Shown: one piece after another, positions 1 through 50,083 of the stretch
Position numbering within the stretch: the stretch's first letter is position 1
Layout of the letters: each line of letters opens with the position of its first letter
Source: Nitrospirota bacterium
Lineage (GTDB): Bacteria; Nitrospirota; Thermodesulfovibrionia; Thermodesulfovibrionales; JdFR-85
Direction of reading: 5' to 3'
Assembly (NCBI GenBank): GCA_013151495.1
Contig: JAADIE010000109.1
Coordinates: 1-50,083 of the forward strand
Length of the DNA stretch: 50,083 nucleotides
Notes under the pieces: model-generated
Seen by the model: only the letters and a program-made list of their open reading frames with translations
Told to the model about the DNA's origin: nothing
The model's database searches: none
Made by a program: the position numbers and the translations under genes

Positions 1-1290
1 AAGGGATTCAGCCGTCTCTCTGTCACAGTTTTTGAATTCCCAGCAGTTCATCTTACCATCATCTTTTAAATCGATAGAAATGTGTTCTTGACTTAAGGAA
101 AATAACCTGCTATCAAAAGTAAATCCTTCCATCCTTTCCATCAACCCTTTTGCAAGGGATTTCAACTTTTCAATACCTGAATCAATCTGTAATAAAGTTG
201 AGTGTGCTATTTTTGAAAGATCTGAAACATTTTCCATATGTACAGATATCTCTTCGATAACTTTTGATTGCTCATCTGCAGCTACAGATATGGATGTAAC
301 CTTTTCAGCACAATTCCTGGAGGCCTCTATTATTCTCTCCAGCGATACCCTGGATTTCTCGGACATCTGAATCCCTTTTTCAACAAGCTGGATTCCTACT
401 TTCATACTCTCAATCGAGTTGTTAACATCCTTTTGAATTATGTTAACCATATCCCTTATTTTACCTGTTGCCATAGTTGTCCTTTCAGCAAGCTTTCTAA
501 CCTCTTCAGCCACTACAGCAAAGCCCTTTCCATGTTCACCAGCCCTGGCCGCTTCTATTGCTGCATTGAGGGCCAGCATGTTTGTTTGTTCTGCTATCTC
601 ATTTATTACATTTACAATCTCATTTATCTCTTCACTACTCATACCAAGTCTGTTAATAGTCTCTGAGGTAGACCTGACTGCATCTGCAATTGCATGCATA
701 CTATCAACGGTCTTATTAACAATCTCTTTTCCCTCGGTAGCTGCGTTGACCGAATCCATAGAAACATCTGCAGCCTCTTCAACATTTTTTGCAATTTCCG
801 CAACCGTTTGCGCAATAACTATCGTTCCGGAAGTATATCTCTCGGTCTGTTTTATCTGTTGTTGAATGCCTGTTTTGAGATACTCGGAAGATACAGATAT
901 TTTTATGGCATCTCTGTAAATCGATCTTGATAATGCAGATAGGGATTCCATTTTCTTGCCAAGACCTGTTATTAACAACTCAAGAATCTTATAGAACTCC
1001 TGAGATAGTCTGTATTTTTCCTCCTGTTTTAATAAAAATTTTCCATCAATTATTTCCTTTACCAGTTCTTTTGCACTGGCTGTGGTTAAAGTAAGTTTCC
1101 TGCCAAGATCAAGTAATAGCAGACCACAAATAACAATAAAAAATAGGGTGACAGGTATCTGGTAGATTATGATTTCATCAAGTTTAGATCTTACAATGCC
1201 CTGTAAAGATATAAAAAAAATAAGATCTTTAATTAATATTAAAGCCAGAATTGCAATGCTCGTTAACAAAAACCTTCTCTTTAAGCTCAT
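1..1290 (-). CDS. methyl-accepting chemotaxis protein (C-terminus runs off the left edge)
   Basis: The minus-strand frame is open from ATG 1290-1288 to position 1. It is absent from the ORF track because its stop lies outside the window. My translation gives [19 protein letters not shown]..., two closely spaced hydrophobic segments, then the canonical MCP signalling hairpin [38 protein letters not shown]. It ends in ...[16 protein letters not shown] at the edge. The plus-strand ORFs at 268-930 are its antisense. Confidence 0.85.
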
Positions 1291-1420
1291 TAATACTCCT
1301 GAACAAGAAATTTCTCAATAATTTTAATTGTTTTATCGGACTTAGTATCCAAAACTTTAGCCCTTTTAATAATTTTATCTATTATTTATAAAGTTTTCTC
1401 TTTGTTATTAAACTATTTAA

Positions 1421-3837
<2,417 letters not shown>

Positions 3838-5751
3838 AAATGCCCTTATATCCTGTAGCCGATGAGTTACAGGCACATCCGGAATGGATTCCAGGAAGGC
3901 CCTACCATATTGGCGCCTAAGCACCCTGCTGTCAAGCACAGAGACAACGCCTGTATCAGAGGCCCTACGAATAAGCCTGCCAAAGCCCTGCTTGAAGGTT
4001 ATTATGGCCTCAGGCACCTGGTAGTTCATGAAAGGATCAATACCTCGTAAAGCCAGATACTCCATCCTTGCCTCAATCACTGGCTCTGTTGGTACTGAAA
4101 AGGGCAGCTTTGTTATAACCACACATTTAAGTTGCTCCCCGGGCAGGTCTATTCCCTGCCAGAAGGTATAGGTACCAAAAAGAACACTGTCTTCAGATGC
4201 CTTGAATCGCTCTATAAGGCTATAGCTTTCAGCGTCACCCTGACAGAGGATGTTTATATCCGGAATCCTGATCATGTTTTTCATCTCCTCAAGCATTGAA
4301 TAGCTGGTGAAAAGGACCAGCGTACGACCTCTGGTGATCTCCAGTATACTTTGTAACTCCCTTGCCATGGATGGCACATAATCTTCGGCTGAGGGCTCCG
4401 GCATGTCCCTTGGGATATAAAGGATCATGTTCTCTCTGTAATTAAAGGGTGATTCCAGCACAAGTTCATCTGCCTCATCAATACCAAGCCTGTCCTTTAT
4501 ATACCTGAAGGATCTACCCACTGCAAGGGTTGCAGAGGTAAGAACCACTGATTCAAGGGCATCAAAAACAAGATGACGAAGCATTTCGGCCGGCTCCACC
4601 GGTGTTGCAATAAGGCTTATCTTTCTTCCCTCCTGCCTGGCCCAATATACATGGCTTTCATAGGCCTGCTCAACTACCACCATCAGGGCATCCTTGAGAC
4701 CGTCTATCCTCTGTACAAATGCTCCAAGGTCCTTTTTGAGTTCTTCCTCATCAGCAGAAAGTCTCAAACCTTCGAGGTCCTGCCTGAGCGAGTCGAGATG
4801 TTCAGAAAGGATATCAAGAAACTGGTTTGGTTCCTGAATTCTTCGGCTTTTTTCTCCACCCAACCATTCATACACCCTTGAGAAGAATCTATTTGCCTGA
4901 TCCCTCAGTCTTGAAATCGTGCTTTTTGCACTTTCGGCTATCTTTCCAATAAGCTCTGCCCTGGCAAGCAACCCCTTGCCCTTTTCTGAAAACAGACCAT
5001 CAAGCATATATTTAAACCTTGTATTTGAGACCTCAACACCCAGATATTCGGTTGCCACTGATTCAAGCTCATGGGCCTCATCAAAGACAACCGTCTCAAA
5101 GCCAGGAAGCACATTCCAGCCTGAAACCAGGTTTGCAAAAAACAGATGATGATTCACAACCAGCAGATGGGCCTTTTTCTGTAAGGCCCTTGCCTTCTGA
5201 TAAAAGCACTCTTGATAAAACCGGCAGTCCCGACCATGACAGAGATCACTCTCTCGGCAGACCTTTCCCCAGAGGCCACCCTGCAGGGCTATCTCGTGCC
5301 ACAGCCCTGTATCAGTCTGTTCAACCCATCCAAGTAAGCTCTCAAGGTCGGCCTCCTCGTAGGCCTCAAAAAGCCCATATTTTCTAAGCCCATCAAGCCT
5401 TCTGAGACATAGATAGTTTTCGCTCCCAAAACAGAGGGCATATTTTATATCAGGGAAGAGATGCTTTACCATCAGGGGAATATCCTTTTCTATAAGCTGT
5501 CTCTGGAGGGCCTTTGTATAGGTCGAAACAACCGCCCTTTCAATCTCTCCACTGGATAGCATATCTAAAACAGGAACAAGATAGGCAAAGCTCTTTCCTA
5601 CACCTGTACCAGCCTCAACCAGGAGATGATCTCTTCTTTTCAGGGCACTGTGGACATGCTCTGCCATCTTCAGCTGTTCAAACCGCCACTCAAAGCCCTC
5701 AAGGATATCCTTTAGTGCCCCTTCTTTTCCGAAATACCTCTCCATCCAGGG

Positions 5752-6603
5752 TTAAATCCTCTTAAGACACTCTCTAAGGGAGTCGATCCAGTGGGGCGCC
5801 TTAAATCCAGTGGAAACCTCAGTAAAAAACAGATCAAGCACCGAGTAACGGGGACGTTTAGCCGGGGTAGGATACTCAGAAGTGGAGATTGGCTTTACCT
5901 CTGTCTTTAGTCCCTTTAGCTTTATGATTTCGCAGGCAAACCGATACCAGGAAATACCCCCCTCTGTACGGTCTGTAACATGATGTATACCAAAGGCACC
6001 GGAACGGATAATCCTGATGATCCCCTTTGAAAGGGTAACAGTCCAGGTAGGTGATCCTATCTGATCATCCACCACCTTAAGGGTATCCCGTTCAGAGGCA
6101 AGCCGCAATATGGTTCTAACAAAGTTGCGCCCATGATGGGCATAAAGCCAGCTTGTCCGCACAATGTAAAACCTCTCAAGCATATCCCTTATGAATTGCT
6201 CACCTGACAGCTTGCTCAGGCCGTAGAAATTTATAGGTGAAGTGGTATCAAAGGGTGTATATGGCTGGTTAGAGTTGCCACTGAATACATAATCAGTACT
6301 TACATGACATAAAAGTGCCTTACTTTCACTGCAGGCAAGGGCAAGGTTCTGAACACCAAGGCCGTTTACCCGATAGGCCTGTTCTCTGTGTTTTTCTGCA
6401 TCATCAACACGGGTGTACGCAGCTACATTTACAACATAAAGGGGCTTAAGTTCCTTTATCTTTGCTATGGTCTCATCCCTGCCAGTAATCTCTATGTCTT
6501 CATGTCCAAGGGCTACAACATCAAACCCCTCATTGGATAACTCAAGACAGAGGTCCTGACCAAGCATACCTCTTGCCCCTATCACGGCAACCCTATCTGG
6601 CAT
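5752..6603 (-). CDS. rfbD: dTDP-4-dehydrorhamnose reductase
   Basis: 283 aa. Rossmann N-terminus VIGARGMLG and an STDYVF block are present. It is the last gene of an rml operon and overlaps rfbB by 11 nt. Confidence 0.9.
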   Translation of the reverse strand: MPDRVAVIGARGMLGQDLCLELSNEGFDVVALGHEDIEITGRDETIAKIKELKPLYVVNVAAYTRVDDAEKHREQAYRVNGLGVQNLALACSESKALLCHVSTDYVFSGNSNQPYTPFDTTSPINFYGLSKLSGEQFIRDMLERFYIVRTSWLYAHHGRNFVRTILRLASERDTLKVVDDQIGSPTWTVTLSKGIIRIIRSGAFGIHHVTDRTEGGISWYRFACEIIKLKGLKTEVKPISTSEYPTPAKRPRYSVLDLFFTEVSTGFKAPHWIDSLRECLKRI

Positions 6604-7606
6604 CTTTACTGCTCCAGAACCCTCTGGCTTCCCTTTGAAGCCTTTCCTTAAGCGGCTTCCACCACCAGCTGTTTTCTCTGTACCATTTTATGGTCCTTTC
6701 AATACCCTCAGAAAAATCAACCCGGGGGTGCCAGCCAAGCTCACTGGTAATCTTTGAAAAATCAATAGAATAACGGTAGTCATGCCCTGGCCTGTCAGGA
6801 ACAAACTCTATATAACCTTCGTCCAGACCCATAACCTCAAGTACAGCCTTTACCACTTCTATATTTCTCCTTTCGTTACCACCACCCACATTGTAGATCT
6901 CGCCTGTCCTGCCTTTATGCATAAGTATATCAACCGCCCTGCAGGTGTCTTCAACGAAAAGCCAGTCCCTTATATTCTGTCCTCTGCCATAAAGGGGTAT
7001 TTTCTTTCCCTCTATAAGGTTAGTCACCATCAGAGGAATGAACTTTTCTGGAAACTGGTAAGGACCATAGTTGTTAGATGGTCGTACAATTAGCGCTGAA
7101 AGGCCATAGGTTCTTATATATGACCTTACCAGCAGATCACCCCCTGCCTTTGATGCAGCATAGGGTGAGTTAGGCAAAAGAGGGGCCTCCTCTGTAAAGC
7201 TACCTTCATCGGTCTCAAAACAACCATAGACCTCATCAGTAGATATATGGATGAATCTTTCCACCTCTTCGGATAAGGCTACATCAAGAAGCACCTGCAG
7301 GCCTATGATATTTGTCTTTAGAAAGGGCTGGGCATCCTTTATTGAACGGTCAACATGGCTTTCTGCTGCAAAATGAACCACATACCTTGCCCCCTTCATC
7401 GCCTCCTCAACAATCTGCCGATCCTGTATGTCCCCTTTTATGAAATGATAGTTTTTCCTGTCCTTGATATCCTTTAGATTTTCAATATTACCAGCATAGG
7501 TAAGGGCATCCAGATTCACCACCTCGTAGGTGTCGTATTTGTTAAGAAGATACCTGATAAAGTTTGAACCTATGAAGCCACAACCACCTGTAACGAGTAT
7601 TTTCAT
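6593..7606 (-). CDS. rfbB: dTDP-glucose 4,6-dehydratase
   Basis: 337 aa. Motifs are VTGGCGFIGSNF, HFAAESHVDRS, ISTDEVYG, and YAASK (YxxxK). Confidence 0.95.
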   Translation of the reverse strand: MKILVTGGCGFIGSNFIRYLLNKYDTYEVVNLDALTYAGNIENLKDIKDRKNYHFIKGDIQDRQIVEEAMKGARYVVHFAAESHVDRSIKDAQPFLKTNIIGLQVLLDVALSEEVERFIHISTDEVYGCFETDEGSFTEEAPLLPNSPYAASKAGGDLLVRSYIRTYGLSALIVRPSNNYGPYQFPEKFIPLMVTNLIEGKKIPLYGRGQNIRDWLFVEDTCRAVDILMHKGRTGEIYNVGGGNERRNIEVVKAVLEVMGLDEGYIEFVPDRPGHDYRYSIDFSKITSELGWHPRVDFSEGIERTIKWYRENSWWWKPLKERLQREARGFWSSKDAR

Positions 7607-7632
7607 ACGGACTCTCCTGTTTTATGGTTCAT

Positions 7633-8094
7633 TTACAGCCTGAAAGGACTTTCAGGGTCATCCTCATAACGTACTTCATCGACCGGTTCCCTGCGTCCCC
7701 ATCCGGCATAAAGCCTGTCGGGCAGATTAATGACAAGCCCATCGCCCTGACCCGTGTTCTTATAAGCATGTACCACACCTGGAGGTATCACCACAAGCAT
7801 CCGGTCTACATCATCAATAACCATCCTGTTACCATAGGTTGGTGAGTCAGTTCTATTGTCCCAGAGATAAAGAGTGAATTTCCCTATAAAACAAAAGTAA
7901 TCAGTCTGCTCTTTATGCTCATGGGGCCCTCGTGCAATACCTGGATAGGTCAACGACACATAGGCCATGGCCGGTCTAAAGCCCTCGGGAAGCTCATCCT
8001 CCCTGAAAAGCTCAGTAAGCCAGCCTCTTTTGTCAGTATAAAACTGTAATTCCTTGATGACAACCCCTTCTATTGGGCCTTCTTTAAACTCCAT
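7633..8094 (-). CDS. rfbC: dTDP-4-dehydrorhamnose 3,5-epimerase-like cupin (short form)
   Basis: 153 aa. Features are DKRGWLTELFR, GIARGPHEHK, and a cupin core ending VVHAYKN. It lies between rfbA and rfbB. Confidence 0.78.
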   Translation of the reverse strand: MEFKEGPIEGVVIKELQFYTDKRGWLTELFREDELPEGFRPAMAYVSLTYPGIARGPHEHKEQTDYFCFIGKFTLYLWDNRTDSPTYGNRMVIDDVDRMLVVIPPGVVHAYKNTGQGDGLVINLPDRLYAGWGRREPVDEVRYEDDPESPFRL

Positions 8095-8097
8095 GGT

Positions 8098-9165
8098 TTA
8101 AACCTCCACCACCGTGTCATCACCAATCATCAGTCTCAGTGCCTTGTGTTGTGCACTGTTTTTTATGACTCTGGAGTCTCTACCTATTAAGCTATCTTCA
8201 AGCCTTTCTATTCCTGAAATAAGGCTTCCATTAAGGATGACCGAATGTTCCACCACCGAATCTATTATCCTTACTCCTTCACCAATACTTGTAAAGGGAC
8301 CTATGAAAGAATTCACCACTTCTGCCCCTTCACATATCTTAACAGGCCCACGAATAACCGAGTTTACCACCCTTGCACCCCGGTCTACTTCCACACGGCC
8401 AGTTATTTTTGAGTTGTCATCAACTCTACCCTTGATGTTACGATTGATGTATTCATCAAGCACAATGGTGTTTGCCTGCAAAAGGTCGTCCTTTTTACCT
8501 GTATCAAGCCACCAGCCATCGAGAACCTTGCTTAACACTGGTCTGCCCATATTTATGAGTTCCTGGATTGCATCTGTTATCTCCAGCTCACCACGTTTTG
8601 ATGGCTTGATCCTGTCGATGGCCTCATGAATCCTGGAAGAAAATATATACACACCAACCAGTGCAAGATTTGAGGGTGGTCTTTTGGGCTTTTCAACAAG
8701 CCTTCTAATACTTCCATCTTTGTTTAGGGCTGCCACACCAAACTGCCGCGGATTGTCTACCTCCTTCAGAAAGATCAGGGCATCTGGACGTGCTTTCTTG
8801 AAATTTCTGATTGCATCCTTTACTCCCTGACTTAATAGATTGTCACCAAGATACATAACAAAGTCGGAGTTACCAAGAAAATCCCTGGCAGTTTTGACAG
8901 CATGGGCAAGCCCGAGAGGTTCTTCCTGAAGAATGTATTTTATTCTGAGATTCCAGCTTTTTCCTGTACCCAGGTAGTCCTTAACCTCCTGTCCGGTTTC
9001 AGGCGAAATAATGACTCCCACGCTTTTGATGCCAGCCTGTGCAATGTGATCAAGCACATAACCGAGTATGGGTTTACCAGCGACCGGCACAAGCTGTTTT
9101 GCCATGGTATGGGTAAGGGGCCTGAGTCTGGTGCCCTTCCCTCCGCTGAGGATCAATGCCTTCAT
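8098..9165 (-). CDS. rfbA: glucose-1-phosphate thymidylyltransferase (long form with C-terminal beta-helix-like extension)
   Basis: 355 aa. It has the nucleotidyltransferase signature LSGGKGTRLRPLTHTMAKQLVPV and a hexapeptide-repeat-like C-terminal third. It is the first gene of the rml operon. Confidence 0.85.
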   Translation of the reverse strand: MKALILSGGKGTRLRPLTHTMAKQLVPVAGKPILGYVLDHIAQAGIKSVGVIISPETGQEVKDYLGTGKSWNLRIKYILQEEPLGLAHAVKTARDFLGNSDFVMYLGDNLLSQGVKDAIRNFKKARPDALIFLKEVDNPRQFGVAALNKDGSIRRLVEKPKRPPSNLALVGVYIFSSRIHEAIDRIKPSKRGELEITDAIQELINMGRPVLSKVLDGWWLDTGKKDDLLQANTIVLDEYINRNIKGRVDDNSKITGRVEVDRGARVVNSVIRGPVKICEGAEVVNSFIGPFTSIGEGVRIIDSVVEHSVILNGSLISGIERLEDSLIGRDSRVIKNSAQHKALRLMIGDDTVVEV

Positions 9166-9218
9166 CTATCCTCCTTATAAATTTGGATTTGGCATTTGCC
9201 TGTCTAAAAAGTTAGGAT

Positions 9219-9227
9219 ATTATAACA
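9219..9227 (-). promoter_or_regulatory. possible extended -10 promoter element for the rml operon
   Basis: The minus strand reads TGTTATAAT (TGnTATAAT), about 55 nt upstream of the rfbA ATG at 9165. There is no convincing -35. The same AT-rich block could also serve the divergent lolA gene. Confidence 0.3.
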
Positions 9228-9252
9228 GAAAATAATCCGAGGTATAGATTCT

Positions 9253-9879
9253 ATGAAAAGATTTCTATGGATCATAATAGTCATTATACTTATAAATGCT
9301 TTATTTGTCTCCACTTCATTTACCACACAGAATATACCTGAGGATTTAGAAAAAAGACTACAGGGCATCAGAACATTAAAAGGCCTATTTATTCAGGAGA
9401 CCTACATTAAGGCACTTGGCAGGAAGCAGGTCTTTGAAGGAGAGTTTTTCATGAAAAAGCCAGACAAATTCATGTGGCTATACAAAAAGGGTAGTACCGA
9501 TCGGATATACATTAACGGAGAAAGAATAATCATTTATCAGCCTTCAGAGCATCAGGCCTTTGTAACACAAAAAAAACGGATTGGTATTTCAGGATCTCCC
9601 CTTAGAATGCTGATGGATATTGAAGAGCTTCAAAGAGATTTTAAAATAACCACCCATAACAACCGCTTAATTCTAACACCAGCAAATAGCTCGGCCATGG
9701 TAAAGAATATAGAACTCCAGTTAGCAAAGGATTCAGGGCTTATACAGAAGATAATACTACATGATATTTATGACAACAAAACCACCATTGAAATCAGTCA
9801 TGTTACGATAAACGAACCCATAGAGGATGATGTGTTTAAATTCAAACCACCCGAGGGCACCACAATAATTAATCAATAA
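9253..9879 (+). CDS. lolA: LolA-like outer-membrane lipoprotein carrier protein
   Basis: 208 aa. It has an N-terminal signal-like hydrophobic segment, then LKGLFIQE...FEGEFFMKKPDKFMWLY......IYINGERIIIYQP, which is typical of LolA. Confidence 0.72.
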   Translation: MKRFLWIIIVIILINALFVSTSFTTQNIPEDLEKRLQGIRTLKGLFIQETYIKALGRKQVFEGEFFMKKPDKFMWLYKKGSTDRIYINGERIIIYQPSEHQAFVTQKKRIGISGSPLRMLMDIEELQRDFKITTHNNRLILTPANSSAMVKNIELQLAKDSGLIQKIILHDIYDNKTTIEISHVTINEPIEDDVFKFKPPEGTTIINQ

Positions 9880-9908
9880 CAGAAATTCCCCGGAGAATGG
9901 AAAAAAAC

Positions 9909-10919
9909 ATGCTTATACTTGGCATCGATACATCCTGCGACGACACATCAGCAGCCATAGTGCGTAATGGACGAGAGATATTATCCAACATCGTCTCATC
10001 CCAGATTGCCATACACCAGAGGTACGGTGGTGTGGTCCCGGAGCTTGCCTCGAGGAGACACCTTGAGATGATCTGGCCTACCACTGATGAGGCCCTTAAA
10101 CAGGCCAAAATTGAGCTAAAACAGATTGATGCCATTTCGGTCTGTTACGGGCCTGGCCTTATTGGATCACTGCTTGTGGGTGTCTGTTTTGCAAAGGCCC
10201 TTTCCTATGCGTCCTCAATTCCATTAATAGCGGTCAATCACCTGGAAGGACACATCTTTTCAGCATGGTTACTTGATGAGCCACCGGAGTTTCCCTTTCT
10301 GGCCCTTATAGTCTCAGGTGGGCATACCTCCCTTGTCAGGGTGGATGATTTTGGCAAATACACCGAAATTGGCAAGACCCGTGATGATGCGGCTGGCGAG
10401 GCTTACGACAAGGTTGCCAAGCTCCTTGGGCTGTCATACCCTGGAGGGCCAATTATAGACAGGCTTTCAGAGCATACAGACCAGGATATAGGATTTCCTC
10501 GTCCCATGTTGAATGAAGGCTTTGACATGAGCTTCAGTGGTCTTAAAACAGCTATCAGGCTATATGTTCAAGAACAGATAGAGAAGGGAAGGCTTGATGA
10601 TGAACAGATTGCCATTGTCTGTAGATCCTTCCAGGAGGCAGTAACGGATGTGTTAGTAAAGAAGACTGAAAGGGCAGCAAAAAAACTGGGCCTGAAGAGG
10701 ATTGTGCTGTCTGGTGGTGTTTCGGCAAATAAAAGACTCCGTCAGAAGATGACCGAAATGGCAGACAGCCTGGGTTTTAAAGTATACATCCCTCCCGTGA
10801 ATCTCTGCACAGACAATGCCGCCATGATTGCAGCAGCCGGGTACTTTTATTTTCAACACAGGATATTTGCCCCTGATGACCTCACTGCCACCGCATATTT
10901 ACCTCTTGGCCCTTCATAA
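9909..10919 (+). CDS. tsaD: tRNA N6-adenosine threonylcarbamoyltransferase TsaD
   Basis: Motifs are LGIDTSCDDTSAAIV, VNHLEGH, SGGHT, and LSGGVSANKRL. ATG 9909 has GGAGAA about 11 nt upstream and is preferred over ATG 9897. Confidence 0.95.
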   Translation: MLILGIDTSCDDTSAAIVRNGREILSNIVSSQIAIHQRYGGVVPELASRRHLEMIWPTTDEALKQAKIELKQIDAISVCYGPGLIGSLLVGVCFAKALSYASSIPLIAVNHLEGHIFSAWLLDEPPEFPFLALIVSGGHTSLVRVDDFGKYTEIGKTRDDAAGEAYDKVAKLLGLSYPGGPIIDRLSEHTDQDIGFPRPMLNEGFDMSFSGLKTAIRLYVQEQIEKGRLDDEQIAIVCRSFQEAVTDVLVKKTERAAKKLGLKRIVLSGGVSANKRLRQKMTEMADSLGFKVYIPPVNLCTDNAAMIAAAGYFYFQHRIFAPDDLTATAYLPLGPS

Positions 10920-10999
10920 TATCTTCAAATTATTTTTGTATTTTATAAGCGTTATCAATAAGAGGCATCTAAATGCCGTCAAAAGCAGTGAGGTGATCT

Positions 11000-11455
11000 A
11001 TGGCGAAAAAATCCAAAAGACAAGGTAAGACCACAGCGAAACAACAGAAGAAAAGAAACCCCCTTGTTATTGCGGTTGTTGCGATACTTGTTATAGGTGC
11101 AGCTTATGTAGTCTTCTCCGGTGGAGGTAGTCCAGTGAATGCAAAAAAGACCTCCTTTAATATCCAGGGCGGAGAAACAAGGCCGGTACTCGATCCCTAC
11201 CAGTTTACAGGCATGACCAGGGCTGCCTATGCTGCTGCCCAAAAGTATCCTCAGGTACTGGATCAGGTTCGTTGCTATTGTAACTGTGATGAACCTCCCT
11301 TTTATCACAAGAGCCTGCTGAGTTGCTTTGTAGAGACCCACGGAGCTGGCTGAGTACTCTGTCAGGAGGAAGCCCTTAGGGCTGCCCAGCTTTTCAAGGA
11401 AGGCAAAAGCATCAAAGAGATCAAGATTGCTATTGACAGGGAATTCGGCCGTTAA
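11000..11455 (+). CDS. PCYCGC/CYCxC-motif membrane-anchored protein, candidate selenoprotein (TGA 11351-11353 read as Sec)
   Basis: ATG 11000 follows the RBS GAGGTG. The protein has an N-terminal TM anchor and the motif RCYCNCDEPPFYHKSLLSCFVETHGAG, followed by an in-frame TGA. The frame then stays open for 34 codons (VLCQEEALRAAQLFKEGKSIKEIKIAIDREFGR) to TAA 11453-11455. That stretch has no internal ATG/GTG/TTG. Read as Sec, the site forms a U-V-L-C motif. A tRNA-Sec gene is present in the window. Confidence 0.62.
11344..11391 (+). promoter_or_regulatory. candidate SECIS-like stem-loop around/downstream of TGA 11351
   Basis: AGCTGG (11344-11349) is complementary to CCAGCT (11386-11391). An inner hairpin AGCCC-TTA-GGGCT lies at 11371-11383, and its apex is about 22 nt after the TGA. 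It was folded by eye only. Confidence 0.35.
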
Positions 11456-11802
11456 TAGCTGTAGTATGAGGTGATGTTAACAAAGTACTCATAAAGCTCT
11501 GGCTGGTTGAGTGGAGAGAGTTCCCTGGAAAAGGACACCCCCACAAAGTAGATGTTATCCTGCTTTATACTCCAGACAACCTCTCCCTCAATCTGGTCAT
11601 CCTTTTCTATACCCCCCTGAGCTACGAATTTCACCCTTAGTCTGACATGGTCTCCCTTTTTCAAGGGAACAAAGGAGTAAAGACCAATACCATAAAGAGA
11701 GATATTATCAACCATGGTTGTGATGGTTTCATTCTTTGAGGTCTTAACCTCGGCAATTGCAAATATTGGATAGCGAGTGGCCTTTCTTTTAGGCTTATCC
11801 AT
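11452..11802 (-). CDS. PilZ domain protein
   Basis: 116 aa. It carries RKATR (RxxxR) and NISLYG (D/NxSxxG), the c-di-GMP-binding PilZ motifs. Confidence 0.7.
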   Translation of the reverse strand: MDKPKRKATRYPIFAIAEVKTSKNETITTMVDNISLYGIGLYSFVPLKKGDHVRLRVKFVAQGGIEKDDQIEGEVVWSIKQDNIYFVGVSFSRELSPLNQPELYEYFVNITSYYSY

Positions 11803-12394
11803 TGTTGTCTCCCATAAACGATCTGTATACCTTTTCAGACTCTCTCAGCACATCGTCATGAAGGCTATTTCCATGGGCATCTATTGTAACAACAGCCGGA
11901 AAGTCCTCAAGCTCCAGTATCCACATGGCCTCGGTTGTTCCAAAAGTCTCCTCCTGCCACACATTCACCACCTTATTAATACATTTAGCAAGCAGGGCTG
12001 CTGCCCCACTTACAGCATGAAAATAAACACATCCGCAATTTTTCATGGCAACAACTGTTTCTTCTCCCATGCCCCCCTTACCAATAATGCCCCGTATGCC
12101 AAACTTCTCTATCACCCAGGGCTCATAAATGTCCATCCTTGCACTGGTTGTGGGCCCTGCAGACACAATCTCGTATCCAGTGGTTGTGCTACGAACAAGT
12201 GGTCCGCAATGATATAACACCAGCCCATTAAGCTCAACCGGCAATGTGAGTTCTTCCGGTGTTTTTCCAAATAGAAACTTGTGCACCCTGTCACGACCTG
12301 TAACAACCAGCCCATTCAGGAGCACCATATCCCCTATCCTTAGCTCCCTTACCGTCTGTTCATCTAAAGGTGTCTCTAATCTTTCAGGCTTCAT
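11795..12394 (-). CDS. class I (Fe-S) fumarate hydratase / hydro-lyase, beta subunit
   Basis: The product starts MKPERLETPLDEQTVRELRIGDMVLLNGLVVTGRDRVHK and contains GPTTSARMD and IGKGGMG. The start was moved to ATG 12394 so that it no longer overlaps the alpha subunit, whose stop is at 12406. Confidence 0.85.
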   Translation of the reverse strand: MKPERLETPLDEQTVRELRIGDMVLLNGLVVTGRDRVHKFLFGKTPEELTLPVELNGLVLYHCGPLVRSTTTGYEIVSAGPTTSARMDIYEPWVIEKFGIRGIIGKGGMGEETVVAMKNCGCVYFHAVSGAAALLAKCINKVVNVWQEETFGTTEAMWILELEDFPAVVTIDAHGNSLHDDVLRESEKVYRSFMGDNNG

Positions 12395-12405
12395 AGCAAA
12401 TGCCT

Positions 12406-13251
12406 TTATCCCCATACCAGCCGTCCCCTGCGATTTGCCCAGCAACTGAAGGATACATCAACAAAGTAGGATGCAGGATGTCTTGATGCACAGTCAACCT
12501 TTACTGAAAGGGCCGTGAATCTTCCACCAAACCCAAGAGGGCCAATCCCCAGGCTGTTGACAGCCTCAAGTATATCCCTTTCAAGCCTGGCCAATTCAGC
12601 TGATGGATGCTCTTCATCTAAACGTCTCAGAAGCTGTTTTTTAGACAGATAGGTGACCTGATCTTTGGATGCACCAATTGCAACCCCAATTGTGTAAGGC
12701 GGACATCCTTTTCCCTGAGCCTTGAATACAGCATCTATTACGCATCTCTTTATTCCCTCAAAATCCCTCTGAGCCTTCAGTTCCGAAAGAGGAAGCTTAT
12801 AGGTCTGTCCCAGGTTCTCGCTTCCGCCGCCCTTAAGCATGAGGTCTATTATAAGCCTGTCTTCCCTGGTTTCCTCAAAATAGATTATCGGAAAAAGCTT
12901 CCCGGTGTTATCACCACTGTTTCGTTCTGTAATACAATCAACGGCATTTGCACGTAGGGGGATTTCCCTGGTGGCCCTTTTTGTAGCCTCTATAATTGTT
13001 TCCCTGACCTCAATCTGACTGAGTTGTCTTGGTATCTGCACATAAAATGTTGGCACTCCTGTGTCCTGACAGATAGGACGGGCCTCAGACCTTGCAATCC
13101 GTATGTTTTCAATCACTGCTGAAAGGCTCTCCCTGGTAACACCAGGGGGTTCCTCCTGATAAGCCCTCTGAAGGGCCTCCTCTACATCATTTGGAAGGCT
13201 GGTTGAGACCTTTCTGTAAAGCTCTACTATACCATCCTGTAGTTTCAGCAA
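12406..13251 (-). CDS. class I (Fe-S) fumarate hydratase / hydro-lyase, alpha subunit
   Basis: 281 aa. It has the CQDTGVP Fe-S ligand block and GGGSEN, and matches the tartrate/fumarate hydro-lyase alpha pattern. The TTG start at 13251 has GGGAG 8 nt upstream. Confidence 0.85.
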   Translation of the reverse strand: MLKLQDGIVELYRKVSTSLPNDVEEALQRAYQEEPPGVTRESLSAVIENIRIARSEARPICQDTGVPTFYVQIPRQLSQIEVRETIIEATKRATREIPLRANAVDCITERNSGDNTGKLFPIIYFEETREDRLIIDLMLKGGGSENLGQTYKLPLSELKAQRDFEGIKRCVIDAVFKAQGKGCPPYTIGVAIGASKDQVTYLSKKQLLRRLDEEHPSAELARLERDILEAVNSLGIGPLGFGGRFTALSVKVDCASRHPASYFVDVSFSCWANRRGRLVWG

Positions 13252-13367
13252 CTCTATACTCCCTCAACTCAAATTACTTTATCTTATCAAATCAGAAAAA
13301 GAATAACAAATAATTCTTCCATTAACTTAAATTGCCAATAAAAAAAGGGGGCATAAACTTAATTAAA

Positions 13368-13498
13368 GTAGAAGGGTATAGGGTTTGAGCGGTTTCAGGC
13401 AATCTAATAGCTTCACCAGGAGGGTGAAGTAGATTGCCTGCCTCGGAGCAGGCCATGGATGGCCTGCGAGAATGAGCGAAAAGCCTATACCCTTCTAC
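13368..13498 (+). repeat. structured intergenic element, copy 1 (candidate ncRNA family)
   Basis: A perfect 15-bp closing stem pairs GTAGAAGGGTATAGG with CCTATACCCTTCTAC. The 5' junction is TTTGAGCGGTTT. Hairpin P2 (13396-13440) has an 11-bp stem, a 5'-side bulge ATAG, a 7-bp stem, and loop AGGAG. It is followed by CCTCGGAG, hairpin P3 (CAGGCC-ATGGAT-GGCCTG), and the 3' junction CGAGAATGAGCGAAAAG. Confidence 0.8.
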
Positions 13499-13609
13499 CC
13501 TATTACTGACTGATGAATTAATCGGCAATTTAGAGTTTTATGAAGCGGTTGTAACTTTTCCTGACTTTAAGATATTATTGTTAGTCAGTCTTTTAAGCTG
13601 GAGGCTCTT

Positions 13610-14617
13610 GTGTTTAAACCCTTTGAAACAACAGGTATAGGAAGTCTTCCTTTTACAGACCCTGAAGAGGCTGTAAAGCTTGTACTTGAAGGTTGCGACA
13701 TCCCCTTCTGGCCTCAGCTTCCCAAGCGCTCTTTCAAGGAATACATGATTCCTCAGTACTGTGAGGGCTTCCCATGTATTGAGGTGGATGAGGAAAAAAA
13801 GCAGGTCAGTCTAAAGGCCACTACTCAGGAGGATTTAAATGCCTTTTATGAGGCAATATCAAAGGGTGAGGCCTTTCCTATTTCCGGTGACTTTGCTGCA
13901 GGTTTTTATGCCTTTAAAGAGGCCCTTAAAAAAGGCTCAACATATGCAATTAAGGGACAGATAACCGGCCCTCTGACCTTCAGCCTTGGATTAAAGGACC
14001 CGGAAGGCAGATATCTGTACTTTAACGAGGAACTGCGAGAGATTGCCTTGATGCTCCTTTCAGCCAAGGCACGCTGGCAGATTGAAGTATTAAAGGAATA
14101 TGCAGAACAGGTTATAATGTTTATTGATGAGCCTATCCTTTCAGCCCTTGGAAGTAGCAGTTACCTTGGTGTCAGCACTGATGAGGCCGGAAGGATGCTC
14201 AAAACCCTGGTGGAGGAAATTCATTCAGCTGGCGCGATATCAGGGATTCATTGCTGCGGAAAGGCTGACTGGGCCCTGGTGATCGAAACCGGTGTAAAGA
14301 TACTTAATTTTGATGCCTTTGATTATTTTGATGCCTTTAATGCCTATTCAGGTGAGATTGCCTCTTTTGTTCAGCGGGGAGGGCTTATTGCATGGGGGAT
14401 TATTCCGACAACCGATGCTATTAACACCACCAGTCTGGATAAACTCAAAGAAAAACTCACAGGGCAGATAGAGACCCTTGGCAGGGTGTTACCAGTAGAT
14501 ACCATAAAGAGCCACTCCCTCCTTACCCCTTCCTGCGGAGCTGGTAGCAGAACTGTGCAGGAGGCCAGAAGGGTTTTTCAGTTACTGGTCAGCCTTAAGG
14601 AGGCCATGCTTTCATGA
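13610..14617 (+). CDS. MetE-C-terminal/URO-D-like (cobalamin-independent methionine synthase family) protein
   Basis: 335 aa. The GTG start follows GGAGG. Zinc-ligand-like blocks GIHCCGKADW and LLTPSCGAG are typical of the MetE catalytic-domain family. The substrate is unknown. Confidence 0.6.
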   Translation: MFKPFETTGIGSLPFTDPEEAVKLVLEGCDIPFWPQLPKRSFKEYMIPQYCEGFPCIEVDEEKKQVSLKATTQEDLNAFYEAISKGEAFPISGDFAAGFYAFKEALKKGSTYAIKGQITGPLTFSLGLKDPEGRYLYFNEELREIALMLLSAKARWQIEVLKEYAEQVIMFIDEPILSALGSSSYLGVSTDEAGRMLKTLVEEIHSAGAISGIHCCGKADWALVIETGVKILNFDAFDYFDAFNAYSGEIASFVQRGGLIAWGIIPTTDAINTTSLDKLKEKLTGQIETLGRVLPVDTIKSHSLLTPSCGAGSRTVQEARRVFQLLVSLKEAMLS

Positions 14618-15246
14618 GCGGGTTTTTTGTGAGCTTCGAAGGTATAGAGGGGGCTGGCAAATCAACAGTACTTAAGGAGGTAGCCAGGGAATTACGCAAA
14701 AGGGGCTATCAGGTGATAGAGACTTTTGAGCCCGGAGACACACCGGTTGGCAAGGCCTTGAGGCAGACACTACTTGCTCCAGAGCATAGCAAGATGCATT
14801 ATGTAACAGAGGTATTTCTGTATTTTGCAGACAGGGCAGAGCATGTGCAAAAGGTAATACTGCCTGCTCTGGAGGCCGAAAAGGTGGTGCTGACAGACAG
14901 GTATTCTGACTCCACCTTTTCTTATCAGGGTTATGGTCGTGGGCTCGGGCTTGAGATGCTTGAGACCCTCAATCAGATAGCAACCAATGGGTTGATGCCC
15001 GACCTGACTATTCTGCTTGACCTTGATGTAAAAGAGGGGCTAAGGCGTAATAAAAAACTTCAGAAAAATGACCGCTTTGAGCTTGAAACCCTTGAGTTTC
15101 ACGAAAAGGTACGAAGGGGTTTCCTTGAGCTTGCAGAGAAAAACCCAAAAAGGTTCAGGATAATAGATGCCTCCATGCCTTTAAATGATGTAATCCAGGA
15201 GGCACTCAATCATATAGTTACTGCACTTGAAGAAAACAATGGATAA
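14614..15246 (+). CDS. tmk: dTMP (thymidylate) kinase
   Basis: P-loop FEGIEGAGKST, and a DRY..S...YQG block. Confidence 0.92.
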   Translation: MSGFFVSFEGIEGAGKSTVLKEVARELRKRGYQVIETFEPGDTPVGKALRQTLLAPEHSKMHYVTEVFLYFADRAEHVQKVILPALEAEKVVLTDRYSDSTFSYQGYGRGLGLEMLETLNQIATNGLMPDLTILLDLDVKEGLRRNKKLQKNDRFELETLEFHEKVRRGFLELAEKNPKRFRIIDASMPLNDVIQEALNHIVTALEENNG

Positions 15247-17608
15247 GCACACCTTAAGGGTTCTTGAGTTTCCAAAGATCCTGCAGATGATTGCAAGCTA
15301 TGCCTATACAGAGCCTGGCAAGGCCCTTGTGCTTTCGCTAAGACCACTTCTTTCAGAGGAGAAGATACAGAAAAGACAGAGCCTGATAGGGGAGTTACGT
15401 ATCTTTTTAAGCCAGGGCGAAAGCCTTGGTATCGAGCCCTTTGAGTCAATGCAGGGGCTTTTTAATATGCTACGGCCTGAGGATGCCACTTTAGAGCCTT
15501 TACAGCTAAGGAAACTCCTTCCACTCTTGTACTCAGCCCTGACAATAAAGCAAAGAATAAGGGAGACAGACCTTTTGAATATTAAAGAACTGTCAGAAAG
15601 ACTGCACTCCCATAAGGAACTGATACGAGAGATAGAAAGGGCCATCGCCCCGGACGGAAGCATAAACGACAATGCCTCTGACGAGCTTTACTACATAAGA
15701 CATTCAATAAGAAAACTAAAAGACCGGATTAAAAGGACCCTTGAGGGCATACTGAACCGGCGTGAACTGAGACCTCACATCCAGGATTTCTATATAACCG
15801 AAAGAAATGGCCGCTGGGTGATACCTGTAAAAAGCGACTCAAAGGGGCATGTGAAAGGTGTAATACACGACATCTCAAACACTGGAGAGACCGTGTTTAT
15901 TGAACCCAGGGAGATCCAGTTGCTCGGGGATGAGCTTGAAAGCCTGAGGGCAGAAGAGAGGCTCGAGGAGTTTAGAATCCTGAAAAGGCTTTCGCAACTT
16001 ATAAGGTCTTCGCTTCATGAAATAGAGTCTGACTACCAGATAGTGACCGAGTTCGATATGCTTCAGGCAGCGGCAGTGTTTTCTGAGGTTATTAATGCCA
16101 CCCCTGCTGAACTCAATCAATCGGGTTATGTCCGGATCATCAAAGGACGACATCCCCTTCTGTGGAAGACACTGAAAAAACAGGGCAGGGTTGATGAACT
16201 GGTACCGCTTGATTTCGAACTTGGTAGAGAGTTCAAGGGTATGGTTATAACAGGCTCGAACACTGGAGGTAAAACCGTTGCCCTAAAGACCGTTGGTGTA
16301 CTCACGCTAATGACTCTGACAGGGCTTCATATCCCGGCCTCATCAGGAACAACCATCCCTTTATTTAAAAAGGTGCTTGCCGATATTGGTGATGAACAGT
16401 CAATTGAGGAAAGCCTTTCAACCTTCTCAGCCCATGTAGCCCGTCTGTCCGAGATAATAAAGGAAGCATCTGAAGACTCCCTGGTAATAATAGATGAGCT
16501 TGGCACTGGCACCGACCCAGACGAAGGTGGTGCACTGGCATGCGCAATTCTTCGTACTTTGCTGCAAAAGGGAGCACTGGTTACGGTATCAACCCATCTT
16601 GCTTTGCTGAAGGCCTTTGCTCACACCGAGGAGTTACTGATCAATGCTGCAATGGAGATGGTTGAGGTGAAAGAGGATGGTAAGACCTTTTATCGCCCAT
16701 CCTATCGTTTAAGGATTGGTCAGGCAGGCCGTTCACATGCTCTTACCATCGCAGAAAGGCTTGGTATGCCAGAGGAGGTTATCAATGCTGCAAGGGAATT
16801 CCTGACAGAGGGCTCAGACCTGATAGAAGGGCTAATCTCTTCCCTTAAGGATAAGGAGCGTCTTCTTGAGGAGGAGATAGAAAAGGCCAGAAGCCTCAGG
16901 GAAGAATTGGCTGTACTTAAGCAGCGTTTGCAACAGGAGGTGGAGCAGATCAAGAAAAGAAAACAGGATACCCTGAGGGAGGCCTACAAGGAAGCAAGAG
17001 AGTTTCTAAGAAAAATAAAGGCCCAGGCCTACGAGCATCTTGAACAGCTAAAAAGGGCAGACAGACAGAGGGCCAAACAACAACTAAAGATGCTTCAAAA
17101 ACAGGCTGAAAAGATAGAGGAAAGATTAAAAGTACCAGTGGCGGGGCCAGAAAAACCTGTTAAGGTAGGTGATGAGGTTTTGATAAAGCCCCTGGGTCTT
17201 AGTGGCAAGCTGATAGAGCTAAATGAAAAAACAGGTCGATGTAAGGTGCTGGTAAAGGGTAGAGAGGTTGAAACCTCTAAAAAAGAGCTTCAACCTGTAG
17301 AAAAAGACCAGGAGGTGGAGGAGACCTATACAAACAAAACACCCGAGGTCTCGGCCGAAGAGCCACCAGCACGAGAGCTCAACCTGATTGGATGGCGAGT
17401 AGACCCTGCTTTAAGTGAGGTTGAAAGGTTTCTAAATGATGCCTCCCTGGGTGAGGCTGAGGAGGTAAGGATTATTCACGGAGTAGGCACTGGTAGGCTT
17501 GCCAGGGCTATCAGGGGGTATTTAAAAGACCACCCCCTTGTTCAGGACTTCAGAGCTGGCAGGCAATCTGAAGGTGGTGAAGGGGTAACTATTGTCAGGC
17601 TTCGATAA
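15239..17608 (+). CDS. mutS2: endonuclease MutS2 (MutS domain plus C-terminal Smr)
   Basis: Features are Walker A ITGSNTGGKT, DELGTGTDP, a long coiled-coil, and the C-terminal Smr motif IIHGVGTGRL. ATG 15239 overlaps the tmk stop. The track start at 15227 is a TTG. Confidence 0.92.
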   Translation: MDKHTLRVLEFPKILQMIASYAYTEPGKALVLSLRPLLSEEKIQKRQSLIGELRIFLSQGESLGIEPFESMQGLFNMLRPEDATLEPLQLRKLLPLLYSALTIKQRIRETDLLNIKELSERLHSHKELIREIERAIAPDGSINDNASDELYYIRHSIRKLKDRIKRTLEGILNRRELRPHIQDFYITERNGRWVIPVKSDSKGHVKGVIHDISNTGETVFIEPREIQLLGDELESLRAEERLEEFRILKRLSQLIRSSLHEIESDYQIVTEFDMLQAAAVFSEVINATPAELNQSGYVRIIKGRHPLLWKTLKKQGRVDELVPLDFELGREFKGMVITGSNTGGKTVALKTVGVLTLMTLTGLHIPASSGTTIPLFKKVLADIGDEQSIEESLSTFSAHVARLSEIIKEASEDSLVIIDELGTGTDPDEGGALACAILRTLLQKGALVTVSTHLALLKAFAHTEELLINAAMEMVEVKEDGKTFYRPSYRLRIGQAGRSHALTIAERLGMPEEVINAAREFLTEGSDLIEGLISSLKDKERLLEEEIEKARSLREELAVLKQRLQQEVEQIKKRKQDTLREAYKEAREFLRKIKAQAYEHLEQLKRADRQRAKQQLKMLQKQAEKIEERLKVPVAGPEKPVKVGDEVLIKPLGLSGKLIELNEKTGRCKVLVKGREVETSKKELQPVEKDQEVEETYTNKTPEVSAEEPPARELNLIGWRVDPALSEVERFLNDASLGEAEEVRIIHGVGTGRLARAIRGYLKDHPLVQDFRAGRQSEGGEGVTIVRLR

Positions 17609-18548
17609 ACCTCTTCAGGTCGGTCTCTTTTAAGACCTTTTCGTATATCTCCTCTACGGAAAACATCCCTGTAATATCCACCCATTGCACTGCCTCTTCC
17701 TTTTTAAACCATGTAAACTGCCGTTTTGCATATCGCTTGGTAGCTCTTTTAACCATGCTTATCACCTCATCCAGACTCTTTTTACCTTCAAGGTAAAGTA
17801 TAACCTCCTTGTAACCAATGGCCTGAAGTGGTGTCTCAGAGGGATGTTTCTCAAGAAGTCTCTGAACCTCCTGGACAAGCCCCCTTTCAAACATCTCATC
17901 CACGCGCTTTTCAATCATTCTATACAGTTCTTTCCGGTCTCTTGTCAGCCCAATCTTTGTAAAGCTATAGGGTAAAGGTTCTGTAAGCTCCTTCTGTAGT
18001 TCGGATATGGGTCTGGCTGTTTTGAAGTATACCTCAAGGGCGCGTATTATCCGTCTCAGGTCGTTGGGGTTAATACTGGCAGCCTTTTCAGGGTCGAGCT
18101 CACATAGCATCTTGTAAAGATAGCCAGGGCATTGTTTTTCTTTCATCTTAAGCTCCCGCCTTAAGTCCTCATCAGCCTCAGGTGCCGAAAAAAGCCCCCT
18201 TGTAAGGGCCTTTATGTAAAGACCAGTACCTCCCACCACCAGGGGAATGCGTCCCCTTTTATGCAATGCCTCTATTGTTTTCACTGCCTGATCAAGAAAC
18301 CTACCAACGCTGTATCCTTCGGATGGCTCAATTATATCTATCATATGATGCCTTACCATGCTTAGCTCTTCTTTAGAGGGTTTGGCAGTGCCAATATCCA
18401 TTCCTCGGTAGATCTGCATGGAGTCTGCACTTATAATTTCCGTATCCAGAACCCTGGCAATCTTTATGGCAAGGGCTGTCTTTCCAACAGATGTAGGACC
18501 AAGCAACACTATAACATCCCTGTTTTTCACAGAAGTATTATAAAACAA
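17595..18548 (-). CDS. miaA: tRNA dimethylallyltransferase
   Basis: P-loop LLGPTSVGKTALAI, ISADSMQIYRGMDIGTAKP, and VGGTGLY. Confidence 0.93.
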   Translation of the reverse strand: MFYNTSVKNRDVIVLLGPTSVGKTALAIKIARVLDTEIISADSMQIYRGMDIGTAKPSKEELSMVRHHMIDIIEPSEGYSVGRFLDQAVKTIEALHKRGRIPLVVGGTGLYIKALTRGLFSAPEADEDLRRELKMKEKQCPGYLYKMLCELDPEKAASINPNDLRRIIRALEVYFKTARPISELQKELTEPLPYSFTKIGLTRDRKELYRMIEKRVDEMFERGLVQEVQRLLEKHPSETPLQAIGYKEVILYLEGKKSLDEVISMVKRATKRYAKRQFTWFKKEEAVQWVDITGMFSVEEIYEKVLKETDLKRFIEA

Positions 18549-18565
18549 TCCTGCGAGGCTTTTAA

Positions 18566-19705
18566 TCAGGCAGGAAGATTTATTTTGAAGACACTGCCAG
18601 GGCCATCTTCTGGGTCTTCAACCCAGATCTTACCCCCCAGGGTCTCAGTGGCCATCTTTGAAAAGGTAAGGCCAAGCCCTGCTGAACCAACACTGCCTCT
18701 TTGTCCGGATAGTTGAAACTGTTCAAAGGGGATAAAGATTCGCTCTTTAAGCTGATCGGGCACTCCAGGGCCCCTGTCACGTACTGCAATATTTATTTGA
18801 TTTCCACCAACTCTTACATCAATATCTACCTGCTCCCTCTCGGGGCTATAACGGATGGCATTTGATAGTAGATTTCCCAGTATACGCTTGAACAGGTCAG
18901 GGTCAGTATTTGCATAACTTCTGTTTTTAATGGCGAGTTTTGTTTTCATCTCAACTCCTTTGATGGAGGCAGAAATCCTGAAAAGCTCAATAGTCTCTGC
19001 AACAAGGGACTCTATATCCACGGTCATTATCTTGGGTTTTAATTTTCCCTCCGATAGCTTGTATACATCAAGGATATTCTGTATCATGTTCATCATCCTA
19101 TCGCAGGCCACTATGGTCTTGGCTATCAGTAGAGACTGCTTTTCATCAAGGCAGTCCTGCCTTAACTTCAGCAGCTCAAGGTTTCCATAAATCCCGGTCA
19201 ATGGGTTCTTCAGGTCATGGATAATCATGTGTATTAGTTCTTCCTTTGCCTTCTGAATCCTGTACAGTTTCTCATTCATCCTTTCCAGTTCTCTGTTTTT
19301 CCTGTATAGCCTCCTCTGAAAAGCTGATATCCTCAGCAGAGACCTGATCCTGATTATTAGTTCAGTTTTGTTAATGGGCTTTGAGATGAAATCATCGGCA
19401 CCTGCCTCTGCAGCCCGCTCCTTGTCAGAGGTTTCCTCAAGGGCTGTAACCATTATGATTGGAACATGTATTTGACCCTGCATCTGTCTTATCCTTCTAC
19501 AGACCTCAAAGCCATCCATCTCAGGCATCATTATATCAAGCAGTATCAGGTCGGGCCTGAACTCCTTAAACAACTTGAGGGCTTCTTTGCCAGAGGCTGC
19601 CTTCAGTATCTTAAATCCATGAGGGCTTAATATAGCCTCAAGTAAAGAGAGGTTCTTTCTATCATCATCAACAATTAATAACAGGCTTGCCTTTGCTCCC
19701 TCCAT
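18566..19705 (-). CDS. hybrid response-regulator receiver / sensor histidine kinase
   Basis: The N-terminal REC domain has VDDD...LILLDIMMPEMDG...K. The HisKA H-box is IIHDLKNPL. The HATPase boxes are LLSNAIRY, RDRGPGVP, and GLGLTF. Confidence 0.85.
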   Translation of the reverse strand: MEGAKASLLLIVDDDRKNLSLLEAILSPHGFKILKAASGKEALKLFKEFRPDLILLDIMMPEMDGFEVCRRIRQMQGQIHVPIIMVTALEETSDKERAAEAGADDFISKPINKTELIIRIRSLLRISAFQRRLYRKNRELERMNEKLYRIQKAKEELIHMIIHDLKNPLTGIYGNLELLKLRQDCLDEKQSLLIAKTIVACDRMMNMIQNILDVYKLSEGKLKPKIMTVDIESLVAETIELFRISASIKGVEMKTKLAIKNRSYANTDPDLFKRILGNLLSNAIRYSPEREQVDIDVRVGGNQINIAVRDRGPGVPDQLKERIFIPFEQFQLSGQRGSVGSAGLGLTFSKMATETLGGKIWVEDPEDGPGSVFKINLPA

Positions 19706-19746
19706 GCAGCCGGCTCCTTACTGTCGCATTAGGTTAATTTTAGTTT

Positions 19747-20547
19747 TTATTTAAAGCTCTGCTCTTCATCAGGAAAATCCCCCTTCTTTACCTCTTCAAT
19801 ATATTTCTTTATTGCATCAGTTGCCTGCTCTTTAAGATTGGCATATCGTTTGACAAACTTAGGGACAAAACGATCAAACAAACCAAGCAGATCATGTATA
19901 ACAAGGACCTGTCCATCACAATAGGGGCCTGCACCTATGCCAATGGTGGGTATGGTAAGGGTCTGGGTTATCTCCCTGGCAAGGTCCATTGGAATTGCCT
20001 CAAGCACTATAGAGAAGGCCCCGGCCTCCTGTAGCACCCTGGCATCCTCAAGGAGCTGCCGCTTTGCCTCTTCGGTCCTACCCTGCACCTTGTAACCACC
20101 CATACGATGAATGCTCTGTGGTGTAAGCCCTATATGGGCCATAACTGGTATATCAGAACGTACCATGGCAGCCACCTTCTCAGCCACCTCAGAGCCGCCC
20201 TCTATCTTTATTGCCTGGGCTCCGCCTTCTTTTATAAATCTACCGGCATTACGAACAGCCTCTTCAACCGAGACCTGGTATGACATAAAGGGCATATCAC
20301 CGATAACCATTGCCCGCTCTGCAGCTCGTGAGACCATCCTGGTATGATAAATCATCTCGTCCATGGTAACTGGAAGGGTATTTTCTATCCCCTGAACCAC
20401 CATAGCCACTGAGTCGCCAACCAGTATGGCATCCACACCAGCCTCATCCACTATCTTCGCAAAGGGAAAGTCGTAGGCGGTAAGCATGGTTATCTTCTGC
20501 CCCTCTGTTTTTTTCTTAAGGAAATCATTAATCGTTACCTTTGGCAT
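19747..20547 (-). CDS. panB: 3-methyl-2-oxobutanoate hydroxymethyltransferase
   Basis: 266 aa. Motifs are [22 protein letters not shown], and GHIGLTPQS-like blocks. Confidence 0.95.
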
Positions 20548-20672
20548 ATCCAGGCTCCTCTGTTCAGTTTTTAGATTACTCTCTATTTCCCAGACATGTA
20601 ATTTTAATTATTTTAACACATTATCTAACCCAAGCCTTTATTACCACCTCGTAGGTGGTAATAGGTGGCAAT

Positions 20673-20704
20673 AAAAAAGGCCGCCATGAAATAGCGACCT
20701 TTTT
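20673..20704 (-). terminator. rho-independent terminator after metF
   Basis: The minus strand reads AAAAA-GGTCGC-(9 nt loop)-GCGGCC-TTTTTT. The 6-bp stem includes a G-U pair that is only possible in the minus-strand RNA and would be a C-A mismatch in the plus sense. It starts about 33 nt after the metF stop. Confidence 0.6.
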
Positions 20705-20736
20705 ATACTAAAAACTCAACACTTCAACGCTCAACA

Positions 20737-21618
20737 CTATAAAAGCCCTGCCCGCTCCAGTATCTCTGGCACCTTATCTTCCATTCCGATAGCCATGATA
20801 TGAACACCATCACAGATGGCCTCTTCCTTTAGTTGCCTGATGTGACGGGCACAGATATCAAGACCAGTATCAAGGGCCTTTTCCTTGCCTGCTGCCTTAA
20901 GCTCCTCGATCAATTCATCAGGCACTACAATACCAGGGACAAAGTTATTTAGAAACTTTGCCATACCAGCAGATTTAAGCACAACAAGACCGGCTATTAT
21001 TTTTACAGGATATTTTCTTGCATATTTCATGAACTCCTTGAACTTCTCTATGTCGTATATGGCCTGGGTCTGGAAAAACTTAGCACCTGCCTTTACCTTC
21101 TTTTCAAACTTTATAAGCTGGGGCTCGAGGGGATTTGCCTCGGGAGTGACAACCGCACCCTGAAAGAACTGGGTAGCACCTTTAAGGTCGTTGCCTGCCA
21201 TGTCTTTGCCATTATTTAAAGAATCCACTATCTTAAGTAGCTGTACAGATTCAACATCATAAACTGGCTTGGCCTGCTTATGATCACCTGCAGAAACATG
21301 ATCACCTGTCATACAGAGGACATTCCTTACTCCAAGGGCATAGGCCCCAAGCAGATCAGACTGAAGCCCGATACGATTACGATCTCGACAGGTCATCTGC
21401 AATATGGGCTCGGCACCGCGCTCAAGGGCAATCTTACAACCTGCCAGAGAGTTCATCCTCATCACAGCAGACTGATTGTCTGTGAAATTGATGGCATCCA
21501 CCTTATCCTTCAGCAGATCAATATGATGTATCATCTCCTCAATGTCTGTGCCCTTTGGTGGGCCAACCTCAGCAGTAACAACAAACTCACCAGATTCAAG
21601 CTTTTCTCTGAAGGCCAT
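20737..21618 (-). CDS. metF: methylenetetrahydrofolate reductase MetF (acetogen/anaerobe type)
   Basis: The product starts MAFREKLESGEFVVTAEVGPPKGTD and contains FTDNQSA and MTCRDRNR...CMTGD. The start was moved to ATG 21618. The track's longer ORF runs back into metV. Confidence 0.88.
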   Translation of the reverse strand: MAFREKLESGEFVVTAEVGPPKGTDIEEMIHHIDLLKDKVDAINFTDNQSAVMRMNSLAGCKIALERGAEPILQMTCRDRNRIGLQSDLLGAYALGVRNVLCMTGDHVSAGDHKQAKPVYDVESVQLLKIVDSLNNGKDMAGNDLKGATQFFQGAVVTPEANPLEPQLIKFEKKVKAGAKFFQTQAIYDIEKFKEFMKYARKYPVKIIAGLVVLKSAGMAKFLNNFVPGIVVPDELIEELKAAGKEKALDTGLDICARHIRQLKEEAICDGVHIMAIGMEDKVPEILERAGLL

Positions 21619-21622
21619 AACT

Positions 21623-22294
21623 CTATTCCTCCTTTTTCTTCTTTTCTCTTGCATAGAGGGTTCTCGGCTTCTGCCCCTGTGACCAGTCCTTTGCCTCAAC
21701 TATAGTTACACGGAACTCCTCCAGTTTATCAAGCTTTTTCATTCTTTCGTAAATCCTGACCCATGCACATGGGATATCCGGGGAGACCTCGCAATGACCT
21801 TCCTGCATACCACCGCAGGGTCCATTTAATAACCCCTTTGGGCAGGTGGTTACAGGACATATACCACCTGTTTTATCCAGTATGCATTCACCGCAGAGCG
21901 AGCAACGTTCATCAAACATCTGGAATCGGGTCATATTACCAAGGAAGAGAGAGTCGTTGGTTGGATATACAGGTTTGTCCGGGAAAAGCTCAACAGCTGT
22001 CTGAGTGCCTGCACCACAGGACATTACCAGGATACAATCTGTCTCGGCAAGTTGTTCCTTGAACGCCTTGAGCTCCTTCTTTGTACCCAGCACCTGACAG
22101 CCTGTCTTTGGAACAAATCCACCAGTTACCTCTTTACCTTCTGCCGTTAAAGCCTCTGTTAGCTCCTTTATAGCCTCCTCATTGCCTGTGCCACAAAGGG
22201 AGGCACACTCGGAGCAGCCTATCAAAAAGAACTTCTGATAGTTCTTCAGGTTTTCCATTAAATCCTTAAAATCCTTCTTCTTTGTGATTATCAT
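21623..22294 (-). CDS. metV: MetV-type MTHFR-associated Cys-rich subunit (MTHFR C-terminal domain protein)
   Basis: 223 aa. It contains CSLCGECILDKTGGICPVTTCPKGLLNGPCGGMQEGHCEV....CAW. It lies immediately upstream of metF with a 4-nt gap. Confidence 0.8.
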   Translation of the reverse strand: MIITKKKDFKDLMENLKNYQKFFLIGCSECASLCGTGNEEAIKELTEALTAEGKEVTGGFVPKTGCQVLGTKKELKAFKEQLAETDCILVMSCGAGTQTAVELFPDKPVYPTNDSLFLGNMTRFQMFDERCSLCGECILDKTGGICPVTTCPKGLLNGPCGGMQEGHCEVSPDIPCAWVRIYERMKKLDKLEEFRVTIVEAKDWSQGQKPRTLYAREKKKKEE

Positions 22295-22309
22295 TCCTAA
22301 AGCCTCCTT

Positions 22310-22564
22310 TTACCAGATTTCACTGTCAATTTTCTCAAAGTCCTTTATTGCTTCGTTAAAGTCTTTTAGGTCTTTTTCACTCCATGTGCCAGCCAGATGG
22401 TCAAGATCATGGTATTTTTTGGTTCTTTTCTTGTTTTCAGTCCCAATGGATTCCTTTATTAATCGCAGCAAAAAGGCATTCAAGCTTATTCCTTCCTGTC
22501 TGGCATACTTTTTTAACTTCTCTCTGGTCTCATCATCAATTCCTCTTAGAGTTATAGTTGCCAT
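22310..22564 (-). CDS. ribbon-helix-helix antitoxin-like protein
   Basis: The product starts MATITLRGIDDETREKLKKYARQEGISLNAFLLRLIKESIG, a strand-helix-helix RHH pattern, and ends GTWSEKDLKDFNEAIKDFEKIDSEIW. ATG 22564 lies 3 nt after the vapC stop, with GGGAGGT as its RBS inside the end of vapC. Confidence 0.7.
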   Translation of the reverse strand: MATITLRGIDDETREKLKKYARQEGISLNAFLLRLIKESIGTENKKRTKKYHDLDHLAGTWSEKDLKDFNEAIKDFEKIDSEIW

Positions 22565-22566
22565 GG

Positions 22567-22971
22567 TTATACCTCCCTGTCTCCGGGATTGTGCCATAAA
22601 AGCCCATCAACATATCCAAAATGTTTATCGTAACTGGCAACCATAATGCCAAATCTCATAGCAGTTGCCGATATCCACATATCATTATTGGGAATTGGTC
22701 TGCCCTTCTGTTTCAATCTCTTGTAAATCTCAGAATAAAAATAGGCAGTCTTTTCATCAATCTCTACTAATTGAACCCTGGGACTGTCAAGAAATTCATT
22801 CAACTCATAAAAATTCTTCTTTCTATGTCTGCTAACCTGAATACCACAAAGAATCTCGCCAAGTACAATTGTACTTATATAGATACGATGTGCCTCCTGC
22901 AATAGTTCTATTGCCTCCTGTTTGTTGCCTTTAAAGGCAGCGTACACATTTGTATCAATCAAGATATCCAT
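22567..22971 (-). CDS. vapC: PIN-domain toxin VapC
   Basis: 134 aa. The four acidic PIN positions are in the usual contexts: ILIDTNV, VLGEIL, PNNDMWISA, and SYDKHF. Confidence 0.85.
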   Translation of the reverse strand: MDILIDTNVYAAFKGNKQEAIELLQEAHRIYISTIVLGEILCGIQVSRHRKKNFYELNEFLDSPRVQLVEIDEKTAYFYSEIYKRLKQKGRPIPNNDMWISATAMRFGIMVASYDKHFGYVDGLLWHNPGDREV

Positions 22972-23007
22972 ATCTTTATGGTATCACTTTGTGCTTTCAG
23001 CATGCAA

Positions 23008-23913
23008 TCAGTTTTTGATTGCATACTGTGCAGCCCTTACTGTGTTTTTCATAAGCATTGTTATGGTCATTGGGCCCACACCACCGGGCACAGGTGTAAT
23101 GGCACCTGCTATTTCCTTGGCTGCATCAAAGTCAACATCACCCTTGAGTATAGGAACCATACGGCCGGTCTTTTCACTCTTTTTCTCACCAACCCTGTTT
23201 ACGCCTACATCAATAACGCAGGCACCTGGCTTAATCCACTCGGGTTTAACAAGCCCTGGCACACCTGCTGCCACTATCAGGATATCCGCCCTCTTACAGT
23301 GGGCAGCAAGGTCCTTAGTCCTTGTATGCACAACGGTTACTGTTGCGTTTGCACCCGGGCCCTTCTGCATCATCATTATGGCTATGGGCTTACCAACAAT
23401 GTTTGACCTTCCAACCACCACCACCTCTGCACCGGCTGTCTCAAAGCCAGAACGAACAATCAGTTCCTGAATACCCGCAGGAGTACAGGGCAGGAATCTT
23501 GCTTCCTCGCCTCCAATTACCAGACGACCAAGATTTACAGGATGAAAGCAGTCCACATCCTTGTCAGGATCTATTGCGTTAATTACCTTCTTTTCATTTA
23601 TATGCTTTGGAAGGGGTAACTGAACCAGTATGCCGTGTATCTTGGGGTCCTTGTTGTATTTGTCTATTAGCTTCAGCAGATCCTCCTCTGATATGTCCTC
23701 AGGCTGGTCATCCTGCACAGAGTAGAAGCCAAGCTCGTGGGCTGTTTTCTGCTTTGCTGTAACATAACTTACCGAGGCTGGGTTTTTACCAACCAGTATT
23801 GTTACCAATCCCGGGACTACCCCGTGTTTTTCCTTCATCTCTTCTACCTCTTTCTTGAGCTCTGCCCGAATCTCTGCAGCAATTGCCTTTCCATCGATTA
23901 TCTTTGCAGACAT
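23008..23913 (-). CDS. folD: bifunctional methylene-THF dehydrogenase / methenyl-THF cyclohydrolase
   Basis: 301 aa. Motifs are ILVG.NPAS..YV..K, ILVQLPLP, PCTP.G, VVGRSNIVGKP, and TPVPGGVGPMT. Confidence 0.95.
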   Translation of the reverse strand: MSAKIIDGKAIAAEIRAELKKEVEEMKEKHGVVPGLVTILVGKNPASVSYVTAKQKTAHELGFYSVQDDQPEDISEEDLLKLIDKYNKDPKIHGILVQLPLPKHINEKKVINAIDPDKDVDCFHPVNLGRLVIGGEEARFLPCTPAGIQELIVRSGFETAGAEVVVVGRSNIVGKPIAIMMMQKGPGANATVTVVHTRTKDLAAHCKRADILIVAAGVPGLVKPEWIKPGACVIDVGVNRVGEKKSEKTGRMVPILKGDVDFDAAKEIAGAITPVPGGVGPMTITMLMKNTVRAAQYAIKN

Positions 23914-23958
23914 AAGAAAACCTCCTTTAAATTAATTTTTTATTTTTAAAGATTGATC

Positions 23959-24522
23959 TTAGCTTTCCTTTTTTAGTAGCTCAAGCATCTCCTCGCGGGT
24001 GGTCTGTTTGGACCGGAAGATGCCCCTGACTGCAGAGGTAACGGTTCTTGAGCCAGGTTTTTTAATCCCCCGCATACTGAGGCAGAGATGCTCTGCATCT
24101 ATTATTACCATAGCCCCTTTGGGCTTTAACCTCTCCATTATCATATCTGCCAGCTGGGCAGTAAGACGCTCCTGCACCTGAGGCCTCTTTGCAAGTATCT
24201 CCAGGGCCTTTGCAAGTTCACCAATGCCAACGATCCGGCCTCCCTCGGGTATATAAGCAATATGGGCCTTACCAAAAAAAGGCAGGAGATGGTGTTCGCA
24301 AACAGAATAAAAGGGAATATTCTTAAGCATTACCATCTCGTCGTGACTTTCACCCTCAATAGGTTTAAGCAAGTCTTCTGGCTCCTTATCAAGCCCTGAG
24401 AAGATCTCCTCGAACATCTTTGCAACCCGTTCGGGAGTTCGTCTGAGCCCTGGTCTGTCAGGGTCCTCCCCTATGCCTTCAAGAATAAGTCTGACGCCTT
24501 TTTGTATCTTTTCCAAGTCCAT
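23959..24522 (-). CDS. folE: GTP cyclohydrolase I
   Basis: 187 aa. Motifs are [31 protein letters not shown], and QVQERLT. Confidence 0.95.
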
Positions 24523-24523
24523 A

Positions 24524-25198
24524 TCACAACTCCTTTATTACCTGTGAAAAAACCTTATGTGCAATCCGAACAGCCCTCTTTGCATCTCTCTTTGTAGGTG
24601 CTCCCATGGGCAGCAAGCCCTCTTCACCAGAATACCTGCCTGTATAGATAGAATCCATGAAATCTATCTCTTCATCCTTTAACTTTAACTTTAAACCATA
24701 GTCCTGACCAATGGCTAATAATCTCCTGATCTTATGTGTCTTTTCAAGTTCCCATCCTTTACTCAGCAGAAAGCATTTGATTATTTTTTCTACTGCCTGT
24801 TGAGCACTGTAGCAGGCACCTCTGTAAAATCCTCCCTCAAGCAGATATTCAGCCTGTCTGAGGTCCTCCTCAGCAGACCGTCTCCAATACTTCAGGGCAC
24901 CTTTCATATAAATCAGTCTCCCTTCTTTCTGTATTTTCCTTAAAAACGGGCTTCCCTGTGTAAGGAGTTTTTTTAGTTCACCTCTTGAAACAGTAAGAAC
25001 ATCTATAGAATATTTTTTATAATAAGGATAGAGAGTCTTTAATATAGTTTGTCGGTCCTTTTTTCTGCTCACCACGAGAAGGTCCACATCTTCTCCAGAG
25101 CCTTTTCGTGCAACTGAGCCAAAAAGCAGTATTGCGTCTGGATTTACTGCCTTCCTGATACTATCTGCAATCTCATATACATCCACTAATGCAGGCAT
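24524..25198 (-). CDS. fused minimal nucleotidyltransferase (MNT-like) plus HEPN domain protein
   Basis: The N-terminus has [19 protein letters not shown] (GS...D.D NTase motif). The C-terminal half has the HEPN pattern [34 protein letters not shown]......KTHKIRRL.... Confidence 0.72.
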
Positions 25199-25783
25199 TT
25201 AAACCTCTATAATTCTTCTGTCTGTAATTATTGCATGTACCCGTCTGTCGTGCTCTTCACAGGGTACAGATTCCACAATCTGTTCCTCAAAGGCCACTGC
25301 CACCAGGTGGGTAGATCTTTCAAGTGAACTTAAAAGTCGGTCGTAGTAGCCCCCACCATAGCCAATCCTTCCACCTTTTAGGTCAAAGGCAGCGCCTGGA
25401 AGCAATATAAAATCTATCCCCTTTGCATCTGATAAGCTACATCTTTCTGGATCAGGTTCCATAATACCCATATAACCCTTTACAAGGTCATCTAATGAGG
25501 AGATTGAATAAAGCTCAAGAGTCTGGCTTTCGCGGTTTACCCTGGGCAGTAAAACACGTTTTCCTTCCTGCAGGGCATGTCTGATTATAGGAAAGGTATC
25601 AATCTCGGATCTGAAGGAGGCAAACAACAGGAGGGTTTTTGCCTGCCTGAAAGGAGCATATTCGATAAGACGCTCCATGATCTCTTTACTTTTTACAGCC
25701 CTGACCTCTTCAGGAATACTGTCGCGCCTCTTTAAGATCTCCCTTCTCAGTTCAGCCTTGGCATTAATGCTTTGAACGGTCAT
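25199..25783 (-). CDS. 5-formyltetrahydrofolate cyclo-ligase
   Basis: 194 aa. It contains LLPGAAFDLKGGRIGYGGGYYDRLL, which is characteristic of MTHFS. Confidence 0.88.
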   Translation of the reverse strand: MTVQSINAKAELRREILKRRDSIPEEVRAVKSKEIMERLIEYAPFRQAKTLLLFASFRSEIDTFPIIRHALQEGKRVLLPRVNRESQTLELYSISSLDDLVKGYMGIMEPDPERCSLSDAKGIDFILLPGAAFDLKGGRIGYGGGYYDRLLSSLERSTHLVAVAFEEQIVESVPCEEHDRRVHAIITDRRIIEV

Positions 25784-26556
25784 CTCTGTAGCTCATCAAG
25801 CTCTCTTTTAATCTCTGAAACCTCTTCCACGGTTTCAGGACTTATCTCATAAGGGGGCTTACCTTTTATATCAGCCTGCATTATCTCGGCTCTGAAACTG
25901 ATGGCCCCGAGGAACTCCATCTTGCCTGTTTCTTTTTTGATAAACTCCACATCCTCTGGTGTATGAATCTTGTTTGCCACCACATAGACCCGCTTTACAC
26001 CAAGTCCTTCTGCCATCTCAGCAACCTGATGGGCTGTCTGGATGGAACGCTGCCCTGGCTCTACCACAACAATAAAAGCATCCACCCCCTGAGCAGTTCC
26101 GCGGGTCAGGTGCTCAATGCCTGCCTCCATATCAACCACAACCACCTCATCCCGCTCCACCACCAGGTGGCTTAGCAGCCTGCGAAGAAATACATTTTCA
26201 GGGCAGTAACAGCCAGATGCAGCCTCTTTTGACTTACCCATTACAAGAAGGGTTATACCATCAACCCTGTAACCAAACTCCTCTGGAATATCGTCAACCT
26301 TTGGATTTAGTTTAAATATTCCTCCCATGCTCCCGGGGCGTGCCCCGGTGCGTTCGGCAATCAGGTCCTTCATTTCCGAGATAGGCCTGATAGAGGCTAT
26401 CTGTTCGGCAGTAAGTCCAAAGGCCTGGGCAAGGTTGGCATCAGGGTCGGCATCAACAGCCACAACCCTTTTGCCCTCTTTTGCATAAAGGTAACTAAGG
26501 ATACTTGAAAGGGTGGTTTTACCCACCCCTCCCTTGCCAGTAATTGCAATTTTCAT
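25780..26556 (-). CDS. cooC: CooC/AcsF-type nickel-insertion ATPase (CO dehydrogenase maturation factor)
   Basis: The product starts MKIAITGKGGVGKTT (deviant Walker A) and contains DADPDANL and a GCYCPEN Cys motif in a MinD/ParA-like fold. ATG 26556 is preferred over 26571. Confidence 0.78.
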   Translation of the reverse strand: MKIAITGKGGVGKTTLSSILSYLYAKEGKRVVAVDADPDANLAQAFGLTAEQIASIRPISEMKDLIAERTGARPGSMGGIFKLNPKVDDIPEEFGYRVDGITLLVMGKSKEAASGCYCPENVFLRRLLSHLVVERDEVVVVDMEAGIEHLTRGTAQGVDAFIVVVEPGQRSIQTAHQVAEMAEGLGVKRVYVVANKIHTPEDVEFIKKETGKMEFLGAISFRAEIMQADIKGKPPYEISPETVEEVSEIKRELDELQR

Positions 26557-26639
26557 AAAAAATTCTAACATTACCTTTAAAAACCTGTCAAAAAGGGAAT
26601 ATACCCCAAAAATGCCAATTAGATTTGTCAGTCAATTGT

Positions 26640-26826
26640 AAGGCAGCAGGGTATAGGCTTTTCGCTCATTCTCGCAGGCCATCCATGGCCTCAGTGCCCC
26701 GAAAAGTCTTTGACTTTTCGGGGGCCCCCTGCTCCGAGGCAGGCAATCTACTTCACCCTCCTGGTGAAGATTTTAGAAAGATTTTAGATTGCCTGAAACC
26801 GCTTAAACCCTATACCCTCCTGCCTT
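26640..26826 (-). repeat. structured intergenic element, copy 2 (opposite orientation to copy 1)
   Basis: The reverse complement shares long identical runs with copy 1: GCGGTTTCAGGCAATCTA, CTTCACCAGGAGGGTGAAGTAGATTGCCTGCCTCGGAGCAGG, and GGCCATGGATGGCCTGCGAGAATGAGCGAAAAGCCTATACCCT. The 18-bp closing stem has one mismatch. There are two insertions relative to copy 1. Confidence 0.8.
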
Positions 26827-26875
26827 TATAATATGGGCTTTTTTCTATCGACAAGTTAGAGTATAATTAAATCTT

Positions 26876-27745
26876 ATGAAAATCCAGAAGGTTATCGATT
26901 TTCATACCCATGTCTTTCCTGATGAGATCGCTCCACGGGCCTTAAAGGCCCTATCAGAGCACTCCGGTCCTTACAAGCCCTGCACCGATGGAACCCTGAG
27001 GGGGCTTCTTGAGTCAATGGACAGGGCAGGGATAGGGCTCAGTGTTGTTGCAAGCATAGCCACTAAACCTGGCCAGGCATGGCCCATACTGGAGTTTTCA
27101 AAAAGGATTAAATCATCCCGAATATACCCTCTGGTTTCTTTTCATCCCCAAAACAGCCTTGACGAGGTCAGAAGGCTGATTGCCGAGGCCAGCCATACCG
27201 GTATCAAGGGGGTAAAGCTCCACCCAATGTATCAGGATTTTTCGATTGACTCAGAAGATATGTTTCCCTACTATGAACTACTGATCAATGAGGGCTTTTT
27301 TGTTGTCTTTCATACAGGCTACGATATTGCCTTCCCTGGTAACCTGCAGGCCTCTGTAGATCGTGTAGCCCGTCTGGCTGAGACCTTCAAAGACCTGGTG
27401 ATAGTAACCACCCATACAGGTGGCTGGAGGCAATGGGAGATGCTAAGTCTTTTAACCGGGTTTGAAAACATCTATACCGACATCTCTATGACCGTTACCG
27501 AGACAGGAAAAGAAAGATTTTCTGAGTTGCTAAAGGGCTTTCCACCAGAGAGAATATTCTTTGGCACCGACAGCCCCTGGACAGATCAAAGGGAGATGGT
27601 GAACATAATAAATGAACTCGACTTTACATCAGAGCTAAAGGAGGCAATACTCTACAAAAACGCCCTTAATTTCCTGAAAAAATACCACCCCACCTCAATC
27701 TATAATCATAAATCTGAAATCACAAATAACAAATCTAAAATCTGA
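26876..27745 (+). CDS. amidohydrolase-family (TIM-barrel metal-dependent hydrolase) protein
   Basis: 289 aa. It has the N-terminal IDFHTHVFPD metal-binding motif and a later HTGGW and GTDSPW. The last ~12 codons are encoded by the heptamer repeat. Confidence 0.72.
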   Translation: MKIQKVIDFHTHVFPDEIAPRALKALSEHSGPYKPCTDGTLRGLLESMDRAGIGLSVVASIATKPGQAWPILEFSKRIKSSRIYPLVSFHPQNSLDEVRRLIAEASHTGIKGVKLHPMYQDFSIDSEDMFPYYELLINEGFFVVFHTGYDIAFPGNLQASVDRVARLAETFKDLVIVTTHTGGWRQWEMLSLLTGFENIYTDISMTVTETGKERFSELLKGFPPERIFFGTDSPWTDQREMVNIINELDFTSELKEAILYKNALNFLKKYHPTSIYNHKSEITNNKSKI

Positions 27746-27786
27746 AATCTTAAATCTTAAATCTTAAATCTAAAATCTTAAATTAT
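27710..27786. repeat. heptanucleotide tandem repeat (AAATCTN) x 11
   Basis: Read directly, the units are AAATCTG AAATCAC AAATAAC AAATCTA AAATCTG AAATCTT AAATCTT AAATCTT AAATCTA AAATCTT AAATTAT. The array spans the stop of the amidohydrolase gene (TGA 27743-27745) and ends 1 nt before the convergent paaK-like stop. Confidence 0.9.
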
Positions 27787-27787
27787 A

Positions 27788-29098
27788 TTACCCTTCCTCT
27801 GTAAGCTTCCTTCTATCCAAAACCCTCTTGGCCTTTCCCTCAAAACGCTCGAGGGTCTTTTTCTCAACAAGCTTTACCTCTACCGATATACCGAGTTCTG
27901 AGGCGAGGCGCTTTTTTATCGTGTCGATCAGTTCGTGCTGTTTTTTCATCTCATCAAAGAATATCTCCTCAGACACCTCAACCAGCACGATAAGCTCATC
28001 AAGGTGTCCCTTCCTGTCAACCACAATCTGATAATGGGGCTCAGTACCCTCAATCTCAAACAGCACAGCCTCGATCTGGGATGGAAACACATTAACGCCT
28101 TTTACAATCAGCATATCATCGGTGCGCCCCAGCACCTTTGACATCCTGTAAAATGTCCTCCCACAGGGACAGGGCTCTGTTATCAACCTCGTAAGATCCC
28201 TTGTGCGGTAGCGAATCATGGGAAAGGCCTCTTTAGTAAGGGTGGTAATCACAAGCTCACCAACCTCTCCCGGTTTTACAGGCTCCATGGTATCGGGGTT
28301 TATTATCTCAACAAGGAAGTGATCTTCATTTATATGTAAACCCTTCTGCTGGAGGCACTCGCCAGCAACCCCTGGCCCCATAACCTCGCTCAGGCCGTAG
28401 TTGTCTGTGGCTGTTATCTTTAGCTTTTCCTGGATCTCCTGCCTCATGCTTTCAGACCATGGCTCAGCCCCAAACAGTCCATATTTAAGTGAAAGCCCGT
28501 TTACATTGATTCCCATCTCGTACATGGTGTCAGCCAACAACAGGGCATAGCTTGGTGTACATATAAGGGTGGTGGTTTTGAAGTCCTGCATGATCTTTAT
28601 CTGCCGCTTTGTATTACCACTTGAGATAGGTATAACCGAGGCACCAATCCGCTCGGCACCATAGTGCAGGCCAAAGCCACCCGTGAACAGACCGTATCCA
28701 AAGGCTATCTGCACCACATCATCCTTGGTAACTCCACCAGCGGTGAGAATTCTTGCAACCAGATTCGACCATGTTTTGATATCATTTCTTGTATATCCCA
28801 CTACTGTGGGTGTACCGGTTGTGCCGGAGGAGGCATGAATTCTCACCACCTCCCTCAGAGGCACCGCAAACATGCCGTAAGGATAATTGTCCCTGAGGTC
28901 ATCCTTGGTTGTAAAAGGGAGCCTTCTCAGGTCATCAAGGCTTCTTATCTGGTCTGGATCTATACCTAACTCATCAAATTTCTTACGATAAAAAGGCACA
29001 TTCAAGTAGGCCCTGTTTATTATTGCCTCAAGCCGTTCAAGCTGTAACTGTTCAAGCTCATCCCTTTGCATACACTCCTTATCAGGTTCCCAGTACAT
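27788..29098 (-). CDS. phenylacetate-CoA ligase family (PaaK / F390-synthetase-like) adenylating enzyme
   Basis: 436 aa. It has the N-terminal ...LQLERL...FYRKKF...[14 protein letters not shown] and the AMP motif [11 protein letters not shown]. Confidence 0.88.
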
Positions 29099-29217
29099 AA
29101 TCTATCCTCCTGTTGATTTTATATTCACCTCTGTTAGTTTTCTTAGATAATTATAAACAACACCATACCTTTAGGCAACTATGGTATAATCTAAATATAA
29201 TTTGTCCGGAGCCTTAA

Positions 29218-29538
29218 ATGGACCTCTTCAGACAACTCTATGAGGCTTTACTTTTTTCGCCCTTCTTCAGGATCATAATCATCCTGCTAATTGTATTAAT
29301 CCTCCTGAAGCTTTATTTTAAACGCAGGGTACGAGTTTACTCGGATATTGACCTGCTTTACAAGCTTTCAAGAAAGCGGGAATGCAGCGAATACGATATC
29401 TTCAGGGCTGCTGCTGATTTGTGGAATTTTTCAGAAAAAAAGGTGGATGAAGACTTCAAAAGGTATCTTAATGATGGAGATATTCCAAAATATGTAAAAG
29501 ATTTTATGGAGAAGGAGGCACGCAAAGAAGGGCTTTAA
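29218..29538 (+). CDS. hypothetical small membrane protein
   Basis: 106 aa. It has one N-terminal hydrophobic helix (FFRIIIILLIVLILLKLYF) followed by a charged tail. I recognise no family. Confidence 0.4.
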   Translation: MDLFRQLYEALLFSPFFRIIIILLIVLILLKLYFKRRVRVYSDIDLLYKLSRKRECSEYDIFRAAADLWNFSEKKVDEDFKRYLNDGDIPKYVKDFMEKEARKEGL

Positions 29539-31276
29539 CAATATAGATATATTGCTGGGGGAAACGATTAATCCGCTCAGCCTTTTGATTGAGTACCCTC
29601 CAGGCCCTGTTTTTAAATTCAGTATTACCTGTTAACCCTGCAAGTCTGAAAAGGTTCTCTACCATCATTGACACTCCAGATGGCAAAACTGCATCAAAGG
29701 GCTCAACCGGTATATCTATCAGAAACGGCTCTGGCTGGTACAGCCTGAGCCCCTCGGTCTCATCGTAAAAAAGTTCCAAGGCATCTGCGGTAAGCCTTTC
29801 TGCTGTGTCAAGATACTCCTTTTTGCTGGTGCTACCATAGAGATCAAGGAAGGCCCTGCAAAGGGATGCGTAATCATTCAGGGTGCCCTTTACTGCCGCT
29901 TCATCATCGTAAAAGCAATGTCCCAGGGTATCCTGCCTGGCAATGTTTCTTACGAAAAACTCGGCTGCCTTTGTAGCCATTGTTATAAAAGCGTGGTCTC
30001 TGAAGGTATCGTAAGCAACACAGAGGGAACTGATCATAAGCCCGTTCAGGTCTGTAAGCATCTTGGTATCTGTGGCTGGTGGTCTTCTTTTTTTCCTTTC
30101 AGCATAAAGCAGCCTGAGTGCCTCCTTTATGTCTTCCGTTTTGTCAGCGGGCTCAATCATATACAGCACATTCATTCCCGTTTTCTTGCCTGTTGCCTCA
30201 TCAATGTAGTTTCCCTCCTCCTGAATATTGAAGACCCTCATAAAATCATCAACCACATCCTCTGGCAGGATATCCTTAATCTGTGCCTTTGTCCAGAGAT
30301 AGTATCCACCCTCCTGCCCATCCACATCTGCATCTACGGCCGTATAAAAAGTGCCCAGAGGTGAGTAAAGCCATGCCCTCAGAAAATCTAAAATCCCATA
30401 GGCTATTTCCCTGAACAGGCCACTGCCAAACAAACTGAAGGCCCTTGAATAAACCTCAAGCAACAGGGCCTGGTCATAAAGCATCTTTTCAAAATGTGGT
30501 AGCCTCCAGTGTCTGTCCACCGAGTATCTATGAAAACCACCACCTACATGGTCCCATATACCACCTGAGGCCATCCTGGAAAGTGTATTTTTAAGGAATT
30601 CCGAAATCTCTCTATCATCACTTCTTTGTAACCACTCAAGAAGAAAAAGCAGATTAACCGCCATAGGGAACTTGGGGCTTGAACCAAACCCACCGTATTG
30701 TCTATCAAAGTCCTGCCTTAAAAGAGCAATCAGCTGTCCGGGCAGATCCCTGTCCAGAGGCGTACCATGCCTGGATGATGCAGTTTCCTTTAAGGCCTGG
30801 TAAATCCTTTCTGCCTCGGCCGTGATGATTTCCGGTTTTTCCCTCCAGAGCTCAGAAAGCCGGGGCAGCAGCTGAAGCATGCCAGGTATACCATGACGGC
30901 CACTTTTTGGTATGTAGGTAGCAGAAAAAAAGGGTCTACCCTCAGGAGTCAGGAAAATACTAAGTGGCCATCCTCCACGGCCTGTCATTGCCTGACAGAC
31001 CGTCATAAAGACATCATCCACATCTGGCCTTTCCTCTCTGTCAACCTTAATGGATACAAAACTCCTGTTAAGCAGCTCTGCCACCCGGGGGTCTTCGAAG
31101 CACTCCTTTTCCATCACATGACACCAGTGACAGCTACTGTATCCTATAGACAGAAAGATAAGTCGGTTTTCCTTTCTTGCTTTCTCGAAGGCCTGCTCAG
31201 TCCAGGGATACCAATCTACAGGATTACTGGCATGTTGCCTTAGATAAAGGCTCTTTTCATCCTTAAGGAGGTTCAA
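29504..31276 (-). CDS. thioredoxin-domain protein YyaL (DUF255 family)
   Basis: 590 aa. The N-terminus reads SNPVDWYPW..AF..A..E.RLIFLSIGYSSCHWCHVMEKECFED, followed by a large alpha-helical C-terminal domain. Confidence 0.87.
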   Translation of the reverse strand: MNLLKDEKSLYLRQHASNPVDWYPWTEQAFEKARKENRLIFLSIGYSSCHWCHVMEKECFEDPRVAELLNRSFVSIKVDREERPDVDDVFMTVCQAMTGRGGWPLSIFLTPEGRPFFSATYIPKSGRHGIPGMLQLLPRLSELWREKPEIITAEAERIYQALKETASSRHGTPLDRDLPGQLIALLRQDFDRQYGGFGSSPKFPMAVNLLFLLEWLQRSDDREISEFLKNTLSRMASGGIWDHVGGGFHRYSVDRHWRLPHFEKMLYDQALLLEVYSRAFSLFGSGLFREIAYGILDFLRAWLYSPLGTFYTAVDADVDGQEGGYYLWTKAQIKDILPEDVVDDFMRVFNIQEEGNYIDEATGKKTGMNVLYMIEPADKTEDIKEALRLLYAERKKRRPPATDTKMLTDLNGLMISSLCVAYDTFRDHAFITMATKAAEFFVRNIARQDTLGHCFYDDEAAVKGTLNDYASLCRAFLDLYGSTSKKEYLDTAERLTADALELFYDETEGLRLYQPEPFLIDIPVEPFDAVLPSGVSMMVENLFRLAGLTGNTEFKNRAWRVLNQKAERINRFPQQYIYIVKALLCVPPSP

Positions 31277-31894
31277 TCAATAGCCCTCGAAAAAGTCGTA
31301 ATTCCTTGGAATAAGGCCCTCAGGGCTTTTCTCATCGAGGATCATCTGGGCGATGGTCTTTTTGTACTTCTGGTAATAACAGAGTCTCTTCCTGAGATCA
31401 CCCTCTAAGGCTGCAAGCTCTTTGTAGAATTCAGTACGATCAAGCATCCGTTCACTACCAGGGTAGAGCTCTTCAAATCTCCAACAGCCCCTGAACTCCT
31501 CAGCACCTCTGGCAGGACTCACCAGCTTGCCAGGCAGACCATAAAAACGGCAGGCAATGGGTCGGTACTCATAAAGCACACATCTTCCATCAAAGTTAAG
31601 GGGGCAGAATTTTTTTAGATTTAAAACCGGTCTCGATGTTGAGGCATAGGCCCTGTTGTAATCCTCGGCCCTTTGATAGATCTCCTCTTTTACTTCTCTT
31701 TCAAGCTTCCTGAAACCCTCTATCAGATAGAGGCTTTCAACTACAGTAAAGTGTAAAAACACATTCTGGCAACAGTTATCCTTGCAGCCCTCACAGGTAA
31801 AGCCAAGCTCTTCGGCAATCTCAGAGTATGCGTGGTCCACCTTTTTGTATAGCCTGCCGAGTCTTTCAAGATAATCTGATATGTCAATATACAT
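31277..31894 (-). CDS. YkgJ-family (CxxCxxCC) cysteine-cluster protein, paralog 1
   Basis: 205 aa. It has CEGCKDNCC near the N-terminus and CPLNFDGRCVLYEYRPIACRFYGLP. Its stop codon abuts the yyaL start. Confidence 0.7.
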   Translation of the reverse strand: MYIDISDYLERLGRLYKKVDHAYSEIAEELGFTCEGCKDNCCQNVFLHFTVVESLYLIEGFRKLEREVKEEIYQRAEDYNRAYASTSRPVLNLKKFCPLNFDGRCVLYEYRPIACRFYGLPGKLVSPARGAEEFRGCWRFEELYPGSERMLDRTEFYKELAALEGDLRKRLCYYQKYKKTIAQMILDEKSPEGLIPRNYDFFEGY

Positions 31895-31910
31895 GATATA
31901 CTCTTACTGC

Positions 31911-32507
31911 TTAAAGCAGTATCCTGTCGTTAATCATCTCGGCTATGGTCTTCTGAAAACGGATCACATAGTTCATGTCGCGGCGAAGCTGGCTTTCAAG
32001 GGTGGCTATTTTTGTATAAAACATGGTGCGATCAATCAGCCTTTCTCTGCTTTGGTTCTTTAGTTTCTCAAACCTCTTGCATCCACTAAACTGTTGTATA
32101 CCCTTTGTAGGATGCTTGAAATACCCTGGCAGACCATGAATTCTGCAAATCAGAGGACGATGCTTGTAAATCTTGCATAAGCCATCGAAATTCAGCGGAC
32201 AGAAAATCTTTAACTGTTCCTCTTTTCCCCTGTATTTATTGAGCTCTTTAATATAATCCCTTGCCTTATCGAGGGCCTCCTGTTTGATATCCTCCGGAAG
32301 TTCATCAAAACCATCAAGCACAGCAAAGTACTCTATCAGTGTGTGATGGTAAAAGACCGTACTGCAGCAGTTTTCCTCACAGCCCTCACAGCTGAACTGA
32401 TAAAACTCTGCTGCACTCTGGTACTCCCTATCTATGTCCTCATATATCTGATACAGGGTCTCAAGGTGTCTTGATACATCCAGATCCTGCAAGGCCTCCA
32501 TAGTCAT
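31911..32507 (-). CDS. YkgJ-family (CxxCxxCC) cysteine-cluster protein, paralog 2
   Basis: 198 aa. It has CEGCEENCC and CPLNFDGLCKIYKHRPLICRIHGLP, and is clearly paralogous to 31277-31894 along its whole length. Confidence 0.7.
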   Translation of the reverse strand: MTMEALQDLDVSRHLETLYQIYEDIDREYQSAAEFYQFSCEGCEENCCSTVFYHHTLIEYFAVLDGFDELPEDIKQEALDKARDYIKELNKYRGKEEQLKIFCPLNFDGLCKIYKHRPLICRIHGLPGYFKHPTKGIQQFSGCKRFEKLKNQSRERLIDRTMFYTKIATLESQLRRDMNYVIRFQKTIAEMINDRILL

Positions 32508-32516
32508 TTCCTCCTT

Positions 32517-32996
32517 TCAGTATTTTAACTGCCTCAGTGTAACCACTGCCATAGCTACAACACCCTCTCCCCTGCCAACAAAGCCCATTTTCTCGTTTGT
32601 CTTCCCCTTAATACTTACTATTTCTTTGCTTATTCCGGCGCTTTCATAGTTTAGCTTCATCTCTTCTATATAACCGCCAATCTTTGGTCGCTCTAATATA
32701 ACAATTGAGTCAACCCATTGAACCTCGAAACCCTGTTCCTTTATCTTCTGTAGTACATATTTTAACATTGCCAGGCTTGAATAGTCTTTCCATCTGGGGT
32801 CAGTGTCTGGAAAGAGCTTGCCAATATCCCCAAATCCTGAGGCACCCAAGATTGCATCAATTATGGCATGAGTAAGCACATCTGCATCAGAATGTCCCTG
32901 TAAACCATACTCATAGGGAATCTTCACACCACCAAGAACAAAGGGGCGTCCTTTGACGAATCGATGAGAATCGTATCCAATACCAACCTGTATCAT
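32517..32996 (-). CDS. ispF: 2-C-methyl-D-erythritol 2,4-cyclodiphosphate synthase
   Basis: 159 aa. Motifs are GIGYDSHRF and GHSDADVLTHAIIDA. Confidence 0.95.
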   Translation of the reverse strand: MIQVGIGYDSHRFVKGRPFVLGGVKIPYEYGLQGHSDADVLTHAIIDAILGASGFGDIGKLFPDTDPRWKDYSSLAMLKYVLQKIKEQGFEVQWVDSIVILERPKIGGYIEEMKLNYESAGISKEIVSIKGKTNEKMGFVGRGEGVVAMAVVTLRQLKY

Positions 32997-33688
32997 TATC
33001 CTGCTTCCTTCATACGAGAGAGAAACATCTCTGCCATCATGAGGTCATCGGGAGTTGTGATCTTGATATTCCGGTAATCCCCTTCTACCACCGTCACCTC
33101 AGCACCAGCGGCTTCCACTACCTGGGCATCATCTGTAAAGTGGGTCCTTGACTTCATTGCCTCCACATAGGCACTCATTAAGAGCCTGTATCTGAAGGCC
33201 TGGGGAGTCTGGATGTTAAAAAGAAGCTGCCTCTTAAGGGTCCTTAACACCCTGCCGTCCTTTACCTCTTTTACAGTATCCTTTACTGGCAGACCGGGCA
33301 CAACTGCATCAGAGTCCCTCATCGCATCTATTATTCGTAATATCAGGGCCTTACTAACCAGAGGCCTGACTCCATCATGCACCAAAACAATAGAGTTTTC
33401 ATCATCTATCAACTTAAGGCCATTGAATACAGACTCGAATCTCTCCTTTCCGCCAGGAGCAACCTTTTTAACTTTTTTTATCTTATACCTTTCAATCAGT
33501 TTAACGGCATCCTCAAGCATCTCTCTTCTGAGTACTGGTATTATTTCTGAAACACTGTCTACTTCCTCAAGACATTTAAGAGTTCTGATTAGCACAGGTA
33601 TGCCCGAAAGCTCTACATAGGCCTTATCGGATCCAAAGCGACGACCCTGTCCTGCTGCTGGCACCACTGCAACAATCTTGACAGCCAT
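32996..33688 (-). CDS. ispD: 2-C-methyl-D-erythritol 4-phosphate cytidylyltransferase
   Basis: 230 aa. Motifs are VVPAAGQGRRFG and VLVHDGVRP. It overlaps ispF by 1 nt. Confidence 0.93.
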   Translation of the reverse strand: MAVKIVAVVPAAGQGRRFGSDKAYVELSGIPVLIRTLKCLEEVDSVSEIIPVLRREMLEDAVKLIERYKIKKVKKVAPGGKERFESVFNGLKLIDDENSIVLVHDGVRPLVSKALILRIIDAMRDSDAVVPGLPVKDTVKEVKDGRVLRTLKRQLLFNIQTPQAFRYRLLMSAYVEAMKSRTHFTDDAQVVEAAGAEVTVVEGDYRNIKITTPDDLMMAEMFLSRMKEAG

Positions 33689-33690
33689 TA

Positions 33691-34698
33691 TTATCTACCC
33701 ACCTTTACCTCTGAGCGGTCATGTTCATTTTTTGGTCTCGAGAAGATCATCCTGCCAGCTGTGGTCTGTAGCACGCTCGTAACAGAAACATCTATGTTTT
33801 TGCCAATGAATCTCCTTCCGTTTTCCACAACCACCATGGTGCCATCATCAAGATAGGCAACGCCCTGATTGTGCTCCTTACCCTCTTTCAGAACAAAGAC
33901 CTTCATGGTCTCTCCAGGCAATACCACTGGTTTAAGGGCATTGGCCAGCTCATTGATATTAAGTACGGTAACACCCTGCAGGGCCGCAACCTTGTTCAGA
34001 TTGAAGTCATTGGTTAAGACCTTTGCATCAAGCATCTTTGCAAGGGCAACGAGCTTGGCATCGACCTCTTTGATCTGGGGAAAGTCCTCCTCCACAATCT
34101 TTACATCAATGTTAGACATCTTCTGCATCCTGTGCAGTATATCAAGCCCACGACGACCACGGGCCCTCCTCAGGGAGTCGGCCGAATCGGCTATATGCTG
34201 CAGTTCCTGCAATATAAATTGGGGGACAATAAGGGTTCCTTCAATAAAACCGGTCTCACATATGTCGGCAATCCTTCCATCAATAATAACACTTGTATCC
34301 AGGATCTTCTGATTGCTTTCCATGGCCTGGCCCTTCATCAGCCTCAACAGCCCGGTGGCAGTTAGATTTTTTCCCCTTGCAAAACCAATAAGCATACCAC
34401 CATAACCAAACAATGCATTCAGTATAAATGTAACCATGCTTACATAATCTGGCATCAGGGGCTTAATCGGCATAATCAGCAATCTGGCAAATATGATCCC
34501 GAATAAAAGACCTAAAAAGGCACCAATGAATCTGCCAAGGTTGACCCTCTGAAAAAAACGATCTAAAAATAAGGTAATTATTCCGAGGGCCAAACCTGAA
34601 AGGGCACCAGCCATAGAGTATCCGAATTTGCTACCAAGCAAATAGCCCCCTGCCAGAAAGGAAACAATTATCAGAGCCCTTAAAAGAAGCAAAAACAC
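33691..34698 (-). CDS. PIN/TRAM domain membrane protein (YacL-like)
   Basis: 335 aa. It has about four N-terminal TM helices, a PIN domain ([12 protein letters not shown]), and a C-terminal TRAM-like domain. The conserved yacL-ispD-ispF gene order is present. Confidence 0.83.
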
Positions 34699-34767
34699 CT
34701 CTATTCACCTCCTTTCCTTACAATTTTTATTTTTATTTATATTTTATTTTCATTGGTGTCCGGTAAA

Positions 34768-34944
34768 AAAACAGGGGATATTAATTTTGAGCGGTTTTAA
34801 TTTTGCGAAAGATTTGCCATGGAGGGCAAATCGCAAAATTTCCTCGGAGGCAGACACGGGGTCCCCGAAAAGTCGATAGACTTTTCGGGGTAGAGACTTG
34901 GATGTCTGCCGAGAATGAGACGAAAAATTAATATCCCCTGTTTT
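34768..34944 (+). repeat. structured intergenic element, copy 3 (diverged copy with compensatory stems)
   Basis: A perfect 21-bp closing stem pairs AAAACAGGGGATATTAATTTT with AAAATTAATATCCCCTGTTTT. It has the same junction strings as copies 1 and 2: TTTTGAGCGGTTTT, TCCTCGGAG, and CGAGAATGAGACGAAAAA. P2 has an 8-bp stem, a 5' bulge GAAA, an 8-bp stem, and loop ATGGAG. P3 closes with GCAGACA/TGTCTGC. Confidence 0.78.
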
Positions 34945-34998
34945 ACAATAAGTTATCATCGTTTATCAGACATTAGTGATTTATTTTTTAGATTTATT

Positions 34999-36450
34999 TC
35001 AGGGTGTAATTGCCAGGTAAAACCGCTTGCCCCTCCTGTTTACAAGCAAGACCACTGTATCTTCCTCTTTTATGTTGTTTAGCGCCTCCTTCCAGCTATC
35101 ATAATCCTTTATGTCCTTGCTGTCAATCTCCTGGATTATATCACCCTTTTTTAGTCCTGCATCATGGGCCGGGCTGTCGGTCTGAACATCCACGACCACA
35201 ACTCCCTTTTCCTTCAATGACACTCCTAATTGTCTGGCTATTGCAGGGGTAATGTCGGTTACAGTAACACCGTAAAGGGCATTGGCCACTTCGGCCTGAA
35301 CTGTATAGTCCTCAGCAAACTCGTTGAATTCCTTGGGCAATTCAGCCACAACCACTGTCAGTCTCTTTGGTCTTCTGTTTCTGATTACCTCTATGGTCTT
35401 CCTGGATCCTATCGGACTCTGGGCAACCAGGTTTCTGAGCATTGAGACATTTTCCACAGTCTTATTATCAAATCTGACTATTACATCCCCTCTTTTAATA
35501 CCAGCCCTGTCAGCAGGGCTTCCCCTCAGCACATCACTAACCAGAGCGCCTGTGGTCTTGTTTATACCGAACTCCCTTGCAAGCTCAGGTGTCAGGTCCT
35601 GAATGGTTACTCCAAGCCATCCCCTCACCACCTTGCCCTTTTTCATGAGCTGCTCAATCACGGCCCTCACCATATTGCTTGGCACTGCAAAACCGATTCC
35701 CTGATAGCCCCCACTGCGGGAAAAAATGGCTGTATTGATACCTACAAGCTCTCCTTTTGTATTAACCAGAGGCCCACCTGAGTTGCCCGGATTTATAGCG
35801 GCATCGGTCTGGATAAAGTCCTCATAATCAGCAATTCCCACATTTGCCCGCCCAACTGCACTTACAATCCCCATTGTTACAGTGTGGCTAAGGCCAAAGG
35901 GATTACCAATGGCAAGCACGAATTCGCCAACGCTCAGGGTGTCTGAATTGCCCCAGGGAATGGTGGGTAGCCCGCTTTCTTTTATCTTTATCAAAGCAAT
36001 GTCTGTCTTTGGATCAGCACCCACAACCCTGGCTTTAAAACTCCTTCTGTCATAAAGCGTTACCCTTATCTCGTCGGCCTGTTCAATAACATGATGATTT
36101 GTAATAATATAACCATCCTGAGAGATGATAACCCCTGAGCCAAGGCTTTGCTCCTTGTACTGTCTTGGCCCCCTGTGAAAAGGGTTAAAAAAGTCGAAAA
36201 AACCATCATTTAGTGTACCGGTGCCCTGGTATCTCTTGGTTGTAGAAATGTTAACCACAGCAGGAGATACAGACCTGACTACATCGGCAAAGTCCCTGTT
36301 TATGGATCTAACATTTTCTGAAACCTCAGGCTGTCTGTAGGGCAGATAAGTTGGTTTATTAATACGCTCGTATAATGTATAATAGGTTAAGCCCCCTAAG
36401 AGGAAACCTATAAGTAAAATTAATAGACCTAAAAGTATATTCTTTTTCAT
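34999..36450 (-). CDS. htrA: periplasmic serine endoprotease DegP/HtrA family (two PDZ domains)
   Basis: 483 aa. It has an N-terminal anchor and catalytic-triad contexts ITNHHV, DIALIK, and GNSGGPLV, followed by two PDZ-like repeats. Confidence 0.93.
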   Translation of the reverse strand: MKKNILLGLLILLIGFLLGGLTYYTLYERINKPTYLPYRQPEVSENVRSINRDFADVVRSVSPAVVNISTTKRYQGTGTLNDGFFDFFNPFHRGPRQYKEQSLGSGVIISQDGYIITNHHVIEQADEIRVTLYDRRSFKARVVGADPKTDIALIKIKESGLPTIPWGNSDTLSVGEFVLAIGNPFGLSHTVTMGIVSAVGRANVGIADYEDFIQTDAAINPGNSGGPLVNTKGELVGINTAIFSRSGGYQGIGFAVPSNMVRAVIEQLMKKGKVVRGWLGVTIQDLTPELAREFGINKTTGALVSDVLRGSPADRAGIKRGDVIVRFDNKTVENVSMLRNLVAQSPIGSRKTIEVIRNRRPKRLTVVVAELPKEFNEFAEDYTVQAEVANALYGVTVTDITPAIARQLGVSLKEKGVVVVDVQTDSPAHDAGLKKGDIIQEIDSKDIKDYDSWKEALNNIKEEDTVVLLVNRRGKRFYLAITP

Positions 36451-36562
36451 TAATTTTATTATAATAGTCAGGTTGTGATATTTGCAAAAGAGTATAAGTC
36501 ATTTATACAAATAATTTACTGTAATCTTTATATACTTTATATAAATCTTCAGGAGGAACCAG

Positions 36563-37645
36563 ATGCCCAGGGTTTATAATTTTAGTGCAGGGCCGGCAAT
36601 GTTACCGGCTGAGGTAATTGAAAAGGCTGCCTCTGAGATGGCCGACTATCAGGGCACAGGAATGTCTGTAATGGAGATGAGCCATCGCAGTAAGGAATTT
36701 GTCTCGATTGCAGAAAAGGCAGAGGCTGATCTCAGGGAACTCTTAAGGGTACCAGAAAATTATAAGATACTGTTTCTCCAGGGTGGTGCATCCAGTCAGT
36801 TTGCCATGGTTCCAATGAATTTACTGAGAGGTAAAACTACAGCTGATTACATAAACACCGGTTACTGGTCAAAAAAGGCAATTGCAGAGGCCAGGAGGTT
36901 CTGCGAGGTAAACATTGCTGCAACCAGTGAAGACACGAATTTTACAACAATTCCACCTCGTGATTCCTGGAAACTAAACCCCAATGCAGCCTATGTCCAT
37001 TACACACCAAATGAGACCATCGGAGGGGTTGAGTTTCATGAGGTGCCAGATGTGGGTGATGTGCCTTTGGTGGCTGACATGTCATCAACTATACTTTCGC
37101 GCCCGATAGATGTCTCAAGGTTTGGTCTTATCTATGCTGGTGCCCAGAAAAACATTGGACCTGCCGGGTTAACAATAGTAATTGTAAGAGAAGACCTTAT
37201 TGGCGAGACCATTAAAAACACACCCACCATGTTCGATTATGCAACCCATGCAAAGGCAAACTCCATGTACAACACCCCTCCAACTTATAGCTGGTATATT
37301 GCAGGACTGGTCTTTGAATGGATAAAGGAAAAAGGCGGGCTTGAGAAGATGGCCGAGATAAATCGTCGTAAGGCAGAAAAGCTTTATAACTTTATTGACA
37401 GTTCAGACTTCTACAACAACCCGGTTGACCCTAAATGCCGCTCCTGGATGAATATACCCTTTACACTTGCCAATCCTGAGCTTGATAGCAAGTTTCTCGA
37501 GTTAGCCAAGGAGGCCGGACTTGTCAATCTGAAAGGGCACCGTTCAGTTGGTGGTATGAGGGCAAGCATTTACAATGCCATGCCAGAAGAGGGTGTGGAT
37601 GCCCTGATTAACTTCATGCAGGAGTTTGAGAAAAACCACACCTAA
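36563..37645 (+). CDS. serC: phosphoserine aminotransferase
   Basis: 360 aa. It has YNFSAGPAMLP at the N-terminus and GAQKNIGPAGLT (PLP lysine region). Confidence 0.95.
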   Translation: MPRVYNFSAGPAMLPAEVIEKAASEMADYQGTGMSVMEMSHRSKEFVSIAEKAEADLRELLRVPENYKILFLQGGASSQFAMVPMNLLRGKTTADYINTGYWSKKAIAEARRFCEVNIAATSEDTNFTTIPPRDSWKLNPNAAYVHYTPNETIGGVEFHEVPDVGDVPLVADMSSTILSRPIDVSRFGLIYAGAQKNIGPAGLTIVIVREDLIGETIKNTPTMFDYATHAKANSMYNTPPTYSWYIAGLVFEWIKEKGGLEKMAEINRRKAEKLYNFIDSSDFYNNPVDPKCRSWMNIPFTLANPELDSKFLELAKEAGLVNLKGHRSVGGMRASIYNAMPEEGVDALINFMQEFEKNHT

Positions 37646-37679
37646 ATAGAAAAACAATCACAGAGGAGGTCATCTAATA

Positions 37680-39257
37680 ATGAAGGTTCTGGTTAGCGAT
37701 AACATCTCTCCAAAGGGCATCGAGATAATGAAAAAGGCAGGCCTTCAGGTGGATGTCAAGACCGGCCTGAAGCCGGAGGAGCTAAAGGAGATAATTCCTG
37801 AGTATCATGGCCTTGTCATAAGAAGCGCCACTAAGGTTACTGCTGATGTTATAGAGGCTGCAACCAATCTCAAGGTAATCGGCAGGGCTGGCTCTGGTCT
37901 CGACAATGTAGATAAAGAGGCAGCCACCAAAAAGGGTATAGTTGTAATGAACACCCCTGGTGGGAATACCATTACCACTGCCGAGCATGCCATAGCCCTT
38001 ATGTTTGCCCTTGCGAGGAATATTCCACAGGCCACGGCTTCAATGAAGCAGGGCAAGTGGGAGAAAAAGAAGTTTATGGGTGTTGAGCTTTTCAATAAGA
38101 CCCTTGGTGTACTTGGACTTGGTAACATCGGCTCACAGGTTGCAAAAAGGGCCCAGGGACTTCAGATGAATGTTATTGGCTACGATCCCTTCCTCAGTGA
38201 TGAAAGGGCAAAGGAGCTTGGTGTTAAAAAGGTTGACCTGGACGAACTCTTTGAAAAGTCTGACTTTATAACCATCCATACACCCCTGACACCAGAGACC
38301 AAAAACCTGATTAACAAGGACACCATCAAGAAGATGAAGGATGGTGTCAGGATAATAAACTGTGCCCGTGGCGGTATCGTTAATGAAAAGGACCTGTATG
38401 ATGCAATAGTCTCTGGCAAGGTAGCCGGCGCTGCACTGGATGTTTTTGAGAAGGAGCCACCAGAAGACCTGACCCTGATAAAGCTGGATCAGGTAATCTG
38501 CACCCCCCATCTGGGTGCATCAACCAGAGAGGCCCAGGAGAATGTGGCCATAGCTGTGGCTGAACAGATAGTGGATTATCTGCTTCAGGGAACCATCAGA
38601 AATGCTGTTAACTTCCCCTCTATTCCAGCTGAGCAGGTTCCTCACCTGATGCCTTATATCAAGCTTGCCGAGGTTATGGGCAGTTTTACTGCCCAGCTCT
38701 ACGAGGGTGGTATTACCGAGGTTACCCTTGAGTTTCGTGGGGAGGCAGCCAATATCGATACCAAGCCAGTAACGATCGCAGCATTGAAAGGTCTGCTGGA
38801 GCCAATTCTTACTGAGACAGTTAATTTTGTTAATGCTCCATTTATTGCTAAAGAGCGCGGTATAGAGGTTAAGGAGACAAAAAGCCCTGATTCTGGCGAC
38901 TATCATAACATGCTCGTAATGAAATTGAGGGCAAATGGCAAGGAAAACAAGATATATGGCACACTTATAGGTAAGAAAGAGCCAAGGATTATTAAGGTTG
39001 AAGACTACCCGGTTGAGATAATCCCTGAAGGCACAATGCTTTTTATATACAACAACGATCGTCCTGGAGTAATAGGAAACATAGGCACCACACTGGGTAA
39101 AAACAATATAAATATTGCCAGAATGCATTTTGGAAGAGAATCAGCAGGTGGTATGGCCATATCAGTGGTAAGTGTCGACTCAGATGTAAGTGAAGAGGTG
39201 CTGCAGGAGATAAGGCAGCTTCCTAATATCCTATCGGTTAAGATCATAAAGCTCTAA
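37680..39257 (+). CDS. serA: D-3-phosphoglycerate dehydrogenase (long form with ASB/ACT domains)
   Basis: 525 aa. Features are NAD-binding GVLGLGNIGSQVA, NCARGG, and HLGAST, plus a C-terminal ACT-like domain. Confidence 0.95.
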   Translation: MKVLVSDNISPKGIEIMKKAGLQVDVKTGLKPEELKEIIPEYHGLVIRSATKVTADVIEAATNLKVIGRAGSGLDNVDKEAATKKGIVVMNTPGGNTITTAEHAIALMFALARNIPQATASMKQGKWEKKKFMGVELFNKTLGVLGLGNIGSQVAKRAQGLQMNVIGYDPFLSDERAKELGVKKVDLDELFEKSDFITIHTPLTPETKNLINKDTIKKMKDGVRIINCARGGIVNEKDLYDAIVSGKVAGAALDVFEKEPPEDLTLIKLDQVICTPHLGASTREAQENVAIAVAEQIVDYLLQGTIRNAVNFPSIPAEQVPHLMPYIKLAEVMGSFTAQLYEGGITEVTLEFRGEAANIDTKPVTIAALKGLLEPILTETVNFVNAPFIAKERGIEVKETKSPDSGDYHNMLVMKLRANGKENKIYGTLIGKKEPRIIKVEDYPVEIIPEGTMLFIYNNDRPGVIGNIGTTLGKNNINIARMHFGRESAGGMAISVVSVDSDVSEEVLQEIRQLPNILSVKIIKL

Positions 39258-39258
39258 A

Positions 39259-40515
39259 ATGAACCAGATTGGTACCATGTTGCCAAGCCCGCGGGGCTGT
39301 ATCACACTTCTGCCCGGTGTTTCCGAAGAAAAAAGGTCTCTTGAGCAGAAATGCCTTGAGATTATGCATCTGTGGGGGTACCGGGAGGTAACCACACCTA
39401 TATTTGAATTTCTTGATGTAATCCAAAGGGGTGTCAGCCAGGACCTTATAGAGCAGGGCTATAAAATTACGGATCGGCAGACAGGCAGGGTGATGATCCT
39501 GCGGCCTGATGTAACTCCTCAGATTGCAAGGATTGCTACCACAGCATTAAGAGATGAAAGACCTCTCAGGCTATCCTATGCCTTAGATGTCTTCAGGTTC
39601 GAACATGCCTACGGTGGTAGACAGCGGGAGTTGCTTCAAATTGGTGCCGAGTTAATAGGACCAGCTGAGACCGATGGCGACACCGAGGTTATTGCCCTTC
39701 TTGCAGACATACTTAATTTGCTTGGGATAGAAGATTACAGGATAATCCTTTCTCACACAAAGTTCCTTAATGGTTTGCTCGAGGAAATATCAACTGAAAT
39801 TAGGCCCAATATCCTGGAAGTAATAAAAAAGAAAAACCTCACCCAGTTACAGGCACTGTACAAAGAGGGTAAGATAAAAAAGTCTCTTTACTATACACTC
39901 AAAGAGGTATTGTTTCTCTTTGGAGACTACAGCGTAGTTAATGCCTCAAAGAGACTGGTAAAAAACAGTATTTCTTTACAGGCAATTGAGGCCCTTGGCA
40001 GCCTTTATAAAAGGCTTGATACCTATGGGCTTTCCTCTCATATACTGTTTGATCTATCTGAAACAGAAGGACTTCAGTATCATACAGGTGTTGTATTTCA
40101 GGTGGTGGATTTTCGGACGGGCCGTGTACTGGGTTACGGAGGCCGCTATGATGAGATGTTAAGGCTGTTTGGAAGCTCAAGCCCAGCAACAGGATTTTCC
40201 CTGGATGCTCAAGGTCTATTTGAGGTGGTAACAATAAAAAGACCACAAGAGGAAATCGTTTTGCTCTCAGCTACCCACTCGCAGGTCTACAGACTGTCAT
40301 CCATACTTAGAGACAGGGGATATACAGTGGTTTTTTCTTATAAAAATAAAAGGGGAGATCTTTTTAAAGAGGCATCAAGGATCGGTGCAAGATATGTGAT
40401 TTATGCACCAACTCAATCAGAAAACAGCTTTACCCTTTTTGGTCTAACCGAAAAGGGAGCATTCAAAAAGGTGGGGACAAACCTCACAATGGACAGAATT
40501 CTGAAAAGTATTTAG
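39259..40515 (+). CDS. hisZ: ATP phosphoribosyltransferase regulatory subunit HisZ
   Basis: 418 aa with a class-II aaRS-like (HisRS paralog) pattern: GYREVTTPIFEF, LRPDVTPQIAR, and GGRYD. It starts 1 nt after the serA stop. Confidence 0.82.
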   Translation: MNQIGTMLPSPRGCITLLPGVSEEKRSLEQKCLEIMHLWGYREVTTPIFEFLDVIQRGVSQDLIEQGYKITDRQTGRVMILRPDVTPQIARIATTALRDERPLRLSYALDVFRFEHAYGGRQRELLQIGAELIGPAETDGDTEVIALLADILNLLGIEDYRIILSHTKFLNGLLEEISTEIRPNILEVIKKKNLTQLQALYKEGKIKKSLYYTLKEVLFLFGDYSVVNASKRLVKNSISLQAIEALGSLYKRLDTYGLSSHILFDLSETEGLQYHTGVVFQVVDFRTGRVLGYGGRYDEMLRLFGSSSPATGFSLDAQGLFEVVTIKRPQEEIVLLSATHSQVYRLSSILRDRGYTVVFSYKNKRGDLFKEASRIGARYVIYAPTQSENSFTLFGLTEKGAFKKVGTNLTMDRILKSI

Positions 40516-40529
40516 GAGGTTTTACTGAA

Positions 40530-41822
40530 ATGGCTAAAACAGTTGTAGTGCTCGGTACCCAGTGGGGTGACGAAGGAAAAGGAAAGATTGTAGACTCCCT
40601 TACCGAAAGGGCAGACCTGGTGGTCAGGTTTCAGGGAGGTAACAATGCAGGCCATACCGTAATGGTTGACGATAAAGAGATAATCCTGCATCTCATCCCA
40701 TCAGGGATACTTCATGAAGACAAGCTATGTCTGATGGGGAACGGACTGGTTATAAACCCCAAGGCCCTTCTGGAGGAGATGAAGGAACTTACAGACAGAG
40801 GGATAAGGCTTAACAACAACCTTAAAATAAGTAAAAATGCCCATCTTATAATGCCCTATCATCTGGCTATAGAAAAGGAAAAAGAGGCCCAGAAGGGAAA
40901 GAAAAAGATCGGTACTACCCTGCGAGGAATAGGCCCGGCCTATGTGGATAAGATGGCACGAATAGGTATAAGGGTTGTTGATCTGCTATACCCTGATGTG
41001 CTCAGGGAAAAGATAGAGGCTAACCTTACCGAACTAAACCCTGTGCTTAGCAAGGTCTATGGTGCAAGGGAGTTTGACACTGAAGAGGTCTTCAGGGAAT
41101 ACATGGAATATGCTGAAAAGCTGATGCCCTTTATTGACGACACCGACATAATTGTGAATGAGGCAATTGATGAGGGTAAAAAGGTGCTCTTTGAGGGTGC
41201 TCAGGGCACACTGCTTGATATTGATCACGGCACCTATCCCTATGTAACATCCTCATCCCCTACAGCAGGTGGGGTTTGCACAGGTGCAGGTGTGGGCCCA
41301 ACCAAGATCAACACCATCCTCGGTGTTGTTAAAGCCTACACAACAAGGGTTGGTAGTGGCCCGTTCCCCACCGAGATTAAAGGACCCTTTGGTGATGAGA
41401 TAAGGGAAAGAGGTGGCGAGTATGGAGCCACTACTGGTAGGCCACGCCGATGCGGATGGTTGGATTTTGTGGCTCTAAGACACGCTGTTAGAATAAATGG
41501 CCTGACCGGACTGATAATCACAAAACTGGATGTACTTGATGGAATAGAGACCCTCAGGGTCTGTACAGCTTACAGATACGAAGGTGAGCTTATTACAGAG
41601 TTTCCAAAGGCCCTGAACATACTGGAGCAGTGTGAACCAGTATATGAGGAAATTGAAGGCTGGACAGAGTCCACCAGAGGAATAAATGATTTCAATAAAT
41701 TACCTGAAAATGCCAGACGCTATCTGAAACATATAGAAGACACCCTGGGGGTACCAGTTGATATAATTTCAACAGGCAAGAAAAGGGATGACATTATAAT
41801 ACTTAAAGAACACTTTGAATGA
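40530..41822 (+). CDS. purA: adenylosuccinate synthase
   Basis: 430 aa. Motifs are LGTQWGDEGKGK, GNNAGHT, TLRGIGPAY, and TKLDVL. Confidence 0.97.
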   Translation: MAKTVVVLGTQWGDEGKGKIVDSLTERADLVVRFQGGNNAGHTVMVDDKEIILHLIPSGILHEDKLCLMGNGLVINPKALLEEMKELTDRGIRLNNNLKISKNAHLIMPYHLAIEKEKEAQKGKKKIGTTLRGIGPAYVDKMARIGIRVVDLLYPDVLREKIEANLTELNPVLSKVYGAREFDTEEVFREYMEYAEKLMPFIDDTDIIVNEAIDEGKKVLFEGAQGTLLDIDHGTYPYVTSSSPTAGGVCTGAGVGPTKINTILGVVKAYTTRVGSGPFPTEIKGPFGDEIRERGGEYGATTGRPRRCGWLDFVALRHAVRINGLTGLIITKLDVLDGIETLRVCTAYRYEGELITEFPKALNILEQCEPVYEEIEGWTESTRGINDFNKLPENARRYLKHIEDTLGVPVDIISTGKKRDDIIILKEHFE

Positions 41823-41825
41823 TGC

Positions 41826-42311
41826 ATGTCTAAAAGAAGACATAAGAGGTTTACCAGAAGATTAGAGACCGAATTTTCCTCGGGGGGGGCTTAGTTTCAA
41901 AGGCATCTCTTCGGATATCTCTGAAGGAGGGATGTTTATACGCACCCATCATGGTTTTGTGCCAGGAACCACAATAGAGATTAAGCTTTATCTACCCGAT
42001 GGCTCTATTGCAAAACTTAAAGGTATAGTCAGAAGAACCATTAAAACACCCCATTACTTTATCAAAAATGGTATGGGTGTGGAACTGATCGAGACGGATG
42101 ACAACTTTAAAAACTTCCTGAAACAGGAATTGATTGGCCGTGAAAAACCTTTCAGAACTCAGCCCCCCACAAGCAACCACAGCATACCAAAACTCTCGAG
42201 TACAGTATAATAGCCTGTCCTTCATGTGGTGTAAAAAACAAGGTAAAAACAAAAACAGACAATACGCTTAGAGCAAAATGTGGTCGCTGCGGGGCTTATT
42301 TAACCTGTTGA
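41826..42311 (+). pseudogene. PilZ domain plus C-terminal zinc-ribbon protein, frame interrupted at G8 (41882-41889) and C6 (42163-42168)
   Basis: Frame 0 reads MSKRRHKRFTRRLETEFSSGGA-stop and holds the RxxxR motif. Frame +1 continues LSFKGISSDISEGGMFIRTHHGF... and holds DxSxxG. This is the track ORF 41932-42210. Frame 0 reopens after the C-tract, with no start codon, and encodes ...IIACPSCGVKNKVKTKTDNTLRAKCGRCGAYLTC-stop. Confidence 0.6.
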
Positions 42312-42988
42312 TTCCTAATGAATGCCCATTATGTAAGAAACTGTTCACAGGGAATGCACCTTTATGCAACCACTGTATCGATAAATTAAAACCTGTTGAT
42401 TTATCAACACACTGTCCTGTCTGTGGCTTCAGACTATATTATAAAGGACAGAGGTGTATGTCATGCATTATAACTCCACCCCAGCTTGACAGGTTGTACT
42501 TTTACACTGAATATACCGGAGCAGCAAAAAACCTGATTCAAACAATGAAGTTTCGATCATTAAAGTCTCTCTCCCTCTTTTTAGGCAGCCTGATGGCCGG
42601 AATTGATTTTCCACCAGTGGATGCAGTGGTACCAATCCCGCTAAGTAAAGAACGGTTAATCCAGCGAGGCTTTAATCAGTCTTACTATATGGCAAAGGTT
42701 ATCTCCAGCACAAAAGGGCTTCCGCTTGAACACCTGTTACTACGAAAGCTCAACACACCGGCCCAGAGCGGTCTCAACAAAAAGGACAGGCAAAAGAACA
42801 TTAGAGGGGCCTTTCAAGTAGACCGATTTAGAGGTATCAGTTCTATTGTACCCGGACGCATACTTTTAGTAGATGATGTTTACACCACTGGTGCTACATT
42901 AAACGAGGCTGCAATGACCCTTAAAACAGCAGGTACAAAAACAGTCTTTGCCCTGGTTTTTGCACGGACTCCCTTTGATCAAAATTAA
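42278..42988 (+). CDS. comF: ComF family protein (phosphoribosyltransferase-like, N-terminal zinc-finger)
   Basis: 236 aa. The N-terminus has CPLC...C..C and CPVCG...C..C, and the C-terminal PRT motif is ILLVDDVYTTGATL. Confidence 0.85.
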   Translation: MWSLRGLFNLLIPNECPLCKKLFTGNAPLCNHCIDKLKPVDLSTHCPVCGFRLYYKGQRCMSCIITPPQLDRLYFYTEYTGAAKNLIQTMKFRSLKSLSLFLGSLMAGIDFPPVDAVVPIPLSKERLIQRGFNQSYYMAKVISSTKGLPLEHLLLRKLNTPAQSGLNKKDRQKNIRGAFQVDRFRGISSIVPGRILLVDDVYTTGATLNEAAMTLKTAGTKTVFALVFARTPFDQN

Positions 42989-43041
42989 ATTACTTGCTTT
43001 TTTTGACTAAAAAATAGTTTAATAATTAAAATTACCAACTC

Positions 43042-43500
43042 ATGCTATATCACATTATGAAAAAGACCAAGCTACATAAGGAACTCTCTGAAGAAGAAAA
43101 AAAGGCCATGCCCCTTTACCCTATTGGGGTTGTTGCTGAGCTCCTTGGCACCACTGATCAGACCCTGAGATTATACGAAAAACATGGTCTCATAAAGCCT
43201 GCCCGCAGAAACAAAAACAGATATTATTCAGAAAACGATATAAAATGGCTAAAATGTCTCAGGGAATTAATTCATGTAAAAAAAATCAGTATTGAAGGAA
43301 TAAAAAAACTTCTTGAATATGCCCCCTGCTGGGAAATTACCGAATGTTCCAGTGAACGAAGAGAAAAGTGTTCCGCTTATATAGACAGAAGCAAACCCTG
43401 CTGGGAACTAAATCGGCTGATATGTAATCGGGAGTCAGGCAAAATCTGTGAAGACTGTATAGTTTATATTTCCAAAAAACAACCTCTCAAAAAGAAATAA
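43042..43500 (+). CDS. MerR-family transcriptional regulator with C-terminal Cys/Trp-rich (two 'CWE' motifs) domain
   Basis: The MerR HTH is YPIGVVAELLGTTDQTLRLYEKHGLIKPARRNKNRYYSENDI. The C-terminus is PCWEITECSSERREKCSAYIDRSKPCWELNRLICNRESGKICEDC. The start could instead be ATG 43057. Confidence 0.8.
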   Translation: MLYHIMKKTKLHKELSEEEKKAMPLYPIGVVAELLGTTDQTLRLYEKHGLIKPARRNKNRYYSENDIKWLKCLRELIHVKKISIEGIKKLLEYAPCWEITECSSERREKCSAYIDRSKPCWELNRLICNRESGKICEDCIVYISKKQPLKKK

Positions 43501-43518
43501 ACTCCATTCAAAAAAAGC

Positions 43519-43830
43519 CTACTTTCTTCTTAAAACAGAATAATCTATCTTTGAAGGACTGAACCCGGGATCTATAAGATAGGCCTGTTTAAAATACTTC
43601 CGTGCCTCATCATGTCTTCCAATCTTATATAATGAATAGCCGAGCATGTAATAGGCAGCTGCATCTGGCTTTTCCGATACATACTCTTTAAACACCTCAG
43701 ATGCTCGTGTATAATCACCCTTAACATAATATGTCAGTGCCTTCTTGTAGAGATCTGCAGTCTGGGCAAACACACCTGTTGAAAAAAGAGTCACTATCAC
43801 AAGACCAATGATACCCGATAAAACTCTCAT
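43519..43830 (-). CDS. small secreted TPR-repeat protein
   Basis: 103 aa. It has a signal-like N-terminus (VIVTLFSTGVFAQT) and two TPR-like repeats (YYVKGDYTRASEVFKEY, YYMLGYSLYKIGRHDEARKYFKQAY). Confidence 0.68.
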   Translation of the reverse strand: MRVLSGIIGLVIVTLFSTGVFAQTADLYKKALTYYVKGDYTRASEVFKEYVSEKPDAAAYYMLGYSLYKIGRHDEARKYFKQAYLIDPGFSPSKIDYSVLRRK

Positions 43831-43844
43831 ACCGTCCTCCTTTT

Positions 43845-46076
43845 TTAATCATTTTTATTCCATAGCAAATCCCTGAAGCTTTCCTCCAGCTCTCTGGAAT
43901 TAGCAGACTTCCATTTTTTGTATAATTTTACAACATTCTTTGGTCTATTAAAAGTGATTTTTTCTCCCCTACCAATAAGATATCGCATATAATGTTTCCA
44001 TATTGGAGCAGCAACCCGTCCACCACTCATACCTGCACCCAGGGACCGATTGTCGTCATAGCCAACCCACACAACTGTAACCATCGAAGGTGTGTACCCC
44101 ACAAACCAGGCATCCCTGAAACCATCGGTTGTTCCTGTTTTACCTGCCACTCCATCAGCCAGCCCACCGGCCAGTCTGCCCGTACCATCCCTTACAACCT
44201 GGACGAGCATCTGGGTTACCACATAAGCAATCTCAGCTTGAATCAACTCTGCCCTGATGGCCTCATTTTTTTCAAGCACCCTACCATGCTGGTCCCTGAT
44301 CTCCTTAATAAACAAGGGCTTTCTTATAATACCATCGGTAGCTGCAAAGGCCGTATAAGCAGCGGCCAGTTGTAATGGCGAGGTACTAAGCGATCCAAGT
44401 GCAATGCTTAAATCCCTTGGTATGGGTTCTGTAAAGCCTGCCTTACTTGCCAGACTTGCTATTTCATCAACACCAACAGACTCTGCAATTTTAATAGTGG
44501 CCACATTTAGAGAGTCCTTGAGGGCCTCAGCAAGGGTGACCTTTCCATGAAACCTCCTGTCGTAATTCATTGGTCTCCATACGCTCCCGTCTCGGGTCTT
44601 ATATTCAACTGGTGTATCGTATACAATAGAATCTGGACTGAACCCCTTGGTTAGGGCCAAGGCATAAATAAAGGGCTTAAATACCGAGCCAGCCTGTCTT
44701 TTTGCCCTTAATGCACGATTAAACTGACTTAATCGGTAACTGTATCCACCTACGAGGGCCTGCACATAACCATCCTGAGGCCTTATAGATACTATAGCCC
44801 CCTGAATCCGGGGTATTTGCTCAAGCCTCAGATAGGCAGTCTCTGCCTTAACATCCTTTATCTTAACCAGTACAATATCACCAGGCTTGAGTATCTCTTT
44901 TAAATTGAAGCTTTTAATCAACTCCCTGCGGCCTGACCTGTAAATCCTTCTTGCCCAGAGGGCATCCTTTTTCTTTAATACTCCATAAGCCCCCTTAACC
45001 TTACAGATCGCTCTGTCAGGATAAACCCTCAGTACAAGGGCCCTGCTCTTCTGACCCACAAAGGGCTTTAGGGTGTCTCCGGGCAGGATACTCTTGAATT
45101 CTTTTTGGATTGAAATACCCTTTTTATGTCCCAATGGACCTCGCCAACCGTAAAGTTTATCGAGTTTTTCAAGTTCACTTTTTAAGGTCTCAACCGCCTT
45201 GATCTGAGCCCATCTTCTCAGGGTGGTATAAACCCTGAGTCCTCCATTGAAGGTCTGCATGGGCCCATACCTTTTAATCAGATACTGCTTTATAGCATCA
45301 AGATAGTACCCGTAGATCTCATCCACCTGTGGGGCCTTTGTAATATGAAGTTTGATCCTTTCTGCCCTTTTTCGTTCGGAGGGCTTTAAAAAGCCAACCT
45401 TTTCCATCCTTTTTAAAACAACTCTGGCCCTTTTTTCTGCAAGCTCAGGGTTTCTAAAAGGCGAATAGTGTTCAGGTGCCTTTAACAGTCCGGCCAGCAC
45501 TGCAGCCTCTTTAATATTTATCTCTTTCACCGACTTACCAAAATAACCATCAGCAGCACTTTGAACACCATAGAACCCCCATCCAAAATAGGCCCTGTTA
45601 AGATAAAGTTCCAGTATTTCCTCCTTGGAAAGTGATCTTTCAAGCCGTAGAGCTATTATTAACTCCTTGATCTTACGAGTTATGGTCTTTTCGTTAGACA
45701 AAAATGCCATCTTGGCAAGCTGCTGGGTTATGGTGCTCCCACCTTCCTTGAATCGTCTGTAAATAAGGTCTTTAAGAAAGGCCCTGATTATTGCAAGGTA
45801 ATCAACCCCCCTGTGCTGAAAAAACCTGCTATCCTCTGTTGCTATCACCGCTTTAATCAGGACATCAGGCATCTCCTTTAAGGAAACATACTCCCCCCGC
45901 AGGCGACTTAACTGACCAATCAATACCCCATCAGATGCATATATCCTGGTAGGATTTTCCCGAATACCCTGTCTTATATCCTTAACACCAGGAAGACCTT
46001 TAAGAAAATAAAAGGCTCCGATAGTTGACAAAAATACCAGGAGCAACAGCCCACAAACAATGCATTTTCCTTTCAT
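43845..46076 (-). CDS. mrcA: penicillin-binding protein 1A (bifunctional glycosyltransferase/transpeptidase)
   Basis: The GT51 motifs are ATEDSRFFQHRGVD and GGSTITQQ. The transpeptidase motifs are SVFK (SxxK), SLN, and KTGTT. ATG 46076 (MKGKCIVCGLLLLVF, TM anchor) is preferred over the track start at 46133. Confidence 0.92.
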   Translation of the reverse strand: MKGKCIVCGLLLLVFLSTIGAFYFLKGLPGVKDIRQGIRENPTRIYASDGVLIGQLSRLRGEYVSLKEMPDVLIKAVIATEDSRFFQHRGVDYLAIIRAFLKDLIYRRFKEGGSTITQQLAKMAFLSNEKTITRKIKELIIALRLERSLSKEEILELYLNRAYFGWGFYGVQSAADGYFGKSVKEINIKEAAVLAGLLKAPEHYSPFRNPELAEKRARVVLKRMEKVGFLKPSERKRAERIKLHITKAPQVDEIYGYYLDAIKQYLIKRYGPMQTFNGGLRVYTTLRRWAQIKAVETLKSELEKLDKLYGWRGPLGHKKGISIQKEFKSILPGDTLKPFVGQKSRALVLRVYPDRAICKVKGAYGVLKKKDALWARRIYRSGRRELIKSFNLKEILKPGDIVLVKIKDVKAETAYLRLEQIPRIQGAIVSIRPQDGYVQALVGGYSYRLSQFNRALRAKRQAGSVFKPFIYALALTKGFSPDSIVYDTPVEYKTRDGSVWRPMNYDRRFHGKVTLAEALKDSLNVATIKIAESVGVDEIASLASKAGFTEPIPRDLSIALGSLSTSPLQLAAAYTAFAATDGIIRKPLFIKEIRDQHGRVLEKNEAIRAELIQAEIAYVVTQMLVQVVRDGTGRLAGGLADGVAGKTGTTDGFRDAWFVGYTPSMVTVVWVGYDDNRSLGAGMSGGRVAAPIWKHYMRYLIGRGEKITFNRPKNVVKLYKKWKSANSRELEESFRDLLWNKND

Positions 46077-46181
46077 ATCTTCATTCCATCTTATGGTAAC
46101 ATATACAAAGACGGGATTTCCCTGGTGAAGCAAAATATATCATTTGACCACTACCATTGTAATACTTTAAAATCAACTGTT

Positions 46182-46279
46182 GGGAGCGGATGGGGTTCTG
46201 GTGTCCCCCCCGGACTTCAAATCCGGTGTTCCCTGCCACAAGTGGGGAAGGTGGGTTCGATTCCCACACGCTCCCGCCA
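46182..46279 (+). tRNA. selC: tRNA-Sec (anticodon UCA)
   Basis: 98 nt, GGGAGCGG...CGCTCCC-G-CCA. The anticodon arm is CCGGA-CTTCAAA-TCCGG with TCA at 46217-46219. The extra arm has an 8-bp stem (TTCCCTGC/GTGGGGAA, including G-U pairs) with loop CACAA. The T arm is GTGGG-TTCGATT-CCCAC. The 7-8 bp acceptor ends with an encoded CCA. It was folded by hand. Confidence 0.9.
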
Positions 46280-46305
46280 GATCTTTTTAAAATTAACTTA
46301 AGTTT

Positions 46306-48348
46306 ATGGGGTATAATACGATCTATCAAAAAGTCCTAATATTAATCTTTAGCCTCTTAATATCCCTTTGCCTTCCAGGAGTTGTACATGCCCAGACCGA
46401 TAAAGAGGAACTTGTTGAAGAACTCTCTGAGTTGAGTATCGAAGAGCTGTTGAATCTGGATGTCCTTACTGTTGAAAAAAGAGCTGAAAAGATTCTCAAT
46501 ACACCAAGCGCTGTTTATGTAATTACTGAAGAGGATATAAGAAGATCTGGTGTAACCACCATCGCTGAAACCCTACGAGGTATTCCTGGTATCCAGGTAA
46601 GCAGGATAGATTCTAATTTGTGGGCAGTCAGTTCAAGGGGATTTAATGAACGATATTCAAACAAACTTCTTGTCATGATAGATGGACGGACTATTTATAC
46701 TCCTATATTTTCAGGTGTATACTGGGATGTACAGGACACGGTGCTTGAGGATATTGACAAGATAGAAGTAGTCAGAGGGCCGGGTTCAACAATATGGGGA
46801 GCAAATGCCGTTAATGGTGTGATTAATGTTCTAACTAAAAATGCAAAACATACCCAGGGACTGCTTTTCTCCCAGGTCCTGGGTAATGAAGATAAAGTAA
46901 TCACTACCCTCCGATATGGTGGCAAGTATAAAGAAGATATATACTGGCGCATATACGGTAAATATACTGACAGAGACAGTTTTGTAGATATAAATAATAA
47001 CGAAAACAATGACAGATGGTATGTCTCAAGGGCCGGTTTCAGGGTTGACTGGCTACCAGGCAGTGGCAGATCCCTGACCTTGCAGGGAGACATATACGAA
47101 GGCAAGGTTCATTCAGAAGAAATTGTTCCTACCTTGAACCCACCTTATTACTTTGATAGCAAAATCATAGAGGATGTTAGTGGCTCAAATATTCTTGGAC
47201 GGTGGCATCAGACCTTCAGTGCAGATTCGGATCTGGTTGTACAGTTCTATTACGATAGGGTAAAAAGAGTCCAGCACTTTAATATACCAGGGTACGAAGA
47301 ATACTACAAGATCGAAACAACTGACCTTGATATTACGCATACATTCAAAGTCTCACGACACCACATAACATGGGGTGGGGGCATACGATACATAACCGAT
47401 CGTATTGACAACAGCTCCCACATTACCTTTAATCCAAAGTCCAGGAGTCAATACATATTTAATGCCTTTGTGCAGGATGAGATAGAGCTTCTAAAAGATC
47501 GTCTTTATCTTACCTTAGGAACCAAGGTCGAACATAACGAGTACACTGATCTTGAGTTCGAACCCACCATCAGGCTGCTCTGGCATCCAGCTGAAGGGAA
47601 GACCCTCTGGGCAGCTGTCTCCAGGGCAGTAAGAACCCCTTCACGTATTGAGATGGACGGTAGAATTAATCAGGCAGTATACCCGGGAAGTCCACCGGTT
47701 ATGATTTCTCTGATATCCAGAGATGGCTTTAAATCTGAAGATGTTATCTCCTATGAAATCGGTTACAGGGCTGGCCTGAGAAACAATATGTATATAGATA
47801 TTGCCACCTTTTATAATGAATACGATAACCTGCGTTCCTTTGAAAAAGGGCCTGTTTTTGTTGAATCTGATCCGGTACCCCATATAGTACAATCCTATCT
47901 TGGTTTCAACAAGGTTTATGGAGAGACCTATGGATTAGAACTGTCTTTTAAATGGAAACCCCTGCAAATCTGGAAGCTGTCTTTTTCTTACTCCTATCTC
48001 CAGATACAGCTACACACCGAAAAAGACAGCACCGATACCATCTCGGAAAGCGCAGAGGGAGAAAGCCCCCATAATCAATTCACTGTAATCTCTTACCTTG
48101 ACATCACCCCTAATCTTGAGTTTGATGCGATAATTCATTATATAGACAATCTGCCCTCTTACAACCTTGGTAGCAACCTGATAACCAATCTCCGGCTTGG
48201 CTGGAATCCATCCAGGAATGTGGAATTTTCACTTTATGTAGAAAACCTCTTTGACAACAAACACCCTGAGATTGCCTCCAAGTATGTATCTGCAGCTACA
48301 GTGCAGATACAGCGCTCGGTATATGCAAAGATGCTTCTCAGGTTCTAA
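46306..48348 (+). CDS. TonB-dependent outer-membrane receptor
   Basis: 680 aa. It has a signal peptide ending VHAQT, a plug domain (VYVITEEDIRRSGVTTIAETLRGIPGIQV, VEVVRGPGSTIWGANAVNGVINVLTK), a long beta-barrel region, and a C-terminal aromatic residue (...LLRF). Confidence 0.88.
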   Translation: MGYNTIYQKVLILIFSLLISLCLPGVVHAQTDKEELVEELSELSIEELLNLDVLTVEKRAEKILNTPSAVYVITEEDIRRSGVTTIAETLRGIPGIQVSRIDSNLWAVSSRGFNERYSNKLLVMIDGRTIYTPIFSGVYWDVQDTVLEDIDKIEVVRGPGSTIWGANAVNGVINVLTKNAKHTQGLLFSQVLGNEDKVITTLRYGGKYKEDIYWRIYGKYTDRDSFVDINNNENNDRWYVSRAGFRVDWLPGSGRSLTLQGDIYEGKVHSEEIVPTLNPPYYFDSKIIEDVSGSNILGRWHQTFSADSDLVVQFYYDRVKRVQHFNIPGYEEYYKIETTDLDITHTFKVSRHHITWGGGIRYITDRIDNSSHITFNPKSRSQYIFNAFVQDEIELLKDRLYLTLGTKVEHNEYTDLEFEPTIRLLWHPAEGKTLWAAVSRAVRTPSRIEMDGRINQAVYPGSPPVMISLISRDGFKSEDVISYEIGYRAGLRNNMYIDIATFYNEYDNLRSFEKGPVFVESDPVPHIVQSYLGFNKVYGETYGLELSFKWKPLQIWKLSFSYSYLQIQLHTEKDSTDTISESAEGESPHNQFTVISYLDITPNLEFDAIIHYIDNLPSYNLGSNLITNLRLGWNPSRNVEFSLYVENLFDNKHPEIASKYVSAATVQIQRSVYAKMLLRF

Positions 48349-48357
48349 ATCAGCTGC

Positions 48358-48774
48358 TCACTCTCCTATTATCTTTACCAGCACCCTCTTGCGACGCCTG
48401 CCGTCAAACTCACCGTAAAAGATCTGCTCCCATGGACCCAGGTCGAGCCTGCCATTGGTAATTGCAACTACTACCTCTCTACCCATTATCTGTCTCTTCA
48501 TGTGGGCATCTGCATTGTCCTCACCCACATTGTGTCTGTACTGGGATACAGGCTCGTGGGGTGCAAGTTTTTCAAGCCAGACATCAAAGTCATGATGAAG
48601 GCCCGATTCATCATCGTTTATAAAGACCGATGCCGTTATATGCATTGCATTAACCAGCACAAGGCCCTCTTTTACCCCACTCTCTCGTACGCAGTCTTCA
48701 ATCTCCTGGGTTATGTTTACAAAGGCCCTCCGGGTGGGTATCTCAAACCACAACTCTCTACGATAGCTCTTCAT
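48358..48774 (-). CDS. yjbQ: YjbQ/UPF0047 family protein (secondary thiamine-phosphate synthase)
   Basis: 138 aa. It contains [33 protein letters not shown], and [18 protein letters not shown]. Confidence 0.87.
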
Positions 48775-48908
48775 TTTTTATCCTCCTAATTATGTTTTTA
48801 TTAGCTTAACAGATTTTATACAGCAAGTAAGATAAACTCTAATAAATAAATTGTTAAAAGTGCAAAATGTAAAACTTTCAAAGTACTTCTGTTATAAAAT
48901 ATTCTATA

Positions 48909-49310
48909 ATGGATCTTTATCTTAAAACCACTAAAGGCTTTACCACCAAGAAGGAAACAAAAGGCGAGAGCTCTCAAAAACTGCAAGAAGGCTCGGGCCC
49001 CATAGTCTGCCGTTTTTGTGGTCATGAAATTACAAAGGCCGAGCATATAATCTCTGTTGATGGTGCTCACCGCCATGTCTTTACAAATCCTGCAGGCATT
49101 ACATTCGAGATAGGTTGCTTTTCAAGGGCCGATGGATGCCTCCTGCAGGGTATCCCCACTTACGAACATACATGGTTTAAGGGTTATAAATGGAACTATG
49201 CCCACTGTATGGGATGCCTTGTGCATCTTGGCTGGTTTTACCAGGGTGCCGACAGTGGCTTCTTCGGTCTTATTCTGGACAGACTGATGGAGGCCTTTCA
49301 TACTCAGTAG
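48909..49310 (+). CDS. bacterial cereblon-like CULT / Yippee-fold domain protein
   Basis: 133 aa. It has the CxxC pairs CRFCGHEI and CMGCLVHLGW, with three Trp in between or after (HTWF, YKWN, LGWF). In between is ...GAHRHVFTNPAGITFEIGCF.... This is the layout of single-domain bacterial cereblon homologs as I recall them. Confidence 0.65.
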   Translation: MDLYLKTTKGFTTKKETKGESSQKLQEGSGPIVCRFCGHEITKAEHIISVDGAHRHVFTNPAGITFEIGCFSRADGCLLQGIPTYEHTWFKGYKWNYAHCMGCLVHLGWFYQGADSGFFGLILDRLMEAFHTQ

Positions 49311-50083
49311 TCAGATCTCAAAGCCTTCACCATAGGAAGGTAAATGAATCTTTCTGACAAGTCCATCCTCTAAAAGGGCCTTTTTTAATTCCCTCTTTGG
49401 TTTTTCCTCACCATGCACTATAAAAAGCTCATCAACTACTCCTGCTGACTTAACCCAGGCCTTAAGGGTTTCTTTATCAGCATGTGAGGAAAAACCACCT
49501 ATTGTATGGATGCTTGCCTTTACCCTGTAGGTCTCACCAAAGATCTTTACTATTTTTTCACCATCCACCAGTTTTCTGCCAAGCGTGCCCTCAGCCTGGT
49601 AGCCAACAAATACCACAGCAGATTCAGATCGCCATATGTTGTGTTTTAGGTGATGTTTAATCCTTCCACCTGTACACATGCCAGAGCCAGCAATCACAAT
49701 AGCGTGGGATTTGATAAAGTTTATTTTTTTCGATTCCTCAGGCTCTCTGGTAAACTCAAGCCCTGGAAAATAAAAGGGATCCTCACCCCTTTTTATTAAC
49801 TCTGCAGTCTCCTGGTCATAACATTCAGGGTGGCGCCTCATTATCTCGGTCACTGTAATTCCCATGGGGGTATCAAGAAACACCCTGCAGGCCGGAAGTT
49901 CCCCCTTTGAGTAAAGTAACCTGAATACATAAAGCAGGTCCTGGGCCCTTTCTATTGCAAAGGCAGGTATAAGCACATTTCCACCTCTACTGCATACTTC
50001 TTTAATAACCTCTGCAAGCTCCTTTACGGATTCATCAAAGCCCTTGTGATTTCTATTGCCATATGTGCTTTCTATAATCATTA
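49311..50083 (-). CDS. beta-CASP family MBL-fold ribonuclease (N-terminal MBL part lies beyond the right edge)
   Basis: The C-terminal 257 codons include ESTYGNRNH, a beta-CASP block (VLIPAFAIERAQDLL), GGFSSHAD, and FIVHGE. The frame remains open to the window end. Confidence 0.8.
   Translation of the reverse strand, partial: MIIESTYGNRNHKGFDESVKELAEVIKEVCSRGGNVLIPAFAIERAQDLLYVFRLLYSKGELPACRVFLDTPMGITVTEIMRRHPECYDQETAELIKRGEDPFYFPGLEFTREPEESKKINFIKSHAIVIAGSGMCTGGRIKHHLKHNIWRSESAVVFVGYQAEGTLGRKLVDGEKIVKIFGETYRVKASIHTIGGFSSHADKETLKAWVKSAGVVDELFIVHGEEKPKRELKKALLEDGLVRKIHLPSYGEGFEI

Follow-up and report, generated by a model that had tools for sequence, protein, structure and literature searches.

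The gene at 11000-11455 of the window, by which we mean the whole stretch of 50,083 nucleotides analysed here, very probably encodes a member of the CYCXC family (OS_HP4 / PF13798) in which UGA 11351-11353 is decoded as selenocysteine (Sec), a reading that rests on comparison of sequences. The selenoprotein family is already catalogued, so that the finding is correct, not new, and the window protein adds a further member to it, in this case from a Nitrospirota/Thermodesulfovibrionia-like genome. A sequence-only reading of the window had proposed the codon as Sec and was unsure whether a Sec form of the family had already been catalogued; it has, in NF041379 and in two reviews. The features on which the analysis draws are collected in Table 1.

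Table 1. Features of the CYCXC-family gene and of the Sec machinery, in window coordinates
Feature	Position	Strand	Basis
Shine-Dalgarno-like GAGGTGA (putative), 4-10 nt 5' of the ATG	10990..10996	+	read from sequence
Complete CDS, CYCXC-family selenoprotein (probable), 151 aa, Sec = residue 118	11000..11455	+	translation; NF041379 and PF13798 matches; tail conserved in 80 loci; coding periodicity past the TGA
N-terminal hydrophobic segment, residues 21-39, PLVIAVVAILVIGAAYVVF, after Lys/Arg-rich N-terminus	11060..11116	+	sequence; equivalent in all homologs
CYCNC motif, C92/C94/C96, family signature	11273..11287	+	invariant columns in alignments A1, A3, A5 and A6
UGA read as Sec (U118), first position of U-V-L-C	11351..11353	+	aligned codon in 81 sequences
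TGT, Cys121, partner of Sec118 in UxxC	11360..11362	+	invariant Cys in alignment A3; TGA in L040 and L045
SECIS-type hairpin, GGAAGCCC / UUA / GGGCUGCC	11368..11386	+	covariation; RNAalifold; fixed spacing
tRNA-Sec (selC), anticodon UCA	46182..46279	+	ARAGORN; Rfam RF01852, 75.7 bits vs gathering score 47

Family assignment and previous descriptions

The 151-aa product, translated with C in place of U, matches the NCBIfam model NF041379 ('OS_HP4_CYCXC, CYCXC family (seleno)protein') at 122.7 bits against an equivalog cut-off of 90, residues 60-149 covering profile positions 1-89 of 90. It also matches Pfam PF13798 (PCYCGC) at 43.3 bits against a threshold of 25 over residues 73-149, so that the match runs through the tail that follows the TGA, and PF13798 is likewise matched by all 23 members of our alignment A3. 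NCBI already applies the name CYCXC family (seleno)protein to the Cys homologs P0122, P0157 and P0199. In the literature, a 2022 Biomolecules review lists 'Hypothetical protein OS_HP4, UxxC' (PMC9312934), and a 2026 review describes OS_HP4 as the CYCXC family, PF13798, with a UxxC motif and one Sec (PMC13188914). The family is traced by both reviews to the 2007 paper of Zhang & Gladyshev (NAR 35:4952) on the delta-1 symbiont of Olavius algarvensis (PMC9312934, PMC13188914); the main text of this paper has OS_HP1-3 alone by name, and the attribution of OS_HP4 rests on the citations given by the reviews.

The reading frame past the TGA codon

Automatic gene callers report only 11000-11353, a protein of 117 aa that starts at the ATG at 11000 and stops at the TGA immediately 3' of ...RCYCNCDEPPFYHKSLLSCFVETHGAG (...SCFVETHGAG). 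The GAGGTGA ahead of this ATG is a candidate Shine-Dalgarno-like element. Past the TGA, the frame runs on through 33 further open codons, VLCQEEALRAAQLFKEGKSIKEIKIAIDREFGR, until it is closed by TAA 11453-11455, which overlaps by 2 nt the stop of a convergent PilZ ORF (11452-11802, minus strand; Pfam PilZ). There is no in-frame ATG, GTG or TTG in the segment between the TGA and this TAA. The sequence-only reading had claimed an open frame past the TGA, a segment lacking any start codon of its own and an extension reaching as far as the convergent PilZ gene, and the sequence bears out all of this. By base composition, a run of 33 stop-free codons has P~0.17; the evidence in the window by itself is not significant, and it is the comparative data that make the case.

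Those data come in part from codon-position statistics. Among 58 UxxC Sec forms, mean pairwise divergence at codon positions 1/2/3 is 0.32/0.19/0.49 over the 30 codons after the TGA, and 0.19/0.16/0.58 upstream of it in the same sequences. Since the sequence of the tail is conserved and its per-position divergence is similar to that upstream, we take the tail to be translated. TGA is the stop of 13 of the 35 long ORFs in the window, from which it follows that the genetic code is standard. The identical gene, with its neighbours, is present in two independent assemblies (GCA_054046125.1 holds the gene), which excludes a sequencing error, and both public copies end at 117 aa.

A second candidate for read-through in the window, the TGA at 31277 (minus strand) that separates a 205-aa ORF from a following 590-aa ORF, was rejected: the match of the 590-aa ORF to DUF255/Thioredox_DsbH begins at its residue 2, and the ORF has a TTG start directly adjoining the stop upstream.

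The aligned codon and the tail in related genomes

A protein search of 5.8 billion proteins returned 244 homologs, nearly all of them 110-126 aa long, with 77% query coverage and an end at ...HG(A)G, because gene callers stop at the conserved TGA. The scarce full-length proteins in the databases are Cys forms, such as P0029 (...HGAGCSICQEEA...IDRRFG), together with one Trp form, P0007. Three of the database proteins (P0029, P0122 and P0172) carry Cys at the Sec position and so have a CxxC motif there.

The codon itself was read from the DNA of 80 related loci in species-representative genomes from Nitrospirota/Thermodesulfovibrionia, Thermodesulfobacteriota, Binatia, Rokubacteria, Lambdaproteobacteria, Verrucomicrobiia and others. 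In nearly all of the 80 loci the tblastn alignments extend as far as query residues 150-151, and the tail, xxCQxEALRxxQLxxEGKSIxEIKxAIDxEFG, is kept in every locus that could be resolved. Of 81 sequences (the 80 loci and the window), 65 have TGA at the aligned codon in a U..C form (64 loci plus the window), two (L040 and L045) have TGA there and a second TGA at the codon of the partner Cys (UxxU), and 13 have TGC or TGT, that is Cys; the remaining sequence has no readable codon at this position, the locus being interrupted. Sec forms thus outnumber Cys forms by 67 to 13 among the genomes retrieved, a strong preference for Sec in this clade.

These results settle several points that had been raised from the window. 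Reading the TGA as Sec gives U-V-L-C, as proposed, and Cys aligns with this Sec in 13 loci; the statement that Cys-containing members carry a CxxC at the equivalent place was correct, both for these loci and for P0029, P0122 and P0172. As to whether homologs uniformly end at ...HGAG, they do not, since in the DNA of the 80 loci the frame continues into a conserved tail of ~33 aa, and position 118 is aligned with TGC or TGT in 13 loci and with TGA in most.

A SECIS-type hairpin downstream of the UGA

The arms of the hairpin are 11368-11375, pairing with 11386-11379, and its loop is 11376-11378; there are eight stem positions with one A-G mismatch, the stem beginning 14 nt and the loop 22 nt past the UGA. 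Conservation was assessed in an ungapped alignment of the 58 UxxC Sec forms (A2), in which the TGA occupies columns 7-9 and the hairpin pairs columns 24-31 with 42-35. Standard pairs fill 86.4% of the hairpin cells in A2, a share that falls to 33-61% once the 3' arm is shifted by 1-3 columns. RNAalifold, independently, arrives at the helix of this hairpin as well. Four of the eight pairs have compensatory double changes, and columns 24 and 42, both third codon positions, co-vary as G-C, U-A and C-G. None of 500 shuffles reached the covariation score of the hairpin, a covariation that is nonetheless modest, given that most of the pairs are invariant or G-C/G-U, and for which the coding constraint on EALRA is a confounder.

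The hairpin lies at the same position in 39-41 of the 64 Sec forms. Related genomes also hold UxxU (two-Sec) and UxxxC variants that may be uncatalogued, and in these the hairpin shifts along with the motif: it lies 3-4 nt farther downstream, with a UGGAU loop, in the UxxxC variants and is shifted still farther, with a GGUC loop, in the UxxU variants. Local hairpins are more stable in Sec forms: the median energy of the best one is -9.6 kcal/mol among them and -6.0 among the 13 Cys forms (Mann-Whitney p=1.2e-4, uncorrected for phylogeny), a difference in the direction to be expected of a bacterial SECIS. For the window alone the thermodynamic signal is slight, the hairpin (-10 kcal/mol) being marginal relative to shuffles (z=-1.39, 18/200) and the 71-nt region around the TGA folding no better than shuffles (z=+0.77). 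A G is common in the loops of bacterial SECIS elements. The apical loop of the window, UUA, has none unless its closing C-G pair opens, while at least 39 of the 64 Sec-form homologs have a loop with a G at the conserved hairpin position (UGA in 23, UGGAU in 7, UGC in 5, GGC in 3 and GGU in 1).

The sequence-only reading had placed the TGA at the base of a larger stem-loop spanning 11344-11391, with its apex about 22 nt downstream. The apex stands, as that of the inner hairpin at 11368-11386; the outer stem (11344-11349 with 11384-11390), which would enclose the UGA, is not conserved, with 66% of cells paired, a score matched by 140 of 500 shuffles and no excess covariation. Rfam searches of the whole window at gathering thresholds, and of 11250-11500 at E<=10, gave no match to a SECIS family, only noise, a result that is uninformative because Rfam, to our knowledge, has no generic bacterial SECIS model.

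Selenocysteine machinery and decoding of the UGA

The tRNA-Sec gene that had been reported in the same window was recovered by ARAGORN and by RF01852 alike, and it is the sole gene of the Sec machinery detected there: selA, selB and selD are absent from among the ORFs of the 50-kb window. On decoding, the data show three elements: the UGA itself, the tRNA-Sec gene and a conserved hairpin that begins 14 nt past the UGA.

Two other readings of the codon have to be considered alongside Sec insertion. If the TGA were a real stop, the protein would be 117 aa long and the next 100 nt would be non-coding, or a decaying remnant of the C-terminus of an ancestral Cys form. All automatic gene calls end at this TGA, a run of 33 open codons is of little weight by composition, and the window is without selA, selB and selD, all of which would agree with termination. 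A remnant, however, would gather stops and frameshifts, whereas the tail is open and conserved at the protein level in 80 loci from several phyla, with divergence biased towards third positions, and both the invariant Cys121 and the helix that completes the Pfam and NCBIfam domain lie past the TGA; we consider a genuine stop very improbable. It is also hard to credit that the UGA is read through without selenium, by near-cognate Trp or Cys or under a reassigned code, to give a full-length non-selenoprotein. The homolog P0007 does have Trp (TGG) at this position, so a residue that is neither Sec nor Cys is tolerated in one sequence, but the alternative residue in 13 loci is Cys and not Trp, the use of TGA to end 13 of 35 long ORFs marks the code as standard, a tRNA-Sec gene is present, and a hairpin conserved at SECIS spacing is specific to the TGA forms.

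With Sec insertion as the preferred reading, and following the established bacterial pathway, a complex of SelB, GTP and Sec-tRNASec would bind the in-frame hairpin at 11368-11386. The bound complex would then deliver Sec once the UGA is in the ribosomal A site, placing Sec at codon 118, and selA, selB and selD would lie elsewhere in the genome.

Protein architecture and gene neighbourhood

The N-terminus of the protein is predicted to be a signal anchor in the N-in orientation, by the positive-inside rule, which would place the Cys/Sec domain outside the cytoplasm. We favour this location because a Lys/Arg-rich N-terminus is followed by ~19 hydrophobic residues, and because some homologs have a lipobox in place of the hydrophobic anchor (for example LSSCDSA, ITGCGES or LAGCSGE). 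Within the domain, the family alignment contains eight invariant soft ligands within 30 residues: C92, C94, C96, H103, C109, H114, U/C118 and C121. The closest natural Cys form, P0172, is 49% identical to the window protein and was modelled with AlphaFold2 from an MSA of 61 sequences. The model is all-helical, with a pLDDT of 86-98 over the domain, and its helix 91-105 begins right after C90, the equivalent of the Sec. In CxxC redox motifs, the reactive residue is usually found just before a long helix. A search of PDB sequences with the family profile found no relative.

The neighbours of the gene in the window (tsaD, PilZ and fumarase) are not common to the other loci. Elsewhere, ~20 loci have upstream genes for an OmpR-type two-component system and for a small secreted CxxC protein, and in 14 loci there is a convergent downstream TlpA/ResA-like redoxin that itself has a TGA at its active site (FWATW-U-PWC). 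None of these genes (two-component system, small CxxC protein or TlpA-like gene) flanks the gene in the window. The recurring contexts cover only about a quarter of the loci and may reflect shared ancestry.

Possible redox activity or metal handling, and the resemblance to CcmH

The function of the protein is much less certain than its identity. Since the Sec-equivalent residue precedes a helix in the model and eight Cys, Sec and His residues are invariant, we infer that U118-x-x-C121 may form an extracytoplasmic selenol/thiol centre that is either redox-active or handles soft metals, and that the CYCxC/His cluster may serve as a metal site or as another redox motif. A small, all-helical domain anchored outside the cytoplasm would carry both the U118-x-x-C121 centre and the cluster.

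It is conceivable, although we lean against it, that UxxC and CYCxC/His together make up a site for the binding or trafficking of a soft metal (Cu, Zn, Hg or Fe-S) and not a centre of catalytic exchange. Eight invariant Cys/Sec/His ligands within 30 residues would be in keeping with such a site, as would the OmpR-type two-component system upstream in ~20 related loci, since a system so placed is typical of envelope metal-stress sensing. The tables of the two reviews also list many metal-related selenoproteins, for example MerT, a ZntA-type ATPase, and CopZ-like, YHS and CobW-like proteins (PMC9312934, PMC13188914), and a Firmicute PCYCGC lipoprotein adjoins an Fe3+ substrate-binding protein (PMC13068155). 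Set against this, the modelled position of the Sec-equivalent residue at a helix N-terminus resembles that in redox CxxC motifs, a Sec-containing TlpA-like redoxin is the neighbour in 14 loci, and Sec mostly serves redox catalysis. The redox and metal readings are not mutually exclusive.

We think it unlikely that the domain is a divergent homolog of CcmH/NrfF, the periplasmic thiol-disulfide oxidoreductase of cytochrome c maturation with its three-helix-bundle fold, even though there are several points of contact. The top two Foldseek PDB matches of the P0172 model are 2kw0 and 2hl7 (prob 0.72/0.57, TM 0.54-0.56), but with E-values >1; hhalign of the family profile A3 with E. coli CcmH gives a probability of 75% over 72 columns, the reversed-sequence control giving 0.6%, but with the deeper profile A6 the alignment shrinks to the last 35 columns, at 57%. 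Both proteins share an architecture that is membrane-anchored, periplasmic, small and helical with a CxxC, and there is the TlpA/CcmG-like neighbour in 14 loci. However, Pfam PF03918 is matched by none of 23 members even at E<=10, hhalign sets the CPKC of CcmH under CYCxC and not under UxxC, and a designed helical repeat protein is another match to the EGKSxxEI helix of CcmH, so that the shared motif may be generic. The resemblance to CcmH is weak, an inconclusive functional analogy and not family membership. As a speculative proposal, in which we place little confidence, the CYCXC/PCYCGC family may be a CcmH-like extracytoplasmic thiol/selenol-disulfide oxidoreductase that in many Nitrospirota forms a selenium-based periplasmic redox relay with the adjacent Sec-TlpA/CcmG-like redoxin; if so, the relay could serve, for example, in the maturation of cytochromes or metalloproteins.

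Implications

Generic gene callers cut the protein short in most of the 244 database homologs and in both public copies, where 117 aa are left; the shortening removes the Sec, its partner Cys and the last helix. Because callers end at the TGA, counts of the selenoproteomes of Nitrospirota-type genomes will be too low unless Sec-aware models such as NF041379 are used. The family itself occurs widely among anaerobic and microaerophilic lineages. What is known of the family is unchanged by the present analysis; work on function could start from the SECIS comparison and from the weak lead to CcmH/TlpA. The UxxU and UxxxC variants, the adjacency to Sec-TlpA and the weakly CcmH-like fold in related genomes could help to assign a function to the family.

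Comparison with known systems

The bSECISearch consensus of Zhang and Gladyshev, from 2005, reportedly places the apical loop 16-37 nt from the UGA. Like bacterial SECIS elements of the E. coli fdhF type, the element described here is an in-frame hairpin shortly past the UGA with its loop, at 22 nt, within that range. It differs in its short 8-bp stem and 3-nt loop and in matching no Rfam model, and whereas most homologs share the loop G, the UUA of the window would present one only if the closing pair opened.

At the protein level, the CcmH/NrfF proteins (2kw0, 2hl7) are similarly membrane-anchored, periplasmic, small, helical and non-thioredoxin, with a CxxC. The CYCXC family has in addition the CYCxC...H...C...H cluster, and the match between the two is weak and in part that of a generic helix motif. 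A closer comparison is with the Cys forms of PF13798, the PCYCGC proteins such as the Bacillales lipoproteins, which share this domain, C-terminal CxxC helix included, and are likewise extracytoplasmic, either as lipoproteins or through a signal anchor. Those proteins have Cys and PCYCGC where the window protein has Sec and RCYCNC, and the Pfam match is moderate (43 bits). The closest likeness is to OS_HP4/NF041379 itself. In that family, a U/C-x-x-C lies ~22 residues past CYCxC, as does U118-V-L-C121 here; CYCxC, a UxxC with Cys-form homologs, a single Sec, the length and the domain limits are all shared, and nothing essential differs.

Neighbours of the CYCXC gene in related loci

In 14 of the related loci, the convergent neighbour of the CYCXC gene encodes a TlpA/ResA-like (AhpC-TSA) redoxin whose ORF is ended by a TGA that falls precisely on the active site (...LLSFWATW-TGA-PWCRKELPSLE...), with more than 70 open codons following in the same frame. 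Given the position of this TGA and the length of the open frame beyond it, we read the redoxin as a predicted second selenoprotein, of W-U-x-x-C type, adjoining the CYCXC selenoprotein. A tblastn search of the window did not find this Sec redoxin. About 20 related loci also share a repeated block 5' of the CYCXC gene and on the same strand, in which an OmpR-type response regulator and a HAMP/HisKA sensor kinase are accompanied by a secreted protein of approximately 109 aa that carries a CPLC motif and is without a Pfam match. In that clade, the proteins of this block may regulate the CYCXC protein or act together with it; the window lacks the block.

Locations of the features discussed (L-numbers denote related loci compared with the window gene)
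Feature	Location	Strand	Details
TlpA/ResA-like redoxin	L010, L019, L025, L027, L028, L038, L039, L041, L042, L043, L049, L057 and others	minus	about 0.3-1.8 kb downstream of CYCXC gene
Upstream block, examples	L019:2045-2374; L025:1202-2563; L033:516-1208	same as CYCXC gene	
UxxxC loci	L062, L066, L067, L068, L074, L075, L080		Verrucomicrobiia, Binatia, Syntrophobacteraceae, Deltaproteobacteria MAGs
UxxU motif	L040:3295-3306		CP070737.1, Nitrospiraceae bin398
UxxU motif	L045:3295-3306		JBFGJU010000010.1
Paralog pair	CP070737.1		L040 UxxU, L057 Cys form
Paralog pair	CAZVHL01		L025 Sec, L064 Cys
Paralog pair	JBFGJU01		L045 UxxU, L054 Cys
Paralog pair	CAYFYW01		L056 and L060, Sec in both
Copies of window CYCXC gene	L082, L083		Logan SRR33956869; NCBI GCA_054046125.1, JBPLID010000044.1
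205-aa and 590-aa ORFs	window 29504-31894	minus	
TonB-dependent receptor	window 46306-48348	+	directly downstream of tRNA-Sec
Beta-CASP/MBL ribonuclease, partial	window 49311-50081	minus	ORF continues past window end

Other genes in the window

A second read-through candidate, at TGA 31277-31279 (minus strand), was rejected. This TGA ends the 205-aa ORF and the 590-aa ORF follows in frame without a gap, but the latter encodes a DUF255/Thioredox_DsbH protein with a TTG start of its own, and its Pfam match begins at residue 2. The two ORFs are therefore separate genes that abut, not a selenoprotein. The TonB-dependent receptor scores 636.3 bits against NF053590 (TOL_0244 family), slightly below the 645-bit cut-off, and weakly matches NCBIfam models for TonB receptors with Sec motifs (CU, PCPU, PUIUD and FCYXU types). 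For the partial ribonuclease the best NCBIfam match is 'type VII CRISPR-associated protein Cas14', at 237.6 bits far under the cut-off of 800 bits; the protein probably belongs with ordinary aCPSF1/RNase J-like enzymes.

Variation within the CYCXC family

The window gene is present, identical, in two public assemblies, where the gene-table product is 117 aa, i.e. cut at the Sec codon; the majority of the 244 database homologs are likewise cut there. One full-length homolog, P0007 (Logan contig, 152 aa), has Trp at the Sec/Cys position (...HGET-W-DLCQEEALRAAQL...). Since TGG is a single substitution from TGA, this may reflect a sequencing error or a truly inactive variant. Several genomes hold two CYCXC-family paralogs, often a Sec form together with a more divergent Cys form (...SIGHKSLLSCFTD.HAANCGICQ...FWRPLR).

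Seven loci encode a UxxxC form, e.g. U-I-N-I-C, with one added residue between Sec and Cys. Their SECIS hairpin lies 3-4 nt farther downstream, with the stem from 18 nt and the loop, UGGAU, at 25 nt after the UGA, so the element follows the downstream coding sequence and not a fixed distance from the UGA.

The DNA of two further loci, L040 and L045, encodes a UxxU form (...HAAA-U-NL-U-QDEAL...), with TGA at both the Sec position and that of the partner Cys. The hairpin downstream of the motif is displaced and has the loop GGUC, and one compensatory A-U/G-C change separates the two (CCUAGC-GGUC-GCUAGG vs CCUGGC-GGUC-GCCAGG). In the selenoprotein reviews (PMC9312934, PMC13188914) the CYCXC family appears as UxxC only, with one Sec.

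Follow-up and report, generated by a model that had tools for sequence, protein, structure and literature searches.

The question raised by this locus is whether a recurrent structured repeat between genes is an RNA gene, a mobile element or a mobile element that carries an RNA. The stretch analysed here, a 50,083-nt segment of a contig from a Nitrospirota bacterium (JAADIE010000109.1; hereafter the window), contains a 131-nt unit that an initial annotation, made by reading the sequence, had described as a long closing stem (P1) enclosing two hairpins (P2 and P3) joined by fixed junctions (J1 to J3), with two further copies downstream. That unit was recovered with the same boundaries and the same fold, with a minimum free energy of -74.6 kcal/mol versus -38.1 +/- 4.1 in shuffled sequences (z = -8.8), and the other two copies fold comparably well against shuffles (z = -8.1 and -11.4). 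The proposed check with a covariance model returned exactly these three matches in the window (67-75 bits, E-values 5e-18 to 9e-16), and the J3 string occurs there three times versus 0.36 times expected. The P2 hairpin is likewise two-tiered, and the 11 + 7 bp of the initial annotation and the 10 + 8 bp given by RNAfold are one helix in different registers. What the 131 nt delimit, however, is the structured core, and the whole repeat unit is longer (Table 1). Its outer ends in copy 1, TAAATTGCCAAT on the left and ATGAATTAATCGGCAATTTA on the right, are both decayed yet alignable, and are homologous to the terminal repeat of the family, TAACCCGGATTATTCAT.

Copy 2 belongs to the same subfamily as copy 1, but its P2 contains a local duplication and its P3 a nested palindrome, and its J1 reads AAGCGG in place of GAGCGG. 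In copy 3, which lies antisense between two minus-strand genes, the junctions are as in the other copies, apart from one additional A in J3, but the sequences of P1, P2 and P3 differ. The palindrome nested in copy 2 recurs in copy 3 at another position.

Table 1. Positions of the repeat copies, their parts and an empty insertion site in the window.
Feature	Position	Strand	Remarks
Structured core of copy 1	13368-13498	+	fold and covariance-model match 13370-13496, 75 bits, E = 5.5e-18
P1 of copy 1	13368-13382 / 13484-13498	+	perfect 15-bp pairing
J1 of copy 1	13384-13395	+	TTTGAGCGGTTT
P2 of copy 1	13396-13440	+	two-tier hairpin, 4-nt bulge on 5' side, loop AGGAG
J2 of copy 1	13441-13448	+	CCTCGGAG
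P3 of copy 1	13449-13466	+	hairpin, loop AUGGAU
J3 of copy 1	13467-13483	+	CGAGAATGAGCGAAAAG
Full repeat unit of copy 1	~13328-13532	+	decayed terminal inverted repeats; boundaries approximate
Promoter-like consensus match, TTGCCA-16 nt-TAAACT	13332-13359	+	consensus match only; copy 1
Structured core of copy 2	26640-26826	-	model match 26645-26821, 66.8 bits; full unit ~26609-26858
Structured core of copy 3	34768-34944	+	model match 34772-34940, 68.8 bits
Nested small palindrome CCCCGAAAAGTC-TTT-GACTTTTCGGGG	26697-26723		inserted in 5' strand of copy 2 P3
Nested small palindrome CCCCGAAAAGTC-GATA-GACTTTTCGGGG	34863-34890		inserted in copy 3 P3 loop
Empty site, 3 nt	8095-8097		between genes 7633-8094 and 8098-9165

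Covariation and junctions of the core fold

A scan of genomes yielded at least 116 loci with approximately 104 true members, all of them in Nitrospirota or Thermodesulfovibrionia MAGs, and the covariance model identified 106 copies in the 0.75 Mb of these loci, where two or three copies per 8 kb are common. Neither the core nor the terminal repeat was present in viral contigs, and literature searches with the motif strings, and for MITEs or repeats of Thermodesulfovibrio or Nitrospirota, found nothing relevant. Across the family the cargo measures 105-175 nt and adopts a Y-shaped fold on one strand only. The stem of the Y is a long rod, in which P1 is continued by an irregular extension of UUU/AAA, tandem G.A/A.G, GC/GC, and then G.A, G.G, U.U and UU/AA, before it forks into P2 and P3, the latter having at its base an invariant CUCG/CGAG pairing and a GAG bulge.

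The expectation of fixed junctions within a conserved fold was confirmed, and the helices between them proved to be variable and covarying. Pairing positions are paired in 95.6% of cells versus 37-55% when the partners are slid, double changes number 319 versus 32-67 with slid partners, and 20 of 29 pairs covary, including every pair of P1. The junction strings, in contrast, are nearly invariant, with the caveat that the apparent invariance of J1 and J2 is inflated, as exact strings of both were used to seed the genome sample, while J3 and the copies found by the model alone were not forced. The distal helices vary freely and tolerate insertions, P2 and P3 differing in length by non-multiples of three, and the J1-J3 distance ranges from approximately 75 to 150 nt. 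Both proposed junction pairings hold up. The CUCG/CGAG pairing is invariant in 90 sequences, and its variants TGAG and CGGG still pair by wobble; the two facing GAGCG strings are replaced by GAGCUC in three copies (L026, L044 and L054), which makes both G.A pairs Watson-Crick, and the UUU/AAA pairs of the rod show C-G compensation in four further copies.

The same pattern of substitution bears on whether the complementary strand could encode a protein of approximately 68 aa. On it, each of the three window copies lies within an ORF of 68-69 aa, and at least one stop-free frame is present there in 88 of 106 copies versus 39 of 106 on the structured strand. Few stops are to be expected there, however, given that the structured strand is rich in purines (58%), and substitutions track base pairing rather than codons, helix lengths depart from multiples of three, and copies 1 and 2 differ in frame after HPPGE. 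A coding role is thus effectively refuted by existing evidence, and the three ORFs over the repeat, all on the complementary strand and in frames that differ between copies, are spurious, as first suggested, the peptides they have in common being artefacts of translating the repeat.

The initial annotation had recognised no known RNA family, and comparison with Rfam 15 agrees. At gathering thresholds the whole window returned only a tRNA-Sec; at E <= 10, copy 1 returned nothing, and a copy of the majority type (L153 8363-8484, minus strand) gave one chance-level match at 15.8 bits versus a threshold of 47.9 bits. Several architectures were also compared by eye. The hammerhead core surrounds its three-way junction with CUGANGA, GAA and a UH cleavage site, while the junction strands here are GGUUU, NC and AAUGA, with CUGANGA absent from the junction of both strands and no match in Rfam. 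A K-turn or k-junction has a three-nucleotide bulge followed by G.A (1b.1n) and A.G (2b.2n) pairs; CGAG-AAU-GA-GC would suit the bulged strand, but the facing 1n position in J1 is G rather than A (GC-GG-UUU) in essentially all copies. 5S rRNA shares the Y topology and a partial likeness to CGAGAGUAGG, but does not fit and its Rfam model gave no match. None of the small ribozyme cores fits.

The element is a MITE with IS1380-type ends

Complete units are approximately 180-290 bp long and end in an inverted repeat, CCCGGATTATTCAYAAA..., which is preceded by (Y)TAA and flanked by a 4-bp direct repeat of the form YTAR (TTAA, CTAA or TTAG). The sequence TAACCCGGATTATTCAYAAA, which stands in inverted orientation around the core, also bounds nine full-length insertion sequences of 1650-1753 bp that were recovered with the 20-mer terminal repeat in a metagenome scan. 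These encode a DDE-type transposase of 481 aa from the IS1380 family; for example, the ORF at 355-1800 of one of them (L138) matches NF033539 (IS1380 family transposase) at 311.9 bits and PF13701 at 373.7 bits. The transposase loci are anonymous metagenome contigs, from which co-occurrence with the MITE in the same genome is not demonstrable. No match to the covariance model was found inside the L138 insertion sequence, and the interior of the MITE is unrelated to it. ORF clustering around 116 loci revealed no recurrent transposase or other partner protein beside the copies, and no pairs of terminal repeats 400-4000 bp apart were found in the genome loci, the insertion-sequence partner having surfaced only in the metagenome scan. 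The genes that neighbour the copies are unrelated to one another, and a search for the contigs encoding two neighbouring proteins found neither on record.

Target-site duplications of IS1380 elements are typically 4-5 bp. Identical 4-mers flank 42 of the 64 repeat-bounded elements, versus 17.3 +/- 3.3 by permutation (maximum 29), and these comprise 18 TTAA, 12 CTAA, 10 TTAG and two others. At the three window copies, no duplication could be made out. At several orthologous sites, one genome has an insertion and another has none: the copy 3 site is filled in the window and empty in L045, and the gene pair that encloses the 3-nt empty site of the window lies approximately 168 nt apart in L068 (4459-4626) and L003, with a family member within. 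In L006 and L081, different family members occupy one orthologous site. The family is also small in unit size, is dispersed in many copies (three in 50 kb) and has unconserved reading frames, as is characteristic of such elements. Because its terminal repeats are shared with IS1380 insertion sequences, its insertions carry YTAR duplications and its orthologous sites are filled or empty, the element is a MITE, which IS1380-family transposases would presumably move in trans by cut-and-paste of double-stranded DNA. Several unrelated MITE cargos share the same terminal repeat.

Two other assignments were considered. An IS630/Tc1-type origin, suggested when the ends were first read as TA duplications, was displaced by the 4-bp YTAR duplication and the IS1380 partner. 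REP and REPIN sequences have a conserved GTAG head, a simple palindrome and a Y1 transposase (RAYT), and are without terminal repeats or target duplication; here, a GTAG start occurs in copy 1 only, P1 sequences vary, there are DDE-type terminal repeats with a target duplication, and no recurrent transposase adjoins the copies.

For the initial annotation of an intergenic structured element, this means that the conserved fold stands but a free-standing RNA gene does not, since the fold forms the interior of a MITE with IS1380-family terminal repeats. That annotation had also named the pattern by which a MITE would betray itself, namely terminal repeats kept while internal junctions are lost, and the reverse was found. 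The outer inverted repeats, which lie 13-14 nt beyond P1, are recognisable on both sides in 18 of 100 copies, on one side in 17 and on neither in 65, and the junctions are kept in copies whose terminal repeats are gone. The MITE label is correct, yet does not explain the structure away.

Strand asymmetry and the case for an RNA

Imperfect pairs within the helices are unevenly distributed between the strands. On the structured strand, G.U outnumber A.C mismatches by 120 to 19 in P1, 24 to 8 in P2 and 16 to 3 in P3, and the excess persists among mismatches private to one copy (60:17) and in antisense (60:10) and sense (21:3) contexts alike. As the bias is equal in both orientation classes, transcription- or replication-coupled deamination was rejected as the source of the G.U pairs. 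Single-strand transposition of the IS200/IS605 kind was also discarded, on two grounds: terminal repeats and a target duplication are present, and copies moved in that way should run in the same direction as leading-strand genes, contrary to the orientation observed. The structured strand folds better than its complement in 98 of 106 copies, by a mean of 7.4 kcal/mol. Orientation relative to genes is skewed as well, with 44 antisense and 15 sense copies in co-directional gene pairs (p = 2e-4), only 28 of 98 copies pointing at a downstream gene, and 12 sense copies in 5'-UTR positions.

The substitution pattern suggests that the core was selected as a single-stranded fold, probably of RNA. Because double-stranded DNA transposition gives no cause for selection specific to a single strand, the fold would most likely be kept in RNA from the structured strand; DDE transposition of the IS1380/piggyBac type is not known to use a single strand. 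Such an RNA would probably be a docking or processing module for a protein, with an effect that, as in ERIC and Correia elements, would depend on orientation; the prevalence of antisense copies among those that survive would thereby be accounted for. In the window subfamily, the loops of both hairpins contain GGA motifs (AGGAGG, CAUGGAUG), a CsrA-type or Shine-Dalgarno-like signature that is a lead rather than a result. Against the RNA reading stands that most copies are antisense, so that read-through transcripts would carry the less structured complement. Among the window copies, moreover, only copy 1 has a promoter-like match, which would place a start on the structured strand at approximately where P1 begins, and promoter scans of the gaps holding copies 2 and 3 found no counterpart. 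No terminator-like sites were found in the gaps that hold the three window copies, and none of these copies has a terminator. This absence, the unrelated neighbouring genes and the small share of copies facing a downstream gene led us to reject an intrinsic terminator or cis-regulatory leader. A terminator on the complementary strand, formed in majority copies by the P3 hairpin and a CUUUUGCC tract, was also considered, but it is on the opposite strand that the helices are under selection, and the window subfamily is without the U tract.

Constraint and turnover both leave traces in orthologous copies. Of the four orthologous pairs, two have cores with 94% and 97% identity and flanks at 78-88%, whereas in the other two the cores are 69% and 66% identical and less conserved than their flanks or replaced, so that turnover, and not constraint alone, shapes the family.

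On balance, our preferred reading, held with some reserve, is that the element is an undescribed family of IS1380-type MITEs with a core kept as a structured RNA. The most serious competitor, which we regard as possible but doubtful, holds that the Y fold has no RNA role in an item of selfish DNA and persists through a single-stranded or extruded DNA hairpin that joins the ends and promotes transposition, or through hairpin-templated repair that maintains complementary arms; compensatory changes in inverted repeats can also come from such DNA-level correction. The IS1380-type ends of the MITE suit this account, as do the absence of a consistent promoter and the replacement of one-site copies between genomes with flanks 98-99% identical. 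With DNA energy parameters, too, the structured strand remains more stable, in 103 of 106 copies, and other MITEs with the same terminal repeat and unrelated interiors are also long hairpins with strand-asymmetric folding, so the asymmetry may be general to these elements and not particular to this cargo. However, a cruciform or double-stranded intermediate treats G.T and A.C on opposite strands alike and cannot produce a 6:1 bias, and the junctions outlast the very repeats that transposition needs. On the same account, the junction strings would serve as internal DNA sites, for either the transposase or a host factor; J1 and J3 do share TGAGCG in direct orientation, but a spacing that varies from approximately 75 to 150 nt fits cooperative DNA binding poorly.

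Stronger claims for the RNA fare less well. That the core is a new class of functional RNA, self-cleaving or protein-sequestering, riding on a piggyBac-like IS1380 MITE is in our judgement unlikely; if it were, the transposon would spread an active RNA module among Thermodesulfovibrionia genomes and the antisense bias would be the scar of selection against that activity in host mRNAs. The narrower proposal of an RNA that is catalytic or in some other way autonomous, such as a new class of self-cleaving ribozyme whose sense copies within operons would cut host mRNAs and be lost, leaving the antisense bias, appears very improbable. It draws on the three-way architecture, the near-invariant junction nucleotides, the freely varying distal helices with insertions, the many mobile-element-associated copies biased against the sense orientation and the lack of a match in Rfam, but the core resembles none of the Rfam models for hammerhead, twister, twister-sister, pistol, hatchet, hairpin or HDV ribozymes, a cleavage-site signature could not be identified, and 15 copies in co-directional pairs and 12 in 5'-UTR positions do stand in the sense orientation. 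For the window subfamily, a CsrA-type sponge or CsrA-responsive cis element, with the P2 and P3 loops held at a fixed distance for one CsrA dimer, would account for the GGA in both apical loops of 11 copies and in one loop of 12 more, all three window copies included, for the loop sequences CAGGAUG, CAUGGAUG or AGGAGG, and for the GGA in the invariant J2; CAGGAUG is the CsrB repeat, and ACAGGAUGU (in L041 and L091) matches the SELEX consensus RUACARGGAUGU. Yet GGA loops are absent from 75 of the 98 parsed copies, which precludes a family-wide function, AGGAGG is equally a Shine-Dalgarno look-alike, and the 0.85 Mb searched, a scope short of whole genomes, contained no csrA gene. We therefore consider this role improbable.

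Related elements and implications

The closest counterparts of the preferred reading, a MITE whose core is probably kept as RNA, are the Correia/NEMIS elements of Neisseria, ERIC/IRU of enterobacteria and RUP of S. pneumoniae, which are similarly 100-200 bp, intergenic and multicopy, have terminal inverted repeats whose terminal or target sequence includes TA, carry accidental ORFs without coding capacity, and form long stem-loops once transcribed. Bacterial MITEs with terminal repeats are known to fold as RNA stem-loops, and effects of RNase III or RNase E and of orientation have been documented for Correia and ERIC, specifically RNase III processing for Correia and orientation-dependent effects on neighbouring transcripts for ERIC, while RUP has been tied to a specific insertion sequence through common terminal repeats (PMC2229807). 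The present family differs from these in its IS1380 partner, 4-bp YTAR duplications, CCC...GGG ends and Thermodesulfovibrionia hosts, and in its three-way fold with near-invariant non-Watson-Crick junctions, strand G.U bias and 3:1 antisense bias.

To the IS1380-family insertion sequences (ISEcp1, ISPme1 and IS1380) the element is linked by its terminal repeat, which agrees in all of 20 nt with that of the full-length elements with an NF033539 transposase, but it is a MITE without a transposase and its interior is unrelated. Outward promoters are known for ISEcp1 and ISPme1 (PMC9330008). The 4-bp duplication (mostly TTAA, CTAA and TTAG) and ends starting with CCC also recall piggyBac, which has TTAA duplications and CCC... 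ends and in whose trees the IS1380 transposases form the prokaryotic outgroup (PMC10813416).

Mobile-element ribozymes such as hammerhead and twister resemble the core in having a three-way junction, conserved junction nucleotides, insertion-tolerant helices and many copies per genome; unlike them, the core has no covariance-model match at E <= 10 and no hammerhead core strings. The CsrB/RsmZ sponges have GGA-loop hairpins (CAGGAUG and similar) like those of the window subfamily, but here there are only two sites per unit, most members have none, and the sites belong to a transposon and not to a dedicated sRNA gene, with no defined promoter or terminator.

For annotation, the family explains a recurrent structured intergenic repeat in Thermodesulfovibrionia MAGs which, if unrecognised, would be annotated as small ORFs or taken for a riboswitch or sRNA. 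For the study of mobile DNA, it links a large group of MITEs, whose cargos are of several unrelated kinds, to insertion sequences of the IS1380 family, with piggyBac-like YTAR duplications and CCC...GGG ends. Were the core a mere by-product of palindromic DNA, it would serve as a caution that MITE interiors can mimic every computational hallmark of structured RNA. For RNA biology, it provides a candidate that has more than 100 natural variants and combines clear covariation with invariant non-canonical junctions and signs of strand-specific selection.

Fold and distribution of the structured core

The sequence at copy 1 agrees with the anatomy described in the initial annotation, in which a closing helix (P1) encloses two hairpins (P2 and P3) and three junction strands (J1, J2 and J3). 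Folded as RNA, copy 1 reached -74.6 kcal/mol versus -38.1 ± 4.1 in dinucleotide shuffles (z = -8.8), and the two remaining window copies gave z = -8.1 and -11.4 in the same comparison. The J3 string occurs three times in the window versus 0.36 expected; copy 3 has the junction strings in common with the others, while its P1, P2 and P3 sequences differ. The three ORFs previously called spurious are present, all on the complementary strand, and their frames diverge between copies. No RNA family had been recognised in the core, and Rfam 15 at E ≤ 10 gave no match in the copy-1 region. At gathering thresholds, Rfam 15 matched only tRNA-Sec in the whole window, indicating that the organism uses selenocysteine.

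Searching 185,579 species genomes for the pattern J2-N(30–60)-J1 returned at least 116 loci. Among the matches listed, 12 were chance occurrences inside genes of unrelated phyla and the others were true members, all in Nitrospirota/Thermodesulfovibrionia MAGs and on several contigs per MAG. Although absent from the search pattern, CGAGAATGA lay within 140 nt in 94 of the matches listed, and members without it had either a wobble-compatible form of the string (TGAG, CGGG) or a small palindrome that interrupts J3. A covariance model, the search proposed by the initial annotation and here built from 90 aligned family members, found exactly three copies in the window (67–75 bits). In the first 100 loci it found about 105 copies, 14 of them missed by the seed pattern; two or three often fell within 8 kb, and practically all were on the same strand of the model.

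RNAalifold recovered P1, the base of P2 and the CUCG/CGAG base of P3 from the family alignment, the last being the CTCG–CGAG pairing predicted earlier, and 20 of 27 pairs showed double compensatory changes. When the structure also included the J1/J3 G-C pairs, 95.6% of cells were paired (37–55% when partners were slid by 1–3 columns), double changes numbered 319 (versus 32–67) and the covariation score was 0.417 (versus ≤0.092), while none of 500 shuffles reached any observed value. The proposal that the facing GAGCG strings form tandem G·A/A·G pairs is supported by a natural variant, GAGCUC, which makes G-C/A-U (L026, L044, L054; L-numbers denote scanned loci). Past this tandem the helix continues as GC/GC and then, by inspection, G·A, G·G, U·U and UU/AA; the J1/J3 UUU/AAA stretch shows 38 one-sided U·G changes and C-G compensation in L058, L006, L095 and L068. 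J1 and J3 form one continuous irregular helix, so the fold is a long rod forking into P2 and P3. These hairpins can be minimal, as in a P3 filler of 5 nt or the 11-nt P2 of L172, or can exceed 60 nt. In a divergent subfamily, which shares one MAG with window-type copies, J1 (CUGAACGGAUUU) and J3 (UGAGAAUGAUGUGUAAG) are altered in concert, which helps to define the truly required junction nucleotides.

Smaller repeats are nested within the core. A 27–28-nt palindrome occupies different positions within P3 of copies 2 and 3, also occurs in L007 and L040, and resembles a second, very small mobile palindrome that inserts into the MITE core. Different small palindromes (CCTGCCTGCCGGCAGGCAGG; TCCGCCT..GGCGGA) lie between CGAG and AATGAGCG of J3 in other genomes (L025, L047 and L087, inside J3; L096, L111 and L049), splitting the core's most conserved string.

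Features in the window and at related loci
Feature	Locus	Position (strand)	Description
Copy 1	window	13368–13498 (+)	divergent gap, fumarase alpha-subunit gene and an unassigned gene
Copy 2	window	26640–26826 (-)	divergent gap, ParA/MinD-like ATPase and amidohydrolase genes
Copy 3	window	34768–34944 (+)	antisense, between HtrA-like and PIN-TRAM genes
P1, copy 1	window	13368–13382 with 13484–13498	perfect 15-bp closing helix
J1, copy 1	window		TTTGAGCGGTTT
P2, copy 1	window		two-tier hairpin, 4-nt 5' bulge, loop AGGAG
J2, copy 1	window		CCTCGGAG
P3, copy 1	window		hairpin between J2 and J3
J3, copy 1	window		CGAGAATGAGCGAAAAG
Sigma-70-like match	window	13332–13359	TTGCCA-16 nt-TAAACT, aimed at first P1 base of copy 1
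Palindrome	window	26697–26723; 34863–34890	CCCCGAAAAGTC-loop-GACTTTTCGGGG with G/C-rich flanks
Extra 11 nt in P2, copy 2	window	26770–26795	local duplication of a ATTTTAGA unit similar to those at 27697–27787
AT-rich short repeats	window	27697–27787	AAATCTN-like units, spacing 14 and 21 nt; overlaps 3' end of ORF 26876–27745 and continues downstream
tRNA-Sec gene	window	46182–46275 (+)	Rfam RF01852, 75.7 bits
Divergent subfamily	L014	158–281
Divergent subfamily	L040	7229–7352
Transposase ORF	L138	355–1800	481 aa
MITE, unrelated interior, same IS1380-type repeat	L118	623–808
Same	L187	3825–4014
Same	L192	5409–5598
Same	L131	4329–4526
Same	L191	339–518
Same	L143	2574–2747
Same	L129
Same	L119

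Terminal repeats, an IS1380 partner and mobility

Similarity between copies 1 and 2 extends outside P1 on both sides, and in about a third of copies an inverted repeat, TAACCCGGATTATTCAYAAA, lies 13–14 nt outside each P1 arm (both sides in 18, one side in 17 and neither in 65 of 100 copies; background rate 3.4%). Complete units measure ~180–190 bp, and up to ~290 bp in one MAG, CAZXCW01 (L002, L008, L013, L059, L100), where an additional inverted repeat further in (AAAAATTTATTT) and ends of variant sequence (TGCATTATYTGGGYTA) make the outer element parts look modular. No transposase was found near core copies at the genome-scan loci. A metagenome scan with the 20-mer terminal repeat gave 120 loci, among them nine repeat-bounded elements of 1650–1753 bp. 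The L138 ORF scored 311.9 bits to NCBIfam NF033539 ('IS1380 family transposase') and 373.7 bits to Pfam PF13701, and its relatives (30–70% identity) adjoin the repeat in 14 metagenome loci.

The 4-mers made up of one flanking base and the three terminal bases at each outer end were identical direct repeats in 42 of 64 elements (TTAA 18, CTAA 12, TTAG 10, others 2), compared with 17.3 ± 3.3 under permutation, indicating that the element proper runs from CCC to GGG between the copies of a 4-bp YTAR duplication. These duplications and CCC ends resemble piggyBac, which makes TTAA duplications with minor variants TTAG and CTAA and has CCC... ends, and for whose trees IS1380 transposases serve as the prokaryotic outgroup (PMC10813416). 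The terminal repeat of the core-bearing unit also bounds many other MITEs of 102–630 bp with unrelated interiors; the core is present in just 8 of 80 metagenome loci with the repeat and is therefore one of several cargos. On the basis of direct tests, the core-bearing unit is, with very high confidence, itself a MITE.

Occupancy differs between genomes. For example, the window genes 7633–8094 and 8098–9165 are separated by 3 nt without a family member, whereas their orthologues in L068 and L003 lie ~168 nt apart with a member inside, and the L045 gap orthologous to the copy-3 site is ~110 nt and empty. L006 and L081 are 98–99% identical in their flanks, but the family members occupying one shared site, upstream of a gene, differ (66% identity). 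In the same pair (L006 1540–2990 versus L081 4950–6320) a neighbouring tRNA-containing segment is inverted and an element fragment rearranged; the comparison points to recent rearrangements driven by the repeats.

Strand bias, constraint and the case for RNA

In a count that favours neither mismatch type, G·U exceeded A·C on the structured strand (that reading J1 to J3) by 120:19 in P1, 24:8 in P2 and 16:3 in P3. Transcription- or replication-coupled deamination would flip this ratio between orientation classes; it was 60:10 with both neighbours on the opposite strand and 21:3 with both on the same strand, which excludes that source. Restricting the count to private mismatches, at pairs that are Watson-Crick in all three nearest relatives, gave 60:17, with G·U ahead in 18 of 23 columns; the bias therefore does not reflect one inherited state. 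In 98 of 106 copies the structured strand also gives the more stable fold, with a mean advantage of 7.4 kcal/mol over its complement (Wilcoxon p = 3e-18). Outside P1 this strand is 58% purine, leaving the complement poor in stop codons: stop-free frames cross the core on the complementary strand in 88 of 106 copies versus 39 on the structured strand, and will yield false small-ORF calls in annotations.

In two orthologous pairs the core is 94% and 97% identical and the mostly coding flanks 78–88%, while two further pairs show replacement or divergence of the core, one of them (L098/L038) with four apparent compensatory changes in P1. Copies almost wholly fill their intergenic gaps. Copies lying between co-directional genes are mostly antisense (44, against 15 sense; p = 2e-4), and for 70 of 98 copies the next gene downstream is on the opposite strand. 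A promoter scan of the three window gaps found the sigma-70-like match of copy 1 absent at copies 2 and 3, and terminator-like sites were found at none of the three.

Cut-and-paste transposition by DDE enzymes acts on double-stranded DNA. This mechanism does not account for a 6:1 bias towards a single strand, for the purine–purine junction pairs on one strand or for junctions that outlast the terminal repeats, and we consider it probable, if by no means certain, that the structured strand is transcribed and that the core is kept as the resulting RNA. The main rival, a hairpin kept at the DNA level as a selfish element, carries some weight, as the MITEs with unrelated interiors are mostly long hairpins of which several likewise fold 8–21 kcal/mol better on one strand. 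A ribozyme is a possible but unsupported reading. In the window subfamily both hairpins have GGA loops (AGGAGG, CAUGGAUG; CAGGAUG in L041 and L091), a putative CsrA-type or Shine-Dalgarno-like signature, but a GGA loop is absent in 75 of 98 parsed copies.

If the core is kept as RNA, its effect on neighbouring genes would depend on orientation, as has been documented for ERIC and Correia elements (PMC2229807). A description of the element was found in neither Rfam nor the searchable literature. Bacterial MITEs that fold as RNA are a known kind, among which the core-bearing element forms a new family, distinguished by an unusually elaborate, constrained interior and an IS1380/piggyBac-like partner.

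Follow-up and report, generated by a model that had tools for sequence, protein, structure and literature searches.

The ERIC/IRU and REP/BIME elements of enterobacteria are non-coding repeats of 30-130 nt that occur in high copy number as imperfect palindromes, occupy short intergenic spacers within operons as well as between them in both orientations, are co-transcribed with their neighbors, and are conserved at orthologous sites across species. Bacterial MITEs such as Correia, RUP, BOX, and Nezha are small, non-autonomous, multi-copy elements with complementary ends. Here we describe an element from a Nitrospirota bacterium that looks like REP, ERIC, or MITE repeats in its genomic placement and like a functional RNA or a folded DNA in its conservation. 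Analysis of a 50,083-nt stretch of this genome (hereafter the window) and of related sequences showed that the element truly belongs to a large family of structured intergenic repeats in the Thermodesulfovibrionia (Nitrospirota) that has apparently not been described before. This class of anaerobes is widespread and is often encountered in aquifers, sediments, and hot springs.

The first-pass annotation had proposed that positions 26640-26826 (copy 2) are an inverted, near-identical copy of an element 13 kb away (copy 1). In agreement with this, an inverted-repeat search paired 13362-13518 with 26623-26829, and alignment of the plus strand of copy 1 with the reverse complement of copy 2 showed an inverted, structured repeat with a near-identical core. 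The exact shared runs, given earlier as 18, 42, and 43 nt, are 14, 20, 42, and 44 nt long; exact matches of 42-44 nt within 50 kb exclude chance as their source. Homology between the two copies extends beyond the structured part (local alignment, 13321-13532 versus 26608-26867), and the interiors are ∼97% identical whereas the homologous flanks are only ∼70% identical. Only two copies had been counted previously, but a third lies on the plus strand at 34768-34944, and the family has more than 100 members with covarying stems and extends across the class. In copy 3, P1 and P2 have diverged, J3/1 carries the variant CCGAGAAUGAGACGA, and a hairpin module is found within P3, while the other junction strands are as in copies 1 and 2. 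The three copies are thus oriented +, -, +; no fourth copy was found in a search of the whole window with filters switched off.

Copies 1 and 2 both fold as a long closing stem with two internal hairpins (z near -9), with copy 2 reaching -98.4 kcal/mol (z = -9.2), and either strand folds much better than shuffled sequence (z ∼ -9). Compared to copy 1, one U-A pair in the outer part of P1 has become C-G in copy 2 by compensatory change, and one G.G mismatch is new. The coordinates of all features are listed in the table.

Table. Structured repeat copies in the window, the parts of copy 2, and nearby promoter-like sites.
Feature	Position	Strand	Evidence or remark
Copy 1, 131 nt, without the P2 duplication and without the P3 module	13368-13498	+	covariance model, 75 bits
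Promoter-like site of the metE-like gene, TTGTAA-18-TATTAT, outside the element, downstream of copy 1	13549-13578	+	promoter scan
Promoter-like site of cooC, TTGACA-18-TAGAAT with TG, outside the element, downstream of copy 2	26562-26591	-	promoter scan
Full stretch homologous to copy 1 (13321-13532)	26608-26867	-	local alignment; element plus ∼41 nt upstream and ∼32 nt downstream, ∼70% identity
Copy 2, whole structured element, 187 nt, P1 to P1	26640-26826	-	inverted repeat; covariance model, 68 bits
Copy 2, P1 3' arm AAAGCCUAUACCCUGCUGCCUU	26640-26661	-	fold
Copy 2, junction J3/1 GCGAGAAUGAGCGA	26662-26675	-	GAGAAUGAG and CGA kept in metagenome copies
Copy 2, P3 hairpin AGGCCA-UGGA-UGGCCU	26676-26691	-	fold
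Copy 2, insertion (b), 39-nt module 5' of P3 with hairpin CCCCGAAAAGUC-AAA-GACUUUUCGGGG (26697-26723)	26692-26730	-	alignment gap versus copy 1
Copy 2, junction J2/3 CCUCGGAGC	26731-26739	-	conserved block
Copy 2, P2 hairpin: proximal stem CAGGCAAUCU/AGAUUGCCUG, asymmetric bulge, distal CUUCACC-AGGAG-GGUGAAG	26740-26795	-	fold
Copy 2, insertion (a), 11-nt perfect tandem duplication AAGATTTTAGA x 2	26767-26788	.	TRF: period 11, 2.0 copies, 100% match
Copy 2, junction J1/2 AAGCGGUUU, family consensus UGAGCGGYUU	26796-26804	-	block conserved in alignments A2-A4
Copy 2, P1 5' arm AAGGCAGGAGGGUAUAGGGUUU	26805-26826	-	pairs with 26640-26661
Copy 3, 177 nt	34768-34944	+	covariance model, 68 bits, E = 5e-15

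Two insertions distinguish copy 2 from copy 1. The first, insertion (a), enlarges the asymmetric bulge of P2, as had been noted before; it is, however, an 11-nt tandem duplication in exactly 2.0 copies rather than a 15-nt replacement. Replication slippage had been proposed as its origin and stands, whereas the suggested relationship to the AAATCTN heptamer of a nearby microsatellite does not, since the repeated unit is 11 nt long. The microsatellite itself is present (AATCTTA x 11.4 at 27704-27783 according to TRF, compared to 27710-27786 in the first-pass annotation). In a contig of run X3, which represents a related population, exactly 11 nt are missing at 26767. Together with the perfect tandem duplication, this shorter contig explains insertion (a) by slippage; it is a recent slippage event that is polymorphic between strains.

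The second, insertion (b), contains the 12-bp hairpin described earlier at 26697-26723 (CCCCGAAAAGTC-TTT-GACTTTTCGGGG). It is not private to copy 2, because the same hairpin is found in P3 of copy 3 at 34863-34890. Summed contig depth over the insertion was 207 at 26694 and 127 at 26720, compared to ∼14 in the single-copy flank (9-15x). In several copies from other lineages, the P2 loop encloses a small hairpin of another sequence, CCCCCUU..AAGGGGG. Thus, it is characteristic of the family to carry hairpin modules where they are tolerated. The differences of copy 2 would be secondary: a slippage duplication in a tolerated bulge and a hairpin module at a variable position of P3.

For the genome survey, an exact 18-mer from J3/1 was matched against one genome per species. 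It matched 75 loci, of which ∼45 are true homologs, nearly all from Thermodesulfovibrionia, with 5-9 probe-matched loci per Nitrospirota assembly. Single matches were found in one Gemmatimonadota, one Desulfobacterota (Desulfobacteraceae), and one Parcubacteria genome. A covariance model (R1) detected 57 copies of at least 41 bits in 630 kb, some of them without the 18-mer. In an independent second scan, this time of metagenome contigs, the 5' motif served as the only anchor; of 101 matches, 72 are full copies with the 3' block 70-162 nt downstream. Overall, ∼60 copies were found in Thermodesulfovibrionia assemblies in addition to the 72 full metagenome copies, with lengths of 93-187 nt; many of these copies are orthologs and hence not independent. 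In the sample from which the window derives, summed contig depth was 285-434 over copy 1 compared to 12.9 in its flank (20-30x), and short-read contigs break at each copy. If extrapolation holds, Thermodesulfovibrionia carry tens to perhaps more than 100 copies per genome. The repeat disrupts short-read assemblies of carrier genomes at every copy. A phage origin was rejected, as viral contigs yielded no matches in two scans.

The window and four further loci gave no family at gathering thresholds in Rfam 15, and only noise was found for the element itself at E ≤ 10; on the basis of these scores, the known RNA families THF-I/II, SAM, ZTP, hammerhead, twister, pistol, hatchet, HEARO, and group II intron were rejected. 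Full-text searches of the open literature with sequence strings and with terms for Nitrospirae or Thermodesulfovibrio repeats, structured RNA, and MITE did not retrieve a description of the element.

All copies share a common architecture consisting of the long closing stem P1, the hairpin P2, an optional P3, and the near-invariant junctions UGAGCGG, CCUCGGAG, and CGAGAAUGAGCGA. In consensus order, the P1 5' arm is followed by CUUU-GA-GC-GG-YUU, P2, (A)C-CUC-GGA-GY, and the optional P3; the 3' half continues from P3, or from a GAA, GCA, or GGA triloop, into GC-GAG-AAUGA-GC-GA-AAAG and the P1 3' arm. P1 has a mean length of ∼21 bp and runs inward via UUU/AAA, a predicted tandem G.A, and a GC/GC step. 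The P2 hairpin is variable, and P3 can be reduced to a minimal C-GNA-G. The interiors open and close with the direct repeat GAGCG. Around these helices, ∼30 junction nucleotides are nearly invariant; the termini of the element are its least conserved part and the interior junction its most conserved part. Among 60 unique copies of the metagenome set collected with the 5' motif only, GAGAAUGAG is kept in 59-60 and the CGA following it in 57, and J2/3 has at most one mismatch in 43. Since J3/1 was not used to collect this set, conservation of the junction is not an artefact of the probe.

The helices are supported by covariation. In a clean alignment of 21 sequences, 97.7% of the cells are paired and 16 pairs have changed on both sides; none of 500 shuffles equaled the observed values, and slid partners were only ∼50% paired. 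Five of the nine P2 pairs have changed on both sides across the family, and in variant copies the closing pairs of P3 covary as well (C-G, U-A, and G-C at one position, G-C to A-U at the next). RNAalifold recovered the same helices unguided. In addition, G.U pairs outnumber A.C pairs by 96 to 13 in 57 copies, indicating that one strand folds, and in each of the three pairs tested, the sense strand gave a more stable fold than its complement. Over half of the G.U excess stems from one conserved UUG/UUG motif in P1 of a single subfamily; this part of the excess is therefore inherited and was not selected locus by locus. The conserved junction, the covarying stems, and the strand-specific fold together constitute the signature of a functional RNA or a folded DNA. 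Moreover, conservation of ∼30 junction nucleotides across phyla exceeds what a passive repeat would need and hints at some activity.

One way to account for this signature would be a family of independently transcribed small RNAs that sponge proteins or act as scaffolds, with each copy expressed from a promoter of its own on the strand that folds. Regardless of the direction of the neighboring genes, the G.U excess falls on one strand, copies of the window lineage carry GGA motifs in their P2 and P3 loops, and metatranscriptome contigs span elements; this RNA evidence is thin and consists of unstranded contigs. A weak promoter-like TTGCCA-16-TAAACT stops 9 nt short of P1 in copy 1, and the homologous flank of copy 2 reads TTGTCG..TATAAA, but because the two copies have this flank in common, it counts as one observation and not two. 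The TTGTCG-N17-TTATAA that had been noted upstream of copy 2 did not pass a consensus scan, and the sole good promoter there lies downstream of the copy and serves cooC. Against the small RNA interpretation, many copies are only 5-30 nt away from the flanking stop or start codons, leaving no space for a promoter or terminator, no upstream promoter motif is conserved, and no terminators were found flanking the copies. Independent transcription is thus improbable. A role as intrinsic terminator was also rejected, as there is no T-run after P1 and no A-run before it, except at copy 3.

The genes next to the family members, for which mechanical ORF calls were used, are unrelated housekeeping genes, e.g., murC/murB, ilvD/ilvB-like (TPP enzyme), pyrK/pyrD, hisD/tsaC, lspA/lgt/tsaD, and trpD, and the Parcubacteria copy lies between dnaB and cysS. 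Often the element takes up the room from a stop codon to the ribosome-binding site that follows. In a set of 96 copies with unique arms, the strand that folds runs antisense to co-directional neighbors in 36 cases and sense in 15 (p = 0.005); further copies lie in convergent (14) or divergent (6) contexts. Copies within a few kb of each other point both ways in the window and at L014, L015, L024, L041, and L079, indicating that orientation is not fixed relative to replication.

In the window, copies 1 and 2 face functionally related genes from divergent intergenic regions, and a folate- or SAM-type one-carbon riboswitch was therefore our first hypothesis: copy 2 would be the leader of cooC, 5-formyl-THF cyclo-ligase, folE, folD, metF, and panB, and copy 1 that of a metE-like gene. 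The operon faced by copy 2 also encodes an MTHFR small subunit. A conserved structured core with covarying helices, as in riboswitches, is present in the family, and its junctions resemble those of aptamers. However, promoter-like sites lie between the element and the gene at both loci (table), which argues against a riboswitch or leader at either copy. The canonical CooC N-terminus MKIAITGKGGVGKT begins at the ATG at 26556, and the position of the promoter-like site between copy 2 and this codon implies a leaderless cooC mRNA. At the metE-like gene, the promoter motif and the following TGTTAGTCAG are kept in the relative L004, which lacks the element. In fact, the element is absent from the syntenic metE-like loci of three relatives (66-68% protein identity); upstream synteny is broken there, so that insertion boundaries cannot be read. 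Moreover, copy 3 and most other members lie between unrelated genes, often in antisense orientation. Given the family-wide context, the orientations, and the promoter positions, a riboswitch is scarcely credible and was rejected.

The history of the family can be followed at orthologous and paralogous sites. Orthologous copies are common to several species (L010/L068, L018/L051, L015/L066, L043/L076), and their P1 stems show compensatory or G.U-to-G-C changes. Truncated or internally deleted copies also occur at orthologous sites, upstream of ccdA (L074, L077), upstream of tsaB (L108, L155, L156), and at L047. At one locus, the pyrK-pyrD junction of L153, one metatranscriptome contig skips a 160-nt segment bearing the element, and so does one contig from a DNA run of that study. 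Splicing of the element from RNA was rejected because the skip is also found in DNA, which identifies it as a filled or empty genomic allele and neither a splicing nor a processing product; in the empty allele, pyrK and pyrD show their usual coupled overlap. From the distribution of the copies and this single filled/empty locus, which may reflect either gain or loss, we infer mobility of the family. It may be an old family that has ceased to move.

The similarity of copies 1 and 2 had been attributed to recent duplication or mobility. This is too simple, as the difference between interiors (∼97%) and flanks (∼70%) points to interior-limited gene conversion or to selection. Pairs of copies at other loci show the same pattern: L018 and L079:5723, and likewise L051 and L007:1604, have near-identical interiors including the P2 loop (2 differences in 54 unpaired columns) within unrelated, mutually complementary P1 arms, whereas the orthologs L018 and L051 are identical in arms and flanks and differ in their interiors. 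Thus, gene conversion bounded by the conserved junction blocks apparently occurs occasionally. Such pairs are rare; among 118 copies, an interior identity of 93% is reached by only four pairs that are not orthologous and differ in their arms, and most paralogs have diverged interiors. Judged from these alignments, interior-limited conversion, rather than very recent transposition, would be the simplest account of how the likeness of copies 1 and 2 has been maintained.

Flanking direct repeats had not been seen at copy 2, and anchored tests on the family found no general target-site duplication: 72% of 87 copies lack an anchored direct repeat of even 4 nt, and a 10-mer similarity test gave p = 0.10. 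Direct repeats of at least 9 nt flank four of the 87 copies, compared to ∼0.7 expected (11 nt at L010; 9 nt at L052, L079, and L086). According to the first-pass annotation, many copies with clear target-site duplications and a matching autonomous IS elsewhere would make the element an ordinary MITE; the many copies exist, but clear duplications were not seen, nor was an autonomous IS among the annotated neighbors.

Such a MITE of the DDE type is possible but unlikely. Here, the P1 arms would represent terminal inverted repeats that stem from an IS, now lost or not sampled, such as an IS4- or IS1-like element with duplications of 9-13 bp; the copies would be old, most of their duplications decayed, and the internal structure incidental. 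The arms do share a loose consensus (ATACAGGAGGGAAYUGUCUUU ... AAAGAUUGUUCCCUCCUGUAU), the four copies with long direct repeats fit such duplications, and the presence/absence polymorphism at L153 is in line with transposition. One possible reading of the filled allele at this locus is a 13-nt duplication, CTATGAATTTATC, whose left copy has decayed. Yet the overall duplication signal is missing, and the gradient of conservation from the junction to the termini is the reverse of what recognition by a transposase predicts. The compensatory changes in the stems and the strand-specific G.U excess likewise argue against this reading. No transposase is found among ∼40 annotated flanking genes, and the 40 larger ORFs scanned in the window match ordinary cellular families only, in agreement with the earlier statement that the window lacks a transposase; they include no integrase. 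There is no split or cargo-bearing copy in ∼1.2 Mb of loci, and autonomous or cargo-bearing versions were rejected because orphan halves turned out to be chance matches in coding sequence or truncated copies.

A second possibility that we regard as doubtful is that the fold acts as single-stranded DNA, as in REP, attC, or CTX attP, and is the recombination or nicking site for an HUH-type enzyme (RAYT or IS200/IS605-like) or for a tyrosine recombinase working on folded DNA. In favor of this, the orientation of the copies does not follow transcription, the strand that folds usually lies antisense to mRNAs, a duplication is lacking at most copies, and GAGCG-bounded interiors have been swapped between different P1 frames in a few pairs. 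The minimal P3, C-GNA-G with GAA, GCA, or GGA, also corresponds to the hyperstable DNA mini-hairpin motif. On the other hand, there is no conserved flanking tetranucleotide on either side that could serve as target, nearby copies point both ways, an HUH or integrase gene was not seen nearby, and G.T pairs, which are poorly tolerated in DNA hairpins, are frequent here. Nor are empty hairpin targets available: insertion of the core into pre-existing hairpins was rejected because 370 kb contained no empty P1-like hairpins or UUU-GAGCG-AAA loops.

Taken together, the family is defined by a conserved three-way-junction core and not by conserved termini. It is probably a new family of structured, REP/MITE-like repeats, selfish or domesticated and non-autonomous, in which the junction core is the unit that is recognized in single-stranded form. 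In this model, the element would have spread as a selfish, non-autonomous element whose junction core is recognized, as single-stranded RNA or DNA, by a putative trans-acting protein; neither such a partner nor an autonomous element turned up among the annotated neighbors. After insertion, copies would persist, either kept or tolerated, in the form of stable hairpins within operon transcripts or next to them, and their interiors would be homogenized now and then by gene conversion anchored on the conserved junction blocks, which would leave copies 1 and 2 nearly identical inside and different in arms and flanks. A more far-reaching version, in which the junction is itself an active single-stranded module (a ribozyme, a protein scaffold, or a folded-DNA recombination site), seems rather unlikely to us. 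It would define a new kind of mobile element, with a GAGCG-bounded interior cassette that moves or is exchanged between locus-specific arms, without TIR/TSD logic or a linked transposase.

For a structured, selfish or domesticated repeat, the signature of a functional RNA or folded DNA and the behavior of a selfish repeat contradict each other, and resolving this contradiction could reveal a new recognition partner or mobility mechanism. On the practical side, the repeat can mislead annotation and lead to false riboswitch calls beside metabolic operons. It is a lineage marker, and covariance model R1 can be used to annotate carrier genomes.

Among known systems, riboswitch aptamers and small self-cleaving ribozymes share with the element a helix junction with conserved unpaired nucleotides, covarying stems, and optional hairpin insertions, but the element has no fixed gene association, no constant 5'-UTR position, and no Rfam match at E ≤ 10. 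It fits the definition of the "mobile/repeat sequence candidates" of the Breaker laboratory, which are reported to be often associated with transposase or integrase genes (PMC11109978); no such association was seen here, and that paper does not mention "Thermodesulfovibrio" or "Nitrospir". Compared to integron attC sites, whose R''/R' ends (GTTRRRY) are conserved around a variable center, the arrangement is reversed, with a conserved center, and the neighbors are core housekeeping genes instead of arrays of promoterless cassettes. The IS200/IS605-derived PATE elements make no duplication, have a conserved target of 4-5 nt directly 5' of their left end, and carry two subterminal hairpins rather than a closed three-way junction; a conserved flanking tetranucleotide is lacking here on either side.

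In size and copy number, the element is similar to MITEs, which span about 50-500 bp (93-187 nt here, non-coding, three copies in the 50-kb window), and its ends are always complementary through P1, although their sequence consensus is loose. By description, it also shares with MITEs modular internal insertions (compare the BOX modules), decayed copies, and occasional flanking direct repeats. In contrast to MITEs, there is no general target-site duplication and no matching IS was found among the annotated neighbors, the termini are less conserved than the interior, and the compensatory changes and strand-specific G.U excess suggest selection on a single-stranded fold. Compared to REP/REPIN, where the repeats flank a RAYT gene, the units are longer (93-187 nt) and branched instead of palindromes of 20-40 nt, and only a few copies start with GTAG. 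By description, ERIC/IRU and REP/BIME come close as high-copy, non-coding repeats that occupy short spacers in both orientations and are kept at orthologous sites, but the present family shows no apparent sequence similarity to them, lacks a GTAG/CGTC head, and belongs to another host phylum. Thus, in contrast to ERIC and REP, a branched three-way-junction core with ∼30 unpaired nucleotides is conserved in this family, while the long closing stem varies and covaries.

At the pyrK-pyrD junction of L153, a related locus that carries the element, a 160-nt segment containing it (L153:869-1028) is polymorphic for presence and absence within an aquifer population. Absence of this segment was found in both an RNA run (X5) and a DNA run (X24) of one study, and pyrK overlaps pyrD (ATGGATTTATCGGTAA) in the empty allele. 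The same junction in two further loci, L010 and L068, also carries the element, inverted with respect to the L153 copy and flanked on both sides by an 11-nt direct repeat.

In the runs of the source study, contig depth peaks at 13284-13767 and 26352-26835, corresponding to element copies 1 and 2. A separate peak at 19092-19575, with a depth of 166-171 versus ∼13, falls within a response-regulator/histidine-kinase gene and probably stems from a conserved domain common to other community members.

Further small palindromic repeat families sit within or next to element copies. Hairpins of the type CCCCCTT..AAGGGGG are nested in the P2 loops of the copies at L015, L026, L036, L059, and L079, and two other families form GTCATTCCCGC..GGGAATC-type and GTCATTGCGAG..CTCGCAATGAC hairpins in or beside copies. 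Beyond the P2-loop cases, small palindromic repeats are found at L128, L161, and L037:7142-7180.

Both neighbors of element copy 3 are antisense to it, and an A-run lies immediately 5′ of the copy. Read on the strand of these genes, copy 3 with this A-run would form a hairpin followed by a T-run.

Within 26556-26591 (minus strand), a near-consensus promoter sequence with extended TG (TTGACA-18-TAGAAT) ends 5 nt before the cooC ATG, at which the canonical CooC N-terminus (MKIAITGKGGVGKT) opens, so that the cooC mRNA appears, from this spacing, to be leaderless. The cooC operon, which also holds 5-formyl-THF cyclo-ligase, folE, folD, metF, and panB, is interspersed with two toxin-antitoxin-like genes (PIN-domain and HEPN/nucleotidyltransferase).

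Features of the window, with coordinates and strand
Feature	Position	Strand	Remarks
MetE-like gene	13610-14617	+	335 aa product
PIN-domain gene	22567-22971	-	within cooC operon
HEPN/nucleotidyltransferase gene	24524-25198	-	within cooC operon
Amidohydrolase ORF	26876-27745		3′ end overlapped by heptamer microsatellite
Heptamer microsatellite (AATCTTA x 11.4)	27704-27783		spans amidohydrolase ORF 3′ end and spacer beyond
PIN-TRAM gene	33691-34698	-	adjoins element copy 3
Element copy 3	34768-34944	+	flanked by HtrA-like protease and PIN-TRAM genes
HtrA-like protease gene	34999-36450	-	adjoins element copy 3
tRNA-Sec gene	46182-46275	+	Rfam RF01852, 75.7 bits

Heptamer repeats appear to be habitual in the lineage of the window organism. 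In two relatives, 7-mer arrays (TTGCGTT.., CCCTACA..) that differ from the AATCTTA of the window occupy the intergenic region preceding the metE-like gene (L001:3760-3990; L002:3800-3990). The order of this gene with tmk and mutS2 downstream is constant across the relatives examined. Its product has more than 5000 homologues, of which those named by organism are from Nitrospirota. A Pfam search with the protein gave no match, and NCBIfam yielded a weak match to methionine synthase; the protein may represent a “core” methionine synthase.

Follow-up and report, generated by a model that had tools for sequence, protein, structure and literature searches.

A MITE-like repeat with a covarying three-way-junction core in the htrA–yacL spacer of a Nitrospirota bacterium

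The htrA–yacL spacer and the parts of the element

In the window, by which we mean the whole 50,083-nt stretch of DNA analysed here, two minus-strand genes encode a YacL-like protein with PIN and TRAM domains (33691–34698) and an HtrA-like protease with Trypsin_2 and PDZ domains (34999–36450). The spacer between them holds one copy (copy 3, 34768–34944) of a mobile DNA repeat of about 230 bases that is without a gene. Copy 3 is crossed by a single ORF, of 69 aa, which is not conserved among the copies, since their stems are replaced between one copy and another.

The original prediction bounded the element by its closing stem. The whole element is in fact larger (about 34751–34978, 228 nt) and extends beyond this stem into a pair of terminal inverted repeats on the + strand: CATTGGTGTCCGGTAAA on the left (34751–34767), which matches the left ends of the related copies L030 (TTAGTGTCCGGTAAAAA), L001 and L002, and TTTATCAGACATTAGTG on the right (34962–34978), which matches the right ends of L030 and L001. 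As the 5′ and 3′ arms of a helix, P0, these two repeats form 12 Watson–Crick pairs, 4 G·U pairs and 1 C·A mismatch, and when the whole 228-nt RNA is folded it is the paired repeats that close the structure. Inside lies a core of about 130 nt, a three-way junction made of the closing stem P1 and the two hairpins P2 and P3.

All the parts of copy 3 that had been listed from the sequence (P1, J12, the two-tier P2 with its GAAA bulge and loop, J23, P3 and J31) were found where they had been placed on the + strand. P1 (34768–34788 with 34924–34944) is 21 nt long and 100% complementary, and it leads into the junction strand J12, TTGAGCGGTTT (34787–34797), a string that is identical in copies 1 and 3. 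The P2 hairpin (34799–34840) has a lower tier P2a, AATTTTGC/GCAAAATT (34799–34806 and 34833–34840), a GAAA bulge on the 5′ side only (34807–34810), an upper tier P2b, GATTTGCC/GGCAAATC (34811–34818 and 34825–34832), and an ATGGAG apical loop (34819–34824). J23, CCTCGGAG (34842–34849), connects it to the P3 hairpin (34850–34909), in which GCAGACA (34850–34856) pairs with TGTCTGC (34903–34909) below a TGGA loop, and J31, CGAGAATGAGACGAAAA (34910–34926), leads back to P1.

On the 5′ side of P3, the copy carries an optional 42-nt module (34857–34898, + strand) that includes a perfect 12-bp hairpin, CCCCGAAAAGTC/GACTTTTCGGGG, and that had not been separated from P3 in the original prediction. A module of 38–42 nt occupies the same place in copy 2 and in the copies of the metagenome-assembled genome (MAG) S139_46; it is absent from copy 1 and from L047. 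The copy at the same locus in GCA_054046125.1 (L001) is without 29 nt of it (TCCCCGAAAAGTCGATAGACTTTTCGGGG, window 34862–34890) and is otherwise identical to copy 3. The 29-nt difference is bounded by GGGG direct repeats and is probably the result of slippage across the perfect hairpin.

The minimum free energy of copy 3 as a + strand RNA is −87.4 kcal/mol, compared with −45.3 ± 4.5 kcal/mol for its shuffles (z = −9.5), and the J31 string occurs three times in the window, where 0.32 occurrences would be expected. From these two numbers, it is clear that copy 3 is not a product of chance. A covariance-model search confirmed that the window holds three copies only, the other two being those already placed at about 13365–13501 (+) and 26640–26826 (−). 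Copy 1 as a whole element spans 13325–13535 on the + strand, with terminal inverted repeats at 13325–13339 and 13521–13535 around the core (124 bits), and copy 2 spans 26604–26861 on the − strand, with terminal inverted repeats at 26845–26861 and 26604–26620 around its core (79 bits). The closing stem of copy 3 had been described as unrelated to those of copies 1 and 2; it is not entirely so, and CAGGGGATATTAATTTT and CAGGAGGGTATAGGGTTT share a CAGG..G.TAT....TTT frame. A 335-aa ORF without a Pfam family lies 3′ of copy 1 (13610–14617, +).

Relatives, ends and mobility

Relatives were gathered by an exact-pattern scan (TGGATG-N5-CGAGAATGAG-(N)-CGAAAA) of 185,579 species genomes and 241 million metagenome records, which returned 65 loci. 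The genomes gave 49 loci in 19 assemblies, nearly all of them Thermodesulfovibrionia/Nitrospirota MAGs, with one locus from a Thermodesulfobacteriota MAG and one from Desulfospira joergensenii; the metagenomes gave 16 contigs, and the same scan of viral contigs gave no match. A covariance model, R1, was then built from 30 copies, with its structure taken as the majority vote of single-sequence folds; a first MAFFT/RNAalifold consensus had missed P2. R1 detects 63 copies in the window and the genome loci and 16 more in the metagenome loci, i.e. 79 relatives in all. Since the P3 loop (TGGATG) and J31 (CGAGAATGAG, CGAAAA) belonged to the fetching pattern, the invariance of these two parts is partly by construction. 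When the pattern was relaxed, ten copies were obtained with single changes only in J31 and with the GGAUG loop of P3 kept.

The ends of the element are best seen in S139_46, which holds 13 loci, several at contig ends, as is expected of a repeat that breaks assemblies. Among its near-identical copies, identity starts at CCCCAGATTGCCGATAGAAAAAAT and stops at ...GAGTCAATCGGCATTTTTGGGG, exactly at CCCC.../...GGGG, and the terminal inverted repeats are CCCCAGATTGCCGAT.../...ATCGGCATTTTTGGGG, lying in the family about 0–20 nt outside the closing stem. The end sequences vary among sublineages, and those of the others (CCCAGATTATTCATAAA, CCTAAATTGAGCGAT, CCTAAATCCCGATTT) are of the same kind; the true ends CCCCAGATTGCCGAT / CCCAGATTATTCAT / ..TGTCCGGTAAA represent the more conserved kind of end. 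Four of the six S139_46 copies with both flanks present have target duplications, of 5 bp in three cases (TTTCT, ACGAG, TAAGA) and of 6 bp in one (TGATCA), while the remaining two show one near match and one case without duplication. The flanks of copy 3 are A/T-only and its own target duplication is not resolvable. An empty site is present in a relative with 78% identity (L071), whose htrA–yacL spacer is 39 nt long; the same spacer is filled by the element in the window and in two close relatives (L001 and L069). In L070 (87% YacL identity), this spacer has a different and unrelated 135-nt fold-back palindrome (2340–2472, z = −7.0) that does not match R1, so palindromic elements seem to land in this spacer repeatedly.

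The 63 + 16 copies, including the three in the window, are dispersed at unrelated loci and have no coding capacity. When 609 ORFs from the loci were compared all against all by BLAST, no recurrent neighbouring gene was found, and no transposase of any kind was found near the 79 copies. In the approximately 490 kb of DNA fetched, no IS1380 homologue was present, and tblastn with the ISEcp1 transposase against the genome and metagenome loci gave chance matches only. MAGs are often without insertion sequences, so that the absence of a transposase is weak evidence. L027 was considered as a copy interrupted by a gene, i.e. as a possible autonomous partner, and was rejected because it is a truncated remnant beside queE: a 3′ part running from the P3 loop to P1′ (3188–3235) lies directly against the start codon of an opposite-strand gene for a QueE-like radical-SAM protein.

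Taken together, the inverted repeats, the 5-bp duplications, the empty site, the multiple copies and the lack of a nearby transposase identify the copy 3 family as a MITE-like, non-autonomous transposable element that is multi-copy in Thermodesulfovibrionia (Nitrospirota). The element has spread as many sublineages, and the family is new and widespread; no literature on MITEs or on such a motif in Thermodesulfovibrio or Nitrospirota was found. In the original prediction, the copies had been set against typical MITEs, with their conserved termini and free interior. This contrast took the closing stem for the terminus, whereas the true termini are the inverted repeats further out, with their 5-bp duplications and empty site. 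The element is thus MITE-like with an interior that is also under structural constraint, which is no alternative to its being a MITE. It resembles DDE-derived MITEs in its small size, the lack of an ORF, its multi-copy and intergenic occurrence, its short terminal inverted repeats and its 5-bp target duplications, and it differs from them in its constrained interior, where a three-way junction covaries, keeps about 35 bases fixed and prefers one strand, and in that no cognate transposase was found.

The ends offer a lead to the enzyme that may move it. Elements of the IS1380 family have ends that start with CC and make duplications of 4–5 bp. For ISEcp1 of this family, the left inverted repeat is CCTAGATTCTACGT, the right one reads CCTAAATTCCACGT as its reverse complement, and the duplications are of 5 bp (PMC6061673). 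When the ends of the copy 3 family (CCTAAATTGAGCGAT, CCCCAGATTGCCGAT, CCCAGATTATTCAT) are compared with these, the outermost bases CC(T/C)A(G/A)ATT and the 5-bp duplications show a resemblance; CCTAAATT is common to the right repeat of ISEcp1 over 8 bases and AGATT to its left repeat, a short and statistically weak match. These likenesses of ends and duplication length give moderate support to mobilisation in trans by an ISEcp1-like DDE transposase of the IS1380 family. The ISEcp1 leader was also checked as a homologue of the core; the two share a TTTCACC/GGTGAAA hairpin, but the leader has no match to the model, and homology was rejected.

Other known mobile repeats fit less well. TIMEs, which are derived from Tn3, have 38-bp inverted repeats starting with GGGG and 5-bp duplications (PMC4133298). 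With ends of about 17 nt that read 5′-CCCC...GGGG-3′, the present element agrees with them in duplication length only. REP, BIME and REPIN sequences are imperfect palindromes of 20–40 nt with a GTAG motif, are served by RAYT transposases and make no duplications; the element differs from them in size and architecture, has duplications and has no recurrent neighbouring gene. PATEs derived from IS200/IS605 and carriers of omega-RNA lack inverted repeats and duplications and are marked by subterminal hairpins, TnpA/TnpB and omega-RNA-type Rfam motifs; this class was rejected because inverted repeats and duplications are present and Rfam gives no matches. The helices of integron attC sites and of IS200/IS605 ends are similar in being variable in sequence and conserved in structure, with fixed unpaired bases, a one-sided bulge and a function on one strand. 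Unlike these systems, the present element has no gene cassettes, integrase, R/L core sites or TnpA/TnpB nearby, and it does have target duplications. More broadly, ERIC/IRU, Correia/NEMIS, BOX, RUP, REP/BIME and REPIN elements are intergenic palindromic repeats, often in operons, that fold in transcripts and can affect mRNA processing or stability. The copy 3 family is like them in being intergenic, palindromic and often inside operons; to our knowledge, however, the ERIC, Correia, BOX, RUP and REP families keep sequence and not structure, and none has a conserved, covarying multi-helix junction.

Covariation, fixed bases and the favoured strand

In the alignment of 63 copies, 44 of the 51 pairs have changes on both sides. 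Paired cells make up 88.2%, compared with 66.6% after shuffling and 37–48% with slid partners, and the covariation score is 0.49, against 0.15 (shuffled) and about 0.09 (slid); the alignment was fitted to R1 and so favours the structure, and the ungapped P1 counts and the raw sequences agree with it. The observed covariation values were reached by none of 500 shuffles and by no slid control. The pairs of P1 outside an invariant U-A run all vary on both sides among the 63 copies, and at least ten different, unrelated P2 sequences occur among the relatives, all of which pair. Where P1 meets the junction, tandem G·A pairs are formed (UUUGAGC/GCGAAAA).

The junctions behave in the opposite way. 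J12, J23 and the P2 apex are at least 95% conserved, although all three lie outside the search pattern. The GAGCGG positions of J12 are kept in 50–60 of about 60 copies, J23 is conserved in 58–61 of 62–63 copies except for a G/C alternation at one position, and 51 of 52 copies have C..GGA.G at the apex of P2. In all, the junctions and loops keep about 35 bases unchanged, whereas nearly all pairs have been exchanged for other pairs. The claim made from the window, that the stems have been replaced and yet remain paired while the junctions stay fixed, thus extends to the wider family, and the covariation that was to be sought with more homologues is present.

That every helix is perfectly paired was another part of the claim. 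The pairing is real, but it is weaker evidence than had been assumed, since template switching during replication can create and maintain hairpins in palindromes, with apparent compensatory changes, in the absence of selection (PMC8794818). Pairing is also kept at resident sites, as in the orthologous copies L024 and L051b, which lie in different MAGs with flanks that are about 95% identical. Between their P1 stems there are three double compensatory changes and a single G·U/A·U change, none of them disruptive, and the two copies differ at about 4 of 45 junction bases, compared with 27–39% of the stem bases. Such compensated change in situ can come from selection or from template switching. 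L028 and L044, which share a spacer, look like independent insertions of two members of the family. Not every copy is maintained, since some, such as L029 (3503–3639), are clearly decaying.

What template switching cannot explain is the conservation of the junctions and an asymmetry in wobble pairs. In P1, ungapped counts give 48 G·U against 15 A·C, and the model alignment, with near-duplicates removed, gives 74 against 27. When the copies are divided by gene context, the G·U:A·C ratios are 38:9, 7:1, 7:4 and 4:1, with the same sign throughout, so that wobble pairs are tolerated on one strand, as in a single-stranded fold. A mutational cause, i.e. deamination of the non-template or leading strand, was rejected because it predicts the opposite sign for antisense copies, which are the majority. 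In addition, when the two strands are compared as RNA, the + strand has the more stable fold in 55 of 59 copies, its mean advantage being 7.7 kcal/mol; for copy 3, the use of DNA parameters removes the difference between the strands. The fold is favoured only on the strand that reads GAGCGG...CCTCGGAG...CGAGAATGAG. This strand-specific wobble signal points to selection on a single-stranded fold, of RNA or of ssDNA, as had been proposed at the outset from the pattern of conservation, and the fold itself is probably what selection preserves in the core.

The orientation of the copies is also uneven. Among copies flanked by co-directional genes, 25 have the + strand antisense to the genes and 6 have it sense (23:6 when orthologous duplicates are left out), whereas a DDE transposase would be expected to insert without regard to orientation. 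Such a bias points to selection against insertions that place the + strand in the operon transcript, and it is of the kind expected if one strand has an activity at the RNA level. Copies typically lie 6–25 nt after a stop codon and 10–40 nt before the next ribosome-binding site. In the compact sublineages, 10–25 nt lie between the closing stem and the ribosome-binding site of the neighbouring gene, so that for most copies there is no obvious route to a + RNA. Promoter and terminator scans around the three window copies gave weak and inconsistent results, with no convincing conserved signal for a + transcript.

What the conserved fold may do

No family of Rfam 15 matches any copy: at E ≤ 10, only chance matches were obtained for copies 1 and 3, and nothing for L024 (sublineage B). 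The only hit in the window at the Rfam gathering score is a tRNA-Sec gene (46182–46275, +, 75.7 bits). Known ribozymes, riboswitches, omega-RNA-type motifs and TwoAYGGAY were rejected for lack of an Rfam match at gathering or permissive thresholds. A riboswitch or another cis-regulatory leader does not fit either, because the neighbours are unrelated (fumarase, ParA-like, amidohydrolase, HtrA, YacL and others) and the element is mostly antisense. A string in the right spacer of copy 3, CTGATGAG, that could be taken as hammerhead-like is a small local hairpin and is not conserved.

The loops suggest another kind of function. P2 and P3 end in C-(A/U)NGGA(U/G)-G loops, with (A/U)UGGAUG at the P3 apex, and J23 contributes a third GGA (CGGAG). 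The core thus has several GGA motifs, at least two of them in hairpin loops, with the spacing (10–63 nt apart) by which CsrA/Rsm-sequestering sRNAs are recognised. ANGGAN hairpin loops are CsrA-type sites, and TwoAYGGAY, with two AYGGAY loops, tandem G·A pairs and an outer stem, has been proposed to be a CsrA decoy (PMC4333381). Like TwoAYGGAY (RF01731), CsrB and RsmZ, the copy 3 core combines an outer closing stem and tandem G·A pairs with two hairpins whose ANGGAN loops are closed by C-G; unlike them, its hairpins belong to a three-way junction whose connecting strands are long and conserved, and it is mobile and mostly antisense. The likeness to TwoAYGGAY is therefore a resemblance in design only, not membership of that family. 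A motif search of the fetched DNA did not find csrA.

Our preferred reading, a model in which we place moderate confidence, is that copy 3 is a mobile element carrying a selected single-strand fold, probably an RNA and possibly one that binds protein. Copy 3 is one insertion of a non-autonomous MITE-like element, which would be moved in trans by an IS1380-type DDE transposase. Selection on its fold would act while the element propagates and would see it as a single strand, most likely of a transcript. Each of the two hairpins presents a C-ANGGAN-G loop, a putative site of the kind bound by CsrA/Rsm-type or other dimeric RNA-binding proteins. An RNA-level activity of the + strand would then account for the 25:6 ratio, with the surviving operon copies being those for which the operon transcript carries the inactive complement only.

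Alternatively, the core may act as single-stranded or extruded DNA in transposition, with its junctions and hairpins read by the machinery or used to juxtapose the ends, as in attC and IS200/IS605. A DNA structure would suit several observations: the excess of G·T over A·C is equal in every transcription context, which suggests the propagating form rather than the resident locus; most copies have no evident way to + strand transcription; the fold is equally strong with DNA parameters; P0 and P1 bring the two termini together; and the conservation spans sublineages with different ends. We nevertheless consider this reading unlikely. 5-bp duplications and inverted repeats like these belong to double-strand DDE transposition, for which a requirement for folds inside the element is not known, whereas the known ssDNA transposons (IS200/IS605, IS91) and attC recombination make no duplications. 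The window copies lie in both orientations within 21 kb, so that a strict replication-strand rule, such as an IS608-like one, is rejected. Furthermore, orthologous resident copies keep their pairing in situ, and the antisense bias in operons is an RNA-type signature. It is decidedly improbable, in our view, that the core is a leftover untranslated region (a regulatory leader and/or 3′ end) of a parent autonomous insertion sequence, selected in the transposase mRNA, with each MITE sublineage being an internal deletion of a different parent whose stems it inherited. Elements of the IS1380 type do have non-coding ends of about 190 nt (in ISEcp1, IRL at 797, ATG at 983, stop at 2245 and IRR at 2439–2452), and such a descent would explain the deep covariation between sublineages, the polarity of the + strand inward from the left end and the SD-like GGAG followed by an AUG in the P3 loop. 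However, none of the 65 pattern-fetched loci has a transposase beside the core, the ISEcp1 leader does not match the model, and in the parent the two arms of P1 would need to find each other across the entire transposase gene; compensated change in resident orthologues would also be unexpected for dead remnants, unless it came from template switching.

The reading to which we give very little credence is that the core has no function, its stems being kept by template switching and its junctions by recent ancestry and the fetching method. The capacity of template switching to make and maintain hairpins with seemingly compensatory changes, the fact that TGGATG, CGAGAATGAG and CGAAAA were forced by the search pattern, the decay of some copies and the unrelated fold-back palindrome in the same spacer of L070 are all in line with it. 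It leaves aside J12, J23 and the P2 apex, which are outside the pattern and at least 95% conserved across two phyla and across sublineages without a common stem sequence. Moreover, template switching predicts symmetric, perfect pairs and not one strand on which G·U exceeds A·C by 3:1, and the 25:6 ratio of orientations is no prediction of it either. The selected single-strand fold of our preferred reading could also be taken further, as a new class of functional RNA that rides transposon ends, either a catalytic or protein-recruiting RNA on which the element depends for its own spread or a mobile CsrA-type decoy; this extension is doubtful. In the first form, the RNA could for example recruit or regulate the transposase or a host factor; as a decoy, it would rewire post-transcriptional control at each landing site. 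In both forms, the conserved junctions, the wobble bias of one strand and the survival of mainly antisense copies in operons would be signatures of its activity.

MITEs are usually seen as inert shells that are constrained only at their ends. In the copy 3 family, it is the interior that is most constrained, with a multi-helix fold that outlasts complete turnover of its stems, on one strand and in two phyla. If the fold is that of an RNA, the family would be an undescribed one, unmatched in Rfam, from a little-studied lineage of thermophilic sulfate reducers, and it would be a structured RNA that spreads through the genome by transposition; this would bear on how regulatory RNAs and protein-binding decoys are seeded beside many genes at once. 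If the fold is that of DNA, it would suggest a DDE-type element that reads structure, which would be new for that class. Under either reading, the family is a ready-made covariation data set.

Several features of individual copies may also be recorded. In copy 3 (34842–34921, +) and at the equivalent positions of other copies, an unpaired GGAG in J23 lies 6–9 nt before an AUG or UUG in the P3 loop, and in some copies a UGA in J31 makes this a 6-codon mini-ORF, in a frame that is not kept across copies. A coding role for such a mini-ORF (GGAG-N6-AUG with the J31 stop) is not supported, since a 1-nt indel in J31 changes the reading frame and what follows differs between copies. Three metagenome contigs (L057, L062 and L068) represent an A/T-rich sublineage with a closing stem of 25 bp, in which J12 is TTTTGCGG instead of the TTTGAGCGG found elsewhere, so that the GAG of J12 is not universal. 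L012 (2107–2176) is a miniature made up of the two terminal inverted repeats alone with 33 nt between them, apparently the product of an internal deletion that took out the core. L020 holds two copies tail to tail, 3 nt apart (7369–7546 on the + strand and 7550–7684 on the − strand), the first of which has an insertion of a GGTTAAGGTTGAGG-type short repeat in P2.
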